DNA of 64,000 nt from Clostridia bacterium (GTDB lineage Bacteria; Bacillota; Clostridia; Saccharofermentanales; Saccharofermentanaceae), in NCBI GenBank assembly GCA_024699245.1, contig JAILPW010000047.1:9960-73959 (forward strand), written 5' to 3'. Shown here one piece after another: positions 1-64,000 of the stretch. Both the position numbers and the translations under genes were made by a program. The first letter of the stretch is position 1. Every line of letters begins with the position of its first letter. Under the pieces are notes generated by a model that was not told the origin of the DNA, made no database searches, and saw only the letters and a list, made by a program, of their open reading frames with translations.

Positions 1-2
1 TT

Positions 3-803
3 ATTCTCGAAAAAGGATCGATACTCATCCTCAGACCAAATACCGAGCATGCAGTAAAAGTCATCTCCGGACAGGCTGATATGTTCGTACTGTATTTCGG
101 TTTCTCGAGAGACATCGAGGTTGCCGGAAAAGCGATAAATCAGATGAGCCAGCCTAAGGTCGAAAGCACCGATAAGCCTCATAGCGGTCCGTCGGTTGCA
201 GTTCCTTACATCATGGCCCAGACACCGCTCGAAAACTTTTTGGACTTCGCATCCAATGACGGTGATGGCGATCCTTCAAAGAGCAAGTACATCATCATCT
301 CCGGTGCATACAAAAAGAACATCACATCCATCGTTGAAAGGATCGTTGAAGAAAGCAAGAGCCAGCTCCTCAATAAAGAGCTCATGATGCAGATATTGAC
401 AGTCGAATTGATGGTCACTCTCGCAAGAGCCATGAAGAGCGAATGGGAGGAGAGCTTACGAGTAAAGAACGGTAAGGCAAGAGAACTCGTTCTCATCGCC
501 AAGGATTATATCGACAGAAACTTCGACCGCGGAATCTCCGTTGCGGATGCAGCTTCCTACGTATTCTTAAGTCAGGGATATTTCACGAGAGCATTTAGAG
601 ACGAACTTCTCATAAGCCCGATGTCATATCTTATGAAAAAGAGGATCGAGAGAGCTTGCGAGCTTTTGGAAAATAACGAGATCAAGGTTTCCGGTGTAGC
701 AGCACAGACAGGCTTCTCGAGCCCGCAAAGATTTAATGTCGCTTTCAGAAAGCAGACAGGCATGACTCCGATGGAGTACAGAAGAAAAAAACAGAATCTA
801 TAA
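3..803 (+). CDS. AraC-family transcriptional regulator (5' end lies outside the window)
   Basis: Frame is open from base 3 (ILEKGSILILRPNTEHAVKV, cupin-like N-terminal domain); C-terminal AraC double HTH (YLSQGYFTRAF...IERACELL...GFSSPQRFNVAFRKQTGMTPMEYR). Confidence 0.9.
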   Translation: MLEKGSILILRPNTEHAVKVISGQADMFVLYFGFSRDIEVAGKAINQMSQPKVESTDKPHSGPSVAVPYIMAQTPLENFLDFASNDGDGDPSKSKYIIISGAYKKNITSIVERIVEESKSQLLNKELMMQILTVELMVTLARAMKSEWEESLRVKNGKARELVLIAKDYIDRNFDRGISVADAASYVFLSQGYFTRAFRDELLISPMSYLMKKRIERACELLENNEIKVSGVAAQTGFSSPQRFNVAFRKQTGMTPMEYRRKKQNL

Positions 804-822
804 GTTAAAGAAGGTATGAAAA

Positions 823-1446
823 ATGTACGATTACAATTCTGATCCAAGGATCCCTGAGGAAAGCTTGAAGAATATGGATCTTCCTAAGATCGAATCAGCC
901 GTAAGGCAGATCCTGGAAGCTATCGGTGAAGATCCGGACAGGGAAGGCCTTCAGGATACACCTGTAAGGGTAGCAAGAATGTATGCGGAGATATTCGCAG
1001 GACTTCACAGAGATATCAACAAAGATATCAAGACGTTTACCGAAGAAGGTAACGACGAGATGATCCTCATCGGTGATATCCCGTTCTATTCCATGTGCGA
1101 GCATCACCTGCTTCCTTTCCACGGAAAGGCTCACGTCGTATATATCCCGCGTGACGGTAAGATCCTGGGACTTTCGAAGGTTGCAAGGATCGTTGATACT
1201 CTTTCCAAGAAGCCTCAGCTTCAGGAAAGACTCACATCCGAGATCGCAGATGAGATCATAAGGGCTGTCGATGCAGCTTCAGTATGTGTTGTTATCGAAG
1301 CTGAGCACCTGTGCATGACGATGAGAGGTATCAAGAAGCCTGGTTCAATGACAGTAACTTCCGCTATGCGAGGCGGCTGCCGTACAGACGCGAGAACAAG
1401 AAACGAAGCTCTTGCTCTCATCAACAGACAGCGTATCGGAGGCTAA
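823..1446 (+). CDS. folE: GTP cyclohydrolase I
   Basis: [35 protein letters not shown] motifs. Confidence 0.97.
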
Positions 1447-2262
1447 ATGAATACCTGGAAGATTAGGAACGGTCATATCGATCTTGCGGGTATTCCGGTA
1501 GTCATGGGTATCCTTAACGTGACACCTGATTCTTTCTCTGACGGCGGCGATCATAATGACATTTCTTCCGCTTTGAAGTGGACCGAGAAGATGGTCAGTG
1601 AAGGCGCCAAGATAATCGATGTCGGAGGCGAGTCCACAAGGCCGGGCTCCGTTGAGATAACCGCAGATGAAGAGATCGGGAGAGTAGTTCCCGTAATCGA
1701 GAGGATCGCTTCCGAGTTTGACGTTAAGATCTCCGTTGATACCTACAGAGCCAAAACGGCGGAAGAGGCTTTGAAGGCAGGCGCACATATCGTAAATGAC
1801 GTATGGGGTTTTCGAAGAGAACCGGAGATAGCAAAGATCACACAAAGATACGAGGCAGGCGCGGTACTGATGTCCAATGCTTTCGGTTATGAGTACGACG
1901 ACATCATAAGTTTCAAGAACGGCTGCTACGAGAAGTCTCTTAAGATCGCTCACGATGCGGGCATCACGGATGATCATATCCTTCTTGATCCGGGCGTCGG
2001 CTTCGGAACCACCAGGGAAGATGACATAAGTCTTATGAGAGAACTTGATAAGTACGATAATATCCTTCTCGGTGTCTCTCGAAAAAGAATAGTGGATTAC
2101 CTTTTGGGAGGTGACACTAAGCCGAAGGAAAGGACCGCAGGTTCTGTGGGACTTGCTCTGGCAGGTGCCGCAAAAGGAGTTAAAGTTATCCGCGTTCATG
2201 ACGTAAAAGAAACGGTAGATGCACTTAAAGCCTATAGCAAAGTAATGAGGGAGGATTTCTAA
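1447..2262 (+). CDS. folP: Dihydropteroate synthase
   Basis: MGILNVTPDSFSDGG, IDVGGESTRPG, DPGVGFG, SRK, RVHDV motifs. Confidence 0.97.
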   Translation: MNTWKIRNGHIDLAGIPVVMGILNVTPDSFSDGGDHNDISSALKWTEKMVSEGAKIIDVGGESTRPGSVEITADEEIGRVVPVIERIASEFDVKISVDTYRAKTAEEALKAGAHIVNDVWGFRREPEIAKITQRYEAGAVLMSNAFGYEYDDIISFKNGCYEKSLKIAHDAGITDDHILLDPGVGFGTTREDDISLMRELDKYDNILLGVSRKRIVDYLLGGDTKPKERTAGSVGLALAGAAKGVKVIRVHDVKETVDALKAYSKVMREDF

Positions 2263-2263
2263 A

Positions 2264-2632
2264 ATGGATTGCATAATCATGAGGGACATGAAGTTTACGG
2301 GGTATGTCGGTTGTCTTGAATCCGAGAAGCAGAACGGACAGCCGTTTATCATTACCTGCGAACTTTATTTCGACCCGACCATCGACGGATGCTATACGGA
2401 TAAGATCGAAGATACCGTGGATTACTCGGTTGTTTTCGATATCATAAAAGACACTGTTGAGGAAGCTGACTGTGACCTCATCGAGCGTCTTGCACAGATG
2501 ATCGCGGAAAAGGTCCTTGCATTTGATACAAGGATCAAAAAGACGGTCATCAATGTTTCAAAACCTGAAGCTCCCATTGCGGGAACGTTCGGTTCTATGG
2601 AGGTTCGGATTGAAAGAGAAAGCCACAGCTAA
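2264..2632 (+). CDS. folB: Dihydroneopterin aldolase
   Basis: GCLESEK..GQPF, DTVDYS, LIERLA, KPEAPI; position in fol operon. Confidence 0.93.
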   Translation: MDCIIMRDMKFTGYVGCLESEKQNGQPFIITCELYFDPTIDGCYTDKIEDTVDYSVVFDIIKDTVEEADCDLIERLAQMIAEKVLAFDTRIKKTVINVSKPEAPIAGTFGSMEVRIERESHS

Positions 2633-3083
2633 ATGCTACATGTCCCTGGGAAGCAACATGGGGGACAAGGAGGAGAACTTAAGAAGCGCGGTAAGGCTTC
2701 TTAGGGATTCCGGAAGGATAAGCGATATCAAGGCTTCGTCTGTCTACGTGACAGAGCCTGTGGGATATGCAGATCAGGATGATTTTTATAATATCTGTAT
2801 ATCTTTTGCTACCGATCTTAAGCCTCTCGAACTTCTGGATCTGGCCCAGAGTATAGAAGCGGAGCTTCACAGAGTAAGGACTATCAAGAACGGTCCGAGG
2901 ACCATAGATCTTGATATTCTCTTATATGGTGACGAGAAGATAAAGAGCAAAAGGCTGATAGTTCCTCACGAGAGGATGTTTGAGAGGGCGTTCGTTCTGA
3001 TCCCTCTGTCGGAACTTAAGGATATCGATGTTCCGATACCGACGGACAAGAGTGTCAAAAAACTTCGAAAGTTTACGTTTTGA
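2610..3083 (+). CDS. folK: HPPK (2-amino-4-hydroxy-6-hydroxymethyldihydropteridine diphosphokinase)
   Basis: SLGSN, YVTEPVG, GPRTIDLDILLY, PHERM.ERAFVL; start re-assigned to TTG 2610 behind GGAGG (2599-2603). Confidence 0.95.
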   Translation: MKEKATAKCYMSLGSNMGDKEENLRSAVRLLRDSGRISDIKASSVYVTEPVGYADQDDFYNICISFATDLKPLELLDLAQSIEAELHRVRTIKNGPRTIDLDILLYGDEKIKSKRLIVPHERMFERAFVLIPLSELKDIDVPIPTDKSVKKLRKFTF

Positions 3084-3132
3084 CCTTATGAATATATAAT
3101 CTTTATGACCAAGAAGTGTTTAGGAGGAGAAA

Positions 3133-3537
3133 ATGGCTGAAAATAACAATAATCAGGCATCCGGAAATAACAACTACCAAAAGGGCGGCAGAAACAACTA
3201 CAGAAGAAGGAATAACAGAAACCGCCACAATAATAACGGCGGCAATAACGAGAACCGTTCAAATCAGGCGCCGGTAAATAAGGAAAATGCACCTTCCCAG
3301 AATAAGGAAGGCGGTAACAACAATAACTTCAGAAGAAACAAGAACTTCGGAAACAACGACCGTAAGAAGAACTTCAACAACAATAACGACGGTTACAGGA
3401 ACAAGCAGTACAAGGATGCTCCGAAGCCGGCTCCTAAGGCAGAAGAGACAATCGACGATATCCATAAGGACATCGAGCGTATCGAGAAAGAGATCTGGCT
3501 CGAGATCGCCGATATCCGTAACGTCAAGCTTGATTAA
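3133..3537 (+). CDS. Hypothetical protein, Asn/Arg/Gly-rich low-complexity N-terminus with predicted helical C-terminus
   Basis: Strong RBS AGGAGG; 134 aa; C-terminal EETIDDIHKDIERIEKEIWLEIADIRNVKLD. Confidence 0.85.
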   Translation: MAENNNNQASGNNNYQKGGRNNYRRRNNRNRHNNNGGNNENRSNQAPVNKENAPSQNKEGGNNNNFRRNKNFGNNDRKKNFNNNNDGYRNKQYKDAPKPAPKAEETIDDIHKDIERIEKEIWLEIADIRNVKLD

Positions 3538-3551
3538 GAGAGGTCGCCGTT

Positions 3552-4172
3552 TTGAACAGAGGACTTTTCATTACATTTGAAGGAATAGACGGATGCGGCA
3601 AGAGCACGCAGTTTCAGATGCTCAAGGAGTATCTGGAGTCAAAGGGCGTGGACTTTCTTGTTGTCCGTGAGCCGGGCGGAACCGTCATCGGCGAGAAGAT
3701 AAGAGAGATACTTCTAAATAAGAAGAATGACAGTATGCGTCCGTTGACCGAACTGCTCCTTTTCGAGGCAGCCAGGGCGCAGATCACGGAGGAAGTCATA
3801 AGACCTGCTCTCGAGAAGGGCACGTGTGTTCTTTGCGACAGGTTCTTTGATTCCACATATGCCTATCAGGGCTATGCTCGAAAACTCGGCGCAGAGAAAG
3901 TCCTGATGCTCAACGACCTTGCCACGGCAGGTCTTGAACCTGATATCACGTTCCTTATCGATATTCCTGTCAGCGTAGCTCTCGAGCGCAGAGGCATAAG
4001 AGGCGAAGCTGACGACAGGCTGGAAGCGCTGGGAACAGCTTTTCAGGAAGATGTACGTAAGGGATACCTTGAGGCAGCGGAAAAGTTTTCGAGGATCAAG
4101 GTCATCGACGGAAAAGACGAACCTTCCGTTGTTTTCGAGAAGGTAAAGAAAAATTACGAGGAATATAAGTGA
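3552..4172 (+). CDS. tmk: Thymidylate kinase
   Basis: FITFEGIDGCGKST, REPGGT, DRFFDSTYAYQG; TTG start. Confidence 0.97.
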   Translation: MNRGLFITFEGIDGCGKSTQFQMLKEYLESKGVDFLVVREPGGTVIGEKIREILLNKKNDSMRPLTELLLFEAARAQITEEVIRPALEKGTCVLCDRFFDSTYAYQGYARKLGAEKVLMLNDLATAGLEPDITFLIDIPVSVALERRGIRGEADDRLEALGTAFQEDVRKGYLEAAEKFSRIKVIDGKDEPSVVFEKVKKNYEEYK

Positions 4173-5194
4173 GTTTTCAAAGACTTACAGGACAAAATGA
4201 GATAAAGATCCGTCTGAAGCACGAGTTCCTGGGCGACCCGAGTCACGCAGTGCTCTTTACGGGTGAGAAAGGAAGCGGCCGTCACGAATTCGCCAAAGAG
4301 TTCGCGAAGGCTCTTTTGTGTTCTTCACCGACTGACGACGGTGCCTGCGGAAAGTGCAACAACTGCACATATTTTGACGCAGAGACCCATCCTGACTTCA
4401 TCCATCTTTTTGATCCGAATAAGAAAGCGATCAAGGTCGAGGATGTTAGAAACAAGGTCGTCTCTGATATAAGGATCGGATCTCAGATATCAAAGCGTAA
4501 GGTCTACCTTATCGAAGGTGACGAGCTTAACGAGGCAGGTCAGAATGCGCTTTTGAAGTCTTTGGAGGAGCCGCCGGAAAATATCAACTTTATCCTTATC
4601 TGCGAAGAGGCTGACAGCCTTCTTCCGACCGTGCTCTCAAGAACCGTGGAGTATAAGCTTCAGAACTATACAAAATCTGAGATCATGGAAGTTCTCCAAA
4701 AGAAGAACAAGGAAGAATTCAACGGCAAGTTCAGAAAAAGTGATCTCGAGTTCACCTGTGACTTCGCGGCTGGCTCCATCGGCAAGGCCGTAGAACTTCT
4801 GGGTGATGAAGAATTGCCCGTCATGAGAGATAAGATGATTGACCTTGTAATGAATATCGGTAAGGAAAGCTACACGGATGTGCTGGATGACAGATATTCG
4901 TATTTTACCTCAAATACTGATAATATAGAGGAACTTATGCTCTTTATCATCTGGATATTGGGAGATCTCAGTATCCTTCGTAAGGATAGGAAGAGCAAAT
5001 TTATAAAAAATTCCGACCGCAGGGATGAATTCCTGAGATTTCTGGATTCCAACCCTTCGATCGATCTTAATAAGCTGGCCAAGGCATCGGGGCACGTTAA
5101 CACGGTCTTCAAGCGACTTGAACTGAATGTTAATAATATCTATGTGTTTACCGACCTGCTCCTGGGCCTTAAGAAGGAGTTAAAACATGACTAA
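4169..5194 (+). CDS. holB: DNA polymerase III delta' subunit
   Basis: Zn motif C..C..C, THPD, QNALLKSLEEPP, LLPTVLSR; follows tmk. Confidence 0.93.
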   Translation: MSFQRLTGQNEIKIRLKHEFLGDPSHAVLFTGEKGSGRHEFAKEFAKALLCSSPTDDGACGKCNNCTYFDAETHPDFIHLFDPNKKAIKVEDVRNKVVSDIRIGSQISKRKVYLIEGDELNEAGQNALLKSLEEPPENINFILICEEADSLLPTVLSRTVEYKLQNYTKSEIMEVLQKKNKEEFNGKFRKSDLEFTCDFAAGSIGKAVELLGDEELPVMRDKMIDLVMNIGKESYTDVLDDRYSYFTSNTDNIEELMLFIIWILGDLSILRKDRKSKFIKNSDRRDEFLRFLDSNPSIDLNKLAKASGHVNTVFKRLELNVNNIYVFTDLLLGLKKELKHD

Positions 5195-6110
5195 GATAGT
5201 AAACGTCCGCTTTCATGATGCGGGTAAGAGCTACAAGTTCTCCTGCGAGAACATGAAACTCAACATCGGTGATGCGGTAATGGTCGAGACCTCTTTGGGA
5301 CTCGATCTGGCACATGTTGTTGAGGAAGCTTATGACCTCGACACCAAGAACTTCGAAGAGGAGATCCTTCCGATCCTAAGACTTGCTTCCGATAAGGAGA
5401 TAGAGAGATATCAGGTCAAGAAGGAGAAAGAAAAAGAGGCATACGAGAAGTGCCAGATGTTCATCGACAAGCATAAGCTCAACATGAATCTGGTCGATGC
5501 GGTATTTGCTTTTGACGGCAAGAAGATCGTGTTCTTCTTCACATCAGATAACCGAGTAGACTTCCGTGAACTTGTAAAAGATCTCGCGGCAGCTTTCAAG
5601 GCAAGGATCGAACTTCGTCAGATCGGTTCCAGAGACCAGGCTAAGCTCGTCGGCGGTATCGGCGTCTGCGGCAGGGAGCTTTGCTGCTGCACATTCCTCG
5701 ATCACTTCGCTCCTGTATCGCTTCGTATGGCAAGAGATCAGGGCCTGTCACTTAACCCGACAAAGCTCAACGGTTCCTGCGGACGTCTCATGTGCTGCCT
5801 TCAGTTTGAGAAAGAGGCTTATGAAGATGCTCATAAGAGACTTCCGAAAAACGGCAAGAAGATCAGAACGCCTCACGGAACTGGTATCGTTTCAGATGTT
5901 AACCTTCTTCTCGAGAAAGTTACCGTTAAGTTTGAGACAGAGGAAGAGACTGAAGTCGAGGTTTTCGATTGGGCACAGCTTGAGCCTTTGAACAGTCACA
6001 TGAATGACTCCGAGAAGTCCTGCGGCAACTGTCCTAATCCTTGCCCTTCTAAGCAACAGATGAACGATGATGCAATCATCATAGAAGACGATCCGGAAAA
6101 CGATCTTTAA
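5187..6110 (+). CDS. ricT: PSP1/RicT (YaaT) family protein
   Basis: RVDFRELVKDLA, RIELRQIG, CGRELCC, LNGSCGRLMCCL; tmk-holB-yaaT synteny. Confidence 0.92.
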   Translation: MTKIVNVRFHDAGKSYKFSCENMKLNIGDAVMVETSLGLDLAHVVEEAYDLDTKNFEEEILPILRLASDKEIERYQVKKEKEKEAYEKCQMFIDKHKLNMNLVDAVFAFDGKKIVFFFTSDNRVDFRELVKDLAAAFKARIELRQIGSRDQAKLVGGIGVCGRELCCCTFLDHFAPVSLRMARDQGLSLNPTKLNGSCGRLMCCLQFEKEAYEDAHKRLPKNGKKIRTPHGTGIVSDVNLLLEKVTVKFETEEETEVEVFDWAQLEPLNSHMNDSEKSCGNCPNPCPSKQQMNDDAIIIEDDPENDL

Positions 6111-6189
6111 TTGTTACAAATTGTTCTTATTTTCGGACAAGAATAGTGTATAATGAGTTTGTGCAAAAATACTTCAGGAGGTAATGTCT

Positions 6190-6360
6190 ATGGCTTATGT
6201 AATTTCTGATGCATGCATTTCTTGCGGCACATGCGCTGAGGGATGCCCAGTTGGTGCTATTTCCCAGGGAGATACACAGTACAACATCGATGCTTCTGCT
6301 TGTGTAGAGTGCGGTGCTTGTGAGGCTAACTGCCCGGTATCTGCAATCGCAGCTGAGTAA
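6190..6360 (+). CDS. 2[4Fe-4S] clostridial-type ferredoxin (56 aa; absent from the ORF track)
   Basis: MAYVISDACISCGTCAEGCPVGAISQGDTQYNIDASACVECGACEANCPVSAIAAE: two CxxCxxCxxxCP motifs; RBS AGGAGG. Confidence 0.97.
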   Translation: MAYVISDACISCGTCAEGCPVGAISQGDTQYNIDASACVECGACEANCPVSAIAAE

Positions 6361-6381
6361 TCAAGAGAAAGCTAAAAAACG

Positions 6382-6411
6382 AGGACTGTCTCTATGGAGG
6401 CAGTCCTTTTT
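6382..6411 (+). terminator. Intrinsic terminator after ferredoxin
   Basis: AGGACTGTCTC-tatg-GAGGCAGTCCT-TTTT. Confidence 0.85.
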
Positions 6412-6434
6412 AGTATCAGACGGAGGAAAGGGTA

Positions 6435-7265
6435 ATGGACGAGGTTAATAGTATCCTGGAAAAGTGCACGCTGGAAGACCTGGAACGCGCAGGCCTTAAG
6501 ATGTACCAGCTCAAAGACGGTTTCAGGTTCGGAACCGACAGTGCTCTTTTGGCCTGGTTCGCATCTTCCTTCGTCCGCAGCGGCACATCAGGTAACCTCG
6601 GCAAAGTCACCGCCAAGCCATGCAAAGTCTTAGAACTCGGAAGCGGCTGCGGCGCCTGTTCGCTCCTCATACTCGGAAGGAAAGAACAGACAACTATTGA
6701 CGCCGTGGAACTTATGAAGGCACCTTATGAGGTCCTTCTCGAAAACATTAAGCTCAACGATCTCGGAAAGAGATTGAACGCATATAACTGCGATATCCGC
6801 GAACTGTGTCCTGAAGTAAAGAATAAGCAGTACGATATCGTGGTCTTTAACCCACCGTTCTTCCTTAAGGAAAGAGGAACGGCGGCATCCGAAGAAAAAT
6901 CCATCGAGCGTCTTAACGGCCGTTTTGAAGAAAACGGCAGCCTTCAGGATTTCGTTGATTGCGCTGCCTCCAGAGTCATTCCGTCATCAGGCTTCGTCGT
7001 GATGATCATGAAGGGCAACCGCCTCAAGGACTGTCTGGAAGCCTTTTCGAGAGCGGGAATAACACCTGAAAGACTTCTTACGGTCCACTCTTTTTCGGAT
7101 AAACAGGCTTCCATGATCCTTCTTGCAGGTAAAAGAGGAGTCAAGAGCACGGAACTTAAGATCTTGCCGCCACTGATCCTCAACGAGAAAACAGAGGGCG
7201 GATCTGAGATGACGGAGTACGCCAAACACATATATAACGACCCTCACGACGATTGTTTTATTTGA
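6435..7265 (+). CDS. tRNA1(Val) A37 N6-methyltransferase family (YabB/TrmN6-like)
   Basis: YQ...GFRFGTDSALLA, VLELGSGCG, FNPPFF; position before rsmI. Confidence 0.85.
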   Translation: MDEVNSILEKCTLEDLERAGLKMYQLKDGFRFGTDSALLAWFASSFVRSGTSGNLGKVTAKPCKVLELGSGCGACSLLILGRKEQTTIDAVELMKAPYEVLLENIKLNDLGKRLNAYNCDIRELCPEVKNKQYDIVVFNPPFFLKERGTAASEEKSIERLNGRFEENGSLQDFVDCAASRVIPSSGFVVMIMKGNRLKDCLEAFSRAGITPERLLTVHSFSDKQASMILLAGKRGVKSTELKILPPLILNEKTEGGSEMTEYAKHIYNDPHDDCFI

Positions 7266-7306
7266 TGGTATAATCATCAGAGATTTTAGAAACAGAGGTA
7301 TTTGGA

Positions 7307-8134
7307 TTGCTTTATCTGGTAGGAACACCGATAGGAAATATGGGAGATGTCTCGGACAGAGCCAGAGAAGTCTTTGGCTTTGCGGATTTGGTCGCATGTG
7401 AAGATACCAGAAGGACAGGACTTCTTCTTTCCAATCTCGGGATCAAAGCAAATCTTTTTTCTTATCACGAACATAACAAAGCAGCCAAAGGTCCGGTCCT
7501 TATAGGTAAGCTCAAGGAAGGTCAGAACATCGTTTTGGTTTCCGACGCGGGAATGCCTTGCATCAGCGACCCGGGCTCGGATCTCGTTAAGCTCTGTATA
7601 GAAGAAGATATTCCGGTAACGACTGTTCCGGGACCTGTAGCAGCGATCACTGCTCTTGTTCTAAGCGGTCTTGATACCAGATATTATCATTTTGAAGGTT
7701 TTATCCCTGTTCCTGCCAAAGAACGTAAGGAGAGGCTTGAGGCCCTCAGATCCTATAACGAGACTATCATCATTTATGAGGCACCTCACAGGCTCCTTAA
7801 GACCATAGATGACCTTTGTGAGGCAGGCTTTTCGGGAAGTAAGGCTGCTTTTTGCAGGGAACTTACAAAAAAATACGAACAGGTCGTAAGGCTTCAGATG
7901 TCTGAGGCAAAAGATTATTTTACCGAGACACCTCCAAAAGGCGAATTCGTTATCTGCTTAGAACCAACGAGCGAAAAGGATACCGGTGAGACTCAAGATA
8001 TAGACATTGAAGCTATGGCCAGAAAGTTCCTCGATGAGGGATGTTCCACAAAAGAAACTGCAGCTAAACTTGCAAAACTTACAGGTAAGAGCAAAAAAGA
8101 ACTGTACTCATATACCCTGAATCTGATAAAATAA
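7307..8134 (+). CDS. rsmI: 16S rRNA C1402 2'-O-methyltransferase
   Basis: LYLVGTPIGN, ACEDTRRT, VSDAGMPCISDPG, YEAPHR, CRELTK. Confidence 0.96.
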   Translation: MLYLVGTPIGNMGDVSDRAREVFGFADLVACEDTRRTGLLLSNLGIKANLFSYHEHNKAAKGPVLIGKLKEGQNIVLVSDAGMPCISDPGSDLVKLCIEEDIPVTTVPGPVAAITALVLSGLDTRYYHFEGFIPVPAKERKERLEALRSYNETIIIYEAPHRLLKTIDDLCEAGFSGSKAAFCRELTKKYEQVVRLQMSEAKDYFTETPPKGEFVICLEPTSEKDTGETQDIDIEAMARKFLDEGCSTKETAAKLAKLTGKSKKELYSYTLNLIK

Positions 8135-8167
8135 ACTTTAGCATTGCTTGTTAGGGGAGTCACAAAA

Positions 8168-10651
8168 TTGAACGAGATGCAATCTGACCTTTACAGATCC
8201 AGAGATGAGATGCTCAGGATCTTAGAAATGACTGCAGTTGAAGAGATTAAACCGCTTTTCTCTGACTTTTCCATATGCAATTTTATAGTTATCCCGAGAG
8301 AAGAAAGAATGTACTTCAGCGACGGAATGAGAAAGATCTTAGGGTCTCTCGCGTCACAGGATGTCCTTCTTACGTCTTATCTCCAGTTTGTTCCTGAAAC
8401 TGAGAGGGAAGCGATCGGAGCAAAGTATCAGAACGCATTCAAGGATCTGGTCTTCTCAAATGTCGACCACATCTCCATTTCCCACACTCTCCGTAAATCC
8501 CAGTTCGAGATGCTCGAAGTGGAAGCTTATATGCAGCTTATCAATGTTGATAAGGAAAATTACATCTTCGGTATATTGGTAGACAGATCAAGGACTTTAC
8601 GAGACCGTATCGCATGCCAGTTGTTCAGCAAGGGCATTAACGATTATCTTTTCACATATGATGTTATAAGTGATGCTCTTTACGTAAATGACAGGATCAT
8701 GGAAGATTTCGATCTTTCTTCCTGGAAGATAAAGAACGCTTCTAACGAGATCTACAGATTCGTTCATCAGGATGATGTCGAGAGACTTCGTGATGAGATC
8801 AAGAGTTTTATCCATCATGAATCGGTTGAGTTTGACGGAACATACAGATTCCTTTCTGCCAACAGAGGTGAGATCCACCTTCATGCCAACGGCCTTTCTG
8901 ATGCCGATAAAGACGGTGTTCCCGGCGCAGATCCTCAATACATTTCCGGATCTTTCAGTGATATCACGGGATTTGTCGAGGATGAGTCCATTAGGACTAA
9001 CTTGATCGAGGGTACATCTGCTATTACTTTCTATGCCGACTACAGGATAGGTAAGATCGTTTTCTCCGAGAACATTCACGAGATACTTCCGGGTATCCCG
9101 ACGGAGCAGGACGGAGAACTCATAGAACTCATCGCTTCGAAGATCGTTCCTGAAGACCGTAAGCGTTTCAGGGACATCATGCATCAGGTAGTCGACGGTC
9201 AGGAAGAAAAATTCTCCGTTGAGTTCCGTGTTCCGGTCGAAGGTGACAGGAATATCTGGATCGCTTGCCGAGGCAAGAGCTTTTTCGATAATACAAGACA
9301 TTCACTTATGATCGTAGGAACTGTCTTTGACCTTACAAGAATGAACGAGGTTAGAGAGGGCGTTGAGCGTAATGCTTCATGTCACGAACTTACAGGCTTC
9401 CCGACACGTGAGAGACTTATTTCCGATGCTGAACTCGTATTCAGGAACAAGGATCTTCTCTCTGCTGCCGTTGTTCTTATTGATATTAACGGATTCCATT
9501 CCTACAATGACCGTTACGGAAGATCTGCAGGAAACGAGATCTTGATCGCCGTCGGTAACATGCTCCAAAAGCACCTTCCTGACGGAGCATCCATCTATCA
9601 CATAGGTGTTGATATCTTCTGTATCCTTTGGCCTCATGCATCAAGGATCAAAGTAGCAGAGTACATGAGTTATCTTCAGGAAGAAAGTATCCAGCCGCTC
9701 GAGATGGGCAGAGGCTCATTCTTCGTAACTTACGGTCTTTCTGCTGCTATCTATCCGTCCTGCGGTTCCGTTGTTGACGAGCTTCTCGTTAATGCCGAGA
9801 TCGCGCTTCATAAGGTTAAGCAGGATAAGAAACTTAAGTATGCGATCTATTCACCGGTCGATAAGAGAGAACTTAAGGAAAGACTGGACTTCGAGCTTCA
9901 GATCTCGCAGTCTATCCGTAATAACATGGATAGTTTCCAGCTTTATTACCAGCCTCTTATCAACGCCAAGACAGAGACCTTGGGCGGTGCTGAGGCACTC
10001 CTTCGCTGGGTCGCTCCTAACGGTGAGCTCGTTAACCCTGAAAGAGTTGTTAATGCTCTCGAGTCGACCGACCAGATGGAGATAATCGGATCATGGATCC
10101 TCGATAAAGCTATCGGTCAGTGCGCTCAGTGGCTTGCCAACGGTGCTGATCCGAATTTCTATGTTCATATCAATGTAACGGCTGATGACCTTGTGAGAAG
10201 GGATTTTGCCAACGATGTCTTGAACGTTCTTGCCAGATATAATCTTTCTCCGAAGAATATCCTTCTGGAGATCACGGAGACATCCCTCATGAGAAACATC
10301 GCTATGTGCCGTCAGAATCTCATAAGGCTCAGAAACGAGAACGTAAGGATTGCATTGGACGACTTCGGTACAGGATATTCTTCATTCAACTATTTAAGAG
10401 AGCTTCCTGTCGATGAGATCAAGATCGACAAGGCATTCGTTGATGATATGGATACCGTTGCATTTAACAGATCATTTATCTCGGCTATCACGATGCTTGC
10501 GCACTCCATTAAAAAGCAGGTCTGCGTTGAGGGTGTCGAGAATGAAAACCAGGCTAAAGTAATCCGCGACATGGGTGCGGATGTCCTTCAGGGATACTAC
10601 TACAGTAAGCCTTTGACGGTTTTTAATTTCGAAAACAAGTACTTCAAGTAA
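8168..10651 (+). CDS. Multi-PAS, degenerate-GGDEF, EAL protein (probable c-di-GMP phosphodiesterase)
   Basis: PAS-like segments (VHQDD, PEDR...FRVP...WIACRG); GGDEF position reads GVDIF; AEALLRW, LEITET, ALDDFGTGYSS, EGVE, QGYYYSKP; TTG 8168 behind GGGGAG. Confidence 0.9.
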   Translation: MNEMQSDLYRSRDEMLRILEMTAVEEIKPLFSDFSICNFIVIPREERMYFSDGMRKILGSLASQDVLLTSYLQFVPETEREAIGAKYQNAFKDLVFSNVDHISISHTLRKSQFEMLEVEAYMQLINVDKENYIFGILVDRSRTLRDRIACQLFSKGINDYLFTYDVISDALYVNDRIMEDFDLSSWKIKNASNEIYRFVHQDDVERLRDEIKSFIHHESVEFDGTYRFLSANRGEIHLHANGLSDADKDGVPGADPQYISGSFSDITGFVEDESIRTNLIEGTSAITFYADYRIGKIVFSENIHEILPGIPTEQDGELIELIASKIVPEDRKRFRDIMHQVVDGQEEKFSVEFRVPVEGDRNIWIACRGKSFFDNTRHSLMIVGTVFDLTRMNEVREGVERNASCHELTGFPTRERLISDAELVFRNKDLLSAAVVLIDINGFHSYNDRYGRSAGNEILIAVGNMLQKHLPDGASIYHIGVDIFCILWPHASRIKVAEYMSYLQEESIQPLEMGRGSFFVTYGLSAAIYPSCGSVVDELLVNAEIALHKVKQDKKLKYAIYSPVDKRELKERLDFELQISQSIRNNMDSFQLYYQPLINAKTETLGGAEALLRWVAPNGELVNPERVVNALESTDQMEIIGSWILDKAIGQCAQWLANGADPNFYVHINVTADDLVRRDFANDVLNVLARYNLSPKNILLEITETSLMRNIAMCRQNLIRLRNENVRIALDDFGTGYSSFNYLRELPVDEIKIDKAFVDDMDTVAFNRSFISAITMLAHSIKKQVCVEGVENENQAKVIRDMGADVLQGYYYSKPLTVFNFENKYFK

Positions 10652-10773
10652 TCGTCAATTTGTTCAATTATTCAGGAAACAAGCCCGGATGCTTATTGAT
10701 TCTTTGGGATTGCGGAATAATATTGTTGCTCCATAATATATGTAACACCAGTTTTATAGAGTAATTAAGTGAA

Positions 10774-11469
10774 ATGTACAGATTTTGTAAGCACAATATC
10801 ATTGAAAGGGTCAAGATCAGGATCGAGGATAAGGATATAAATGTATCTCTTATCGCGATCTCTATTGTTGCGAACTCGATCCTTGCGTTCTTTAAATTGA
10901 TCTTCGGGTTCTATCTTGAATCTTTCTGGCTTATTCTACACGCTGTATATTTCGTCTTCCTGGGGTTTGCCAGATATAAGACCATGAAGAATTACATCTA
11001 TATCAAGAACATAGAAGACTCCATAAAGAAGTATGAGATAGAATTTGCCATCCACAACAGAAGCGGCGGATTCATCTTCCTGATCGGTGCAGCATATCTG
11101 GCTCTTTGTCTCAGGATGTATCTGGTCGGTGATGTTGTCTTGATCGGAGGTGGCCTTGTATACTGCTTTGTGACATTTGCGGCGTTCAAAAATGCATTTG
11201 CGATATACGGACTTTTCGTTACCAGAAAAAAGGAGACTCCTGTCGTAAGAGTCATGAAAGTTATAGGAATAGTGGATGCTTCTCTTTCGATCGTTCCGGT
11301 CCTTTATACATCCATGTCATATTTCGGTATTATCCATTCAGCTGAAGTTCCTGCCATAGTAGGCATCATCATAAGTATCTGCGTTATGACCAGCGGAATA
11401 ATTATGTCCAACAGACCTAAGGAGAGATATCTGAACAATTACATGGCGGCTTCGGGAAATAAAGAATAA
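10774..11469 (+). CDS. Hypothetical integral membrane protein
   Basis: 231 aa with about 6 hydrophobic segments. Confidence 0.75.
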   Translation: MYRFCKHNIIERVKIRIEDKDINVSLIAISIVANSILAFFKLIFGFYLESFWLILHAVYFVFLGFARYKTMKNYIYIKNIEDSIKKYEIEFAIHNRSGGFIFLIGAAYLALCLRMYLVGDVVLIGGGLVYCFVTFAAFKNAFAIYGLFVTRKKETPVVRVMKVIGIVDASLSIVPVLYTSMSYFGIIHSAEVPAIVGIIISICVMTSGIIMSNRPKERYLNNYMAASGNKE

Positions 11470-11533
11470 CAAGCAAAAACCGTCGGTATAGTGTATAATC
11501 TATTTTGATCGTTTCCTTGAGGAGGATTTATAA

Positions 11534-12061
11534 ATGGCTATTTTTGATCCAAAGACTAAGGTTATCTCCGGATACCAGAAGTCAATCGAAGAGAAGAACA
11601 GAGTAATAGCAAAGTACTTCGATCAGATCGGAAGACTTTACTATGGACAATATAAGGATATGTCCGTTGACGTAACAAAGGACATCAACACACGTTGTGA
11701 GGCTGTAAGCGATCTTTATGACGAGATCAGAGATTGCGAACTTAAGATCCTCTTTGCAAAGGGCCTTAAGCTTTGCCCTAACTGCGGTAAGGAGAACATG
11801 CTTGCTTATGCATTCTGTTTTGCATGCGGTGCAAAGTTTGAACCCGGTTCCGAGAATGCTCCGGGTGAAGTAAAGCCTTCCAGGGTTGAGCCTATTATTG
11901 AGGCTCCTTCGATCGAAGAACCTAAGGCTGAAGAGCCTTCTGTTGAAGAAGCAAAAGAAGAAACAAAAGAAGAAGCATCTGAAGAAGTTGTTGAAGAGAC
12001 AACAGAGGAAACTGCGGAAGAGGCTTCTGAGCCTGAGAAGACAGAGGGATCTGAAGAATAA
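11534..12061 (+). CDS. Zinc-ribbon domain protein with acidic tail
   Basis: CPNCG...FCFACGAKF; Glu-rich C-terminus; RBS GAGGAGG. Confidence 0.85.
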   Translation: MAIFDPKTKVISGYQKSIEEKNRVIAKYFDQIGRLYYGQYKDMSVDVTKDINTRCEAVSDLYDEIRDCELKILFAKGLKLCPNCGKENMLAYAFCFACGAKFEPGSENAPGEVKPSRVEPIIEAPSIEEPKAEEPSVEEAKEETKEEASEEVVEETTEETAEEASEPEKTEGSEE

Positions 12062-12079
12062 TATCGATATTCGGATAAT

Positions 12080-12118
12080 AAAGATGGGACTTAAGTCGTT
12101 CTTAAGCCCCATCTTTTT
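12080..12118 (+). terminator. Intrinsic terminator
   Basis: AAAGATGGGACTTAAG-tcgtt-CTTAAGCCCCATCTTTTT. Confidence 0.85.
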
Positions 12119-12241
12119 CATTATAACATTTTTTCGAAAATAAAGTGGTTATGACTGTTACAATCTGTAAACAAGTTATGAATTATAATTGATTCAAGGA
12201 CGAAAGTCCTCTAGAAAACATCACGGGAAGGATGTGATTTT

Positions 12242-12787
12242 ATGAAGATCACTACGCAGGGAAAAGGCATTCGTATCGGAGAGAGACTTGAAAAGAAGAT
12301 TGCCGACAAGATGAGCAAATTCGACAAGTATTTTGGTGAGGAAGGCACCTTCAATATACGAATCAGACCTGAGGGAGACCGAATGGTCGTAGAGATCACT
12401 CTTAAACTCAACAACAGGATCTACAGAGCAGAGTCCAGAGACGAAGAGATCCTTACAGCAGTTGATAGAACAATCGATAAGCTTGAGTCACAGATAAGGA
12501 GACAGAAGACTAAATTCTTAAAGCAGAAGAAAGATTACCCGCAGATCGTAAGCTACCTTGAAGACGAAGCAGATTCTGATTTCGATTTTGAGGATTATGA
12601 AGAGGAGAAGAAGATAATTAGAAGAAAGACATTTGAATTAAGGCCTATGTCTTCGGAAGACGCAATTTTGCAGATGGAAATGCTTGGGCATAACTTCTTG
12701 GTTTATTTGGATGCTGATACCAACGTCGTAAGTGTAATTTACAAGCGTAAGGACGGCAACTACGGTTTGATTGAACCGGCCTATTGA
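12242..12787 (+). CDS. hpf: Ribosome hibernation promoting factor (long HPF)
   Basis: S30AE N-domain (KLESQIRRQKTK) plus C-domain (KTFELRPMSSEDAILQMEMLGHNF, YKRKDGNYGLIE). Confidence 0.96.
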   Translation: MKITTQGKGIRIGERLEKKIADKMSKFDKYFGEEGTFNIRIRPEGDRMVVEITLKLNNRIYRAESRDEEILTAVDRTIDKLESQIRRQKTKFLKQKKDYPQIVSYLEDEADSDFDFEDYEEEKKIIRRKTFELRPMSSEDAILQMEMLGHNFLVYLDADTNVVSVIYKRKDGNYGLIEPAY

Positions 12788-12842
12788 TCCTTCCTGATTG
12801 GTTATCCTTCACAGTAAAGCCGTTGTTACGCGATTAGGATTT

Positions 12843-12871
12843 GGGGAGCCCTGCGGGGCTCCCCTGTTTTT
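12843..12871 (+). terminator. Intrinsic terminator after hpf
   Basis: GGGGAGCCC-tgcg-GGGCTCCCC-TGTTTTT. Confidence 0.85.
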
Positions 12872-12874
12872 GTG

Positions 12875-12903
12875 TTGACAGAAAAAAATACCCGTGTTAT
12901 ATT
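12875..12903 (+). promoter_or_regulatory. sigmaA-type promoter of the TetR operon
   Basis: TTGACA-17 bp-TATATT with TGn extension. Confidence 0.8.
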
Positions 12904-12910
12904 CGCTTTA

Positions 12911-12928
12911 TGAATGAATATTCGTTCA
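12911..12928. promoter_or_regulatory. Probable TetR operator
   Basis: 18-bp near-perfect palindrome TGAATGAAT/ATTCGTTCA just downstream of the -10 box. Confidence 0.7.
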
Positions 12929-12950
12929 GTCAAAACGGAGGAACAGATAC

Positions 12951-13529
12951 ATGCCAAAGACAGAAGAACAGTGTAAGCAGCTCAGGGAAGATATGAGGAG
13001 CAGGATACTTAAGAATGCTTCATTATATTTTGCTAGAAACGGCTTTGGGGATACGAAGATCGGAGATCTTGCAAAGCACATAGGTATAGGACAGGGAACG
13101 ATCTATCTTTATTTCAAGTCCAAAGAGGAACTTTTCGAAGAGATAAGGAAGAATGCCGATAATAAAGATCAGGTAAGAAATCTTGAGAAAGTATCTAAGC
13201 TTCCTTTGCCTGCAAAGGCCAAGATCGATATGATCTCTGCCGATATGGAAAGAAAGCTCAACAACGATGAGGATTATGTAGTTAAGATCACTATCGTTTC
13301 ACAGCTCATGCTGGAGCAGGAGGAAACGCTCTACGGAAATGATCTTTACAAGCATATGGCCAAGATCATAAGGCAGGGCCAGAAGGAAGGTTCTGTAGTT
13401 AAGGGCGATCCTGTTTATCTTGCGGATCTTTACTGGGGAACTGTCTATATGTATGCACTTAAGAAACTGTTCGTTAATGAGTGCAAGATGGTCACCAGGG
13501 AGACGCTCGCACGTCTTTTGGAGGTGTGA
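12951..13529 (+). CDS. TetR/AcrR-family regulator
   Basis: FARNGFGDTKIGDLAKHIGIGQGTIYLYFKSKEELF HTH. Confidence 0.95.
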   Translation: MPKTEEQCKQLREDMRSRILKNASLYFARNGFGDTKIGDLAKHIGIGQGTIYLYFKSKEELFEEIRKNADNKDQVRNLEKVSKLPLPAKAKIDMISADMERKLNNDEDYVVKITIVSQLMLEQEETLYGNDLYKHMAKIIRQGQKEGSVVKGDPVYLADLYWGTVYMYALKKLFVNECKMVTRETLARLLEV

Positions 13530-13530
13530 G

Positions 13531-14289
13531 ATGACAAGGGTTGCAATAGTAACCGGTGCGACCGGCGGTATAGGGGAAAAGTTTATTCAGAGAATAAGCG
13601 CAATGGATGACATAGAAGAAGTATGGGCGATAGGAAGGAGCAGGGATAAGCTCGATCGGCTGAAGGAGGAGCATTCTAATGTAAGAGTGATCGAAGCTGA
13701 TATCGGAAATGGCGGAATGAAGGTTATAAACGATCTCATCCGTGAAGAAGATCCAGATATAAGGATGCTCGTTAATAATGCAGGTGTCGCTTATATGGGT
13801 GATTTCAGCAAGATGACCTGTGATCAGGTCGTAAGCTTTTGCAAGGTAAACTGCAGTGCGCCGTCTGAACTTATGCTTATATGTTTGCCGTTCATGCATG
13901 AAGGTTCCAGGATATTAAATATCTCATCTGCTTCTTCCTTTCAGCCTAATCCTTATCTTTCCGTCTATTCGGCAAGCAAGTCATATCTTAAGAACCTTTC
14001 AAGAGCGTTGAACCATGAACTCAGGGAAAGAAAGATAACGGTAACTTCCGTGTGCCCTTATTGGGTTGATACGGGGATGCTGCCGAGAGAAAAAGACGGG
14101 AAAAAGATCAACTATCCGGGAATGGTAAGTGCTGATCTTGTAGTGGATAAAGCCCTTAAGGACAGCGGTAAAGGAAAGGATATGTCGGTTCCGGGCTTTT
14201 TTGCACAGTACTTCAGGATCTATTCCAAGATAATGCCTACAGGTATAGTCATGAGGCAGTGGGTAGCAGGGATAAGAAAATACTTATGA
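13531..14289 (+). CDS. Short-chain dehydrogenase/reductase
   Basis: TGATGGIG, VNNAG, NISS, YSASK; start re-assigned to ATG 13531. Confidence 0.93.
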   Translation: MTRVAIVTGATGGIGEKFIQRISAMDDIEEVWAIGRSRDKLDRLKEEHSNVRVIEADIGNGGMKVINDLIREEDPDIRMLVNNAGVAYMGDFSKMTCDQVVSFCKVNCSAPSELMLICLPFMHEGSRILNISSASSFQPNPYLSVYSASKSYLKNLSRALNHELRERKITVTSVCPYWVDTGMLPREKDGKKINYPGMVSADLVVDKALKDSGKGKDMSVPGFFAQYFRIYSKIMPTGIVMRQWVAGIRKYL

Positions 14290-15476
14290 GATACAGACTT
14301 GAGACAGAAAGAGTCGATCTTTTTGATGCAAATATATTGATAGTTATGAATGTAAGACTGAATGTCCGAGTGGCATTCGATGATCTCAGGGCTTCGTTCA
14401 TGAGAGCATGTGATATGCATGAGGTGTTAAGATCCAAAGTCATTATCGAACCGTCAGGTGAAGCGTATTACGTCGATAATGATGAGCCGCATAATTCCAT
14501 AACCGAGACCGGAAGTTCCCTGGAAGAACTCATATACGTTAACGAGAGGCGAAGGTTCAGGATCGAAGAGGGAGAATTTATAAGGGCGTTCGTATCGCCT
14601 GACGGACTCATCTTCATGATGCATCATCTCGGAGGCGACGGTAAGTCATTGCTCTATTTCATAGAGACATTTATGAAGTGTCTTGAAGGAGACGAGGCGG
14701 AATATGTTCCGTTCAGGAATCTGCCCTTCGAAGACATACCTGATGAGAGCGGATTATCCTTTGGTTATAAGTTTCTTACAAGATACTGGAACCGTAAATG
14801 GGCAAAGCTGAAACGCACCTATACATATCGTGACATGGATGAGGAATACAGCGGCTTTTGGACCGGCCGTAAGACCGATGTAATTGTAAGAAGATATAAC
14901 AAGGAAGAGCTCGATACTCTTCTTAAAAGATCAAGGGAGATCGGAGTATCGCTGACTTCTTATCTCATTACCGGATTTATTGAGGGTTCGGATAAGAAGC
15001 TGGCACTCGGGATCGCGGCTGACGGAAGGACCGATGGTAACAGGTCGATGGGTAACCAGGTAACGGGTATCGCCATTAAGGTCAGGTATGATAACAGGCA
15101 GTCGTTCGAGGATAATGCAAGACGGGTGGATCGTCTGATGAAGGATAAACTTTCTGATCCCAAACACCGCTATTTCTCCCTGGAGTTCATGAGGCATCTG
15201 GAACCGACTTTGAAGGATGCCTTGAATCTGGTGAGAGCAGGGTTTGTTGACGGCAGTTTTGTCACCATGGTCGCAGGTTTCCTCGGTTACGGAAAGAAGA
15301 TCAGGGATATGAGCTTTACGAATCTTACGAGAGCCGATATCGGCCTTCGGTACGGAGATTATAAGATCGAGGAGATCATATTTGTGCCTCCGGTAGTTTC
15401 TTATGCCAAAGACGTAATAGGGATCGTTACTACGGGGGATATCATGAATGTTACAAGACATGTCTACGGCAAATAA
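14286..15476 (+). CDS. Condensation-domain / alcohol acetyltransferase-like acyltransferase
   Basis: HHLGGDG (HHxxxDG) motif; ATGA overlap with the SDR stop. Confidence 0.75.
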   Translation: MRYRLETERVDLFDANILIVMNVRLNVRVAFDDLRASFMRACDMHEVLRSKVIIEPSGEAYYVDNDEPHNSITETGSSLEELIYVNERRRFRIEEGEFIRAFVSPDGLIFMMHHLGGDGKSLLYFIETFMKCLEGDEAEYVPFRNLPFEDIPDESGLSFGYKFLTRYWNRKWAKLKRTYTYRDMDEEYSGFWTGRKTDVIVRRYNKEELDTLLKRSREIGVSLTSYLITGFIEGSDKKLALGIAADGRTDGNRSMGNQVTGIAIKVRYDNRQSFEDNARRVDRLMKDKLSDPKHRYFSLEFMRHLEPTLKDALNLVRAGFVDGSFVTMVAGFLGYGKKIRDMSFTNLTRADIGLRYGDYKIEEIIFVPPVVSYAKDVIGIVTTGDIMNVTRHVYGK

Positions 15477-15678
15477 AAGATCCGTTTTCTATAAGTATCT
15501 GCCTGTCGCGTGCTTATGGCTTATCGGCCTTGGGATCGGAGTCTTTTATGATCATGATGTTGCGATGACCTTGTATCGCGGTAATGATATCACCTCGGTC
15601 GTATTCAGCGTGGTCGGACTTGGTTATTGTATTCTGTTCAGGTTCTTGAGCTCACTTGTTCCTGATAACAAGGCGTGA
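15448..15678 (+). pseudogene. Short membrane ORF, possibly an N-terminal remnant of a PAP2-family protein
   Basis: SD GGGGGA 8 nt upstream; IGVFYDHDVAMTLY resembles the start of clostridial PAP2 proteins, but the ORF stops at 76 aa without catalytic motifs. Confidence 0.35.
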
Positions 15679-15755
15679 ATTACCATTTAATGATTGTTTA
15701 ATAAATTCTTGGATATCATCTGAATCATAAAGATGTGATTTTATCGGAGGATGAT

Positions 15756-16991
15756 ATGTCTAAGGATTCGAATTTCGGTAAGTTTCTTCTCCTCTGGGCG
15801 GGAGAGTTTATATCAGCGATCGGTGGCGGACTTACAAGTTTCGGTCTCGGTGTTTATGTCTATAAGCAGACCGGAAGTGCGGCTTGTACGTCACTTGTTA
15901 CGCTTTTGGCATTTTTTCCGATGCTGGTATTAAGCGTTCCTGCGGGAATCCTTGCAGACCGTTATGACAGAAGGAATTTGATGATGCTCGGTGACGGACT
16001 TTCCGCCATCGGCCTTGTATATATCCTGATCCGTATGTTCATGGGTGGAGCTACGCTTCTTGATATCTGCATAGGTGTTACGATTAGCTCCGTATTCTCG
16101 GCACTTTTGGAGCCATCTTATAAGGCGACCGTTACAGATATGCTCACCAAAGAGGAATATTCCAAAGCAAACGGACTTGTAAGCATCGCAGGAAGCGCGA
16201 GATACCTTCTTTCTCCTATTATCGCGGGATTCCTCCTTGCTATAAGCGACATTAAGCTTCTTCTTATCATCGACATCTGTACTTTTTTCCTTACTGTAAT
16301 AACTACGGCAGTTGTAAGAAGAGGTATCGAGAGTAAAAAGAGCGACGAGAATGTATCACTCAAGAACGGTATCAAGGAAGGTTTTGCAGTGATCAGGGCC
16401 AAGAAAGGCATTATGACCCTCATAATCATGACATCCGTTATCACATGCTTCATCGGAATAATGATGACACTTTCCGAACCTATGGTACTTGCTTTCAGGG
16501 ATGAAAAGACCCTTGGAACCTTAGAGACCATCTGTGCCAGCGGAATGCTCGTAACAAGCGTTGTCCTTGGTGCTTTGGGCATCAAGAAGCATTTTGTTAA
16601 GCTTCTTTCATTTTCTCTTGCATTAAGCGGTATCGGAATGGCGATCTTCGGCATCAAAGAGAACGTGATCCTCATGACTGTTGCAGGATTTTTCTTCTTT
16701 GCTATGCTTCCTATCGCCAACAACAGCCTTGATTACCTCATCAGGATCAACATTCCTGAGGAAACTCAGGGAAGGGCATGGGGCATCATCGGATTCATAT
16801 CCCAGCTGGGTTATGTCGTAGCTTTTGCAGCTTCCGGAGTCCTTGCCGATGTAACGGCTAAAGCCGCCGGTATAAGCGTCGGAAGAGGTTCCGGTGCAGT
16901 CATTATGGTTGCTGGCATCCTTCTTACCGTGGTATCATTGTCTTTGCTTTTTCGAAAAAGCATCAGGGCTCTCGAAAACACGGAAAAGTAA
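15756..16991 (+). CDS. MFS efflux transporter (DHA3/Mef-like)
   Basis: AGILADRYDRR motif A; about 12 TM segments; EETQGR; start ATG 15756 behind GGAGG. Confidence 0.9.
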   Translation: MSKDSNFGKFLLLWAGEFISAIGGGLTSFGLGVYVYKQTGSAACTSLVTLLAFFPMLVLSVPAGILADRYDRRNLMMLGDGLSAIGLVYILIRMFMGGATLLDICIGVTISSVFSALLEPSYKATVTDMLTKEEYSKANGLVSIAGSARYLLSPIIAGFLLAISDIKLLLIIDICTFFLTVITTAVVRRGIESKKSDENVSLKNGIKEGFAVIRAKKGIMTLIIMTSVITCFIGIMMTLSEPMVLAFRDEKTLGTLETICASGMLVTSVVLGALGIKKHFVKLLSFSLALSGIGMAIFGIKENVILMTVAGFFFFAMLPIANNSLDYLIRINIPEETQGRAWGIIGFISQLGYVVAFAASGVLADVTAKAAGISVGRGSGAVIMVAGILLTVVSLSLLFRKSIRALENTEK

Positions 16992-17030
16992 AAAACAAGA
17001 AATTACTGAATCCCTGTTTTCAAGTATTTG

Positions 17031-17059
17031 TTGACTTGATATCAAGTTTTTAGTATAAT
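17031..17059 (+). promoter_or_regulatory. sigmaA promoter of rpsU
   Basis: TTGACT-17 bp-TATAAT. Confidence 0.85.
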
Positions 17060-17100
17060 CCCTTCCGTTATATTTCTACGCACGAGAGGAGGGATAAAGA

Positions 17101-17274
17101 ATGTCAGAAATCAGACTTAAGGAGAATGAGTCCCTTGATAGTGCGCTTCGCAGATTTAAGCGTTCATGTGCAAGATCAGGAGTTCTCGCTGAAGTACGTA
17201 AGAGAGAGCACTATGAGAAGCCATCTGTACGTCGTAAGAAGAAGTCAGAGGCTGCAAGAAAGCGCAAGCGCTGA
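17101..17274 (+). CDS. rpsU: 30S ribosomal protein S21 (57 aa; absent from the ORF track)
   Basis: [57 protein letters not shown]. Confidence 0.98.
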
Positions 17275-17292
17275 TAGGATTTGATTCTTAAC

Positions 17293-17326
17293 GGAACTGT
17301 TCACATATGTGAGCAGTTCTTTTTTT
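17293..17326 (+). terminator. Intrinsic terminator after rpsU
   Basis: GAACTGTTCAC-atat-GTGAGCAGTTC-TTTTTTT. Confidence 0.88.
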
Positions 17327-17370
17327 GTCTCACTTTTTTTGGTAAAATGTAAACAAATAATTAGAGTGAG

Positions 17371-19515
17371 ATGTTATATATGCTGTTAACGAGCAAGAAT
17401 TGGGATTGCGCGCTGACCTTGGGTGAGGTCGACGCGGATCAGATTGTGGAGCGTTTGCTTGAATCCCGAGGAATTGACACGGAAGGCAAGAAGGAGGATT
17501 TTCTAAGCGAGAATCCTTCTGAATGGCACGACCCGTTTCTATTCGCGGATATGCAAAAGGCTGTTGATATTATCGTTGAATCCATGGATAAAGGTGAGAA
17601 GATCCTTGTCTATGGAGATTATGATGCGGACGGTGTTACGGCTACTTCCATCCTTGTAAGATATTTCAGAAGTCATAATTGCGATGTGGATTACATCGTG
17701 CCGCAGAGAGCTGCGCACGGTTATGGCCTTACGGATTACATCCTTGAGGACGTCTTAAGAAAGGCTCCGGGGCTTCTTATTACGGTCGACTGCGGTATCT
17801 CTAACTTTGATACCATCGAGAAGATAAAGGAACACGGAATAAAGGTCATCGTAACCGATCACCACATGGTCCAGGATAAACTTCCTTGCGCGGATGCAGT
17901 TATCTGTGCCAAGAGACAGGACAACACATATCCTTGTGCCGATCTATGCGGCGCAGGAGTTGCAATGAAGGTTGTCGAGGCTCTCGGCAGAGATAAGAGA
18001 CACAAGGTGTTCCCGAGCGTATGGCGTCAGGTCATCGAGCTTTCCGGTATCGCTACCATCGCAGATCTCGTTCCGATAGTCGGCGAGAACAGAACTTTGG
18101 TCAAGAAGGCGTTCCAGAGCATGGAAGAACCGACAAATATCGGAATCCGCGTAATGAACGAGATGCTCCTGGATTCAGGAAAGAAACCGGATGAGTCCTA
18201 TATCTCGTTTGTTTTCGTTCCGAGGATCAATGCGGCAGGAAGACTTTATGATTCTTCCGATGCACTTAACCTGTTCCTGAATGACGACAGAAGTAAGGTC
18301 AAGGCGGCTGCCATGGCTCTTACGAAGCAGAATGATGAGAGAAAAGAGATCGAAGCCAAGGTTTTCGAAGAGGCAAAGGCTCAGATCGAGAACAGTAACA
18401 GGCCTGAGGAATGGCTCCTTACAAATACAAAGGGACCTATCGTTGCCTATGGCAAGGATTGGCATCAGGGTGTTCTCGGGATCGTCGCAGGTAAACTGTC
18501 GCAGCATTTCAGAAGAAGTGCGATCGTGTTTACGGATGACGGCCTTGATACTGAGAACGTTAAGGGTTCTTCAAGAGCATACGGCGAATTCGACATATAT
18601 CATGCGATAGAGAGTGCTTCGGAGTACTGCGTAAACTTCGGAGGACATAAGAAGGCCGCAGGTCTCGTCCTTAAAAAGAAGGATATCGGCAAGTTCATGA
18701 GAGCGCTCGAGGAATATGCCAGAAATCAGACTGAGGAAGAGGAGCAAAGGGACAGCCTTAAGATCGATGCCGAGATCCCTGCATCATGCATTACCATGAA
18801 GATCCATGATGCTCTCCGTAAGCTGTCTCCGTTCGGTCTCGGAAACGGCAAGCCGATGTTTGTCACAAGGAACCTGTTCCTTGCCAATATCCAGTTTATG
18901 AGCGACGGAGCACACATAAGGCTCGATCTTTACGATACTGAAAATGATCCTGATATGAAGAGGGTCATCTCAGCCGTCGGATTTGGTATGGGCAATTATT
19001 CTTCTATCCTTAAGGTCGGCGACAGGCTGGATATCGCTTACACGATGAATGTGTTTAACCTGTGGGGTAATGATACTTTGAGCCTTCATCTTGCTGACCT
19101 AAGACCTAAGATGCCTGATAACATTATGTGGGACAGGCCTGAGATACTTGAAAAACTTTATGAGAGCGGACTTGCACCTAATATGATAGCTAAGCTTCAG
19201 AAGGGTACGGATCCGACTTCGTTGATACCTACATCCGAACACTATGCAGATACATATAAGACTATCAGGGATATGTTCGGAAACGGTATATCGATCATAG
19301 ATTCCATATACCTCGCTAGAATGATAAGCATCAAGACCGGAAACGAGATCACACCTTTCCAGGTCCTCCGTTGCCTTGACGTTTTCTCGGAGGCAGGACT
19401 TATCAAGCTCGGAAGATTCTCGTATGACCGTGTTTGCTTAAGTCTGTCGGAAGTTAAGGGAAAAGCAAATCTTCAAGATACAGTCACTTATAAGAGGTTG
19501 AATAGTAATGTCTGA
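17371..19515 (+). CDS. recJ: ssDNA-specific exonuclease RecJ with C-terminal extension
   Basis: YGDYDADG, ITVDCG, TDHH, TIADLVP, PRINAAGR, FGGHKKAAG. Confidence 0.96.
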   Translation: MLYMLLTSKNWDCALTLGEVDADQIVERLLESRGIDTEGKKEDFLSENPSEWHDPFLFADMQKAVDIIVESMDKGEKILVYGDYDADGVTATSILVRYFRSHNCDVDYIVPQRAAHGYGLTDYILEDVLRKAPGLLITVDCGISNFDTIEKIKEHGIKVIVTDHHMVQDKLPCADAVICAKRQDNTYPCADLCGAGVAMKVVEALGRDKRHKVFPSVWRQVIELSGIATIADLVPIVGENRTLVKKAFQSMEEPTNIGIRVMNEMLLDSGKKPDESYISFVFVPRINAAGRLYDSSDALNLFLNDDRSKVKAAAMALTKQNDERKEIEAKVFEEAKAQIENSNRPEEWLLTNTKGPIVAYGKDWHQGVLGIVAGKLSQHFRRSAIVFTDDGLDTENVKGSSRAYGEFDIYHAIESASEYCVNFGGHKKAAGLVLKKKDIGKFMRALEEYARNQTEEEEQRDSLKIDAEIPASCITMKIHDALRKLSPFGLGNGKPMFVTRNLFLANIQFMSDGAHIRLDLYDTENDPDMKRVISAVGFGMGNYSSILKVGDRLDIAYTMNVFNLWGNDTLSLHLADLRPKMPDNIMWDRPEILEKLYESGLAPNMIAKLQKGTDPTSLIPTSEHYADTYKTIRDMFGNGISIIDSIYLARMISIKTGNEITPFQVLRCLDVFSEAGLIKLGRFSYDRVCLSLSEVKGKANLQDTVTYKRLNSNV

Positions 19516-21982
19516 TAACGAAAAGAAAGAACTCACTCCTGAAGAGCTTGAGATAGAGATACAAAAAGAACTGATGTACCTCAGGGATACGGATGACGTA
19601 CCTGAGATACCGGAAAATATTGCCGAGCGATTCAGCGACCTTATCAAGTCGTATGAGAAGTATGCTGGTAAGCTTCACGAGAGTGCGGAAGTTTTCGAGA
19701 ATGATATGCATATGATACGTGAGGCTTATATCTTTGCTTACAAGGCACACAGGAATCAGAAGCGTAAGTCAGGCGAGCTATACATCATCCATCCTATAGC
19801 TGTTGCACAGATCCTCGTAGATCTTGAAGTTGATGCGGAGACCATTGAGGCTGCGCTCCTTCACGACACCGTTGAGGATACTGTCGTGGATATCCATCTC
19901 ATAACAGAGATATTCGGTGAGAATGTTGCGCTTCTTGTAGACGGCGTTACGAAACTTGGTAAGATCCCGTACGTTTCCAAGGAAGATATCCAGGCAGAAA
20001 ACGTACGTAAGATGTTTGTAGCGATGGCCAAGGACATTCGAGTAGTCCTTATCAAACTTGCCGACAGACTTCATAATATGCGTACGATGAAGCACCAGTC
20101 TCCTGAAAAGCAGATAGAGATCTCCAGAGAGACACTTGATATCTATGCTCCTTTGGCACACCGTCTCGGTATCTATAAGATCAAATGGGAACTAGAGGAC
20201 CTTTGTCTTCGTTATCTTGATAAGGATGCTTACTACGAACTCGTCGGCATGATCTCTTCAAAAAGATCCGAGCGTGAGCAGTTCATGGCTGACGTTGTTA
20301 ATGAGATCAGTGCCAAGGTAAAAGAATACGGCATCAAGCACGTTGAGATAGAGGGAAGACCTAAGCACTTCTACAGTATCTACAACAAGATGAAAGAGCA
20401 GAACAAGACCTTGGAGCAGATCTATGACCTGTTCGCGTGCCGTATCATCGTAGAGACACTTACGGACTGCTACACTGTCCTTGGTATCGTTCATGAGATG
20501 TATCAGCATATTCCGGGACGATTCAAGGATTATATCGCTATGCCTAAACCTAATATGTACCAGAGTATCCATACGACTGTTCTGGGTAAGGGCGGAGTTC
20601 CGTTCGAGATTCAGATCAGAACATTCGCGATGCACAGGACTGCCGAGTACGGTATCGCTGCGCACTGGCATTATAAGGAAGCAGGTAATTCGGAAGTATC
20701 GAAGTTTGACCAGCTCGACAGCAAGATGAACTGGATCAGACAGATCCTGGACAGCCAGAAAGAGACCAAGGATCCTACGGATTTCATGGATGTTCTGAAG
20801 AGCAACCTTACTCCGGATACTGTTTATGTGTTCACGCCTAAGGGCGACGTCATAAACCTTCCTAAGGGTTCATGTCCTATCGATTTTGCATATAACATCC
20901 ATAGCGGTATCGGTAACCACATGCACGGTGCCAAGGTCAACGGAAGGATCGTGCCTCTTTCTTACGAACTTAAGAACGGTGATATTGTCGAAGTCCTCTC
21001 ATCCGATAAGATCCACGGACCTTCAAGAGACTGGGCGAAGATGGTTAAGACGGCGTCCGCCAGAAGTAAGATCAATTCATGGTTCAAGAAAGAATCCCGT
21101 GCCGAGAACATTGCTGACGGTCGTGAACTTCTCGAGCGTGAGATGCAGAGAAACGGCTTCTCGCCGCAACAGCTCCTTCTTCATAAATCGTTGGAGGGCA
21201 TCTTCCGTAAATACAGTTATTCCAATCTGGAAGATATCTATGCCGCTATCGGTTACGGCGTACTGACTCCGGGAAAGGTATTCTCGAAGCTTCGTGATGA
21301 GTACATTAAGTCTCTTCCTGAAGAAGAAAGAACTGCCATGGGCTACAGGATCAACTCAGCCGGTCAGGTCCTTTATACTCCGTCAGAACTTGTCGAGGAC
21401 ATAGGTAAGAATTCTCTTGTCGGTCTTCCGAAAAACCTCACGCAGCAGTCAACGACAGCCAACTACAAGCCGCTCGTTAAGAGAGTGCAGGAGAAAAAGA
21501 CAAAGACCAGCACGGGAGTTATCGTAGAAGGACTCGAGAACTGTCATGTGCATCTTTCGAACTGCTGCCATCCTGTTCCGGGTGACGAGATCATCGGATA
21601 CGTTACTCAGACAGGCGGTGTCGGTATCCACAGGACCAATTGTGCCAACATAATCAACCTTCATAAGTATGCTTCACGTTCTCCTAAGGATAAGGAGCGT
21701 GAGAACAGGCTTATCAAGGTTCATTGGGATAACTACAGCCCGACTGATATCTATGAGGTCGAGATGAAGATCGTCGTAAGTGACAGACGTTATATCCTTA
21801 ACGAGATCACCAGCGCGATCAGTGAGGAGCATGTCTTCATAAGCTCCATCTCGAGCCAGTCCAAGCCTGATTTTACTGCTGTCATCAATCTCGTTGTCGA
21901 GGTAAGAGGACAGACTCAGTTCGACAGGCTTATCGGAAGGATCAAGAGTATCAAGGATGTTATTAGTGCAGGTAGAGCATAA
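19508..21982 (+). CDS. relA: Bifunctional (p)ppGpp synthetase/hydrolase (long RSH, Rel)
   Basis: HP...LLHDTVEDT hydrolase; RPKH, DLFACR, RFKDY, YQSIHT, EIQIRT synthetase; TGS, CCHPVPGD, ACT. Confidence 0.97.
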   Translation: MSDNEKKELTPEELEIEIQKELMYLRDTDDVPEIPENIAERFSDLIKSYEKYAGKLHESAEVFENDMHMIREAYIFAYKAHRNQKRKSGELYIIHPIAVAQILVDLEVDAETIEAALLHDTVEDTVVDIHLITEIFGENVALLVDGVTKLGKIPYVSKEDIQAENVRKMFVAMAKDIRVVLIKLADRLHNMRTMKHQSPEKQIEISRETLDIYAPLAHRLGIYKIKWELEDLCLRYLDKDAYYELVGMISSKRSEREQFMADVVNEISAKVKEYGIKHVEIEGRPKHFYSIYNKMKEQNKTLEQIYDLFACRIIVETLTDCYTVLGIVHEMYQHIPGRFKDYIAMPKPNMYQSIHTTVLGKGGVPFEIQIRTFAMHRTAEYGIAAHWHYKEAGNSEVSKFDQLDSKMNWIRQILDSQKETKDPTDFMDVLKSNLTPDTVYVFTPKGDVINLPKGSCPIDFAYNIHSGIGNHMHGAKVNGRIVPLSYELKNGDIVEVLSSDKIHGPSRDWAKMVKTASARSKINSWFKKESRAENIADGRELLEREMQRNGFSPQQLLLHKSLEGIFRKYSYSNLEDIYAAIGYGVLTPGKVFSKLRDEYIKSLPEEERTAMGYRINSAGQVLYTPSELVEDIGKNSLVGLPKNLTQQSTTANYKPLVKRVQEKKTKTSTGVIVEGLENCHVHLSNCCHPVPGDEIIGYVTQTGGVGIHRTNCANIINLHKYASRSPKDKERENRLIKVHWDNYSPTDIYEVEMKIVVSDRRYILNEITSAISEEHVFISSISSQSKPDFTAVINLVVEVRGQTQFDRLIGRIKSIKDVISAGRA

Positions 21983-22063
21983 AATGTGATTGATTTTTGA
22001 TATAAACGGGCACTCTTCCTATATATAATATAGGGGTGTTTCGTTTTCGGGGGTTTAGAGAGA

Positions 22064-23830
22064 ATGATAAGAACACTGGCAAAGCATATAAAGCAGTTCA
22101 AGGGAGCTTCCATCGTCACTCCTTTGTTCATGATATTGGAAGTATTCTGTGAGATGGCGATCCCTTATCTCATGGCTTCCATAGTAGATGACGGTATCAA
22201 CAAGGGTAACCTTAATCATATCTACAACATAGCAGGCGGAATGGTAGTAGTTGCGCTTGTATCTCTCTTCGCAGGTGCCATGGGCGGTAAGTTCGGCGCT
22301 CGTGCTTCCGCAGGTTTTGCACATAACTTAAGAGAAGCAATGTTCTACAGGATCCAGAAGTTCTCCTTTAAAGAGATCGACAAGTATTCCACGGCTGGTC
22401 TCGTTACACGTCTTACAACTGACGTAACGAACATCCAGAACGCTTACCAGATGATCCTCCGTATGCTCGTAAGATCTCCTATGAGCCTTATCGCTGCAAT
22501 GGTCATGGCATTCTTCCTTAACGCAAAGATCGCTCTTATCTATCTTGCAGCAGTTTTCGTTTTGGCTATTATCCTTGTAACCATCATGCTCCTTGCAATG
22601 AAACACTTTAGAGTCCTTTTCGAAAAATACGACAAGATGAACGAGTCTGTTCAGGAAAACGTAGCTTCCATCAGAGTTGTTAAGTCCTTCGTAAGAGAAG
22701 AGTACGAAAAGAAAAAGTTCAACACTGCATCAAACAACATCTATAAGCTTGCTGTTGCAGCCGAGAAAGTATTGTCATTCAACAACCCTGCAATGGTCCT
22801 TACGACCAATGCTTGTATCCTTTTGATCTCCTGGTTCGGTGCTCACCTCGTTGTTTCAAACGAACTTACCACAGGTGATCTTTTGGCACTCTTGAGCTAC
22901 TGTATGAATATCCTCATAAGCTTGATGCTCCTCAGTATGGTATTCGTTATGATCACCATGAGTTCTGCATCCGCTAAGCGTGTCGCTGAAGTTCTCGAGC
23001 AGGAGAGCTCCATCGTTAACCCTGAGAATCCTCTCATGGAAGTTAAGGACGGTTCCATCACATTCAAGAACGTAAGCTTCAAGTATTATGATGACGCAGA
23101 TACATACGTGCTTAACGGAGTAGACTTAAGCATCAAGTCAGGTGAGACCATCGGTATCGTCGGAGGAACCGGCGTAGGTAAGAGTACATTCGTTAACCTC
23201 ATAAGCAGATTCTATGACGTAAACACCGGTGAAGTTATTGTCGGCGGTGCAAACGTTAAGGATTACGATCTTGAAGTTCTCAGAAACAACGTATCCATGG
23301 TTCTTCAGAAGAACGAGCTTTTCACGGGAACCATTTTCGAGAACCTTCGTTGGGGTGATGAAAACGCAACAGATGAAGAATGCATCAACGCATGTAAGAT
23401 CGCTCAGGCAGATGAATTTATAAATAATTTCCCTGAAGGTTATAACACTAAGATCGAGCAGGGCGGTACCAACGTATCCGGCGGACAGAAGCAGAGACTT
23501 TGTATTGCCAGAGCTCTTCTCAAGAAGCCTAAGATACTTATCCTCGACGACTCTACATCAGCGGTCGATACGAGTACGGACAGAAAGATCAGGGAAGGTC
23601 TTAAGAATGACAGACCTGATATGACTAAGATCATAATCGCTCAGAGGATCTCATCTGTTAAGGAAGCCGACAGGATCATCGTCATAGAAGATGATAAGGT
23701 TACGGCATTTGCTACACATGATGAGCTTCTCAAGATCAATGAGACATACGCTTCCTTGTATGAGGCACAAACGAGCGGAGGCGGCGACTTCGACGAAGCC
23801 AAGCTCAACAGCAAGGGAGGTGAGGAATAA
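22064..23830 (+). CDS. ABC exporter subunit (TMD-NBD; degenerate Walker B)
   Basis: GGTGVGKS, SGGQKQR, LDDSTSAVD. Confidence 0.95.
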   Translation: MIRTLAKHIKQFKGASIVTPLFMILEVFCEMAIPYLMASIVDDGINKGNLNHIYNIAGGMVVVALVSLFAGAMGGKFGARASAGFAHNLREAMFYRIQKFSFKEIDKYSTAGLVTRLTTDVTNIQNAYQMILRMLVRSPMSLIAAMVMAFFLNAKIALIYLAAVFVLAIILVTIMLLAMKHFRVLFEKYDKMNESVQENVASIRVVKSFVREEYEKKKFNTASNNIYKLAVAAEKVLSFNNPAMVLTTNACILLISWFGAHLVVSNELTTGDLLALLSYCMNILISLMLLSMVFVMITMSSASAKRVAEVLEQESSIVNPENPLMEVKDGSITFKNVSFKYYDDADTYVLNGVDLSIKSGETIGIVGGTGVGKSTFVNLISRFYDVNTGEVIVGGANVKDYDLEVLRNNVSMVLQKNELFTGTIFENLRWGDENATDEECINACKIAQADEFINNFPEGYNTKIEQGGTNVSGGQKQRLCIARALLKKPKILILDDSTSAVDTSTDRKIREGLKNDRPDMTKIIIAQRISSVKEADRIIVIEDDKVTAFATHDELLKINETYASLYEAQTSGGGDFDEAKLNSKGGEE

Positions 23831-25746
23831 TGGCACAGCCTAAGCAGGTTAAGATGGGACAAAGAGGAAGAGGTCCTATGCCTAAGATCGAGCATCCGTT
23901 CAGGATCCTCAAGAGGATATTCGGATATACATTCAGATGGTACTGGATCCACTGGATATTTGTTGTTATCTGCGTATTTGCCAGCACATTCTCAAGTGTT
24001 CAGGGAACTATGTTCATGAAGACTTTGATCGATGATTATATTATTCCTCTCACGGAACAGTCATCACCTGATTACTTGCCGCTTCTTTACGCGATATTAA
24101 GAGTTGCGGGATTCTACCTCATAGGTGTTGTTGCGGCATTTGCTCAGGCAAGACTTTTGATGTACATCACACAGGGTACTTTACGTAACTTGAGAGACGA
24201 GCTTTTCAATAAGATGGAAAGTCTTCCTGTCAGATATTTTGATACTCACGCACACGGCGACATCATGTCCGTTTATACGAATGATATCGATACGTTAAGA
24301 CAGATGATCTCTCAGAGCCTTCCGATGCTCTTATCGAGTGTGGTTACGGTCGTAAGCGTGCTCGTGAGCATGATCGTACTCAACTGGCTTTTGACTTTGA
24401 TCACCATCTCGATGGTATTCGTAATGCTCTTCTGTACAGCCAAGTTAAGTGCTGCTTCAGGTAAGAACTTTGCGATCCAGCAAAGAAGCCTCGGTTCCGT
24501 TAACGGATATATCGAGGAGATAATGACAGGTCAAAAAGTCGTTAAGTCTTTCTGCTATGAAGACAAGGCGATGGAAGAGTTCATCAAGCGTAATGACGAG
24601 CTTTACGTAAGCGCTGATAAAGCAAATACATTTGCCAACATCCTCATGCCTATCAATGCACAGCTCGGTAACTTAAGTTATGTTCTGTGTGCTATCGTCG
24701 GAGGTGCATTCGCTATCAAGGGAATCGGAAGTTTCACACTTGGTGCACTTGCGAGCTTCCTTACATTTAACAAGCAGTTTGCTCATCCTATCAACCAGAT
24801 TTCCATGCAGCTTAACGCTATCATGGTTGGTCTTGCAGGCGGTCAGAGGATCTTTGATCTTTTGGATCAGGTTCCTGAGACTGACGAAGGTTATGTTACC
24901 CTGGTCAATGCCAAGATGGTCGACGGTAAGCTTACTGAGTGTGAAGAAAGAACGGGAATGTGGGCATGGAAGCACTTCCACAAGGCGGACGGAACTACAA
25001 CATATGTTGAACTTAAAGGTGATGTTGAGTTCCATGACGTTGACTTTGCATATGAAGAAGGACATCCGGTTCTTCACGATATCGATCTTTATGCTACACC
25101 TGGTCAGAAGATCGCATTTGTAGGTTCCACGGGTGCAGGTAAGACGACCATCACAAATCTCATCAACCGTTTCTATGACATAGCTGACGGTAAGATCAGA
25201 TACGACGGAATCAATATCAATAAGATCAAGAAAGACGATCTGCGTCATTCTCTCGGCATCGTTTTGCAGGATACACACCTGTTCAGTATGTCTGTTAAGG
25301 AGAACATCAGATACGGTAAGCTTGATGCGACAGACGAGGAAGTTTATGCAGCAGCTAAACTTGCTAATGCTGATACGTTCATTAAGCACCTGCCGCAGGG
25401 CTATGATACGATCCTTGAAGGTGACGGTGCGAATCTTTCTCAGGGACAAAGACAACTCCTTGCTATCGCTCGTGCAGCTATCGCAGATCCGCCGGTCCTT
25501 ATCCTTGATGAGGCTACAAGTTCAATCGATACTCATACCGAGTCTTTGGTACAAAAGGGTATGGATAAGCTCATGAAGGGCAGAACGACATTTGTCATTG
25601 CTCACAGATTGAGTACAGTCAAGAATTCCGACTGTATCATCGTTCTTGAAAAGGGACGTATAATCGAGAGAGGAAATCACGACCAGCTTATCGAGAAGAA
25701 GGGCAGATATTATCATCTCTATACGGGTAATACAGCTCAGAGCTGA
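23830..25746 (+). CDS. ABC exporter partner subunit (TMD-NBD), heterodimer with the preceding gene
   Basis: GSTGAGKT, SQGQRQ, LDEATSSID, IAHRLST. Confidence 0.95.
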   Translation: MAQPKQVKMGQRGRGPMPKIEHPFRILKRIFGYTFRWYWIHWIFVVICVFASTFSSVQGTMFMKTLIDDYIIPLTEQSSPDYLPLLYAILRVAGFYLIGVVAAFAQARLLMYITQGTLRNLRDELFNKMESLPVRYFDTHAHGDIMSVYTNDIDTLRQMISQSLPMLLSSVVTVVSVLVSMIVLNWLLTLITISMVFVMLFCTAKLSAASGKNFAIQQRSLGSVNGYIEEIMTGQKVVKSFCYEDKAMEEFIKRNDELYVSADKANTFANILMPINAQLGNLSYVLCAIVGGAFAIKGIGSFTLGALASFLTFNKQFAHPINQISMQLNAIMVGLAGGQRIFDLLDQVPETDEGYVTLVNAKMVDGKLTECEERTGMWAWKHFHKADGTTTYVELKGDVEFHDVDFAYEEGHPVLHDIDLYATPGQKIAFVGSTGAGKTTITNLINRFYDIADGKIRYDGININKIKKDDLRHSLGIVLQDTHLFSMSVKENIRYGKLDATDEEVYAAAKLANADTFIKHLPQGYDTILEGDGANLSQGQRQLLAIARAAIADPPVLILDEATSSIDTHTESLVQKGMDKLMKGRTTFVIAHRLSTVKNSDCIIVLEKGRIIERGNHDQLIEKKGRYYHLYTGNTAQS

Positions 25747-25763
25747 TCAGAAATACGGAGGAA

Positions 25764-26690
25764 ATGTTTATGTATGACATTATCATAGTAGGCGCAGGAA
25801 CAGCAGGCCTTACAGCAGCTATATACGGAAGACGTGCAGGTAAGTCCGTTATCGTATATGAATCAGAGACATACGGCGGACAGATCATCAATACTCCGGA
25901 GATCGAGAATTATCCGGGTATCAAGAATGTATCCGGCTATAAGTTTGCTACTGATCTTTACGAGCAGGTGATCGCACTCGGAACTGATTTCGAGTACGAC
26001 AAGATCGTTAAGATCGAAGGAAGTTACGAAGAGGGATTTACCCTTACAACTGAATTCGGTAAGACCTGTGAAGGTAAGACGATTATACTTGCATGCGGAG
26101 CAAAGAACCGTCATCTGGGTCTTCCTATGGAAGAGAAACTTCTCGGAAGAGGAATCTCCTATTGTGCAACATGCGACGGTGCATTCTTCAAGGGTAAGAA
26201 CGTAGCCGTAAACGGTGGCGGAAATACAGCTTTGGAAGATGCCATTTATCTTGCGGGACTTTGCAACAAAGTATATCTGATCCACAGAAGAGATGCTTTC
26301 AGAGGTGAGAGCGCTCTCGTTGATATAGTAAGACAGACAGCTAATATCGAACTCGTTCTTAACAGCACCGTAAGCGAGCTTAAGGGTGAGAAGAAGCTTG
26401 AAGCAGTTACGGTAAAAGATACTGTTACTTCAGGTGAAAGAGATATCAGCGTGGATGCACTGTTCGTTGCAATCGGACAGGTACCGTCCAACGAGCCGTT
26501 CGCAGGTCTTGTTGAACTTGATCAGAACGGATATATCGTTGCAGGTGAAGATTGTAAGACAAATGTTAAGGGTATCTTTGCAGCAGGTGACGGAAGGACT
26601 AAGACTTTGCGTCAGCTCACAACTGCAGCTTCAGACGGAGCGGTAGCAGCTGTTGCCTGTTGTGATCTTATTCTTCATGAGAATCAGTGA
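25764..26690 (+). CDS. trxB: Thioredoxin-disulfide reductase
   Basis: GAGTAG, YCATCDG (CxxC), GGGNTA, FAAGD. Confidence 0.93.
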   Translation: MFMYDIIIVGAGTAGLTAAIYGRRAGKSVIVYESETYGGQIINTPEIENYPGIKNVSGYKFATDLYEQVIALGTDFEYDKIVKIEGSYEEGFTLTTEFGKTCEGKTIILACGAKNRHLGLPMEEKLLGRGISYCATCDGAFFKGKNVAVNGGGNTALEDAIYLAGLCNKVYLIHRRDAFRGESALVDIVRQTANIELVLNSTVSELKGEKKLEAVTVKDTVTSGERDISVDALFVAIGQVPSNEPFAGLVELDQNGYIVAGEDCKTNVKGIFAAGDGRTKTLRQLTTAASDGAVAAVACCDLILHENQ

Positions 26691-27945
26691 TCTTCTCAGG
26701 TTTTTTCATGAACTTACCTAATACTCGCGACAAGAACGCGAGTATTTTTTTGTCCAATTCGAAGACCTTCATGATCTGGATAACGATGATCATGACAGTA
26801 GGGCCGAGAAGGAATCCGATAGCACCCCATACATATACGCCGATTACCATGGCGATGAGCATGAGAAGAGGATGAAGCTTCATGGATTTACCGAGGATCA
26901 AAGGCTCGATTATACGTCTTATGACGGTCATTACTGCCATTCCGATAAGAACGATCACAGCACCCTTGATATTGCCCTGGAATGCCAGATAGATGATTAC
27001 CGGCCACATTGTGACGGCTATGCCGAGAACAGGCAGGAAATCAATTACGCCTGTGATGAGGGCTATGATAAGAGCATATTTGACATCAGCCAATACGAAG
27101 ATCAGATATGCCTCAACTGCGGTGATCAAAAGGAGCGAGAAGTATCCGCCAAGAACTCTGAACAATGTAACCGACAGATCATTTATAAGAGAGAAAGACT
27201 TCTTACGGAATGATTTATTAGGGACGTTATTAAGGTAGAACTTGGTAACTTCAGGTCCGTCACTTATGAAATAGTATCCGCTTAAGATAACACAGATGAT
27301 CGAGAAAAGAACTGCAGGAAGACTTCCTACAAAATTCCAAAGGGCTGATACAAGCTTGGACAATAGCGAAGGAACAGCCTTGATAAGGTTGTTGGCCCAT
27401 GCATCAAGATTGCTCTTGATAAGATCAACGATGTCCTGGCTTAAGAATCCGCCTTGTTCAGTTGAGAGCTTATTAAGATTTGCTGCTCTCTTGATCGATT
27501 CAAAATCGAAGCCTTCAGACAATCTGGAAAGAGCCATAACAGCATTAGTAGCCTGTGAAAGGATTCCGAGAATGCAAAGTGCACAAAGAAGGAATACCAG
27601 GATAAGAAGGATTACATAGACGACTATTGATACTTTAGTCTGGATGGACTTGGACTTCTTCTCTCCGTTTGGATGAAGGAGCTTATAACCGATAGTCTTC
27701 TGCTTTTCAGGATCGGTCTTCTTTGGCGTTTTGATATGCTTGTTCTTACCGAAGAGCTTGCTGATCGGCTTAGCGATCGCGTAACTTGTCTTGGCAAGGA
27801 TAAATCCGATAAGGAAAGGAACCAATACGATGGCAAGTTTTGCAAAGAAGTAGATAACTACACAAGCGATGGCAATGATCAATATGTATTTGATCATGCT
27901 TATGACTGAAGCTTTATCTCTCTCGTATCTTTCTTTGCTATCCAT
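26668..27945 (-). CDS. AI-2E family transporter (YtvI-like)
   Basis: DFLPVLG, IEPLILGKSMKLHPLL, WGAIGFLLGP. Confidence 0.9.
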   Translation of the reverse strand: MDSKERYERDKASVISMIKYILIIAIACVVIYFFAKLAIVLVPFLIGFILAKTSYAIAKPISKLFGKNKHIKTPKKTDPEKQKTIGYKLLHPNGEKKSKSIQTKVSIVVYVILLILVFLLCALCILGILSQATNAVMALSRLSEGFDFESIKRAANLNKLSTEQGGFLSQDIVDLIKSNLDAWANNLIKAVPSLLSKLVSALWNFVGSLPAVLFSIICVILSGYYFISDGPEVTKFYLNNVPNKSFRKKSFSLINDLSVTLFRVLGGYFSLLLITAVEAYLIFVLADVKYALIIALITGVIDFLPVLGIAVTMWPVIIYLAFQGNIKGAVIVLIGMAVMTVIRRIIEPLILGKSMKLHPLLMLIAMVIGVYVWGAIGFLLGPTVMIIVIQIMKVFELDKKILAFLSRVLGKFMKKPEKITDSHEE

Positions 27946-27949
27946 TGTC

Positions 27950-28954
27950 TTATCCTTTAAGGTATATTACCCACAAAGTGAGGAGTATTATTATCGCACA
28001 AATCAGCGAAAAATTCACCCCCGACATGACTGAAGGCTGGTCAGAGGATTCTTCTCCGTTTATGGAAACATCCGTGTCGTATGAAGCTTTGAAGTCATTC
28101 AGAGTTTTCGCGAAGAAAGCAAGGAGAATGACTCCGACAAGGAATGCCGGCATGGATGAGTAAAAATATGTCGAATCGATGTCGGAATGAACCTGAACCA
28201 TTGTAATATCAACGCTCTTTACGAATCTGCTGAAGAACATATCGGTAAGTCCGCTGCCCAGAAGAGCCACAAAAGGAGCCCAGATGTTTCCGGTCCTGTC
28301 GCGGAGGAAGCAAAGCCAGATGCCGACGATGAATATAGCGAGAAAATCAATAAAGTTCAGGGAAAAAACTGCAAATGAAAGTGCAACGATGATCGTTGCG
28401 ATCTTCTTGTCTTTTTTTCGAAAACATGCCCACATGAGGCCTGTGAAGAAAATAGCTGTTCCAAATGAAGGGATTACTGTTCCGAAAACGTATCCTGCGA
28501 TCTTCTCGACAACGTCGCTAGGCGTGTTTACGAAAAAGAACGAAGGGAAGATAAGACTTCTTCCCAGTCTGAGCCAAAGCCACGTGAAAAGGTTATGTAT
28601 AGGTGTCTTGATAAGAAAGATGCCAATACCCGATATAAATGACAGTAGCATCGGGCCGATACCCGTATAATGACCTACCGAATCGATGATCACGTTAGCT
28701 TTGTTCTTCTTTTTCTCTATGAAAAGGATCGCTGCAGGAGCTACGAGAGCGAGAGCGACCAATAAAGGCATAGTAAGGGCATATCCCATAAGTGAAGTGA
28801 AAGATAACGGAAACTCATGACTTATCGCTATGCTTCTTAAGATATAGACTATCAGCAGTCCCAGAGAACAAAGGAAAAGAGAATATCCCCAGTTGATCGT
28901 TACAGGAAAGCCGAAGTGATGTTTGATTACCTTGAAAATCTTCTTTAATGTCAT
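27950..28954 (-). CDS. CPBP (CAAX-protease-like) fold membrane protein lacking catalytic residues
   Basis: CPBP-like pattern (TGNIWAP) but TAIFFTG, FAVFS and ALLGS stand at the EExxxR, FxxxH and HxxxN positions. Confidence 0.6.
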   Translation of the reverse strand: MTLKKIFKVIKHHFGFPVTINWGYSLFLCSLGLLIVYILRSIAISHEFPLSFTSLMGYALTMPLLVALALVAPAAILFIEKKKNKANVIIDSVGHYTGIGPMLLSFISGIGIFLIKTPIHNLFTWLWLRLGRSLIFPSFFFVNTPSDVVEKIAGYVFGTVIPSFGTAIFFTGLMWACFRKKDKKIATIIVALSFAVFSLNFIDFLAIFIVGIWLCFLRDRTGNIWAPFVALLGSGLTDMFFSRFVKSVDITMVQVHSDIDSTYFYSSMPAFLVGVILLAFFAKTLNDFKASYDTDVSINGEESSDQPSVMSGVNFSLICAIIILLTLWVIYLKG

Positions 28955-28968
28955 GTCGGATCCCTCTA

Positions 28969-29853
28969 TCAGAAGTAAACTCCGAATGTGACCATATACT
29001 GGAAAAGAACATGATAGAATACCGGCTCAAGAGCGAGGAATACGCCTGTTCCAATAGCGATGAACGGTCCGAAAGCCAGGTAATCGGGATCTTCGGCATA
29101 GTGCATCTCTTCTTTCTTGAGTTTGAGTTCCATTTTGGCTACGATCGGATTCTCATGATTTTCGATATATTCTCTTTCTTCCTTAAGACGCTTTTGCTTT
29201 CTGACAAGAAGAGGGATCGCGAAAAGAACTCCGATGATAACGGAGACATATACCAGGACTACAAGACCGTAAAGGCCCGTGCACATTCCGCATGCAGCGA
29301 GAAGCTTCATGTCGCCTTGTCCCATTGCTTCTTTTGATGTGATCATCTCACCGATAAATCCGATAAGGAAGATGACTCCTCCGCCGACAATAGCTCCGCC
29401 GAGCCTGTTTACGAGCGGTGCGAACCAAGGTGCTTCAATAGTGAACCACATTGTTCCTTCAAGATAATCTGAAGCCAAAAGTATGAATCCGAATATGAGG
29501 ATAAGGATCCAGAACTGATCAGGAATGATCCTGTTAAGCTTGTCGGAAATAAGGACAAGGAAGAGAACAGGAACTATAACGACGATGGCGATGATATGTA
29601 TAGGCATCACCATATCTACAAGGTCAGGGAAGAATATTACCGAAGCAACATAAAAAACTGCACAAAAAAGCCCTGCAAATATACCGTGAGGAACGATCTT
29701 CATTCTCTTTGCAGGCCTGTGATTAGGGGCTTTCGGGTCATAATCGTAATCCTGCAACCACGCCTCGGGAATATGCTTGAACAAGAACGTCAAAAATAAT
29801 CCTATAAGAATACCCAGAACAGCAGCAATTATTGCCGAAATAACCGTGACCAT
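28969..29853 (-). CDS. Prepilin peptidase (A24) family
   Basis: ISD...IIPD, MGQGDMKL, AFGPFIAIG. Confidence 0.85.
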   Translation of the reverse strand: MVTVISAIIAAVLGILIGLFLTFLFKHIPEAWLQDYDYDPKAPNHRPAKRMKIVPHGIFAGLFCAVFYVASVIFFPDLVDMVMPIHIIAIVVIVPVLFLVLISDKLNRIIPDQFWILILIFGFILLASDYLEGTMWFTIEAPWFAPLVNRLGGAIVGGGVIFLIGFIGEMITSKEAMGQGDMKLLAACGMCTGLYGLVVLVYVSVIIGVLFAIPLLVRKQKRLKEEREYIENHENPIVAKMELKLKKEEMHYAEDPDYLAFGPFIAIGTGVFLALEPVFYHVLFQYMVTFGVYF

Positions 29854-30036
29854 TAAGCCCTCCGAAATGTTTTCTATTGCTTATAAAAGTTTAATATATA
29901 AGCATTAAATATTCAACGTCGGATAATTTTGGCATTTTGTATATAAAAAATTTACGTCCCGGTTTTCTGCGTATGTTAAAATCATCTTGGTGTAAAAGTT
30001 TTATGTGAGGGGGGGAGACGTTTAACGTCGACTATT

Positions 30037-32424
30037 ATGGCAAAAAAAGTTACAACTAAGATGCTTACGGACAGAATTGACGCTCATGTCAGAGCCGAGA
30101 CAGGCTTTACGTCCGAGAAGGCCACAGCAAGAGACTTTTGGACAGCCCTTTCGAAGAGCGTTGTTGAATTGATCTCAGACAACTGGGAAGAGACCCGCGT
30201 AGCATACAGCAAGGAAAGACAAGCTTACTATCTTTCAGCTGAGTTCCTTGAGGGCAGATCTCTTCTGAACAACCTCGTTAACCTCGGAATCTACGATGAA
30301 GCTAAGGAAGCAATGGCATCCTTCGGCTACAATCTTACTGATATCCTTGAAGAAGAGACAGATCCGGCACTCGGAAACGGCGGCCTCGGCAGACTTGCAG
30401 CTTGTTTCCTTGATTCCTGTGCTACACTGAATCTTCCTGTAACAGGTTACGGAATCATGTACCGTTACGGTCTTTTCCGTCAGTCTATCGAAAACGGTTT
30501 CCAGAAGGAGCATCCGGACAGCTGGATGGAAAGAGGTTATCCGTTTACATTGCAGCGTTTCCAGGAGCGTGTAAAAGTTCATTACAACGATATGGACGTA
30601 TGGGCAGTTCCTTGTGACCTTCCTATCACAGGTTACGGCACAAAGAATATCAACCTCCTGCGCTTGTGGAAGGCTGAGCCTGCAGAGGAATTCGACTTCA
30701 ATCTCTTCAATTCACAGAGATTTGATGATGCCGTTATCCAGAGAAACCGTGTAAACGATATCTGGCGTGTTCTTTATCCGAACGACACATCTTACGACGG
30801 TAAGGTCCTTCGTGTAAGACAGCAGTACTTCTTCGTTTCCGCTTCTTTGCAGGATATCGTCAGAAGATATAAAAAGATTCACGGCGACGATCTTAAGGAT
30901 TTCGCTAAGTACAATACTATCCAGCTCAACGATACACACCCTGTTATCGGTATTCCGGAGCTCATGCGTATTCTCGTTGACGAGAACGGCATCCGCTGGG
31001 AAGATGCATGGGAGATCGTTAAGGAGACATTTGCTTATACGAACCACACCATCATGGCTGAGGCTCTCGAGAAGTGGGATATCTCCATCTTCAGATATCT
31101 CTTCCCGCGTATCTTCGAGATCGTTGAAGGTATCAACAATCAGTTCAGAGCTCAGATGTACGAGGCGGGAGTTTATTCCGAGCTTATCGACCGTATGAGC
31201 ATGCTCGCTGACGGTAAGGTACAGATGGCATGGCTTGCTATCTACGGATCACATTCCGTAAACGGCGTTGCTGCACTTCATACTGAGATCCTTAAGAACG
31301 AGACACTCAAGGAATGGTACAACATCTATCCTGAGAAGTTCTCCAACAAGACAAACGGCGTTACTCCTAGAAGATGGCTTCGTATGTGTAACCCTGAGCT
31401 CTCTGCTCTCTTTACGGAGCTTTTAGGAAACGATAAGTGGATCACACATCTCGAGGATCTTAAGAAGCTCGAGAAGTATAAGGACGACAAGACTGTCATG
31501 AAGCGTCTTATCGCTATCAAGAAGTCCAACAAGAAGGCTTACGCTGATTTCCTTAAGACAACAGCAGGAATCGAGCTCAATCCTAATTCCGTATTTGACG
31601 TGCAGATCAAGCGTCTCCACGAATATAAGAGACAGCTCCTCAATGCTCTTTATGCATTGAATCTCTACGACAGGATCAAGGAAGACCCTAAGCTCGCACT
31701 TCCGCCTGTAACCATCATCTTCGGTGCTAAGGCAGCTCCGGGTTACTTTAGAGCTAAGGCCATAATCAAGTTCATCAACGAGATCGCTAAGCTCATCGAC
31801 AGCGATCCTGACATGAAGGGCAGACTCAAGGTCGTATTCATCGAGAACTACAACGTATCCAACGGTGAGCGTCTGTTCCCGGCATCAGATATCTCCGAGC
31901 AGATCTCTACAGCAGGTCTTGAGGCTTCCGGTACGGGTAACATGAAGTTCATGATGAATGGTGCTCTTACACTCGGTACACTTGACGGTGCTAACGTTGA
32001 GATCGCTGAGGCTGTAGGTAACGACAATATCTACATCTTCGGTTGCCGCGCAGGTGATATGGCAGCTACGAAGGCTTATTACAATCCTAAGTGGCAGTAT
32101 GAGAATATCCCGGGCCTTAAGAAGGCTTTGGATCGTCTCATCGACGGTTCCTTCGACGATGAGGGAACAGGAATGTTCAGAGACCTCTATAACGGCATCA
32201 TATACGGCGACAACTGGCAGCCTGGTGACACATATTATGTATTGGGTGACTTCGATGACTACAGAAAGACTCGTGACAGGATCTACATGGATTACAAGAA
32301 CGAGATGAAGTGGGCTAAGAAGGCATGGATCAACATCTGCAATTCCGGCAGATTCTCTTCTGACCGTACCATCAGTGAGTACGCTAAGGAGATCTGGAAG
32401 ATCAAGGCTTGCAAGATCAAGTAA
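30037..32424 (+). CDS. glgP: Glycogen/maltodextrin phosphorylase
   Basis: LGNGGLGRLAACF, QLNDTHP, YTNHT, IKRLHEYKRQ, EASGTGNMKF. Confidence 0.97.
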   Translation: MAKKVTTKMLTDRIDAHVRAETGFTSEKATARDFWTALSKSVVELISDNWEETRVAYSKERQAYYLSAEFLEGRSLLNNLVNLGIYDEAKEAMASFGYNLTDILEEETDPALGNGGLGRLAACFLDSCATLNLPVTGYGIMYRYGLFRQSIENGFQKEHPDSWMERGYPFTLQRFQERVKVHYNDMDVWAVPCDLPITGYGTKNINLLRLWKAEPAEEFDFNLFNSQRFDDAVIQRNRVNDIWRVLYPNDTSYDGKVLRVRQQYFFVSASLQDIVRRYKKIHGDDLKDFAKYNTIQLNDTHPVIGIPELMRILVDENGIRWEDAWEIVKETFAYTNHTIMAEALEKWDISIFRYLFPRIFEIVEGINNQFRAQMYEAGVYSELIDRMSMLADGKVQMAWLAIYGSHSVNGVAALHTEILKNETLKEWYNIYPEKFSNKTNGVTPRRWLRMCNPELSALFTELLGNDKWITHLEDLKKLEKYKDDKTVMKRLIAIKKSNKKAYADFLKTTAGIELNPNSVFDVQIKRLHEYKRQLLNALYALNLYDRIKEDPKLALPPVTIIFGAKAAPGYFRAKAIIKFINEIAKLIDSDPDMKGRLKVVFIENYNVSNGERLFPASDISEQISTAGLEASGTGNMKFMMNGALTLGTLDGANVEIAEAVGNDNIYIFGCRAGDMAATKAYYNPKWQYENIPGLKKALDRLIDGSFDDEGTGMFRDLYNGIIYGDNWQPGDTYYVLGDFDDYRKTRDRIYMDYKNEMKWAKKAWINICNSGRFSSDRTISEYAKEIWKIKACKIK

Positions 32425-32440
32425 TTTAGTTTCGCTTAAT

Positions 32441-32476
32441 ATCCCGGATCGCCTTTTAAGGCATCCGGGATTTTTT
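32441..32476 (+). terminator. Intrinsic terminator after glgP
   Basis: ATCCCGGATcGCC-tttta-aGGCATCCGGGAT-TTTTT. Confidence 0.88.
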
Positions 32477-32525
32477 ATGCTCGAAAACCCTTGCAAGCGT
32501 AACGTTTCGCGGATTATATGTACAA

Positions 32526-32710
32526 AAAAGCCTGTTCGGGAACCCTGAAGATTTAGACTAAATGTCAAAATGATTTATATTGTTGAGTCGAATCTGTTAG
32601 GTTATCATCTTATTGTCTGTGAAAGATCGTAACCGTTCTTTTCACGGTTCATAAGTTTTTTGCCCAAAGATTTATGTGTAATTGGCCATCCTTGCCGGAC
32701 GGCCTTTTTT
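32526..32710 (+). ncRNA. Candidate ~180-nt small RNA
   Basis: TTGCAA -35-like box at 32491 with an imperfect -10; no credible ORF; several hairpins; + strand terminator GGCCATCC-ttgcc-GGACGGCC-TTTTTT. Confidence 0.35.
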
Positions 32711-32715
32711 CTTGC

Positions 32716-33603
32716 TTATTTTTCGAGCTCTATAACTGAGATCTCAGGTTTGGCCAAGAACCTGAAAGGGATCAGCACGCAGCCCAGTCCGCGACTGATA
32801 AAGAACGTGATCCCGCCTCCGTCAAATACACCGTCGATGACTTTCCTTCTCGGAAGTTTGTCCTTTCTTATCGCGTTGATCTCGATCCTGAACGGAAAGC
32901 AGAACTGACCGCCGTGGATGTGACCGGAGATCATATGATCTATGTTATCGAGCTGCTTTCTTTCTGCTGCTTCGATAAGCCAGTCAGGGTTATGGGATAC
33001 CAAAAGATGAGTCATTCCTTTTGTATCTGTTACCGGATTATCATCCCAGATCCTGTTAAATTTGCCGGTGTCGTTAACGCCTGAGATAAGGACATCTTTT
33101 ACGATTGCGGTTGTCTTTCGAAGATCCGTAAAAAGTGCCTCTTTCATCTGTTCTTCAGACAGGTAGATATCATGATTGCCGTTTACTCCGAGAAACGGGA
33201 TATTAAGTTCATCACATGTCCTTTTAACGGCATTAAGATATGAGATCCCTTTTCTATACGTCAGAGGATCATTACAGATATCGCCGCCAAATATGACCGC
33301 ATCGACATTTGCCTTTTTTATGGTGTCGATAACTCTTTCCACCGGAATAAAACAGTACTCGGCATGAAGGTCCGAGAAAAATAAGATCTTGGTATTTTTA
33401 CTGTCTTTTACAGTCGACGGATCGAAGTTTTTTTCGAACGCATCATTCTGCTTTTTGATGACACTGAGATCGTTCTTTTTCGACTTTGAACGTCTGAGAA
33501 AAACATGGCTTATACAGAGCATTCTTGCCTCTATGGAAGAGTACACCGTGATGGCAATGTACGCCAAAAATAATAATATGATTATTATAATAAAAAATCG
33601 CAT
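32716..33603 (-). CDS. Calcineurin-like metallophosphoesterase (YkuE-like)
   Basis: FSDLH, GGD, GNHD, SHNPD, SGHIHGGQ, SRGLG. Confidence 0.92.
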   Translation of the reverse strand: MRFFIIIIILLFLAYIAITVYSSIEARMLCISHVFLRRSKSKKNDLSVIKKQNDAFEKNFDPSTVKDSKNTKILFFSDLHAEYCFIPVERVIDTIKKANVDAVIFGGDICNDPLTYRKGISYLNAVKRTCDELNIPFLGVNGNHDIYLSEEQMKEALFTDLRKTTAIVKDVLISGVNDTGKFNRIWDDNPVTDTKGMTHLLVSHNPDWLIEAAERKQLDNIDHMISGHIHGGQFCFPFRIEINAIRKDKLPRRKVIDGVFDGGGITFFISRGLGCVLIPFRFLAKPEISVIELEK

Positions 33604-33692
33604 GATATATTTACCTTTGTTTTTCTTGTGTTATAATCTTCACATATTTATAAAAATAGTCAATTGTATCTTTTACTATGGAGGATATTCAA

Positions 33693-33935
33693 ATGCCAAA
33701 GACAGAAATCAAATCCGAGATCGTTAAGAACATCGGAATCCTTGCTACCAACAAATCCGGTTGGAACAGAGAAGTAAATATCGTTAAGTGGAACGAAGGT
33801 AAAGCTAAGCTCGATATTCGCGACTGGGGCCCGGACCACGAGAAGGTAGGTAAGGGACTTTCACTCAACGCAGAGGAAGTTGCTGTTCTTAAGGAACTTC
33901 TCGCAGACTATGATCCATACGAGTTTGAGGAATAA
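33693..33935 (+). CDS. YdbC / PC4-like ssDNA-binding protein
   Basis: GWNREVNIVKWN, DIRDW, KGLSL; start ATG 33693 behind GGAGG. Confidence 0.9.
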   Translation: MPKTEIKSEIVKNIGILATNKSGWNREVNIVKWNEGKAKLDIRDWGPDHEKVGKGLSLNAEEVAVLKELLADYDPYEFEE

Positions 33936-33938
33936 TAG

Positions 33939-34574
33939 TTGAGAAGCGAAGAGCGTTCCGGAATTATTACTATAGTTTTGATCTTATTATGGGGGACTCT
34001 GGCGACAGAGCCCTTCCGTTATTTTGCGGGAATTACGGGAAAAGGAATAGGCCTTGTTCTTTCCAAGGCTGGCGTCGTTTCAGGCGGCAAGATCTGTGTT
34101 CTTGTTACTTCTGCCGTTATCGTCGCTTTGACCGTCGGTCTTTTGTTTTTATCGAAAAAGGAATTCGGCAAATACATTGCTCCGATCGCGGTCAGCATCG
34201 ACCTTTTGGTATTCCTTATCGGGTGCCTCAGGAGCGGAAACGTAAACATCAAGGTGTCAGTTATCCTGATCGTTTCCGTGGTCATCGTTCTTCTGATCTA
34301 CATCTTGAAACTCGAGACAGTTTGGATATGGCTTTCGGATGCCTTTATCCTTTCTTTTCCGGTATTTCTGGTTTCTTCCTGGCTCTTTGTTCCGATATCA
34401 AAGATCTCGGCCAAGGTCGGGAAATTCTTCTTCATTGCTTTTAAGAGCACCGAAGATTACGCTGCAGCATTTAAGGGATTGTTTTCGATACCTAAGATCA
34501 TATGGGGAATATTCTTTGTGATCCTTTTGATGCTTCCGGTCCTTTACTTCATTCCTGAAAGGAGAAAAGCCTGA
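33939..34574 (+). CDS. Hypothetical membrane protein
   Basis: Hydrophobic 211-aa ORF tightly coupled to neighbours. Confidence 0.75.
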   Translation: MRSEERSGIITIVLILLWGTLATEPFRYFAGITGKGIGLVLSKAGVVSGGKICVLVTSAVIVALTVGLLFLSKKEFGKYIAPIAVSIDLLVFLIGCLRSGNVNIKVSVILIVSVVIVLLIYILKLETVWIWLSDAFILSFPVFLVSSWLFVPISKISAKVGKFFFIAFKSTEDYAAAFKGLFSIPKIIWGIFFVILLMLPVLYFIPERRKA

Positions 34575-36598
34575 TGGACGGACAACTTTCATTGTTTGAC
34601 AACAACGACGATCAGATCGTTTCCGAATATAAGGAACTTATCAAGACGCTGAATTATCACTGTGAGCGATACTATAACGACGACGAGCCTGAGATCTCGG
34701 ATGCCGAGTATGATGCGCTCAACAGAAGGCTTAAGCAGATCGAGAAAGAGAACCCTTCGATAGTTTCCAAGGATTCTCCTTCTTTCCGTGTCGGATGGAA
34801 GGCTGAAAAGGGCGTACTCGTTAAGCATAATGTTCCGATGTTAAGCCTTCAGGATGTTTTCTCGAGGGAAGAAGTGGATGAATTCATCGACAGCACAAAG
34901 GAAGCGTTGGGACCGGATACCGAGTTCCTGGTAGAGACCAAGATCGACGGTCTTTCCATGGCTTTGCGCTATGAGAACGGAGACCTTACCCTGGCTGTTA
35001 CCAGAGGCGACGGAATAAATGAAGGTGAGGACGTTACGATGAACGCGAAGGTCATCAAGGACGTCGTCAAGAAGATGCCTTATCCGGTGGATTATATCGA
35101 GATCAGAGGCGAGGTCTATATGACCAGGGAAGCTTTCGACAAGGTTAATCAGAAGGCTGAGGAAGAAGGCAAGAAGACTTTTGCAAATCCCCGTAACTGC
35201 GCTGCGGGAACTCTTCGTCAGATCGATACCAGGATCACGAAGGACAGAGACCTCTCGCTTTTCATCTTTAACGTTCAGGAGACCCGCGGGATTACATTTA
35301 ACACACATCTCGAAGGTTATGAATATCTTAAGAAGAACGGCGTGACAGTGATCGATCACCATTATCTCTGTAAGACCAAAGATGAGGTATGGGACGCGAT
35401 ACAAAAGATCGGAAATATGCGCGGCGGACTGCCTTACGACATCGATGGAGCAGTAGTCAAGCTTAACAGCATCAAGGACAGGGAAAAGCTCGGAAATACT
35501 ATCAAGGTTCCGAGATGGGCCATCGCTTATAAGTATCCGCCTGAAGAAAAGGAGAGCCGTCTTATCGATATCGAGACAGGTCTCGGAAGAACGGGAAGGA
35601 TAACTCCTGTCGCCGTATTTGAGCCGATCACTTTGTGCGGTACGACAGTTCAGAGAGCTACGCTCCATAACCAGGATTTTATCGATGATCTTGATCTGGG
35701 AATCGGCGATACCGTGGTTGTTTATAAGTCAGGAGAGATCATCCCTAAGATCAAATCGGTTAATAAGGCTAAAAGACCTTTCGACTGGGTCAAATATCAT
35801 CTTCCGGATGTTTGTCCTGTCTGTGGTCATAAGCTGAGCAGAGAAGAAAACACGGCAGATTACAAGTGTACGAACATAAGCTGTAAGGGACAGCTCGCAT
35901 TCAGGATCATCAACTTTGTATCCAGAGATTGTCTCGATATCAAGGGCTTCGGTGAAGAGTACATAAGAGACCTGGTCGAGAGAGGATATCTTAGTAATAT
36001 CGCGGATGTTTTCGAGCTGAAGAATATGAGGGATAAACTTCTTGAAGATAAGATATTCGGTCTTGAGAAGAATACGGATAAGATCTTGTTGCAGATCGAA
36101 GCAGCCAAGGAGGCTCCGGCAGAAAAAGTTCTCGCGGGACTTGGAATTCCGAATGTCGGAAAGGCAACGGCCAAGGAACTTTTGAGAAACTTTGATTCCA
36201 TAGACGATATCATGGGGGCATCCATCGAGGATCTTACTGCGGTAGGAGATATCGGAGAGATATCGGCGCTCGCGATAAAGAACTTTTTCGAAGATGAAGA
36301 AAACAGAAAGATAATCGATAAGCTCAGACAAGAAGGCTTAAACTTCGTTAAGGATAAAACTGAGACGGGAGATAAGCTTCAGGGCTTGAGCATCTGCATA
36401 ACGGGTACTCTTCCGACCATGAGCAGGGACGAGGCGTCAGCTCTGATCGAGAAGAACGGCGGCAAGGTCGTAAGCAGCGTGTCCAAGAAGACATCCATGC
36501 TTCTTGAGGGCGAAGCGGCCGGCAGCAAAGCCGTTAAGGCTCGTGAATTGGGCATCAGGATCATAACCGAATCCGAGTTACTGTCGATGCTCGAATAA
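34574..36598 (+). CDS. ligA: NAD-dependent DNA ligase
   Basis: KIDG, RGEVY, NPRN, DGAVVK, GRTG, Zn finger, BRCT. Confidence 0.98.
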   Translation: MDGQLSLFDNNDDQIVSEYKELIKTLNYHCERYYNDDEPEISDAEYDALNRRLKQIEKENPSIVSKDSPSFRVGWKAEKGVLVKHNVPMLSLQDVFSREEVDEFIDSTKEALGPDTEFLVETKIDGLSMALRYENGDLTLAVTRGDGINEGEDVTMNAKVIKDVVKKMPYPVDYIEIRGEVYMTREAFDKVNQKAEEEGKKTFANPRNCAAGTLRQIDTRITKDRDLSLFIFNVQETRGITFNTHLEGYEYLKKNGVTVIDHHYLCKTKDEVWDAIQKIGNMRGGLPYDIDGAVVKLNSIKDREKLGNTIKVPRWAIAYKYPPEEKESRLIDIETGLGRTGRITPVAVFEPITLCGTTVQRATLHNQDFIDDLDLGIGDTVVVYKSGEIIPKIKSVNKAKRPFDWVKYHLPDVCPVCGHKLSREENTADYKCTNISCKGQLAFRIINFVSRDCLDIKGFGEEYIRDLVERGYLSNIADVFELKNMRDKLLEDKIFGLEKNTDKILLQIEAAKEAPAEKVLAGLGIPNVGKATAKELLRNFDSIDDIMGASIEDLTAVGDIGEISALAIKNFFEDEENRKIIDKLRQEGLNFVKDKTETGDKLQGLSICITGTLPTMSRDEASALIEKNGGKVVSSVSKKTSMLLEGEAAGSKAVKARELGIRIITESELLSMLE

Positions 36599-36630
36599 TG
36601 CTATAATGAAGAAAATACAGAGGTGTTACT

Positions 36631-37224
36631 ATGAATAAAGCGATTCTTAAATCTCAGATCAGAGAAAACGTTAGAAAACAGAGGATGCAGCTTACCAAAA
36701 AGCAGATCGAGGATGCTGCTAAGGTGCTCGCGGAGCATGTCATAAATGACGGTGATCCTCAGCTTGTCGAGGAGATCGCTAAGGCTGACACGATTGCTTT
36801 ATACAGGTCCGTTAACGGTGAACTGTCCTGTGATGCCATTACTGAGCACTTTGTTAAGGCCGGAAAGACAATATGTTTCCCGCGTGTAAAGGGTGATACG
36901 ATGGACTTCTATGAGATCAAGGATCTTGAAGCTGATTTCTCTCTCGGAAGTTATGATATTCCTGAGCCTAAAAAGGATATGAGGAAGGTCTATCCGAATG
37001 ATATCGACCTTATCTTTGTGCCTGCAGTTGCGTATACTCAGGATGGCGCGAGACTCGGTCAGGGCGGCGGATATTATGACAGATATCTGAATCAGTTCGG
37101 AGCCGGCAAAAAACCTGTTACAGTAGGGATCTGCTACGATTTCCAGGTTTATTCCGCACTTCCTGTCGAAAGCCATGATTATATGGTCGATTATGTGCTC
37201 GTAGTATCGAGTGAGGAGCTGTAA
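36631..37224 (+). CDS. 5-formyltetrahydrofolate cyclo-ligase
   Basis: IPEP, IFVPAVAY, RLGQGGGYYDRYL, HD..VD. Confidence 0.94.
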   Translation: MNKAILKSQIRENVRKQRMQLTKKQIEDAAKVLAEHVINDGDPQLVEEIAKADTIALYRSVNGELSCDAITEHFVKAGKTICFPRVKGDTMDFYEIKDLEADFSLGSYDIPEPKKDMRKVYPNDIDLIFVPAVAYTQDGARLGQGGGYYDRYLNQFGAGKKPVTVGICYDFQVYSALPVESHDYMVDYVLVVSSEEL

Positions 37225-37640
37225 TGAAGTATTTCATTTTCTGTCTTATATTACATATTCTTGTGATGCTCGTGTTTATCGTCGTTACGCTTCTTTTTTC
37301 GGAAAGAAACAGGAAGAGAAAGACTAAGCACGGCTTCATGTTTTTTGCACCGGTTTTCTTCGCGGTCATAACCATTGCCTATGCGATCATTTTTGCGATG
37401 CCGGTACTGATGGACATCAAGAACGTTTCAAGCGGCAAATACCAGTCTTACACGGGTTATGTCGAGGAGATCGGACAGACGAAAACATGTGTTACGATCG
37501 ACGGTACGAAGTTTATGATCAATCCGACGGCTCCGATGCCTGAGATAGGCGAGTATGTAAAGATCAGATATGCGGGTTCATCAAAGTTGATAATGGAGAT
37601 GGAAGCGGCTCAGGATACGACATTCGAGCTCGTTGAATGA
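37224..37640 (+). CDS. Hypothetical protein, two N-terminal TM segments
   Basis: 138-aa ORF overlapping the upstream stop. Confidence 0.75.
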   Translation: MKYFIFCLILHILVMLVFIVVTLLFSERNRKRKTKHGFMFFAPVFFAVITIAYAIIFAMPVLMDIKNVSSGKYQSYTGYVEEIGQTKTCVTIDGTKFMINPTAPMPEIGEYVKIRYAGSSKLIMEMEAAQDTTFELVE

Positions 37641-37661
37641 CAGATCGGAAATGAAAATTAA

Positions 37662-37694
37662 AAGGGGATGTTTTCCATTGGAAATCATCCCCTT
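37662..37694. terminator. Hairpin between convergent genes (likely bidirectional terminator)
   Basis: AAGGGGATG...CATCCCCTT inverted repeat. Confidence 0.7.
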
Positions 37695-37719
37695 GATCTT
37701 TTAACCTTATCGGTACCGA

Positions 37720-37923
37720 TCAACCTACAGACTGCATATAATTATTGAGTTCCTCAACCAAAGAATCGCAATCTATACCGTGAACGACACAAGCTTCCTC
37801 AATAGTCTCGCCTGATGCTAAAACGCAGCCCAAACAGTGGAGACCAGCTGACATAAGGATAGGAGCGACACCCTCATCTACCATGAGAAGATCGCCGATG
37901 ATCATGTCTTTTTTTACTACCAT
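37720..37923 (-). CDS. DUF1858 domain protein
   Basis: GLHCLGC..ASGETIEEAC.VHGID. Confidence 0.9.
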   Translation of the reverse strand: MVVKKDMIIGDLLMVDEGVAPILMSAGLHCLGCVLASGETIEEACVVHGIDCDSLVEELNNYMQSVG

Positions 37924-38020
37924 TGGAAGTCACCTCCTTGTACGCATATAGCATACATAAAAGGTTTTGTGTTATCAAGCGACAAAATTGGTTTTTTTCT
38001 GGGCAAATAGGCAAAAATGC

Positions 38021-38049
38021 TTGACAGTATTGCGTTTTCATTTCATAAT
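38021..38049 (+). promoter_or_regulatory. sigmaA promoter of hup
   Basis: TTGACA-17 bp-CATAAT. Confidence 0.75.
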
Positions 38050-38082
38050 GATATTGCAAAATTGCCCTGAAGGAGGCTTATT

Positions 38083-38373
38083 ATGAACAAAACAGATCTT
38101 ATTGAAGCAATTGCTAAGGACGCTAAGCTTACAAAGAAGGATGCAGAGGCTGCTCTTTCTGCAACAATGAAGGCTATCGAGACAGCTCTCGTAAAAGAGG
38201 AGAAGGTTGTACTCGTAGGTTTCGGTACATTTGAGACAAAGAAGCGTGCAGCTCGTAAGGGCCGTAACCCTAGCACAAAGGAAGTTATCAATATTCCTGC
38301 ATCTAAGGTTCCATCTTTCAAAGCTGGTAAGGATCTTAAGACAAAGGTTAACGCTGGCAAGAAGAAGAAGTAA
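38083..38373 (+). CDS. hup: DNA-binding protein HU
   Basis: MNKTDLI, GFGTF, RKGRNP, PSFKAGK; short GKKKK tail. Confidence 0.97.
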   Translation: MNKTDLIEAIAKDAKLTKKDAEAALSATMKAIETALVKEEKVVLVGFGTFETKKRAARKGRNPSTKEVINIPASKVPSFKAGKDLKTKVNAGKKKK

Positions 38374-38429
38374 TTCTTATTCAAACGATCTAAAATGGGC
38401 ATCTCCATCGGAGATGCCTTTTTTCTTGC

Positions 38430-38987
38430 TCAGATCTGATTTACGACCTCGTCTCTGACCTCTTCCAGAAGTGTCATGCATGCCTTGGAATTCTTCATTC
38501 CTTCATTCCACATATCGCTTTTCTGAAGACAGTATCTGATATTTCGCTCCACCTGCGCTCCGGTCATGGAATAGCGGCTTCCGACTTCCGAATAGATCCT
38601 CTTATAGTGAAGAGAAGGTCCCTCCGTGTAAAGGTGCTTAATGACGGCAGCAAGGAGCACCGTGCCGATCAGGGTATTATCGAAGCCGTGAAAGTTCATT
38701 ACCGTACGTATCGTATTATCGATCAGGATACCATCAAATGCGGGCATCTTAATGTCCTGCTGATTTGAAGGCGTCAGGAGTTGCTTGATATATTGAGTCG
38801 CAGCGCACGGGTTCTTACGCGCATCTATCAGGAAATGGTGTCTTCCGGCAGTATCTGTAACGGTAAACATGCCGTTCTTACGTAAGATCCGGTTGATCGA
38901 CTGCAGAAGTTCCGCATTATCGCAGACAATATAGATACCGATCTCTTCATACATCTTATTTGAATATCCGAAAACATTCTTTTCCAT
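38430..38987 (-). CDS. Spo0A C-terminal-like DNA-binding domain protein without a receiver domain
   Basis: IG...L..VI....KRIYSEVG.RY..T..QVERNIRY pattern. Confidence 0.65.
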   Translation of the reverse strand: MEKNVFGYSNKMYEEIGIYIVCDNAELLQSINRILRKNGMFTVTDTAGRHHFLIDARKNPCAATQYIKQLLTPSNQQDIKMPAFDGILIDNTIRTVMNFHGFDNTLIGTVLLAAVIKHLYTEGPSLHYKRIYSEVGSRYSMTGAQVERNIRYCLQKSDMWNEGMKNSKACMTLLEEVRDEVVNQI

Positions 38988-39142
38988 TTTACGACCTCCT
39001 GCTTATAGATGTAGGTCTATTCTGACAGGGTGGAATAATCGAAATCAAGGAAAAAAGTCTCAATTTTCGGCGTTCGAAAACTTCAGAAAGATCTTTGTTA
39101 AAAAAGCATAAAAGATCTTTGATCCGTTTGTTTAATGTGTCA

Positions 39143-41317
39143 TCAGTAGGTTGGTTTCAGGATAACGTGGAATATCGTGTACTCACCGAGAACACTCTCT
39201 ACACTGATCTCCGCATCATGCTTATCGACGATCATCTTAACGATAGAAAGTCCGAGACCCGTACCCTTGATATTCTGACCGGAGTTCTTTGCTCTGTAGA
39301 ATCTGTCGAAGATGTGGTCGATCTCTTCAGGCGGGATACCGATACCGTTATCCTTAACGGTTACATGGATCCTCTGCTCAGGAAGCGGCTGATCAGCTCC
39401 CGAGCGCCATGCTTTTATCTCGATAAGTGCCTCTTCTTTGGAATAGTTTATTGCATTTGATATAAGGTTCTCGAAAACACGGCTGATCCTCTTAGGATCT
39501 GCTTTTGTAATGAGAAGATCATCGTCCGGGATATCAAGAACTATCTTCTTGTCGCTGTTACGAAGATCGCTCGTATAAAGCATATAAAGCTCATCCAAAA
39601 GCTCATTGATGGAGATATCCATAAACTCGAAGCTGAAACCGCTGGATTCCATCTTAGAGATCTCAACGATATCGGAAACGATCCTTTCCATCTGCTGTGA
39701 ACGCTTTACGATATTCTGAAGATATACCTGTCTTTGATCTTCACTTAATCCCGAACCGCTCTGGAGAAGAAGCTCTGAATAACCTCTTATGGCCGTGATA
39801 GGAGTCCTGAGGTCATGAGAAACATTGGACATGACATTCTTTCTTGCTTCCTCGTTTTCGAGAAGTCTCTTGTTGGTGTTATAAAGATCTCTGTTGATCA
39901 TAGAGATATGAGCTGTCTTTTCTTCAACGATAGTTTTCAAATGCTCTGATGAGTGTATGAGTTCCGAATACTGTGAAATATACCTTTGAACGAAGTAGAT
40001 CACCAATGCGAGGATCGCGATAAGGTAGCAGACTCCGTATAAAGGACAATTCGCCATCTGGTTATTTGACAGGATAATGTGGAAGAAGATAAAGAACAAC
40101 GAGATGGAAGAACATAGCGCAAGTGTCGAATTAGGCGCTGAAATGTAGAAGAATATGATCTTGATGAAGTTCGACAGCATAAGGACGAAAACGAACAGGA
40201 TCAAGGTTGTCGTTTTAAACGATGTGCTCAGAAGACGGCTGTCAAGGAATGCCAAAGACATCATCATTATTCCGCCGCATGTTATGATCACGCTATCAAA
40301 ATTGGAATACCTGTGCTGGTTTTCTGCTCTGAACTTGGTAAACAGGGTAGCTATAAACCAATAAGAAAAGATGTTGGCAGATATGATATGCGCGTATTCT
40401 TCCAGTTCTTTGTAAGGGGTTGCCAGCCTTAGGAAATTTCCGTTTATCAGCGTATAGAAGAACAGACAAAGAGACAGGAGCGCAAAGAAATAGTACGACC
40501 TTGCATCCGTCAAAGTCTTACGAAGTAAAGCACCTCCGACGATGGCAAAAACTGTTACGACCGCGAGGACCGCGATAAATGCCGAAGGTACGGAAGACAT
40601 GATCTCATTCGTTGATTCATAGTAAAGCGCAGGTGTGGAATTAAGTCCGCATCTGGTACTCATCTCGTTTGAATAAAACAGAATGATCAGCTGGATAGAA
40701 TCGTTCTTGTTCTGTACCGCAGTAGAAGAATATCCGCCCGTGTAATCAGGAAGGAATTTGAAACTTGAGGCATCACCGGTATTACCTACCAGATAACCGT
40801 TACAGAAAATGTATGCATGACCTTTTACTTTTCCCAGATCAAGATAAAGAGTGTTAATGGTCTCGTTGACTTTGATGTTTGCCATATAGGCACCGCTGAC
40901 CATTCTCATTCCTCCGTTCATGAACGGAATAAGACCGGTGCCGTTGTCCGCGTTATGCCATTCGATGTCTTCGCCGAGATCATCCCATCCTTTGCTGTTT
41001 ATCGTTACGTTTGATGCATAAGGAAGACTTATCGTGTAATCAATAAGAGATTTGTATGTTCTGATGTTTTCGATACGAAGATTAGGGAAAAAGAGCCAAT
41101 CGTCATTGATAAACATTGTGGACTTGTCAGTTCTTTCTTCGGCGTGGAAAGTCAACTGTTCCGCGTCATAACGAAGATTTGTATTTTCTCTTACATTGAT
41201 CAGAGAATAAACATACATTACAAGGAGAAAAATGGCGATGAAAAGTATGGAAAACAAGAGCTGGACCAAATGGGATTCGCCAACTTTGATTGTCTTGTTT
41301 CTTTTCTTTCGTTCCAT
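39143..41317 (-). CDS. Membrane sensor histidine kinase (extracellular beta-sandwich plus about 7 TM)
   Basis: HDLRTP, LISNAINY, DNGIGI, FDRFYR, GTGLGL. Confidence 0.95.
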   Translation of the reverse strand: MERKKRNKTIKVGESHLVQLLFSILFIAIFLLVMYVYSLINVRENTNLRYDAEQLTFHAEERTDKSTMFINDDWLFFPNLRIENIRTYKSLIDYTISLPYASNVTINSKGWDDLGEDIEWHNADNGTGLIPFMNGGMRMVSGAYMANIKVNETINTLYLDLGKVKGHAYIFCNGYLVGNTGDASSFKFLPDYTGGYSSTAVQNKNDSIQLIILFYSNEMSTRCGLNSTPALYYESTNEIMSSVPSAFIAVLAVVTVFAIVGGALLRKTLTDARSYYFFALLSLCLFFYTLINGNFLRLATPYKELEEYAHIISANIFSYWFIATLFTKFRAENQHRYSNFDSVIITCGGIMMMSLAFLDSRLLSTSFKTTTLILFVFVLMLSNFIKIIFFYISAPNSTLALCSSISLFFIFFHIILSNNQMANCPLYGVCYLIAILALVIYFVQRYISQYSELIHSSEHLKTIVEEKTAHISMINRDLYNTNKRLLENEEARKNVMSNVSHDLRTPITAIRGYSELLLQSGSGLSEDQRQVYLQNIVKRSQQMERIVSDIVEISKMESSGFSFEFMDISINELLDELYMLYTSDLRNSDKKIVLDIPDDDLLITKADPKRISRVFENLISNAINYSKEEALIEIKAWRSGADQPLPEQRIHVTVKDNGIGIPPEEIDHIFDRFYRAKNSGQNIKGTGLGLSIVKMIVDKHDAEISVESVLGEYTIFHVILKPTY

Positions 41318-41336
41318 TTCACACCTGCATACAAAA

Positions 41337-41393
41337 GGCGGTCAAGACCGCCAAGAATTAAAAAGGGGCTGCCTCTTTAGTATGAGACAGCCC
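41337..41393 (-). terminator. Two hairpins between response regulator and kinase, each followed by a T-run on the minus strand
   Basis: GGGCTG...CAGCCC (41366-41393) and GGCGGTC/GACCGCC (41337-41352). Confidence 0.55.
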
Positions 41394-41407
41394 GTTAAAT
41401 TTTTCAA

Positions 41408-42148
41408 TTACTGAAAATCTCCGTGAAGACTGTTCTTTACCGGTGGGTAAGCGAAGGAGTAACCGATACCCCATTCAGTCTTTACATAAGTGATCTCCGG
41501 AGCGATCTTCTCCATCTTCTTACGCAGATAGGAGATGTTAACCATTACGAGGTGGTTATCGCATGGGGAATCATCGCCCCAAACCTGAGAATAGATCCTG
41601 GAGAACGGAACGATAACGTTCGGTGTCTCAGCGAGAAGTCTCAGGATATCGAACTCTCTGTTGGTGAGGTGAACTGCCTCATCCTTCAAAGTTACTTCAC
41701 GAGTCTTGATGTTGATCTTGAGAGGGCTGAACTCCATAAGGAATCCTTCACTCTTAAGATTTCTCTTGATATGAGCGTTGATACGAAGTGAGAGCTCAGG
41801 GAGAGAGTAAGGCTTTGTGATATAGTCATCAGCACCTGCCTTGAAACCTGTGATCTTATCATCAACATCCTCTTTAGCTGTGAGGAAGATGATAGGAGCC
41901 TTGCAGTAAACCTGAATTCTAGGCGGGAGTTCGAATGCGCTTCCGTCAGGGAGCATTACATCCAAAACGATACAGTCAAAGTTGATGACCTGTACCTTTT
42001 CCATTGTCTGAGCTACTGATGTAGCAGTGTAAACGTCGTAACCTTCGCTTGTAAGGAATGAGCGGTTGATCTCGAGAATATCTGTATCGTCATCAACCAA
42101 AAGGATCTTGTGTTGTGCCATATATACCTCCGTTTGTGTTTTTATCAT
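41408..42148 (-). CDS. OmpR/PhoB-family response regulator
   Basis: LLVDDD, LDVMLP, FLTAK, GADDYITKP, winged helix (TEWGIGY). Confidence 0.96.
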   Translation of the reverse strand: MIKTQTEVYMAQHKILLVDDDTDILEINRSFLTSEGYDVYTATSVAQTMEKVQVINFDCIVLDVMLPDGSAFELPPRIQVYCKAPIIFLTAKEDVDDKITGFKAGADDYITKPYSLPELSLRINAHIKRNLKSEGFLMEFSPLKINIKTREVTLKDEAVHLTNREFDILRLLAETPNVIVPFSRIYSQVWGDDSPCDNHLVMVNISYLRKKMEKIAPEITYVKTEWGIGYSFAYPPVKNSLHGDFQ

Positions 42149-42295
42149 ATATTTCTTTTTTGATAATCATAAATACACCTCTAATTATATTTTATTTTGT
42201 CAAAAATACAACTGTGTTAATAGATTGTTCACAATTAAATTTTGATTTTATCAAACGTCAAAAAACCTTGAAAATAGGCACTTTTGCTATATAAT

Positions 42296-42309
42296 AGAAT
42301 ATATGTTCG
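42296..42309. promoter_or_regulatory. Putative LexA (SOS) box at the dinB promoter
   Basis: AGAATATATGTTCG, one mismatch from GAAC-N4-GTTC, abutting TATAAT (42290-42295). Confidence 0.6.
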
Positions 42310-42325
42310 TGTTTTGGAGTTGACT

Positions 42326-43522
42326 TTGAGCAGGGTTATATTTCATGTGGATCAAAACTGTTATTTCGCCTCAGTCGAGATGATTTCTCATCCCGAATAC
42401 AGGAACGTACCCATGGCAGTTGTCGGTGATAAGGAGAAAAGGCACGGCATAGTTCTTGCCAAAAATCAGCTCGCGTCCCAGGCCGGAGTCAAGACCGCGG
42501 AAGTGATCTGGCAGGCCCAAAGTAAATGTCCGGATCTTGTCCTCGCTACACCTCATTATGATAAATACACTTTTTATTCTCGAAAACTTCGCGAGCTATA
42601 TGAGGAATATACCGACAAAGTTGAACCCTTTGGTCTTGATGAATGCTGGCTGGATCTTACGGATACGATCGGTGACAGAGATCCGAAGGAAGTAGCTGAC
42701 GAGATAAGGGACAGGGTCAAAAACGAATTTAAGCTTACCTGTTCGGTCGGTGTCAGTTTTAATAAGATATTTGCCAAACTCGGATCTGATTATAAAAAGC
42801 CTGATGCCACGACTGTCATCAGCGAGAGCAATTTCAAAGAGATAGTATGGCCTCTTCCTTGTTCTGATCTTCTGTTTGTGGGCAAATCGACCAAGGAGCG
42901 TTTAAGTAAGGTTAATATAAAGACAATAGGAGATCTGGCGGGTTGTGACCGCGATTTTCTTTTTGAGTATCTCGGGAAGGGCGGGCCGCAGTTATGGATA
43001 TATGCGAACGGCCTTGATGATTCGGAAGTAAAGAGCTCCGATTCAAAGCGCACGGTTAAATCAGTAGGGAATTCAACCACAACTGAAACGGATCTTACTT
43101 CCGCTTCTGAAATATCCTCCACTTATCTGATGCTTGCTTCAAAGGTAGCGGGAAGGCTTCGTAAGGCGGGGCTTAAGGGTGATGTTATCCAGATAACGGT
43201 AAGAGACAAAGACCTGAATATCTATGAGAAGCAGAAGATCCTTATAAGCCCTACTGATAACAGTCAGGTGATCCACAGATCAGCGGTCGAACTTTTTGAT
43301 GCCTTATATGATTGGCATGTGCCGGTAAGAAGTATCGGAGTCAGAGTGACAAACTTAAGAAGTGTGGATGCTCCCGAGCAGATGAACCTTTTCGAGAATA
43401 TAGAGACAGAAGAAAAAAACAGGAAGTTGGAAAATACCATTGATGCGATCAAGGACAGGTACGGAAAGGACAGCTTGAGGTTTCTGGGTGAAATAGAAAG
43501 GAATTTTGATACTAAAGAATAA
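42326..43522 (+). CDS. dinB: DNA polymerase IV (Y-family)
   Basis: HVDQNCYFASVE, GLDECWLD, SVGVSFNK..AK...D.KKP; TTG 42326 behind GGAG. Confidence 0.95.
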   Translation: MSRVIFHVDQNCYFASVEMISHPEYRNVPMAVVGDKEKRHGIVLAKNQLASQAGVKTAEVIWQAQSKCPDLVLATPHYDKYTFYSRKLRELYEEYTDKVEPFGLDECWLDLTDTIGDRDPKEVADEIRDRVKNEFKLTCSVGVSFNKIFAKLGSDYKKPDATTVISESNFKEIVWPLPCSDLLFVGKSTKERLSKVNIKTIGDLAGCDRDFLFEYLGKGGPQLWIYANGLDDSEVKSSDSKRTVKSVGNSTTTETDLTSASEISSTYLMLASKVAGRLRKAGLKGDVIQITVRDKDLNIYEKQKILISPTDNSQVIHRSAVELFDALYDWHVPVRSIGVRVTNLRSVDAPEQMNLFENIETEEKNRKLENTIDAIKDRYGKDSLRFLGEIERNFDTKE

Positions 43523-43561
43523 TAATGATATAATAATCCATGTTTTGGAGGTATTTATAAA

Positions 43562-44047
43562 ATGTGGATGGAGGCTGATGAGGGAATAAGATCCCGAATT
43601 AGAGCTAATGTTATTAACTCGGCAAGAGTCAAGATGCTTGTCTATCTTCTGTTGCTCATGCTCGCCATCATCAGCGGTTTCGTTTTGGTCTATAACAAAG
43701 ACAGTTTCTTCTCCACTTTGATACTTTGCCTTCTTATCAGTTTTGCAGCTATCGGTTTCATTGCGATCTTATATACTTATTTTACGACTATCAGGAACAA
43801 CACAAGGATCATAAGCCAGGCAGCTTATATGACGGTTGGTCTTGTGGTCACGAGACTCGGTGATTCAGGTCAGATCCTTGTTAAGCTTCCGGGTGAGAAG
43901 AGCAAATACAGGATCGATTGTGATAAGGAATTCTATAAGAATGCTACGACAGATGCCAGAGTCCTGGTCGTTGCTGTTTCCAGAAAGAACGAAGATCTTA
44001 TGATCGGATATGATCCGTCGACCTATGACAAAGACGGAATATTCTGA
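43562..44047 (+). CDS. Hypothetical protein, two TM segments
   Basis: RBS GGAGG; hydrophobic N-terminal half. Confidence 0.8.
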   Translation: MWMEADEGIRSRIRANVINSARVKMLVYLLLLMLAIISGFVLVYNKDSFFSTLILCLLISFAAIGFIAILYTYFTTIRNNTRIISQAAYMTVGLVVTRLGDSGQILVKLPGEKSKYRIDCDKEFYKNATTDARVLVVAVSRKNEDLMIGYDPSTYDKDGIF

Positions 44048-44927
44048 CGCCAACCTATATTTCAGGGAACGATTCGGTTCCAAGGTCTACAAAGCCGCAA
44101 TAAGCTTGGATGTTACCTGTCCGAACAGGGACGGAACGAAGGGCTTGGGCGGTTGTGTTTTTTGCAGTCTCGGAGGATCGGGAGAATTCTCGACCAAGGG
44201 AGATGATGTTATCGAACAGATCAATAGCGCCATAGAAAAGCTCTCGGCCAAGGTTTCTCCGGAGACAAGGTATATAGCGTATTTTCAAAGTTTCACGAAT
44301 ACATATTGTGAGGTTTCATTTCTCGAGGAGAAGATCAGGAAGGCGTTTTCGCACCAAAGGATATGCGCCGTGTCGATCGCGACAAGGCCTGATTGTCTGT
44401 CCGAGGACATGATCCTAATGCTTTCGAGAATGAATAAGATCAAACCTGTTATGGTCGAACTAGGCCTTCAGACAATACACGAGAAGACGGCCGAATGGTT
44501 CAACAGGTGTTACCTTACGGAAGAATACGATGATGCCGTAAGAAGACTTAAGTCTCAGGGCATCGAGGTAATCACTCATCTTATCTTCGGACTTAAGGAT
44601 GAGACTCGAGAGATGATGCTCCAAAGCGTGAAGCACGTTGTCGATATGGGAAGTGACGGGATCAAGTTTACGTGTCTTTACGTTCTTACCGGAACCGGAC
44701 TTGAGAAGGAGTGGAGAAGAGGTGAGATCAAGGTGCTTTCAAGAGATGAGTACTTTGACATCGTTGATGAAGCTCTTAAGATCCTCCCGCCTGAAATGAT
44801 CGTCCATCGCCTGACCGGGGACGGCCCTAAATCGATCCTTCTTGAGCCGTCATGGACAAAAGACAAGCGAAGTGTAGTAAACTATATTAACGGCAGATTC
44901 GAGAAAAGGAGCGTGATCGCGAGATGA
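44025..44927 (+). CDS. TIGR01212 (YhcC-like) radical SAM protein
   Basis: CPNRDG..G.GGCVFC, AYFQSFTNTY, IATRPDC, VELGLQT, HRLTGD; start uncertain (44010 or 44025). Confidence 0.92.
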   Translation: MTKTEYSDANLYFRERFGSKVYKAAISLDVTCPNRDGTKGLGGCVFCSLGGSGEFSTKGDDVIEQINSAIEKLSAKVSPETRYIAYFQSFTNTYCEVSFLEEKIRKAFSHQRICAVSIATRPDCLSEDMILMLSRMNKIKPVMVELGLQTIHEKTAEWFNRCYLTEEYDDAVRRLKSQGIEVITHLIFGLKDETREMMLQSVKHVVDMGSDGIKFTCLYVLTGTGLEKEWRRGEIKVLSRDEYFDIVDEALKILPPEMIVHRLTGDGPKSILLEPSWTKDKRSVVNYINGRFEKRSVIAR

Positions 44928-45271
44928 AAAAGTACATAAGCGAATATATGTCCGAACTTAAAAAGTTTCTCGATAACGAACTTTCCAAGGCTGATCAGGA
45001 GACCAAGGACAAGGTCCTTCACGAGCTTGAAACAAAGATCTTATATTTTCAGCACGAGAGACTTATACACCTGATCGTCACGGTGCTCTTTGCGATACTC
45101 GAAATCATCTCGGTACTGTCATTTTTCATGGTCGGAAATTTCTTCCCTCTGGTACTTGCAGTCATGCTCTTGATCCTGCTCGTTCCATATATCTTTCACT
45201 ATTTCTTTCTCGAAAACAGTGTTCAGGAACTTTACAAGTTAAGAGACAGACTCATCACTTCGGAGCGTTAA
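44924..45271 (+). CDS. Hypothetical membrane protein
   Basis: FQHERLIHLIVT, PYIFHYFFLENSVQ; ATGA overlap with the upstream gene. Confidence 0.8.
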   Translation: MKKYISEYMSELKKFLDNELSKADQETKDKVLHELETKILYFQHERLIHLIVTVLFAILEIISVLSFFMVGNFFPLVLAVMLLILLVPYIFHYFFLENSVQELYKLRDRLITSER

Positions 45272-46448
45272 CGCTTACCTTTGACTGATAAGGCTTAAGG
45301 CCGAGTTCTTTTGCCAAAGCCAAAGCAAGTTCTGCCTTTGAAGAAGAGATCATACTATAGTGTTCCCAATCGGTAAGATCGGTAAAGAAGAAGAACTCTA
45401 CAGGTACGCCTGTGGTGCTCTTTGTGTCGTTGACCTGACAGATCACGAGTTTATCCTGAACAACGTTAGGATCTTTCTTGATGATCCTGGGAAGAAGCTC
45501 CAGGAAAACGCTCAGGTTTGTAAGTTCACCTGTTTTCTCGCTTCTCTTGTCGAGAGCTTCCTTAAGGTCAGAGAACTCCTCATATTTTTTCAATACTGAT
45601 GAAACATCTTCGCACGGCTTTATCGAATCGATATCAAGAGGCATCGCTCTGAATACTCTGCGTGCCTTGCTCTTGAGTGCCGTATGCCAGTTCCTGAACG
45701 GAACAGACAGGAAAGTATAAGCCGGGATCGTGTAAAGCGTATTATCGAATGCCAGTATCTTGACTGATATAAGAGAGATATCCTGAACGGTTCCTTCCAC
45801 ATTCTCTGACGGGATCTCGACCCAGTCGCCGATCCTTAAAAGATCATCGGATGTGATCTGAACACCTGCGACAAGTCCCAAGAGCGCATCCTTGAACACG
45901 ATGGAAATGATCGCCGTGAACGTACCGATACCTCCGATCAGTACGAGCGGACTCTGGTTGATGAGAAGAGATACCATGATGATGGTAAGCACGATGATAA
46001 CGAGCACTTTGATGATCTGAAGAAGACCCTTGATCGGGCGCTTTTTCGATATGGACTTAGTGCTATAAAGGTCGCCGATGATATCGATGATCGAATTTAC
46101 CAGGAGCATGAGGATGAGGATCATCAATACACTCGTGATCTTCAAGATCCTGCCCTCGTTTCTCGGGAAAGCGGAAGCAAACGAGCTTACGGTGACTGAA
46201 ATAAAGAACAGACAAAGATAAAAAGTGAAATGGTTATTCTTGGCTGACTGGGTGATCGTCTTAAAGGATTTTCTCTTTGCGCTGGCGGAAATGATCTTGG
46301 TAACGATCAGTATCACTGCACAGACCAAAAGACAAATGAGTGCTATTACCGCGATGTTCGCCGTTGTTATCAGAAGCTCGGACACTGTCTTGCCCAGATC
46401 CAGATTCCCTATCAATTCTCTTATATTCTCGAAAATCATAATGTTCAC
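45255..46448 (-). CDS. Small-conductance mechanosensitive channel (MscS family)
   Basis: FKDALLGLVAGVQI, IGDWVEI, GTVQDISL, DNTLYTIP. Confidence 0.92.
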   Translation of the reverse strand: MNIMIFENIRELIGNLDLGKTVSELLITTANIAVIALICLLVCAVILIVTKIISASAKRKSFKTITQSAKNNHFTFYLCLFFISVTVSSFASAFPRNEGRILKITSVLMILILMLLVNSIIDIIGDLYSTKSISKKRPIKGLLQIIKVLVIIVLTIIMVSLLINQSPLVLIGGIGTFTAIISIVFKDALLGLVAGVQITSDDLLRIGDWVEIPSENVEGTVQDISLISVKILAFDNTLYTIPAYTFLSVPFRNWHTALKSKARRVFRAMPLDIDSIKPCEDVSSVLKKYEEFSDLKEALDKRSEKTGELTNLSVFLELLPRIIKKDPNVVQDKLVICQVNDTKSTTGVPVEFFFFTDLTDWEHYSMISSSKAELALALAKELGLKPYQSKVSVNAPK

Positions 46449-46570
46449 CTTTGATGAAATGTTTTCTGTATTATATATAATTTCTTACAATTTATCACCT
46501 TTGCGTAAATTGCCTGTTCCTGTACAATATCACTTGAACGAAAAAAGATTTTTAAACGAGGTTCATATCT

Positions 46571-47476
46571 ATGATGACAATTATCGGGGGCTTTCTGATG
46601 GCCCTTGCAGACAGTGTTCCCGGCGTATCAGGCGGAACGATAGCCTTTATCATGGGCTTTTATGACGAATTCATCAACTCCATCTCATTGCTGCTCAAGG
46701 GCAAAAAGGAAGAGCGTAAAAAAGCATTCTTCTTCCTCCTTCGCGTGGGTATCGGCTGGGCAACAGGTATGATCCTTGCGATCCTTATCCTTAATTCCCT
46801 TTTCGAAAAAAACATCTATCTCATCAGTTCGATGTTCCTCGGCTTTGTCCTCGCAGCAATCCCAATCATCGTTATGGAAGAGAAGAAGTGCCTTAAGGGT
46901 AAGTACTATAATCTCGTGTTTACTCTCATCGGTGCGGCACTTGTTGTTGCGATCACGCTCCTCAAAGCCAAGCTCAACAACGGTGAAGGCGGTGAGTTCC
47001 ACCTGACAGTTGCAAGCGGCGTCTACCTTTTTGTCTGCGGAGCTCTTGCGATCTGTGCCATGGTCCTTCCGGGCATATCAGGTTCAACATTGCTTCTTAT
47101 CTTTGGCGTATACACGACGGTAATCGGCGCAGTTCACTCCGTCCTTACCTTTGATCTTAAGGCTCTGCCTATCTGTTTTATCTTCGGATTCGGTGTTATC
47201 GCAGGTGCGGTCGGAATCGTCGGCATCCTCAAAAAGTGCCTTTCAAGATTCAGATCACAGACGATCTACCTTGTAATCGGTCTCATGATCGGTTCTCTTT
47301 ACGCTATCGTCAGAGGTCCGGAATCTCTTGATACTCCTCAGCCGATGATGGATCTGCACACATTCAGCATCATCTTCTTTATCATCGGAATCGCAGTAAT
47401 ATCAGGCCTTCAGTTGCTAAAGGTCGTTATCGAGAAAAAGGGGAAAACTGAGAATAAGAAGATCGAAAAAGTGTAA
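46571..47476 (+). CDS. DUF368 membrane protein
   Basis: MALADSVPGVSGGTIAFIMGFYD and AMVLPGISGS internal repeats. Confidence 0.9.
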   Translation: MMTIIGGFLMALADSVPGVSGGTIAFIMGFYDEFINSISLLLKGKKEERKKAFFFLLRVGIGWATGMILAILILNSLFEKNIYLISSMFLGFVLAAIPIIVMEEKKCLKGKYYNLVFTLIGAALVVAITLLKAKLNNGEGGEFHLTVASGVYLFVCGALAICAMVLPGISGSTLLLIFGVYTTVIGAVHSVLTFDLKALPICFIFGFGVIAGAVGIVGILKKCLSRFRSQTIYLVIGLMIGSLYAIVRGPESLDTPQPMMDLHTFSIIFFIIGIAVISGLQLLKVVIEKKGKTENKKIEKV

Positions 47477-47610
47477 GCACAAAACGTTATACTTTGAAAG
47501 TCTAATTATTTATGCAATCTCACAACATATTCATTATACAACCTTGTGCTTTTTGTGAAAAGTGTGCAAAATGCACAAGGCTTATTTTGCATTTATGGAA
47601 AACATTACAA

Positions 47611-47639
47611 TTGCGTTACAAGGGTAGGGATAATATACT
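47611..47639 (+). promoter_or_regulatory. sigmaA-like promoter of the large ncRNA candidate
   Basis: TTGCGT-17 bp-TATACT; predicted +1 about A47646. Confidence 0.7.
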
Positions 47640-47645
47640 GAAAAT

Positions 47646-48085
47646 AGCTCCAGGGAATACGAGAACACTTAAGTTTTCGAACCACGGTCGCCAACAGATA
47701 GGTTTCCTAGAAGTTGGAAGCGAGCAGCGATTGACGGGATGGGATGCTATCCGCAAGTCGCAGGTTGTAACAGTTTAGTCGTTCGGACATTTGATCCGCG
47801 GTTGTGTGAGAGGTCGCCGCCGACAGGAGAAGTTCGAAGCTACAGACCTAACGGTACATCCTAATCGTGCGAACCGAGTAGCCGGTTTAAGTTTATGACA
47901 GCTTTCGAGTAATCGGGGGCGATAAACAAAGAAGTGAGTAACGACTTATTAAGCGGTGAGAAGGGGTCATTGTTTGGGAGTTACGTTGAAGGCAATGGCA
48001 ATCGGTTAGGCGTTATGGCTGGCAGAGGCTCGAGTAAAGGAATTGTGGTTAATCGGGAAGTAGAGTTGATTGGTTCGCTGGAGCT
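47646..48085 (+). ncRNA. Candidate large structured ncRNA (~440 nt), family not identified
   Basis: 5' AGCTCCAG pairs with 3' CTGGAGCT; many internal and long-range helices; more G-rich than flanks; own promoter and terminator; no credible CDS. Confidence 0.75.
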
Positions 48086-48096
48086 TTTCTATGCAG

Positions 48097-48127
48097 AAAA
48101 ACCGCCGCATCAGACGACGGTTTTTTT
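48097..48127 (+). terminator. Intrinsic terminator of the ncRNA candidate
   Basis: AAAAACCGcCG-catcaga-CGaCGGTTTTTTT. Confidence 0.8.
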
Positions 48128-48215
48128 GTTTTTCAAGAAATGTTGTAATTTTGTATTTTTATTTTTATATTTTGTGTTATAAAATAAATGTGTTATTTCA
48201 TTTTGGAGGTCTTTT

Positions 48216-48782
48216 ATGAAGAGGTTCTTTAAATATCTGTTGACCGTGTTCCTTATCACTGTGTTTGCTGTGGCTATGACATTCGGTGTTTGGGCTCTTA
48301 TCAACAGTTTCACTACACATGCTGATCACGATCTTATTTACGGTACTATTACTTCCTCATCAGCTCCAGTTGCTGTTGAAGACAGAGAGAGGGGACTCTT
48401 CAAGGATAGGTACGTTATCAACTTTGTTCAGACTATTACTGTTTCCTTTAACTACAAGGGACAGACATATTCAAGTACAAGAGACTTTAGCGTTTACAAG
48501 GAAAAGTCTGATGTTCCGCTTTCCACTTCTCACGCTACATATAACAATTCTCCTTACAAGAAGGGAGCTGTTATTCAGATCTATGTAAACAAGAATAACC
48601 CGACTATCTATTCACTTGCAGGTGATGCTGATTCGACAACAGTTGATATCAAGACAGTTATTCCATATGCTGCAGTTATCTACGGTGTAGTATTGATCAT
48701 ATTTACGATCTCTTACATCGCCAGAAGCAGGAAAGAGCGTAAGCAGGAATTCCTTGAGAAGTACATGAACAGCAGGTATTGA
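48216..48782 (+). CDS. Hypothetical membrane-anchored protein (TM at both ends)
   Basis: RBS GGAGG; N- and C-terminal hydrophobic segments flanking a beta-rich domain. Confidence 0.85.
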   Translation: MKRFFKYLLTVFLITVFAVAMTFGVWALINSFTTHADHDLIYGTITSSSAPVAVEDRERGLFKDRYVINFVQTITVSFNYKGQTYSSTRDFSVYKEKSDVPLSTSHATYNNSPYKKGAVIQIYVNKNNPTIYSLAGDADSTTVDIKTVIPYAAVIYGVVLIIFTISYIARSRKERKQEFLEKYMNSRY

Positions 48783-48797
48783 TCTTAAACATATAAT

Positions 48798-48830
48798 AAA
48801 AGACCGTGTCACACGACACGGTCTTTTTTT
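48798..48830. terminator. Bidirectional terminator
   Basis: AAAAGACCGTGTC-acac-GACACGGTCTTTT between convergent CDS and tRNA-Ala. Confidence 0.88.
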
Positions 48831-48832
48831 GT

Positions 48833-48908
48833 TGGTGGAGTATACGGGACTTGAACCCGTGACCCCCACACTGCCAGTGTGATGCGCTCCCAACTGCGCT
48901 AATACCCC
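48833..48908 (-). tRNA. tRNA-Ala(GGC)
   Basis: Cloverleaf, anticodon GGC, G3:U70 pair, encoded CCA. Confidence 0.97.
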
Positions 48909-48988
48909 AAGCAGCATGATTATAGCATGCCGTTTAAGGTATTGAAAAGGCATACGAGCGTGTCCGAAAAAGTAATTTGAATATCTTG

Positions 48989-49017
48989 TTGACAAACATG
49001 AAATGTTCTTTTATAAT
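48989..49017 (+). promoter_or_regulatory. sigmaA promoter of the tRNA Val-Asp-Phe operon
   Basis: TTGACA-17 bp-TATAAT. Confidence 0.9.
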
Positions 49018-49059
49018 CTCTTTGCGCTTGAGAGAGCGCCCCAGTAAAAACAATGGCAT

Positions 49060-49135
49060 GGAAGCTTAGCTCAGCTGGGAGAGCATCTGCCTTACAAGCA
49101 GAGGGTCACAGGTTCGAGCCCTGTAGTTTCCACCA
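49060..49135 (+). tRNA. tRNA-Val(TAC)
   Basis: Cloverleaf, anticodon TAC, encoded CCA. Confidence 0.97.
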
Positions 49136-49139
49136 TAAT

Positions 49140-49216
49140 GGCGCAGTAGTTCAGCTGGTTAGAATGCCAGCCTGTCACGCTGGAGGTCGAGGGTTCGAGC
49201 CCCTTCTGCGTCGCCA
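49140..49216 (+). tRNA. tRNA-Asp(GTC)
   Basis: Cloverleaf, anticodon GTC, encoded CCA. Confidence 0.97.
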
Positions 49217-49250
49217 GTTAACCGGTTCCTTCGGGAACCGGTTACTATTC

Positions 49251-49326
49251 GCCCAGATAGCTCAGTCGGTAGAGCAGGGGACTGAAAATCCCCGTGTCGA
49301 TGGTTCGATTCCGTCTCTGGGCACCA
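49251..49326 (+). tRNA. tRNA-Phe(GAA)
   Basis: Cloverleaf, anticodon GAA, encoded CCA. Confidence 0.97.
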
Positions 49327-49362
49327 ATCCCGATCATGAAAGTGATCGGGATTCTTTTTTTT
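49326..49362 (+). terminator. Terminator of the tRNA operon
   Basis: AATCCCGATCA-tgaaag-TGATCGGGATT-CTTTTTTTT. Confidence 0.88.
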
Positions 49363-49497
49363 GCAAAAATAATGCGAGATAGAAAACAGAAAAATGCACT
49401 ATTTCTGCAATTGCCCGTCTATCTTTTTTGCGCACGTTGTAATATATTATTTATCGTTCGCATTAATTTATTTATTTTGAAGGAATGGTAGATAACA

Positions 49498-52257
49498 ATG
49501 GAAAAGGCTTTTTCGAAGAAGTCAGAAGAAATCGTAAGTGAATTAGGCACAGACCTGGAACAGGGTCTAAGTGCCGCTAAGGCCGAAGAGATCCTTTCTA
49601 AAGTAGGCCCGAACAGTTTAGGTGAGGCAAAGAAGACTCCGCTTTGGAAGCGCTTCCTCGGGCAGTTCGCAGATGCTATGGTATTTATCCTTTTGGGCGC
49701 TGCGGCTCTGTCAGCCGTAATGGCAGTCAGGGAAGGCGGCGGATTTAAGAGCTGGATCGATGTGATCGTAATCCTTGCTATCGTTGTTCTTAACGCCGTT
49801 CTTGGTGTTTATCAGGAAGGTAAGGCTGACGAGGCTATCGCTGCCCTTAAGAAAATGAGCGCTCCGCAGACAAAGGTTATAAGAGACGGTAAGGTCGTTA
49901 TGATCGATTCCGACAGAGTCGTTCCGGGTGACATCGTTAATCTGGACGCAGGTGACTCCGTCTCTGCAGATATGAGACTGTTCTATGCAGGCTCTTTGAA
50001 GATCGATGAGGCTTCTCTTACAGGTGAGTCAGTTCCGGTCGAGAAAAACGCTGAGGCGGTTCTTGCCGAGGATTGTTCCATCGGTGACCGTTCCAATATG
50101 GCTTACATGGGTACTGCTGTAACATACGGCCGTGGTAAGGGTATCGTTGTTGCTACCGGTAAGGATACTGAGCTTGGTAAGATCGCTAATAAGCTTTCCA
50201 ATATCGAAGATGAGATCACACCTTTGCAGAGAAACTTGAATTCTCTCGGTAAGGTTCTCGCTATAGTCTGTATCATCGTTTGCGTCATCGTATTTGTCGT
50301 TGACCTTGTTGTTCAGAAGCAGAGCTGGGACAATGCATTGATGACAGCTGTTTCTTTGGCTGTTGCTGCTATCCCTGAAGGACTTTCAGCAGTAGTTACG
50401 ATCGTTCTTGCTCTCGGCATGACAAAGATGGCTACCAAGAATGCAGTTGTAAGAAAACTTCTTGCTGTTGAGACACTCGGCTGCGTAGATGTTATCTGCT
50501 CTGATAAGACAGGTACTCTTACACAGAACCAGATGACAGTTAAAAAGCTCTTTGACGGTAAGGATATCTACGATGTAACAGGTAACGGCTACGGCCCTGA
50601 AGGTAAGATCCTTGATCCTGACGGAGTTGAGACTCCTTTGAATGATATCCTAAAAAGACTTGTTCAGGCAGCTGTTCTTTGTAACGATGCTTCGATCAAC
50701 GTAAGCTCTGACGGAAAATATACATGTATCGGTGACCCTACAGAAGGTTCCCTTACAACGCTCGGTCTTAAGACTTCAATGGCAAGTGCAGACCTTAATC
50801 AGAAGTTCCCTAGAAAGAACGAGCTCCCTTTCGACTCTGACCGTAAGATGATGACAACATATCACAGCGGCATTGTTGAAGGTAAGTTCATCTCCTTTAC
50901 AAAGGGTGCGCCTGACGTTGTCCTTTCAAGATGTACAAAATACTTTGACGGTACTGACGAAAAGGAGATGACTCCTGAAGTCTTCAAGCGTATTGAAAAA
51001 GTTAACCACGACTTCGCTACTAAGGCTATCCGTGTTCTGGCTTTCGGTTACAGAACACACGATAATGTCGATCATGAGGATTTCGAGCATGAGACAAACA
51101 TGGTATTCATCGGTCTCATCGGTATGATCGATCCTGCAAGAGAAGAAGCTAAGGATGCTATCAAGGTCTGCCATGAGGCAGGTATCCGTGCAGTAATGAT
51201 CACCGGTGACTACAAAGATACTGCTGTTGCCATCGCTGAAGATCTCAACATGATGGGTGAAGGCATCAACGCCATGAGCGGTACGGAACTTGATCAGACA
51301 TCTGATGAGCAGCTTTTGGAACTTTGCGAATATACAAACGTTTATGCACGTGTTTCACCTGAGCATAAGGTTAGGATCGTTGAGAGCCTCAAGAAAAAGG
51401 ATCACATCGCTTCCATGACAGGTGACGGTGTTAACGATGCCATGGCTCTTAAGACAGCGGATATCGGTGTTGCAATGGGTATCACTGGTACTGATGTTGC
51501 CAAGAACTCCGCTGACATGATCTTGATGGATGATAACTTCGCTACTATCGTAAGCGCAGTCGAGGAAGGCCGTGTAATCTACAGCAACATTAGAAAATTT
51601 GTAGCTTTTCTTCTTTCCTGTAACGTCGGTGAGATCCTCGTTATCTTCCTTATCTCACTTATCCCGAATTCCGTTGTTCCGGGTATCGCTGCTCCTTTGA
51701 CAGCTATTCAGCTCCTGTGGCTCAACCTTATCACAGACAGTTTCCCGGCATTGGCTCTCGGCCGTGAGAAGGGCGAACCTAACATCATGAAGGTTCCTCC
51801 GCGTTCAAAGGACGAGCCTATCATCAATAAGCCTATGAAGATCACCATCGCTTGTCAGGCTATCGCGATCTTCGTAACGGTTGCTACTGCATTTATCACA
51901 GCGCTCCTTACAAAGGGCGGAATCTTCTTCGATGCTTCAGGTGAAGCAGAGATCTTGAAGGGTGCAAGAACAGTTGCTTTCGCTACATTGATCCTCGCTG
52001 AGCTCTTCAGGGCTTTCGCTGCAAGATCCGAATCTGTCTCGGTATTTAAGATCGGTCTTTTCAGCAACAAGTTCATGAACATCTCGGTGCTTCTCGCGAT
52101 CGTGCTCTTGTTTGCAGTTATTTACATCCCTGGCGTAAACATGATCTTCGGATGCACAATGCTCAACCCTCTGGCTTGGCTCGTGATCGTTCCGCTCGCT
52201 TTTATCCCGTTCGCTGCAAGCGAGATCATGAAGTTGATCAAAAACAAGAAAAAATGA
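49498..52257 (+). CDS. Cation-translocating P-type ATPase (type II, Ca2+-ATPase-like)
   Basis: TGES, IPEGL, CSDKTGTLT, KGAPD, MITGD, TGDGVND, LWLNLITD. Confidence 0.96.
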   Translation: MEKAFSKKSEEIVSELGTDLEQGLSAAKAEEILSKVGPNSLGEAKKTPLWKRFLGQFADAMVFILLGAAALSAVMAVREGGGFKSWIDVIVILAIVVLNAVLGVYQEGKADEAIAALKKMSAPQTKVIRDGKVVMIDSDRVVPGDIVNLDAGDSVSADMRLFYAGSLKIDEASLTGESVPVEKNAEAVLAEDCSIGDRSNMAYMGTAVTYGRGKGIVVATGKDTELGKIANKLSNIEDEITPLQRNLNSLGKVLAIVCIIVCVIVFVVDLVVQKQSWDNALMTAVSLAVAAIPEGLSAVVTIVLALGMTKMATKNAVVRKLLAVETLGCVDVICSDKTGTLTQNQMTVKKLFDGKDIYDVTGNGYGPEGKILDPDGVETPLNDILKRLVQAAVLCNDASINVSSDGKYTCIGDPTEGSLTTLGLKTSMASADLNQKFPRKNELPFDSDRKMMTTYHSGIVEGKFISFTKGAPDVVLSRCTKYFDGTDEKEMTPEVFKRIEKVNHDFATKAIRVLAFGYRTHDNVDHEDFEHETNMVFIGLIGMIDPAREEAKDAIKVCHEAGIRAVMITGDYKDTAVAIAEDLNMMGEGINAMSGTELDQTSDEQLLELCEYTNVYARVSPEHKVRIVESLKKKDHIASMTGDGVNDAMALKTADIGVAMGITGTDVAKNSADMILMDDNFATIVSAVEEGRVIYSNIRKFVAFLLSCNVGEILVIFLISLIPNSVVPGIAAPLTAIQLLWLNLITDSFPALALGREKGEPNIMKVPPRSKDEPIINKPMKITIACQAIAIFVTVATAFITALLTKGGIFFDASGEAEILKGARTVAFATLILAELFRAFAARSESVSVFKIGLFSNKFMNISVLLAIVLLFAVIYIPGVNMIFGCTMLNPLAWLVIVPLAFIPFAASEIMKLIKNKKK

Positions 52258-52325
52258 TTTGCAACACAAAAACACATGTGTTATTATCTATTGGCTAATA
52301 AGAAGTAATATGGAGGCAAGCATAA

Positions 52326-52577
52326 ATGAGCGTTTTGGCTATCGTGCTTACGTGTCTGGATCTAGTATTTGCAGTTGCTCTTATCATTCTCTTCCTCGCG
52401 CAGGAAGGTAACGATAACGGTATGGGTGTTGTAGGCGGAGGAAGCTCCGATTCTTTCTACAACAAGCAGAAGGGCAGAACACTCGAAGAGAAACTCAAGA
52501 GATTTACTCTCTACTGTGTTTTGGGATTCTCTGTATGTTCAGTGCTTATCTACCTCTGCATTTCCCGCGGTTGGTAA
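52326..52577 (+). CDS. secG: Preprotein translocase subunit SecG
   Basis: Two TM segments with a Gly-rich loop; precedes rnr. Confidence 0.9.
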   Translation: MSVLAIVLTCLDLVFAVALIILFLAQEGNDNGMGVVGGGSSDSFYNKQKGRTLEEKLKRFTLYCVLGFSVCSVLIYLCISRGW

Positions 52578-52603
52578 ATCAAAACAGGTCAAGAAACTTA
52601 TTG

Positions 52604-52635
52604 CTGCTCTGTCTTATAGGCAGAGCAGTTTTTTT
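52604..52635 (+). terminator. Intrinsic terminator after secG
   Basis: CTGCTCTGTC-ttata-GGCAGAGCAG-TTTTTTT. Confidence 0.82.
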
Positions 52636-52700
52636 ATGCATTTTCGAAAACGATAGGAAAGAAGTATATAATAATAGAAAAGAGGTCGAGGTAGTTATCT

Positions 52701-54674
52701 ATGGCAAATAAAAAGCATTTCAGCAGAACGGCGGCAGCCATGAGCTTAAGGCAGAGGCAGCGTAACGCCGTCATGAAACCTATGGAAGATGACAGACCGA
52801 AGAATTTCTCGGAACTTCAGCCGAGGGGACCTCTGGGCGTCAAGAATACCGTTGTAGGTATCCTTAAGGAAAACGGCGACGGCGGTATCGTAGTGCCGGA
52901 TCCGTCATTTAGAGAGACAAATTTCGGAATGGTCTATATCGACAGGGCCAACATGAACGGCGCGCCGTACAACATGACGGTGGTTGCCGAAGTCTTAAAC
53001 CCGAGCTCGGGAACGGCTTTCCACGGCAAGATAATCGAAGTTCTGGGAGATGCGGGAAATAATGATGTCCGCATGCTCGCTGTCATGCATCAGTTCGGCT
53101 TAAGCGGAACCTTCCCGGATTTTGTTCAAGATGAGGTCAAGGACCTTCCGTTCAGCCCGACAGACGAAGAAGTTGAAAATGAGATCAAAGCAGGAAGAAA
53201 GGATCTTAGAGACCTTCTGACGATAACCATAGACGGCGAAGAGGCTAAGGACTTAGATGATGCAATCTCTATCGAGCCGATGGACGATGACAAATACAGG
53301 CTCTACGTTCATATCGCTGATGTTTCCCACTATGTACGTGAGAATACGGAACTTGATAAGGAAGCAATGCTCAGAGGAACTTCCGTTTACCTGGTAGACA
53401 GGGTTATCCCGATGCTGCCGCCTAAACTGTCGAACGGCTTATGCTCTCTTAATCCTAACCTTCCGAGACTTACGCTGACGGCTGAGATGGTCGTAGACAG
53501 CGAAGGCAACACTTTGTACGGTGAAGTCTACGAGAGCGTTATAAAGAGCGATATGCGAATGAACTATAACGAGTGTTTCAAGATCCTCTTCAGACCTGAA
53601 AAGGAAGATGCTGAAAAATACGGAGATATCATCCAGATGCTCTGGCATATGAAGCGCCTTACCGATATCCTCAAAGGCTACAGAGACGACAGGGGAGCCA
53701 TCAACTTCGAGATACCTGAGACGAAGGTTATCCTTGATGATGAGGGTAATCCTACGGATATCATGCCTTATCCGACGAACTATTGTCACGGCATGATCGA
53801 GGAGTTCATGATCTGCGCCAACGAGTTTATCGCAAAGAAGTTCGCGATGCTCAATTATCCTTTTGTCTACCGTATCCATGAAGAGCCTGACAGGATGAAG
53901 ATCACGAGGTTTTGCACTGTAGCCAGAAACTTCGGTGCGCTCGGAACCATAAGAGGCAAGATCACGCCTAAGACCATTAACGATTATATGGCCAGCATAA
54001 GAGACGAGAATGCTATCCCGTCGCTCAATACTATCCTTCTGAGGTCCATGGCGAAGGCGAGATATGCGCCTGAGAATATGGGACATTTTGGCCTCGCGTC
54101 AGAGTTTTATTGCCACTTCACAAGTCCTATCAGAAGATATCCTGATCTTTATATCCACAGGATCATCAAATCATATCTTCACGGAAGCGATAAGCGTAAG
54201 CATTTCGCGGGACTTGTGGGAGGCGTTGCAGACCATAGTTCAGATATGGAGAGAAACTCCGTTGAGGCAGAAAGACAGTCCGTTCAGATCAAAGTTGCGA
54301 TGTATATGCACGAGAGGCTCGGGCAGCACTATGTCGGTAAGATCTCATCCATCATAGGTGCTGGAGTTTTCGTTGAACTTCCGAATTCCTGTGAGGGTTT
54401 TGTGCCGTTCAGGAGCATGAAGGATCATTATCTCTTTGATGAGATGTCCTTAAGGGCTGTCGGAAGACATTCCGGAAATAAGCTCCTCATCGGTCAGGAA
54501 GTTGGTATTATCGTGGCTGCGGTGGATCTTGATACCAACAAGATCGATTTCGTTTTCGATGAGAACGTGGAAAAAGGCGGAAATAAAAAAGCCGACTCGA
54601 ATGAGCCGGCGCCTAAAGGCAAAAAGAGCAAGCGCGGAAGAAAGCTCCGCGGAAGGCCTTCAAAGAGAAGATAA
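52701..54674 (+). CDS. rnr: Ribonuclease R
   Basis: IDGEEAKDLDDAIS, VHIADVS, RGTSVY, HFTSPIRRYPD, S1 domain, basic tail. Confidence 0.95.
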   Translation: MANKKHFSRTAAAMSLRQRQRNAVMKPMEDDRPKNFSELQPRGPLGVKNTVVGILKENGDGGIVVPDPSFRETNFGMVYIDRANMNGAPYNMTVVAEVLNPSSGTAFHGKIIEVLGDAGNNDVRMLAVMHQFGLSGTFPDFVQDEVKDLPFSPTDEEVENEIKAGRKDLRDLLTITIDGEEAKDLDDAISIEPMDDDKYRLYVHIADVSHYVRENTELDKEAMLRGTSVYLVDRVIPMLPPKLSNGLCSLNPNLPRLTLTAEMVVDSEGNTLYGEVYESVIKSDMRMNYNECFKILFRPEKEDAEKYGDIIQMLWHMKRLTDILKGYRDDRGAINFEIPETKVILDDEGNPTDIMPYPTNYCHGMIEEFMICANEFIAKKFAMLNYPFVYRIHEEPDRMKITRFCTVARNFGALGTIRGKITPKTINDYMASIRDENAIPSLNTILLRSMAKARYAPENMGHFGLASEFYCHFTSPIRRYPDLYIHRIIKSYLHGSDKRKHFAGLVGGVADHSSDMERNSVEAERQSVQIKVAMYMHERLGQHYVGKISSIIGAGVFVELPNSCEGFVPFRSMKDHYLFDEMSLRAVGRHSGNKLLIGQEVGIIVAAVDLDTNKIDFVFDENVEKGGNKKADSNEPAPKGKKSKRGRKLRGRPSKRR

Positions 54675-54675
54675 G

Positions 54676-54906
54676 TTACTCAACGATGAACTTCTGAAGT
54701 TTCTCAATGAAGTCGTCGCAGTTGTCGGAGAAGATCTCGAGTTCGATCGGTTTTGCGAGATCGAGACTGAAGATACCCATAAGGCTCTTTGCATCAACAA
54801 CATAGCGGCCTGAAACGAGGTCGATGTCGTATGGGCAAAGGTTTGTGAGTGATACGAATTCCTTAACTGCGTTAATTGTATCGAGTTTGATCTTAAGCTT
54901 TGTCAT
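54676..54906 (-). CDS. HPr-like protein lacking His15
   Basis: VDAKSLMGI (Ser46 motif); no His anywhere in the 76-aa protein; start re-assigned to ATG 54906. Confidence 0.85.
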   Translation of the reverse strand: MTKLKIKLDTINAVKEFVSLTNLCPYDIDLVSGRYVVDAKSLMGIFSLDLAKPIELEIFSDNCDDFIEKLQKFIVE

Positions 54907-55028
54907 ATATGCATTTCTCCTTGATTCATGACTTGATGATAACACAATTGAAACTCTAATTGACAAAAGATTTTCTGCTGTATTAGTATAATTTTTGTTC
55001 GATTTTCATAGAAAGGTCAGGTTATTCC

Positions 55029-56345
55029 GTGAAGGTATATTTTTATACATTGGGATGCAGGGTAAATCAGTATGAGACTGATGCCGTCAGGCAAGTATTC
55101 ATCAAGGATGGCTATGATATCGTCGACTCTCCGGAGCTTGCTGATGTATGCGTCGTCAATACCTGCACGGTTACGGGAGAAGCTGACAGGAAGAGCCGCC
55201 AGCAGCTTAGGAAGATGGCAAGGATCAATCCTGACGCCATAATCTGTGCCATGGGCTGCAGTACCGAGATGAACGAGGACTTCGTTGATGCAGATGTTGT
55301 TTGCGGTACCAGGGATAAGCACCTGATCTGTGAGAAGATCAAGGAATTTATCGAATCGAACAAAGTCAAGGAACATAAAGGGAAACTAACTGAGAAGACT
55401 TCTCTTAATGAGGGCTTTGCTGATTTCGGAACAGTTCTGTCACCTGAGATGAGCAGAGCATATATCAAGGTAGAAGACGGCTGCAACAGCTTCTGCACCT
55501 ACTGCATTATCCCTTATGCCAGAGGAAGAGTAGTAAGCAGAAGTGAGGAAAGCGTTCTCGAGGAAGTTTCTAACGTCGCATCTAAGGGCATCAGGGAAGT
55601 CTGCATAACGGGGATCCACCTTTGCTCCTACGGTAAGGACAGGGGAGAGGATATAATGTCTCTTTATTCCCTCATCCATAAAGTCGGATTGATCGACGGC
55701 GTTGACAGGATATCCCTGGGTTCGTTAGAGCCGAAGTCGCTGACTGATGAGTTTATCATGGCGCTCTCGACCGAGAAGAAGCTTTGCAAGCATTTTCATC
55801 TGTCACTTCAAAGCGGCTCGGACACGGTCCTTAAGCGCATGAACAGGCACTATAACACTGATGAGTATTACGAGATCACCCGTAAGCTTCGCGAGGCTTT
55901 TCCTGATATGTCGCTAACAACGGATATTATCTGCGGATTTCCTCAGGAGACAGACGAGGAATTCAAGGAGACCCTCGAATTTGTCAAGAAAGTCGGTCTT
56001 AACAAGGTCCACGTTTTCCCATATTCCGTTCGAAAAGGAACGAAGGCTGCAAGCATGCCTCAGGTACCGGCTGATATTGCCAAGGAAAGAACAAGAAAAC
56101 TCATCGCTCTTTCTGACGAGCGCGAAAAAGAGTTTTCGAGGTCATTTATCGGCAAGGATGTTGATGTCATGATCGAGAAAGTCGACTTGGTTAAGGGTGT
56201 TTTCGAGCTGAAGGGATATACGGGAGAGTATGTTTATGCCGTTATTAGAAAGGCTGAGATCGAAAAGGATCCGAAGGACTATATCGGAAGCGTCATAAGC
56301 GGTCGGGGAACGGGCGTTGAAGGCACTGTTTTAACTGTTTCGTAG
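55029..56345 (+). CDS. mtaB: tRNA t6A37 methylthiotransferase
   Basis: TLGCRVNQYE, NTCTVT, EDGCNSFCTYCIIP, FPYSVRKGT, TRAM; GTG start. Confidence 0.93.
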   Translation: MKVYFYTLGCRVNQYETDAVRQVFIKDGYDIVDSPELADVCVVNTCTVTGEADRKSRQQLRKMARINPDAIICAMGCSTEMNEDFVDADVVCGTRDKHLICEKIKEFIESNKVKEHKGKLTEKTSLNEGFADFGTVLSPEMSRAYIKVEDGCNSFCTYCIIPYARGRVVSRSEESVLEEVSNVASKGIREVCITGIHLCSYGKDRGEDIMSLYSLIHKVGLIDGVDRISLGSLEPKSLTDEFIMALSTEKKLCKHFHLSLQSGSDTVLKRMNRHYNTDEYYEITRKLREAFPDMSLTTDIICGFPQETDEEFKETLEFVKKVGLNKVHVFPYSVRKGTKAASMPQVPADIAKERTRKLIALSDEREKEFSRSFIGKDVDVMIEKVDLVKGVFELKGYTGEYVYAVIRKAEIEKDPKDYIGSVISGRGTGVEGTVLTVS

Positions 56346-56439
56346 ATGGCGGCAGATATTTGTCGAAAAATCAAAAAAAATTGCATTTAAATGTAATTAA
56401 TGTGTTACAATGGATTAAAGGGAAAGTACGGAGGGATCT

Positions 56440-56694
56440 ATGGCTAATTCTGAGACCACAAGGTTTAATTTTTCGGCTGATAAATCAGCTAATGTCAGAG
56501 AGCTCATGACATATGTTTTGGGTGCTCTTCAGGAGAAGGGATATAACCCGATCAATCAGTTGGTCGGATACTTTATCTCGGGAGATCCTACGTACATCAC
56601 AAACTACAAGGGTGCACGCGGAGTAATCAAGAGGATCGAGAGAGACGAGCTGCTGGAAGTGATCATCACAGAGTACTGTTCCAAGCTCAACTGA
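56440..56694 (+). CDS. IreB family (UPF0297) protein
   Basis: ALQEKGYNPINQLVGYFISGDPTYIT...AR..I..IERDELLE. Confidence 0.94.
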   Translation: MANSETTRFNFSADKSANVRELMTYVLGALQEKGYNPINQLVGYFISGDPTYITNYKGARGVIKRIERDELLEVIITEYCSKLN

Positions 56695-56764
56695 TATTGA
56701 TAGTAAGTACGGACCGGTGCGAACGCATCGGTTCTTTTTTTCGAGAAGAAAACGGAGGAAATTA

Positions 56765-57190
56765 ATGGATCAAGGACGAGTAATGGGTATCGACTTCGGC
56801 ATGAGGCACATCGGTGTCGCACTGTCTGATGTGCTGAGGATAACGGCCACGGGATATGAGACGGTGAATTGGAACGGCAAGGATGTGGATAAGCCTGTCG
56901 CGAGGATCAAGGAGATCGTTGATACCATGGGTGTCACCGAGATAGTTCTCGGAAAGCCTTCCAAGACGGACGGGACCAAGAGCGAATCGGAGATGAAGGC
57001 GGAAGCTTTTGGTGCTCTCGTGGAGGAACTTACGGGCATTAAGCCGGCGTTTAAGGATGAGCGTTACACCACGGTCATAGCCTCAAGAATGCTCCACGAT
57101 AACAACATGAATTCCAAAAAACAGAAGAAGATCATAGATCAAGTGGCTGCGGAGATAATACTTCGTGAATATCTTGAGAGCAAAAGATAA
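56765..57190 (+). CDS. ruvX: YqgF/RuvX family nuclease
   Basis: GIDFG...IGVALSD, DERYTT, DQVAA..IL..YL; start ATG 56765 behind GGAGG. Confidence 0.93.
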   Translation: MDQGRVMGIDFGMRHIGVALSDVLRITATGYETVNWNGKDVDKPVARIKEIVDTMGVTEIVLGKPSKTDGTKSESEMKAEAFGALVEELTGIKPAFKDERYTTVIASRMLHDNNMNSKKQKKIIDQVAAEIILREYLESKR

Positions 57191-57256
57191 GAAAGTCGCC
57201 TATATTATGTTATAATTATTTAGTTAATGACCCTATACAAACGGAGGTAATAAATC

Positions 57257-57589
57257 ATGGATAACGAGAAAGATTTCGAGAAAGACGGAGTGTCTGAAGA
57301 ATTCTTGGACGATGATATGGATAATGTTGTTACATTGAAGGACGAAGAGACAGGCGAAGAGTTCGAATTCGCTTACATCGATAACTTTGATTTCAACAAC
57401 AAAAAGTACGCAGTTCTCCTCACAATGGATGAGGAAGATCCTGAGATGGTAATCTTCGAGGAGATCGAGGATGCTGACGGCGAGATCACTATCGCTTCTC
57501 TTGATGAGGCTGATGAGGATGCCGTTTACGACTATTACGATTCTCTCTGCGACGAGTATTTTGACGATGAAGACGAGTCAGAGGAGTAA
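57257..57589 (+). CDS. DUF1292 domain protein
   Basis: Acidic; VTLKDEETGEEFEF...KKYAVL; ireB-ruvX-DUF1292 synteny. Confidence 0.88.
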   Translation: MDNEKDFEKDGVSEEFLDDDMDNVVTLKDEETGEEFEFAYIDNFDFNNKKYAVLLTMDEEDPEMVIFEEIEDADGEITIASLDEADEDAVYDYYDSLCDEYFDDEDESEE

Positions 57590-58001
57590 CAGATTAAGAA
57601 GTCTGCTTAAGCCTGAGAAGACTGTTATAACGAAGAATCAGAACGCGAATGACGACCTGATCGTTATCCGTGATGCTTCGAACGGTAAGTATTATTACCT
57701 GTCTGTAGTCGATAACTTTTTCATGGATAAGCACGAATACGTCGTAATGTACAATTACGAGCCGGACGACGGAAATCACCGTAAGCCGGAGCTCGTTATC
57801 ATGCAGACAAAGTTCACTGACAAGGGTGAGCAGCTTTTCTATTCGATCAAGGACAGAACGGAGCTTAATGATGTGTTTGATGCTTTCATCAAGCGCTTCT
57901 ATGAATCCGGCAAGACCGGAAAGCAGCATACAAAGAGTTCCGTCTTGTTCTCGAATCCCGGCGAGGGCGAGTACTACATGGGATTCGATACACGTAAGTG
58001 A
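57567..58001 (+). CDS. Second DUF1292-like protein
   Basis: VVDNF.MDKHEYVVM...LFYSI.D..E...V...F pattern; start uncertain. Confidence 0.65.
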   Translation: MKTSQRSNRLRSLLKPEKTVITKNQNANDDLIVIRDASNGKYYYLSVVDNFFMDKHEYVVMYNYEPDDGNHRKPELVIMQTKFTDKGEQLFYSIKDRTELNDVFDAFIKRFYESGKTGKQHTKSSVLFSNPGEGEYYMGFDTRK

Positions 58002-58027
58002 TCAAATCTTGATTTTTGGAGTCAGCA

Positions 58028-58972
58028 ATGTCAGACAATAGATCCGAACAAAAGACGAGAGGAAAAGTAGGAGATTACATATTCCCGTGGGTATCCTCTT
58101 TTACAGCTCTGTCGATATTTATGGGCACACAGGTCGTTGTGATTGCTTTTATGGCTGTGACAAGGCTCGATTACTCCAAGTATCAGGGAGTTTATTCAAC
58201 ACTTTATTCGCTGGTATCTATCGGCGGTTTATTGTTCTTTGCATATTTCAGCAAATTCTTTTTTTCTGACCGTAATTCGGGGATCCACTTTTCCAAACCC
58301 AATCGTATGATTGTCTTTATCACCATCATCATAGCTTTGGGTCTTCTTGGAATGGTCAATGTCTATATGTTCGTGGCAAACACCATTGCCGATATGATGA
58401 AGGAAGGTGTTGTGGCCGAGGAGATGGCAAAATATTCCGAGTCGGTCGACAGATATTCCGATGTTGAAGCTGAAGTGGTTCCTATGGCTGATAAGCTCCT
58501 TTACTACATCTCAACGGTCCTTTTGGTCCCTCTGAGTGAGGAGCTTTTGTTCAGAGGTCTTACACTCGGCGCTTTCCTTAAGAGATATCCTGCATGGTTA
58601 AGTGTAACTATCTCTGCATTGATATTCGGAATATGTCACGGTCTATCAGTCCATATCGGATATGCTTTTTTGTCCGGTATCGTGATCGGATGTGTATATT
58701 GTTTTACGAGAAACATTTTCTATACATACATCATCCATCTGATATTTAATTTTTTCGGCGGTACGCTCGGAATGATACTGACGGACGGTTGGTTCGAAGT
58801 CTCAGAGAATATGAGATACAGGATCACCGGAACTCCTTATCTTGTCGAGATCCTCATGATAGTACCTTCTGTCATCCTTTTGATCGCACTGGGTATCAGA
58901 TTCCGCGCTGTGAAAAAGATGGGTGTCCAAAAAGCTGATCAGGAACAGTTACAGGAGATAACCGAGGAATGA
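58028..58972 (+). CDS. CPBP-family intramembrane metalloprotease
   Basis: PLSEELLFRG, FGICH, IIHLIFN motifs intact. Confidence 0.92.
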   Translation: MSDNRSEQKTRGKVGDYIFPWVSSFTALSIFMGTQVVVIAFMAVTRLDYSKYQGVYSTLYSLVSIGGLLFFAYFSKFFFSDRNSGIHFSKPNRMIVFITIIIALGLLGMVNVYMFVANTIADMMKEGVVAEEMAKYSESVDRYSDVEAEVVPMADKLLYYISTVLLVPLSEELLFRGLTLGAFLKRYPAWLSVTISALIFGICHGLSVHIGYAFLSGIVIGCVYCFTRNIFYTYIIHLIFNFFGGTLGMILTDGWFEVSENMRYRITGTPYLVEILMIVPSVILLIALGIRFRAVKKMGVQKADQEQLQEITEE

Positions 58973-61900
58973 GCATATACGGAAAGATGAGGCAGAAATA
59001 CGGACGATTCAGGAAGAGAAGGCTCTTTGTCTTCCTGACAGTCTTCGTCGTCATTCTTTTGGTATCTGTTTTTATCCTTTCGACTCTCGGTATCTTCGGT
59101 TCCAGAGCCGAGCTTTGCACCATTCGTGTTGAGAAGAATTCGCGTGCTGTTCAGTCTTTGACGGGAACAGGTATCAATTTGGATTATATTCCGCTTACCA
59201 ACTACATAGTTGACGGTTCCTTTGAATCTCATAACCAGTACAGCTCTTTTCATCTGATGGATGCTAAGGGCGATAAGATCCTCTTGGATCTGAATGATGT
59301 CTATAATTCTTCGCTTGATATCTCATCTTTGTCAGGATGTAATGTCAGGATCTATACCATCGATGAGAACGGTAATACGGTCCTTGGCGTAAGAGCAGGA
59401 GTTATCTCATATAGTCCTGCCAATTTCGCTTCATACGAGGAGATCGAAGACACCAACTGGAACTGGACACAGGATCAGATCGTGAAAGTTGTGGAATGTA
59501 ACAATGTTACATCCTGCATAACCACTGAAGGATGCCTTGTTTCAGATATTGACTCAATGGAGCTTTCCAAGAGAACAGAGTCGGAGATCTCTGCTTTTTC
59601 CGATATCTCCGCATCAGAAACCAGTGTTTTCGCCGTAACAAAGAGGGGAGAGATATTTTATTCCACTGACGGAAAATCCTTCTCGATCCTTACTGAATTT
59701 GATTCAAATGATCCGTATCATGCCGACCTTAGTACCGGAGCACTCGAGTGCACTCAGGTCGCTGCTCTTAAGAATGGCGCGATCGTACTTTTGAGTAACG
59801 GTAAAGTTGCTCTTTGCACATATAACGGCATCACTCTTCTCGAAAACATCGACTCCAAGGTTGCCAACGTGATCAACACAAAGGACCACGTATATCTGTT
59901 TATGGAGAACGGTGCAGTTTACAGATCCACAAACGGACTTGTTTTCGAGGAGATAAAAGAGGCTGAGGAGATCTTGAAGGGTAGAAACATCATTGCTTCT
60001 TCTGCATCCTCAAACGAAGTCGCAGTACTTCTTGACGGCGGTACGATCCTTCTTATAGACAGGGAAGGTCAGCAGGTCATCGAAGCCCAGGGCGATATCA
60101 AGGATATATGCGTTACCAATAACGGTGAGCTGATCGTTATTTCTTCAGCCGGTGAGGCTCAGCTCTTTATGGATACGGGATTCATAAGTCTTGATTATGA
60201 AGTTGACAGGATCTTTGACGGATACGAGAAGGAGCTTTTTGTCCTCCGTGGCAATTCGATCTACAAGACCTCGATCTGCTCGAGTATCCAGATAGATCAG
60301 GTAATAGCTGAAAATACTGTATTTGCTGGTGATGTCTGCTTCGTTGAAAAGCATATCCCTGCATGTTCATATTCGATCCCTTCCGAAGTCGAGAGCGGAG
60401 ACTACTGGGCATTATCAAGCGCATTCGATTCATGGGATGCATACGGAAGCGGAACTGCCGTTTCTTCGATCGACGGTGCCCCGAGCGGATACGGAGAAAA
60501 GTGTGCCCGCGTCCTGGGTATCACGGATAACCTGCATGTACTCTCACAGAAGATCGCCGATAACGGAAAAGATATATTTAATAAGAACGACTTTTTGAGG
60601 ATGGAACTGTGGCTTAAGCAGACCAATATAGATAACAAGACGGTAAAGATCTGGCTGTCATCCGAAGGCTGCAAGGATATCGGTTTTGTCGTTGATGACT
60701 GCAAGACTTCATTTGATGATTATCAGAATGTCTTTGTTGCTTCTGATGAGATGATCAACAGCAAAAACGAGATCAGGCTCAATATCGCTTTTGAAGGAAC
60801 CGGTGAACTTCTTATCGACGGAGTCTATCTCGGTCTTGATAAGTATTCTTCAACCGTTATACCGAATTCATTTTCGGAGGCGATAAGCACATCTGCTCCT
60901 AATGCCATCAGGCTCAATAACTTAAGGATCGGTTCTGACGGCGTAAGCTACAGTTCGCTTTTTACTTCATCAGTGAATTCCAACGCGTGCATTTTCGATG
61001 GGGAAGAAGGACCCAGAAACAGTTGTGCTTCTCTTGAGGATTCATTGAGGCTTGTTAAGGAGAGTAAGGCTTTCCCTTGGCTCGTACTCGGATCATCCGT
61101 GAGCTCGGACATGGTCGATGCTCTCCTTGAGTATATGTGCGGTTCGCTTTCTTCTCCTTACGGAAAGCTACGTATCGACAACGGAACTGCCGTGCCGTGG
61201 AGCAGACAGTTCAGCACTATGGTTATCGAGATCAACGATAACGACGGCATCCTTTCAAGTGATGTCCAGAGAAGTTCTTACGTTAATTACGTGATCGGCC
61301 TTATCAAGCAGTCCAATTATTACATGGATTTCAAGGACAACATCATTTTCGTCGACGGTATGAACTACGAAGGCGGCAACATGTTAAGTAACGCCGACTG
61401 CCATTGTTCGAGCTATGAGAGCGACGGCCTGCTTCCTGCTAATCTCACGTTTATCGATTACATCAACAGTGAGTATGTCGACATCAATTCCGCTACGCCG
61501 AGGATCAATTCCATGGGCGGAGATGCCGCAGAGTTCATTTCTTCCTTCGATACCTATTCCGCTTTCGACGGCAAGAATATGACGGCAGGCGAGAGCATCG
61601 TAACGCTTCTTTCCAATGAGTCGAATTTCGCGGGTCTTATCATGGTCGACATCGACTGCGACAGGAACATCAAGGATTTTGATTCGATCATCGCCGACAC
61701 GGATCAGACCATGCTCAACTGTCTTAATATAGTAAATGATCTTAAGTTCTCTCGAAAACTTACGGTCACCATCCAAAAGCCTCTGAAAGATCAGTCTGCC
61801 GAGACCATAGACAGCTTCAATTCAAACGTCGGTACGTATCTTTTCAAGACTGATAACGGATATATCCTCATAATCGCCAATGCTTCCGATACGCAGCAGC

Positions 61901-62061
61901 AGTTCCTCATAGACGCGGTGGATCTGCCTTTGAAGGGAAGTGAATACACCAGGTATTCGGCAACAGGCGAGGAGCTTCAGACACAGAAATTGTCCAACAG
62001 ACATCCGAGATATACGCTTCAGGCAGGCCAGGTAATGGTCGTCAAACTCGTGGATAAATGA
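58969..62061 (+). CDS. Large membrane-anchored GH51 (alpha-L-arabinofuranosidase)-like protein with a large insertion, probably non-catalytic
   Basis: N-terminal TM; LLEYMCG...YGKLRIDNG...PW...IEINDN resembles the GH51 barrel segment; C-terminal beta-sandwich. Confidence 0.6.
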   Translation: MSIYGKMRQKYGRFRKRRLFVFLTVFVVILLVSVFILSTLGIFGSRAELCTIRVEKNSRAVQSLTGTGINLDYIPLTNYIVDGSFESHNQYSSFHLMDAKGDKILLDLNDVYNSSLDISSLSGCNVRIYTIDENGNTVLGVRAGVISYSPANFASYEEIEDTNWNWTQDQIVKVVECNNVTSCITTEGCLVSDIDSMELSKRTESEISAFSDISASETSVFAVTKRGEIFYSTDGKSFSILTEFDSNDPYHADLSTGALECTQVAALKNGAIVLLSNGKVALCTYNGITLLENIDSKVANVINTKDHVYLFMENGAVYRSTNGLVFEEIKEAEEILKGRNIIASSASSNEVAVLLDGGTILLIDREGQQVIEAQGDIKDICVTNNGELIVISSAGEAQLFMDTGFISLDYEVDRIFDGYEKELFVLRGNSIYKTSICSSIQIDQVIAENTVFAGDVCFVEKHIPACSYSIPSEVESGDYWALSSAFDSWDAYGSGTAVSSIDGAPSGYGEKCARVLGITDNLHVLSQKIADNGKDIFNKNDFLRMELWLKQTNIDNKTVKIWLSSEGCKDIGFVVDDCKTSFDDYQNVFVASDEMINSKNEIRLNIAFEGTGELLIDGVYLGLDKYSSTVIPNSFSEAISTSAPNAIRLNNLRIGSDGVSYSSLFTSSVNSNACIFDGEEGPRNSCASLEDSLRLVKESKAFPWLVLGSSVSSDMVDALLEYMCGSLSSPYGKLRIDNGTAVPWSRQFSTMVIEINDNDGILSSDVQRSSYVNYVIGLIKQSNYYMDFKDNIIFVDGMNYEGGNMLSNADCHCSSYESDGLLPANLTFIDYINSEYVDINSATPRINSMGGDAAEFISSFDTYSAFDGKNMTAGESIVTLLSNESNFAGLIMVDIDCDRNIKDFDSIIADTDQTMLNCLNIVNDLKFSRKLTVTIQKPLKDQSAETIDSFNSNVGTYLFKTDNGYILIIANASDTQQQFLIDAVDLPLKGSEYTRYSATGEELQTQKLSNRHPRYTLQAGQVMVVKLVDK

Positions 62062-62066
62062 TTCTG

Positions 62067-62095
62067 TTGACTTTTCGAAAAATAACGTGTATAAA
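62067..62095 (+). promoter_or_regulatory. sigmaA promoter of the T-box leader
   Basis: TTGACT-17 bp-TATAAA. Confidence 0.75.
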
Positions 62096-62104
62096 CATTT
62101 TAAA

Positions 62105-62387
62105 CCGTTGATGAAGAGTGAGTAGATCTTGTTAATTCATTCTCAGAGAGTTGCGGATGGTGGAATCGCAACAGTGAACATAAGATCGAATGGACTTCAG
62201 AGGGCGACAGGAAATGCCTTATCGGCAGAGTATGGAAGACGTTAAGACCTTACGTTAATCGGTCAGCATATGATGGTATGCATAAGTGGACGAGACAATA
62301 GTCGAGTCAAGCCGGGTGGCACCGCAGGAATAGAATCTATCTCCTGTCCCAGCAGAAGAAAAAAGCTTGGGACAGGAGTTTTTGTTT
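62105..62387 (+). promoter_or_regulatory. T-box riboswitch, Trp specifier
   Basis: Stem I with AG box (CAGAGAG) and GGTGGAA loop; GAA-TGG specifier (62191-62193); GGGTGGCACCGC (62314-62325); terminator CTCCTGTCCCAGC...GCTTGGGACAGGAG-TTTTT. Confidence 0.93.
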
Positions 62388-62417
62388 GTCCCGAAAAAAT
62401 GAAAGGAGACACAAGTT

Positions 62418-63791
62418 ATGTCAAACAATGAAATCCCTTACAAGATCTATCTTGAGGAAAGCGAGATGCCGAAAGCTTGGTACAACATGAGGGCTGATAT
62501 GAAAAATAAGCCGGCTCCTCTTCTTAATCCGGGCACACTTCAGCCGATGACTGTTGAAGAACTGAGCGTAGTTTTCTGCGAGGAACTTGCTAAGCAGGAA
62601 CTCGATAACGATACAAAGTTCGTAGAGATCCCTGACGAGATCAAGAGCTTCTACAAGATGTATCGTCCGTCCCCTCTCGTAAGAGCTTATTGCCTTGAAG
62701 AGAAGCTCGGAACTCCTGCTCATATCTACTATAAATTCGAAGGCAACAACACAAGCGGAAGCCACAAGCTCAATTCCGCTATCGCTCAGGCTTACTACGC
62801 TAAGAAGCAGGGTCTTAAGGGTGTAACAACTGAGACCGGTGCAGGTCAGTGGGGTACAGCTCTTTCAATGGCTTGTTCTTACTTCGACCTTGACTGTAAG
62901 GTATACATGGTAAAGTGCTCCTACGAGCAGAAGCCTTTCAGACGCGAAGTTATGAGAACTTACGGTGCAAACGTTACTCCTTCTCCCTCCAACACAACAG
63001 AGGTAGGCAGAAAGATACTCGCTGAATATCCCGACACAAACGGCTCTCTGGGCTGTGCTATCTCCGAAGCCGTTGAAGCCGCAGTAAGCAGCGACGGCTA
63101 CAGATACGTTCTCGGCTCGGTACTCTCTCAGGTACTCCTTCACCAGTCGGTAATCGGTCTTGAATCAATGGCAGCTTGCGACAAGTACGGCATCAAGCCC
63201 GACATCATCATCGGCTGTGCAGGCGGCGGTTCAAATCTCGGCGGTCTTATCTCACCTTTCATGGGCAGAAAGCTCAGAGGCGAAGCAGACTACAGATTTA
63301 TCGCTGTTGAACCTGCTTCCTGTCCGTCACTCACAAGAGGTACCTACGCTTACGACTTCTGTGATACAGGTATGATCTGTCCTCTCCAGAAGATGTACAC
63401 CCTCGGCAGCACATTTATGCCCTCGCCCAGCCACGCAGGCGGTCTGAGATACCACGGTATGAGTGCTATCGTATCCGAGCTGTACGATCAGGGTCTTATC
63501 GAGGCAGTATCCGTTGAGCAGAGCTCCGTATTCGAGGCAGCTACACAGTTTGCACGTATCGAAGGTACGCTCCCCGCTCCCGAGAGCAGCCACGCTATCA
63601 GAGTTGCTATCGACGAAGCACTCAAGTGCAAGGAGACAGGCGAAGAAAAGACTATCCTCTTTGGTCTTACAGGTACAGGCTACTTCGATATGTACGCATA
63701 TCAGCAGTTCAACGACGGAACAATGTCCGACTATATCCCCACAGACGAGGAGATAATGAAGTCTATCGACAAGCTTCCCGATGTGAAATAA
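62418..63791 (+). CDS. trpB: TrpB-like PLP enzyme (TrpB2 type)
   Basis: YRPSPL.RA, SGSHKLNSA, TETGAGQWG, GGGSNLGG, HAGGLRYHG, PAPESSHA; 457 aa, TrpB2-sized. Confidence 0.93.
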   Translation: MSNNEIPYKIYLEESEMPKAWYNMRADMKNKPAPLLNPGTLQPMTVEELSVVFCEELAKQELDNDTKFVEIPDEIKSFYKMYRPSPLVRAYCLEEKLGTPAHIYYKFEGNNTSGSHKLNSAIAQAYYAKKQGLKGVTTETGAGQWGTALSMACSYFDLDCKVYMVKCSYEQKPFRREVMRTYGANVTPSPSNTTEVGRKILAEYPDTNGSLGCAISEAVEAAVSSDGYRYVLGSVLSQVLLHQSVIGLESMAACDKYGIKPDIIIGCAGGGSNLGGLISPFMGRKLRGEADYRFIAVEPASCPSLTRGTYAYDFCDTGMICPLQKMYTLGSTFMPSPSHAGGLRYHGMSAIVSELYDQGLIEAVSVEQSSVFEAATQFARIEGTLPAPESSHAIRVAIDEALKCKETGEEKTILFGLTGTGYFDMYAYQQFNDGTMSDYIPTDEEIMKSIDKLPDVK

Positions 63792-63799
63792 TTACAGAT

Positions 63800-63830
63800 A
63801 AGAAAGAGCCCGACTTGTTCGGGCTTTCTT
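63800..63830 (+). terminator. Intrinsic terminator after trpB2
   Basis: AAGAAAGAGCCCGA-cttgt-TCGGGCTTTCTT. Confidence 0.75.
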
Positions 63831-63976
63831 ATAATAGATGCCAAAATAATTTGACATCTATTATAAGAAAAAATTTAAATACCTCGCAGATGCGCTCACA
63901 TTTGTTCGCTCCCTGCGAATCGGCAAATAGCAAACGCCAAATATTTTGACGCTTGCTATATAGAGGAGAAAAATTT

Positions 63977-64000
63977 ATGATAAAAATTCAGATACCTGCT
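63977..64000 (+). CDS. Start of a CDS running off the window, possibly homoserine kinase
   Basis: RBS AGAGGAG then MIKIQIPA, resembling the ThrB N-terminus; only 8 codons visible. Confidence 0.5.

What the first reader, a model, noticed from the sequence alone, without database searches (positions are those of the whole stretch)
47611..48127. Stand-alone ~440-nt ornate ncRNA candidate with its own promoter, paired ends and terminator
Seen in sequence: a promoter TTGCGT-17-TATACT puts +1 at about A47646, exactly where AGCTCCAG begins; this pairs perfectly with CTGGAGCT (48078-48085) just before a terminator. Helices found by eye: CGAGAAC/GTTTTCG (47660-79); AACCA/TGGTT (47680-84 with 48071-75); a TCGC-CAAC-TAGG hairpin (47688-723); CGATTGAC/GTTAATCG (47728-35 with 48048-55); AGGTTGTA/TACAGACCT (47762-69 with 47841-49); AGTCGTT/AACGACT (47777-83 with 47940-46); CCTAATCG/CGGTTAGG (47860-67 with 48003-10); CGAGT-AGCC/GGCT..GCTCG (47875-83 with 48017-32); GTTTAT/ATAAAC enclosing an 8-bp stem capped by a GUAA (GNRA) loop (47901-20). 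Several of these cross each other, implying pseudoknots or alternative folds. The segment is G-rich with many G-U pairs, unlike the AT-rich flanks. It lacks GAGGAAAGUCC (RNase P), tRNA-like ends (tmRNA) and a group II intron domain V, and no RT, IscB or TnpB gene is nearby. Established: large ornate bacterial RNAs (OLE, ROOL, GOLLD) exist in Firmicutes, and ROOL/GOLLD often lie near tRNA genes; a tRNA cluster lies about 750 bp downstream here. Inference: a new or divergent large ncRNA.
Basis: partly seen in the sequence, partly recalled or inferred. Interest (0 to 1): 0.9.

Follow-up and report, generated by a model that had tools for sequence, protein, structure and literature searches.

The report
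Uncatalogued large structured RNA of Clostridia
The stretch is a real stand-alone gene for a 440-base folded non-coding RNA, one member of a conserved RNA family (about 260 to 620 bases) in rumen and gut Clostridia that matches no catalogued RNA family and whose job is still unknown.

Summary
The core observation holds. Window 47646-48085 (+) is a single-copy RNA gene with a promoter, a 5'/3' closing helix and an intrinsic terminator.

- **Conservation in the genus:** a covariance model finds one copy in 93 of 100 genomes of the genus. Contig titles indicate Saccharofermentans.
- **Wider range:** true homologs occur in every other sampled genus of the family, in 13 genera of a second family, and sporadically in other Clostridia families and other classes of the phylum.
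- **Shared signature:** all copies share invariant ends (5' GCUCCAGGGAAU ... GGUUCGCUGGAGC 3'). All 94 have a -10 box 5-9 nt upstream; 74 of 94 have a terminator-like hairpin.
- **Size:** 257-274 nt in the minimal forms, up to 624 nt through helix expansions. The window copy is an intermediate 439-440 nt form.
- **Structure:** covariation is strong. 28 of 72 pairs show compensatory changes, with 0 of 500 shuffles reaching that.
- **Not a known RNA:** no Rfam 15 family matches any form. RNase P, tmRNA and SRP RNAs lie elsewhere in the genome. There is no coding signal.
about half are supported and five are not.
- **Context:** the tRNA neighbourhood is coincidental. The conserved neighbour is a convergent hpt gene, which is absent next to the window copy.
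- **Function:** unknown. I favour a trans-acting RNA that binds a protein or a ligand.

The parts
47562..47578 (+). Conserved palindrome GTGTGCA-AAA-TGCACAA about 70-85 nt upstream of the start. It is a candidate regulator-binding site. It is also a weak hairpin that the scanner scores as terminator-like.
   Evidence: TGCACAA (at most 1 mismatch) lies at -110 to -46 in 73 of 94 homologs against 3 of 94 shuffled controls. Only 8 similar sites exist in the whole genome. Scanner hit.
47611..47639 (+). Promoter: -35 TTGCGT, 17-nt spacer, -10 TATACT
   Evidence: Sequence. All 94 homologs have a TAnnnT box 5-9 nt before the conserved 5' end and a TTG at -35. More distant homologs carry TTGACA-17-TATAAT.
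47646..48085 (+). Structured ncRNA body, 439-440 nt, from the inferred +1 (A47646) to the end of the closing helix
   Evidence: Single copy in the genome. Homologs in 93 of 100 genomes of the genus and beyond. Covariation. No coding signal.
47646..47658 (+). P1 5' strand, AGCUCCAG-G-GAAU, nearly invariant
   Evidence: Pairs with 48073-48085. Compensatory changes at four P1 positions across the family.
47660..47679 (+). P2 hairpin, CGAGAAC/GUUUUCG
   Evidence: A hairpin of different sequence sits at the same place in other clades, for example GAAUAC/GUAUUC changing to GAAUGC/GCAUUC.
47691..47717 (+). P3 hairpin, CCAAC...GUUGG, after the conserved GYCGCC. This is the minimal version of a stem that carries about 150 extra nt in most Saccharofermentans.
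   Evidence: CCAAC/GUUGG, CCGAC/GUCGG and CCGAU/AUCGG in close relatives. Four of 6 pairs covary across families.
47727..47761 (+). P4 two-part hairpin: GCGAUU / internal loop GACGG / inner stem / ACA / AAGUCGC. It is the best conserved element of the family.
   Evidence: Eight of 11 pairs have compensatory changes in 68 sequences. Seven of 10 across families.
47764..47781 (+). 5' strand of the long-range helix H5/H6 (GUUGUAAC...UCG), pairing with 48003-48019
   Evidence: All three H6 pairs show double changes.
47783..47837 (+). Nested hairpins H7/H8 (UCGGA... GAGAGGUC ...UUCGA)
   Evidence: Eight of 19 pairs have compensatory changes. Coordinates.
47869..47885 (+). Invariant block GCGAACCGAGUAGCCGG
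   Evidence: Invariant in 68 sequences. ACCGAGUA recurs in the minimal forms.
47891..47927 (+). Hairpin GUUUAU/AUAAAC enclosing an 8-bp stem with a GUAA loop
   Evidence: GUUCAU/AUGAAC in L084. GUUUAC/GUAAAC and GCUUAC/GUAAGC in the long forms.
48003..48019 (+). 3' strand of the long-range helix H5/H6
48073..48085 (+). P1 3' strand, GUUC-G-CUGGAGCU, within the invariant GGUUCGYUGGAGC
48097..48127 (+). Intrinsic, probably bidirectional terminator: AAAAACCG...CGGUUUUUUU
   Evidence: 74 of 94 homologs have a hairpin plus U-run within 90 nt.

Best explanation
Window 47646-48085 is an independently transcribed gene for a highly structured non-coding RNA. It belongs to an RNA family that is not in Rfam 15.

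**Anatomy.** The family has a fixed core:
- a sequence-invariant closing helix P1 with an internal G/G mismatch;
- hairpins P2, P3 and P4;
- short invariant joining strands (GYCGCC, GGAAAGCGA, ACCGAGUA, AAAGGG, GGUUCG).

It also has peripheral helices that expand and contract. These take the RNA from about 260 nt in the minimal forms to 440 nt here and about 600 nt in most Saccharofermentans.

**Inheritance.** It is inherited vertically. It is usually single copy, keeps the same neighbourhood, and is near-universal in two families.

**Most likely mode of action (inferred).** It acts in trans as a folded RNA whose conserved core is a binding platform for a protein partner or a small ligand, as OLE, SRP or RNase P RNAs do. 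It is less likely to act by base-pairing with mRNAs.

**Shown versus inferred.** Shown here: gene boundaries by conservation, secondary structure by covariation, absence of coding signal, absence of a match to known families, and taxonomic range. Inferred: transcription from the predicted promoter, trans action, and the existence of a partner.
For: - **Copy number:** one copy in the genome.
- **Range in the genus:** model R1 finds it in 93 of 100 genomes of the genus.
- **Range in the order:** model R3 finds it in 43 of 43 genomes of the other genera of the family, in 42 genomes in 13 genera of a second family, and in 23 of 51 genera of the order.
- **Range beyond the order:** homologs with the same termini occur in three further families of the class and in three genomes of other classes.
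- **Transcription signals:** 94 of 94 have a -10 and a -35 at a fixed distance from the conserved 5' end; 74 of 94 have a terminator.
- **Covariation in 68 sequences:** 97.9% of cells are paired against 91.4% in shuffles. 28 pairs and 370 cells show double changes against 17.5 and 124. No shuffle of 500 reached this, and the slid controls gave 19-38 cells.
- **Covariation across families:** 15 of 27 pairs show double changes, with 0 of 500 shuffles reaching this.
- **Core plus expansions:** seen.
- **No Rfam match for any form:**
- **Other stable RNAs lie elsewhere:** RNase P, tmRNA and SRP RNA.
- **No coding signal:** no codon periodicity, gap lengths are not multiples of three, and no Pfam hit.
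- **Not a leader:** a terminator follows every copy, and the downstream gene is usually convergent.
Against:
- No partner protein or ligand is identified.
- The only conserved neighbour (hpt) is on the other strand and is missing next to the window copy.
- The 3' half of the minimal forms aligns poorly and has no consensus structure yet.
- The window's own sequence fits several consensus helices of the long forms imperfectly.
- Absence from Rfam does not prove absence from the literature.
- The model searches used strict filters on samples of genomes, so the distribution figures are lower bounds.
Confidence: 0.6

Rival explanations
1. It is a cis- or antisense-acting device for the convergent hpt operon. 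The folded RNA, perhaps sensing a purine-related ligand, would set how much transcription reads through its terminator into hpt as antisense RNA, or would collide with hpt transcription.
For: A hypoxanthine phosphoribosyltransferase gene (TIGR01203, 163.8 bits against a cut-off of 150) lies convergent and immediately downstream in 61 of 88 loci. These include other families of the class, and one copy from another class of the phylum appears to be followed by the 3' end of such a gene (read by eye). The two genes share one terminator region. The compact tertiary-looking core, with GNRA-capped P4 in the minimal forms, resembles an aptamer.
Against: The window copy and about 27 other loci have no hpt downstream, yet they keep the RNA intact. 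Terminators are strong, and P1 does not overlap them in any consistent way. Tandem and unlinked extra copies exist.
Confidence: 0.12
2. It is the lineage's version of 6S RNA, or another RNA that sequesters RNA polymerase. 6S would be undetected elsewhere because it has diverged into this form.
For: The Rfam 6S model finds nothing in the own genome, which is 94% complete. The RNA has paired ends, a promoter in all 94 copies (a strong TTGACA-17-TATAAT in the distant homologs), one to a few copies per genome, and is near-universal in two families.
Against: 6S is a rod with a central bubble and little sequence conservation. Here the 5' half forms local hairpins P3 and P4 with strong covariation, and many single-stranded blocks are invariant. 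Sizes of 260-620 nt exceed the length of the 187-position 6S model. The 6S model gives no score at this locus even at E<=10. That model also misses 9 of 14 control genomes, so its silence elsewhere is weak evidence.
Confidence: 0.07
3. It is a very divergent member of an already known large RNA class (ROOL, GOLLD, OLE, raiA, T-large or HEARO) that the Rfam models fail to reach.
For: Its size range, rumen origin and ornate multi-helix build resemble ROOL and OLE. The window copy lies 750 nt from tRNA genes.
Against: No hit at E<=10 on the locus with lax filters, on a long form, or on 27 further homolog loci at E<=0.1 or E<=1. tRNA adjacency is not conserved. No viral copy was seen. Vertical single-copy inheritance differs from the patchy distribution I recall for ROOL and GOLLD (from memory, not tested here).
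Confidence: 0.06
4. It is not a functional RNA. It would be a conserved intergenic spacer, a decayed protein gene or a small-peptide gene.
For: Stop-free stretches of up to 192 codons occur in the purine-rich sequence. ORFs of 88 and 82 aa overlap the locus.
Against: No third-position periodicity. Gap runs are 1706, 969 and 288 for lengths of 1, 2 and 0 modulo 3. RNA lengths are spread evenly modulo 3. No Pfam hit. Compensatory base-pair changes are the dominant pattern.
Confidence: 0.02

Closest known systems
OLE RNA (Rfam RF01071)
   Same: A large (about 600 nt) multi-helix RNA of anaerobic Firmicutes. From my own knowledge, it is chromosomal, single copy, vertically inherited within lineages, has many invariant nucleotides and works as an RNA-protein complex.
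   Different: No sequence or structure match. The minimal form here is only about 260 nt. The conserved neighbour is hpt rather than the OLE-associated protein genes. No partner is known.
ROOL RNA (rumen-originating, ornate, large)
   Same: Found in rumen Firmicutes, about 580 nt in its long forms, stand-alone with a terminator. The window copy happens to lie near tRNA genes.
   Different: No model match. tRNA adjacency is not conserved. No viral copies were found. It is near-universal and syntenic in two families, unlike the patchy, often prophage-borne distribution I recall for ROOL. Oligomer formation (Kretsch et al. 2025, PMC12286853) was not testable here.
RNase P, SRP and tmRNA (housekeeping RNAs)
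   Same: A conserved core with lineage-specific helix expansions, paired termini, own promoter and terminator, and vertical inheritance.
   Different: All three are present elsewhere in the same genome. This RNA is confined mainly to a few Clostridia lineages.
raiA motif RNA
   Same: A stand-alone, highly structured RNA of a few hundred nucleotides in Firmicutes, with unknown biochemical function and a characteristic gene neighbour (from my own knowledge).
   Different: No Rfam match. The neighbour is hpt rather than raiA/hpf.

Membership tests
ROOL / GOLLD / OLE / HEARO / raiA and all other Rfam 15 families | Significant score against the family's covariance model | tested here: not met
   cmscan against 4227 families. 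The window gave only 4 tRNAs at gathering score. The locus at E<=10 gave only terminator-like noise. Twelve long-form loci gave nothing at E<=0.1. L014 gave nothing relevant at E<=10. Fifteen minimal or distant loci gave nothing relevant at E<=1.
ROOL / GOLLD | Frequent location in prophages or next to tRNA genes, with a patchy distribution | tested here: not met
   tRNA adjacency occurs only in the window. The RNA is near-universal in two families.
ROOL / GOLLD / OLE | Homo-oligomeric assembly | not testable with these tools
   Needs SEC-MALS, native gels or cryo-EM.
RNase P RNA | It is the genome's match to RF00010 or RF00011 | tested here: not met
   The type A RNase P RNA is on contig C42 at 257 bits. 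Nothing at this locus.
tmRNA | tRNA-like ends plus a tag reading frame | tested here: not met
   ARAGORN finds one tmRNA elsewhere with tag ANKTQLVAA and none in the window.
SRP RNA | Match to the bacterial SRP models | tested here: not met
   The large SRP RNA is on contig C47 at 101.9 bits.
6S RNA | Match to RF00013 | tested here: not met
   No 6S score at the locus at E<=10.
6S RNA | Rod-like fold in which the 5' half pairs with the 3' half around a central bubble | tested here: not met
   The 5' half forms the local hairpins P3 and P4, both supported by covariation.
6S RNA | A separate canonical 6S gene exists elsewhere in the genome, which would exclude this locus as the 6S | tested here: inconclusive
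   RF00013 finds none in the own genome, but the same model misses 9 of 14 control genomes.
Riboswitch or cis-regulatory leader | Lies in the 5' UTR of a co-oriented gene, with an expression platform overlapping the aptamer | tested here: not met
   Most copies (74 of 94) are followed by a terminator-like hairpin. The next gene is convergent in 61 of 88 loci and varies in the rest.
Transposon or nuclease guide RNAs (omega RNA / HEARO) | Adjacent IscB/TnpB/RT gene and multi-copy mobile context | tested here: not met
   The neighbours are a VCA0040-like membrane protein and a DUF3592 protein. The locus is single copy and syntenic.

The most novel reading that the evidence does not exclude
This is a previously undescribed class of large structured RNA. 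It is ancient within Clostridia-type Firmicutes. It has a 260-nt tertiary core, including GNRA-capped P4 and a CCUAAG-like element near P1, that has been elaborated to 600 nt in rumen Saccharofermentans. It would work as a ribonucleoprotein or ligand-sensing RNA tied to purine-nucleotide physiology, given the class-wide linkage to hpt and the conserved regulator-like site upstream. If so, it is a new addition to the short list of large bacterial RNAs of unknown biochemistry.
Probability: 0.5. Interest if true: 0.85.

Novelty: categorically new. Interest (0 to 1): 0.75.

Why it matters
Large, strongly conserved bacterial RNAs with complex folds are rare. They have repeatedly turned out to be ribozymes, ribonucleoprotein machines or self-assembling particles; RNase P, OLE, ROOL and GOLLD are examples.

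This family offers three things.
- **A natural size series** (260, 440 and 600 nt) that marks the core and the dispensable parts.
- **Abundant covariation**, which will help structure modelling.
- **Access to experiments.** Three contig titles carry strain designations without the 'MAG' tag (Ruminococcaceae bacterium AB4001 and YAD3003, Clostridiales bacterium Firm_14). I take AB4001 and YAD3003 to be cultured isolates.

It is near-universal in two families of fibre-degrading rumen and gut bacteria, so it probably serves a basic cellular function there. The conserved pairing with hpt and the upstream palindrome give testable leads. If it is already described outside Rfam, the finding reduces to a good annotation of a missing family.

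Tried and rejected
- **Pairwise column covariation:** it was swamped by clade signal. Helix-level stacking and the controlled counts were used instead.
- **Terminus-to-terminus pattern search in genomes:** variable gaps are limited to 30 nt. One call failed and one search was wasted.
- **Viral scans:** a 14-mer and a P4 pattern gave only chance hits, none with both termini.
- **Literature:** full-text searches for the invariant sequence blocks and for Saccharofermentans ncRNA found nothing relevant.
- **Earlier notes of this scan:** nothing on this RNA.
- **Regulon of the upstream palindrome:** only 8 sites in the genome against 4 for a control pattern, and no informative neighbours.
- **MAFFT alignment of the 5' domain (A1):** it mis-aligned the window's minimal P3 against the expanded P3 of the long forms. 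This was corrected by inspection and by alignment A3.
- **Identities considered and rejected:** RNase P, tmRNA, SRP, a tRNA-like end (GGUUCGC is not a T-arm), a protein-coding gene, and a leader of the downstream DUF3592 gene.

Full report
**The locus.** Window 47477-48215 is a 739-bp gap between a VCA0040-like membrane protein gene (46571-47476) and a DUF3592 gene (48216-48782). The quoted sequences are all at the stated coordinates.
- TTGCGT (47611-16), a 17-nt spacer and TATACT (47634-39) precede A47646 by 6 nt.
- AGCTCCAG (47646-53) is complementary to CTGGAGCT (48078-85).
- An A-tract/hairpin/U-tract terminator follows at 48097-48127.
- The body is 32% G against 16% G in the flanks.
- The minimum free energy is -158.5 kcal/mol, z = -2.99 against dinucleotide shuffles.
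- The simple promoter scanner does not call the weak -35, so the promoter rests on the comparative evidence below.

**Known families excluded.**
- Rfam 15 at gathering score finds only four tRNAs in the 64-kb window.
- With lax filters and E<=10 the locus gives only terminator-like noise.
- The genome's type A RNase P RNA is on contig C42 at 257 bits.
- Its tmRNA is elsewhere.
- Its large SRP RNA is on C47.
- The 6S model finds nothing in this genome. That model also misses 9 of 14 control genomes.

**Conservation in the genus.**
- The locus is single copy.
- BLASTN finds one copy in 32 of 36 genomes of the same genus.
- A scan of species-representative genomes with an invariant 19-mer returned 86 loci. 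Sixty-four of them gave full-length RNAs.
- All the full-length copies come from rumen, omasum or faecal Clostridia labelled Saccharofermentans, Clostridiales bacterium RGIG..., Ruminococcaceae bacterium RUG..., AB4001 or YAD3003, or Mageeibacillus sp. UBA.
- Sixty-eight unique full-length RNAs begin AGCUCCARGGAAU and end GGUUCGYUGGAGC. Their lengths are 437-624 nt.
- The window belongs to a short class (437-449 nt). Most species carry 540-624 nt.

**Wider family.** Model R1 (core 5' half) found one copy in 93 of 100 genomes of the genus. It also gave weak hits in sister genera.

Fetching those weak hits showed true homologs:
- They have the same termini, strong TTGACA-17-TATAAT promoters and terminators.
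- Their sizes are 553-610 nt in two genera, 427 nt in one, and only 257-274 nt in others and in a second family.

A full-length model of the minimal form (R3) then gave this range:

| Sample | Result |
|---|---|
| Other genera of the family | 43 of 43 genomes |
| Second family of the order | 42 genomes in 13 genera, some with 2-4 or tandem copies |
| Two remaining families of the order | one weak hit each |
| Whole order | 23 of 51 genera |
| Class-wide sample | three further families (L171, L172, L301-L303) |
| Phylum-wide sample | three genomes of other classes, 263-327 nt |

None of these forms matches any Rfam family. The searches used strict filters on sampled genomes, so the counts are lower bounds.

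**Transcription unit.** All 94 unique homologs have a TAnnnT box ending 5-9 nt before the conserved first base and a TTG at the -35 position. Seventy-four have a stable hairpin plus U-run within 90 nt after the 3' end. The conserved 5' end is therefore most simply the transcription start.

**Structure.**
- RNAalifold on the 68 sequences predicts 72 pairs, 28 of them with compensatory double changes.
- The controlled count gives 97.9% of cells paired against 91.4% in shuffles.
- It gives 370 cells with double changes against 124 in shuffles and 19-38 when partners are slid. No shuffle of 500 reached the observed values.
- Well supported helices, with window coordinates:
  - P1: 47646-58 with 48073-85.
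  - P4: 47727-61.
  - H5/H6: 47764-81 with 48003-19.
  - H7/H8: 47783-837.
  - The GUUUAU/AUAAAC hairpin: 47891-927.
- Across 23 sequences from different genera, families and classes, P1, P3 and P4 keep pairing through 15 of 27 doubly changed pairs, with 0 of 500 shuffles reaching this.
- P1 examples are AGCUCCG/CGGAGC, GACUCC/GGAGU and GCUCUAG/CUAGAGC.
- P3 is a short hairpin in the minimal forms and in the window. In most Saccharofermentans it carries about 150 extra nucleotides.
- The 3' half of the minimal forms has conserved blocks (ACCGAGUA, UUCGC, AAAGGG) but no consensus fold yet.
- In the minimal forms P4 is capped by GAAA, GUAA or GCAA loops.

- Supported: P1, CGAGAAC/GTTTTCG, the CCAAC/GTTGG hairpin, and the GTTTAT/ATAAAC stem with its GUAA-capped inner stem.
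- CGAGT/GCTCG is pairable in all 68 sequences but is invariant, so it is undecided.
- AACCA/TGGTT is not conserved.
- CGATTGAC/GTTAATCG conflicts with the covarying P4.
- AGGTTGTA/TACAGACCT, AGTCGTT/AACGACT and CCTAATCG/CGGTTAGG conflict with the covarying H5/H6 helix.

**Not coding.**
- Variability shows no three-base periodicity.
- Gap runs are overwhelmingly not multiples of three (1706, 969 and 288 for lengths 1, 2 and 0 modulo 3).
- RNA lengths are spread evenly modulo 3.
- The overlapping ORFs have no Pfam match.

**Context.**
- The tRNA genes 750 nt downstream are not a conserved neighbour.
- In 61 of 88 loci the next gene is a convergent hypoxanthine phosphoribosyltransferase gene (TIGR01203, 163.8 bits). 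This includes loci from other families of the class. One copy from another class of the phylum (L308) also appears to be followed by the 3' end of such a gene (read by eye). A cytidylate-kinase-like gene often follows.
- The window clade has lost this arrangement. The only hpt-like gene of the genome is on contig C5 at 38% identity.
- A palindrome TTGTGCA-N3-TGCACAA lies about 70-85 nt upstream of the start. TGCACAA occurs there in 73 of 94 homologs against 3 of 94 shuffled controls.

**Interpretation.** The evidence establishes a vertically inherited, independently transcribed, highly structured RNA with an invariant core and expandable periphery. This architecture is typical of RNAs that work through tertiary structure, as binding platforms or catalysts, rather than through antisense pairing. 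I therefore favour a trans-acting RNA that binds a protein or a ligand.

The rivals, in order of weight:
1. An hpt-directed convergent or antisense device, weakened by copies without hpt.
2. A lineage-specific 6S analogue, weakened by the non-rod fold.
3. A very divergent known large RNA, with no model support.

Full-text searches found no description of the family, but most subscription literature and motif repositories were not searchable. I put the chance that it has been described elsewhere at roughly one in four.

**Verdict.** The interpretation as a new large ncRNA is supported and extended: it is a family spanning several Clostridia lineages, with the window copy as a mid-sized variant.

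Noticed in passing
window 47562-47578, and the same position in homolog loci: A palindrome TTGTGCA-N3-TGCACAA is conserved about 70-85 nt upstream of the RNA start across genera and families (73 of 94 against 3 of 94 shuffled). It looks like a dimeric regulator site. Only 8 similar sites exist in the whole genome, including a perfect one at G000 C42:164917.
   Followed up: partly
homolog loci L139-L152, L158, L164 and others; not in the window: A convergent hpt gene (HGPRTase equivalog) directly follows the RNA in 61 of 88 loci, including other families of the class, and is often preceded by a gene for a cytidylate-kinase-like protein with a weak endonuclease-I-like tail. The window's clade lacks this hpt paralog. 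The only hpt-like gene in the genome is on C5 at 38% identity.
   Followed up: partly
G059:C1:613508-614146; G299:C1:1928194-1928795; G268:C368:13939-14745; G041:C46:4800-5635; G038:C1:452295-455140: In the second family the RNA occurs in 2-4 copies per genome. These are often in tandem, 90-300 nt apart, and the paralogs have diverged (for example GGGAUU/GAUUCG termini in G038).
   Followed up: no
L039 and L047 (both from MAG RGIG9768); G186 (two hits): One MAG very close to the window's genome carries two copies that are 82% identical, on different contigs. The window's own assembly has one copy. This is either a mixed bin or a recent duplication.
   Followed up: partly
whole genome G000: No 6S RNA is found with Rfam RF00013 in the 94%-complete genome. 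RNase P (type A), tmRNA and large SRP RNA are all detected.
   Followed up: partly
window 62067-63830: An earlier first-stage note describes a Trp T-box here. The Rfam scan of the whole window at gathering score reported only four tRNAs and no T-box.
   Followed up: no
window 48833-49326: tRNA-Ala(GGC) lies on the minus strand, followed by a plus-strand Val(TAC)-Asp(GTC)-Phe(GAA) cluster with its own promoter-like region and a hairpin between Asp and Phe.
   Followed up: no
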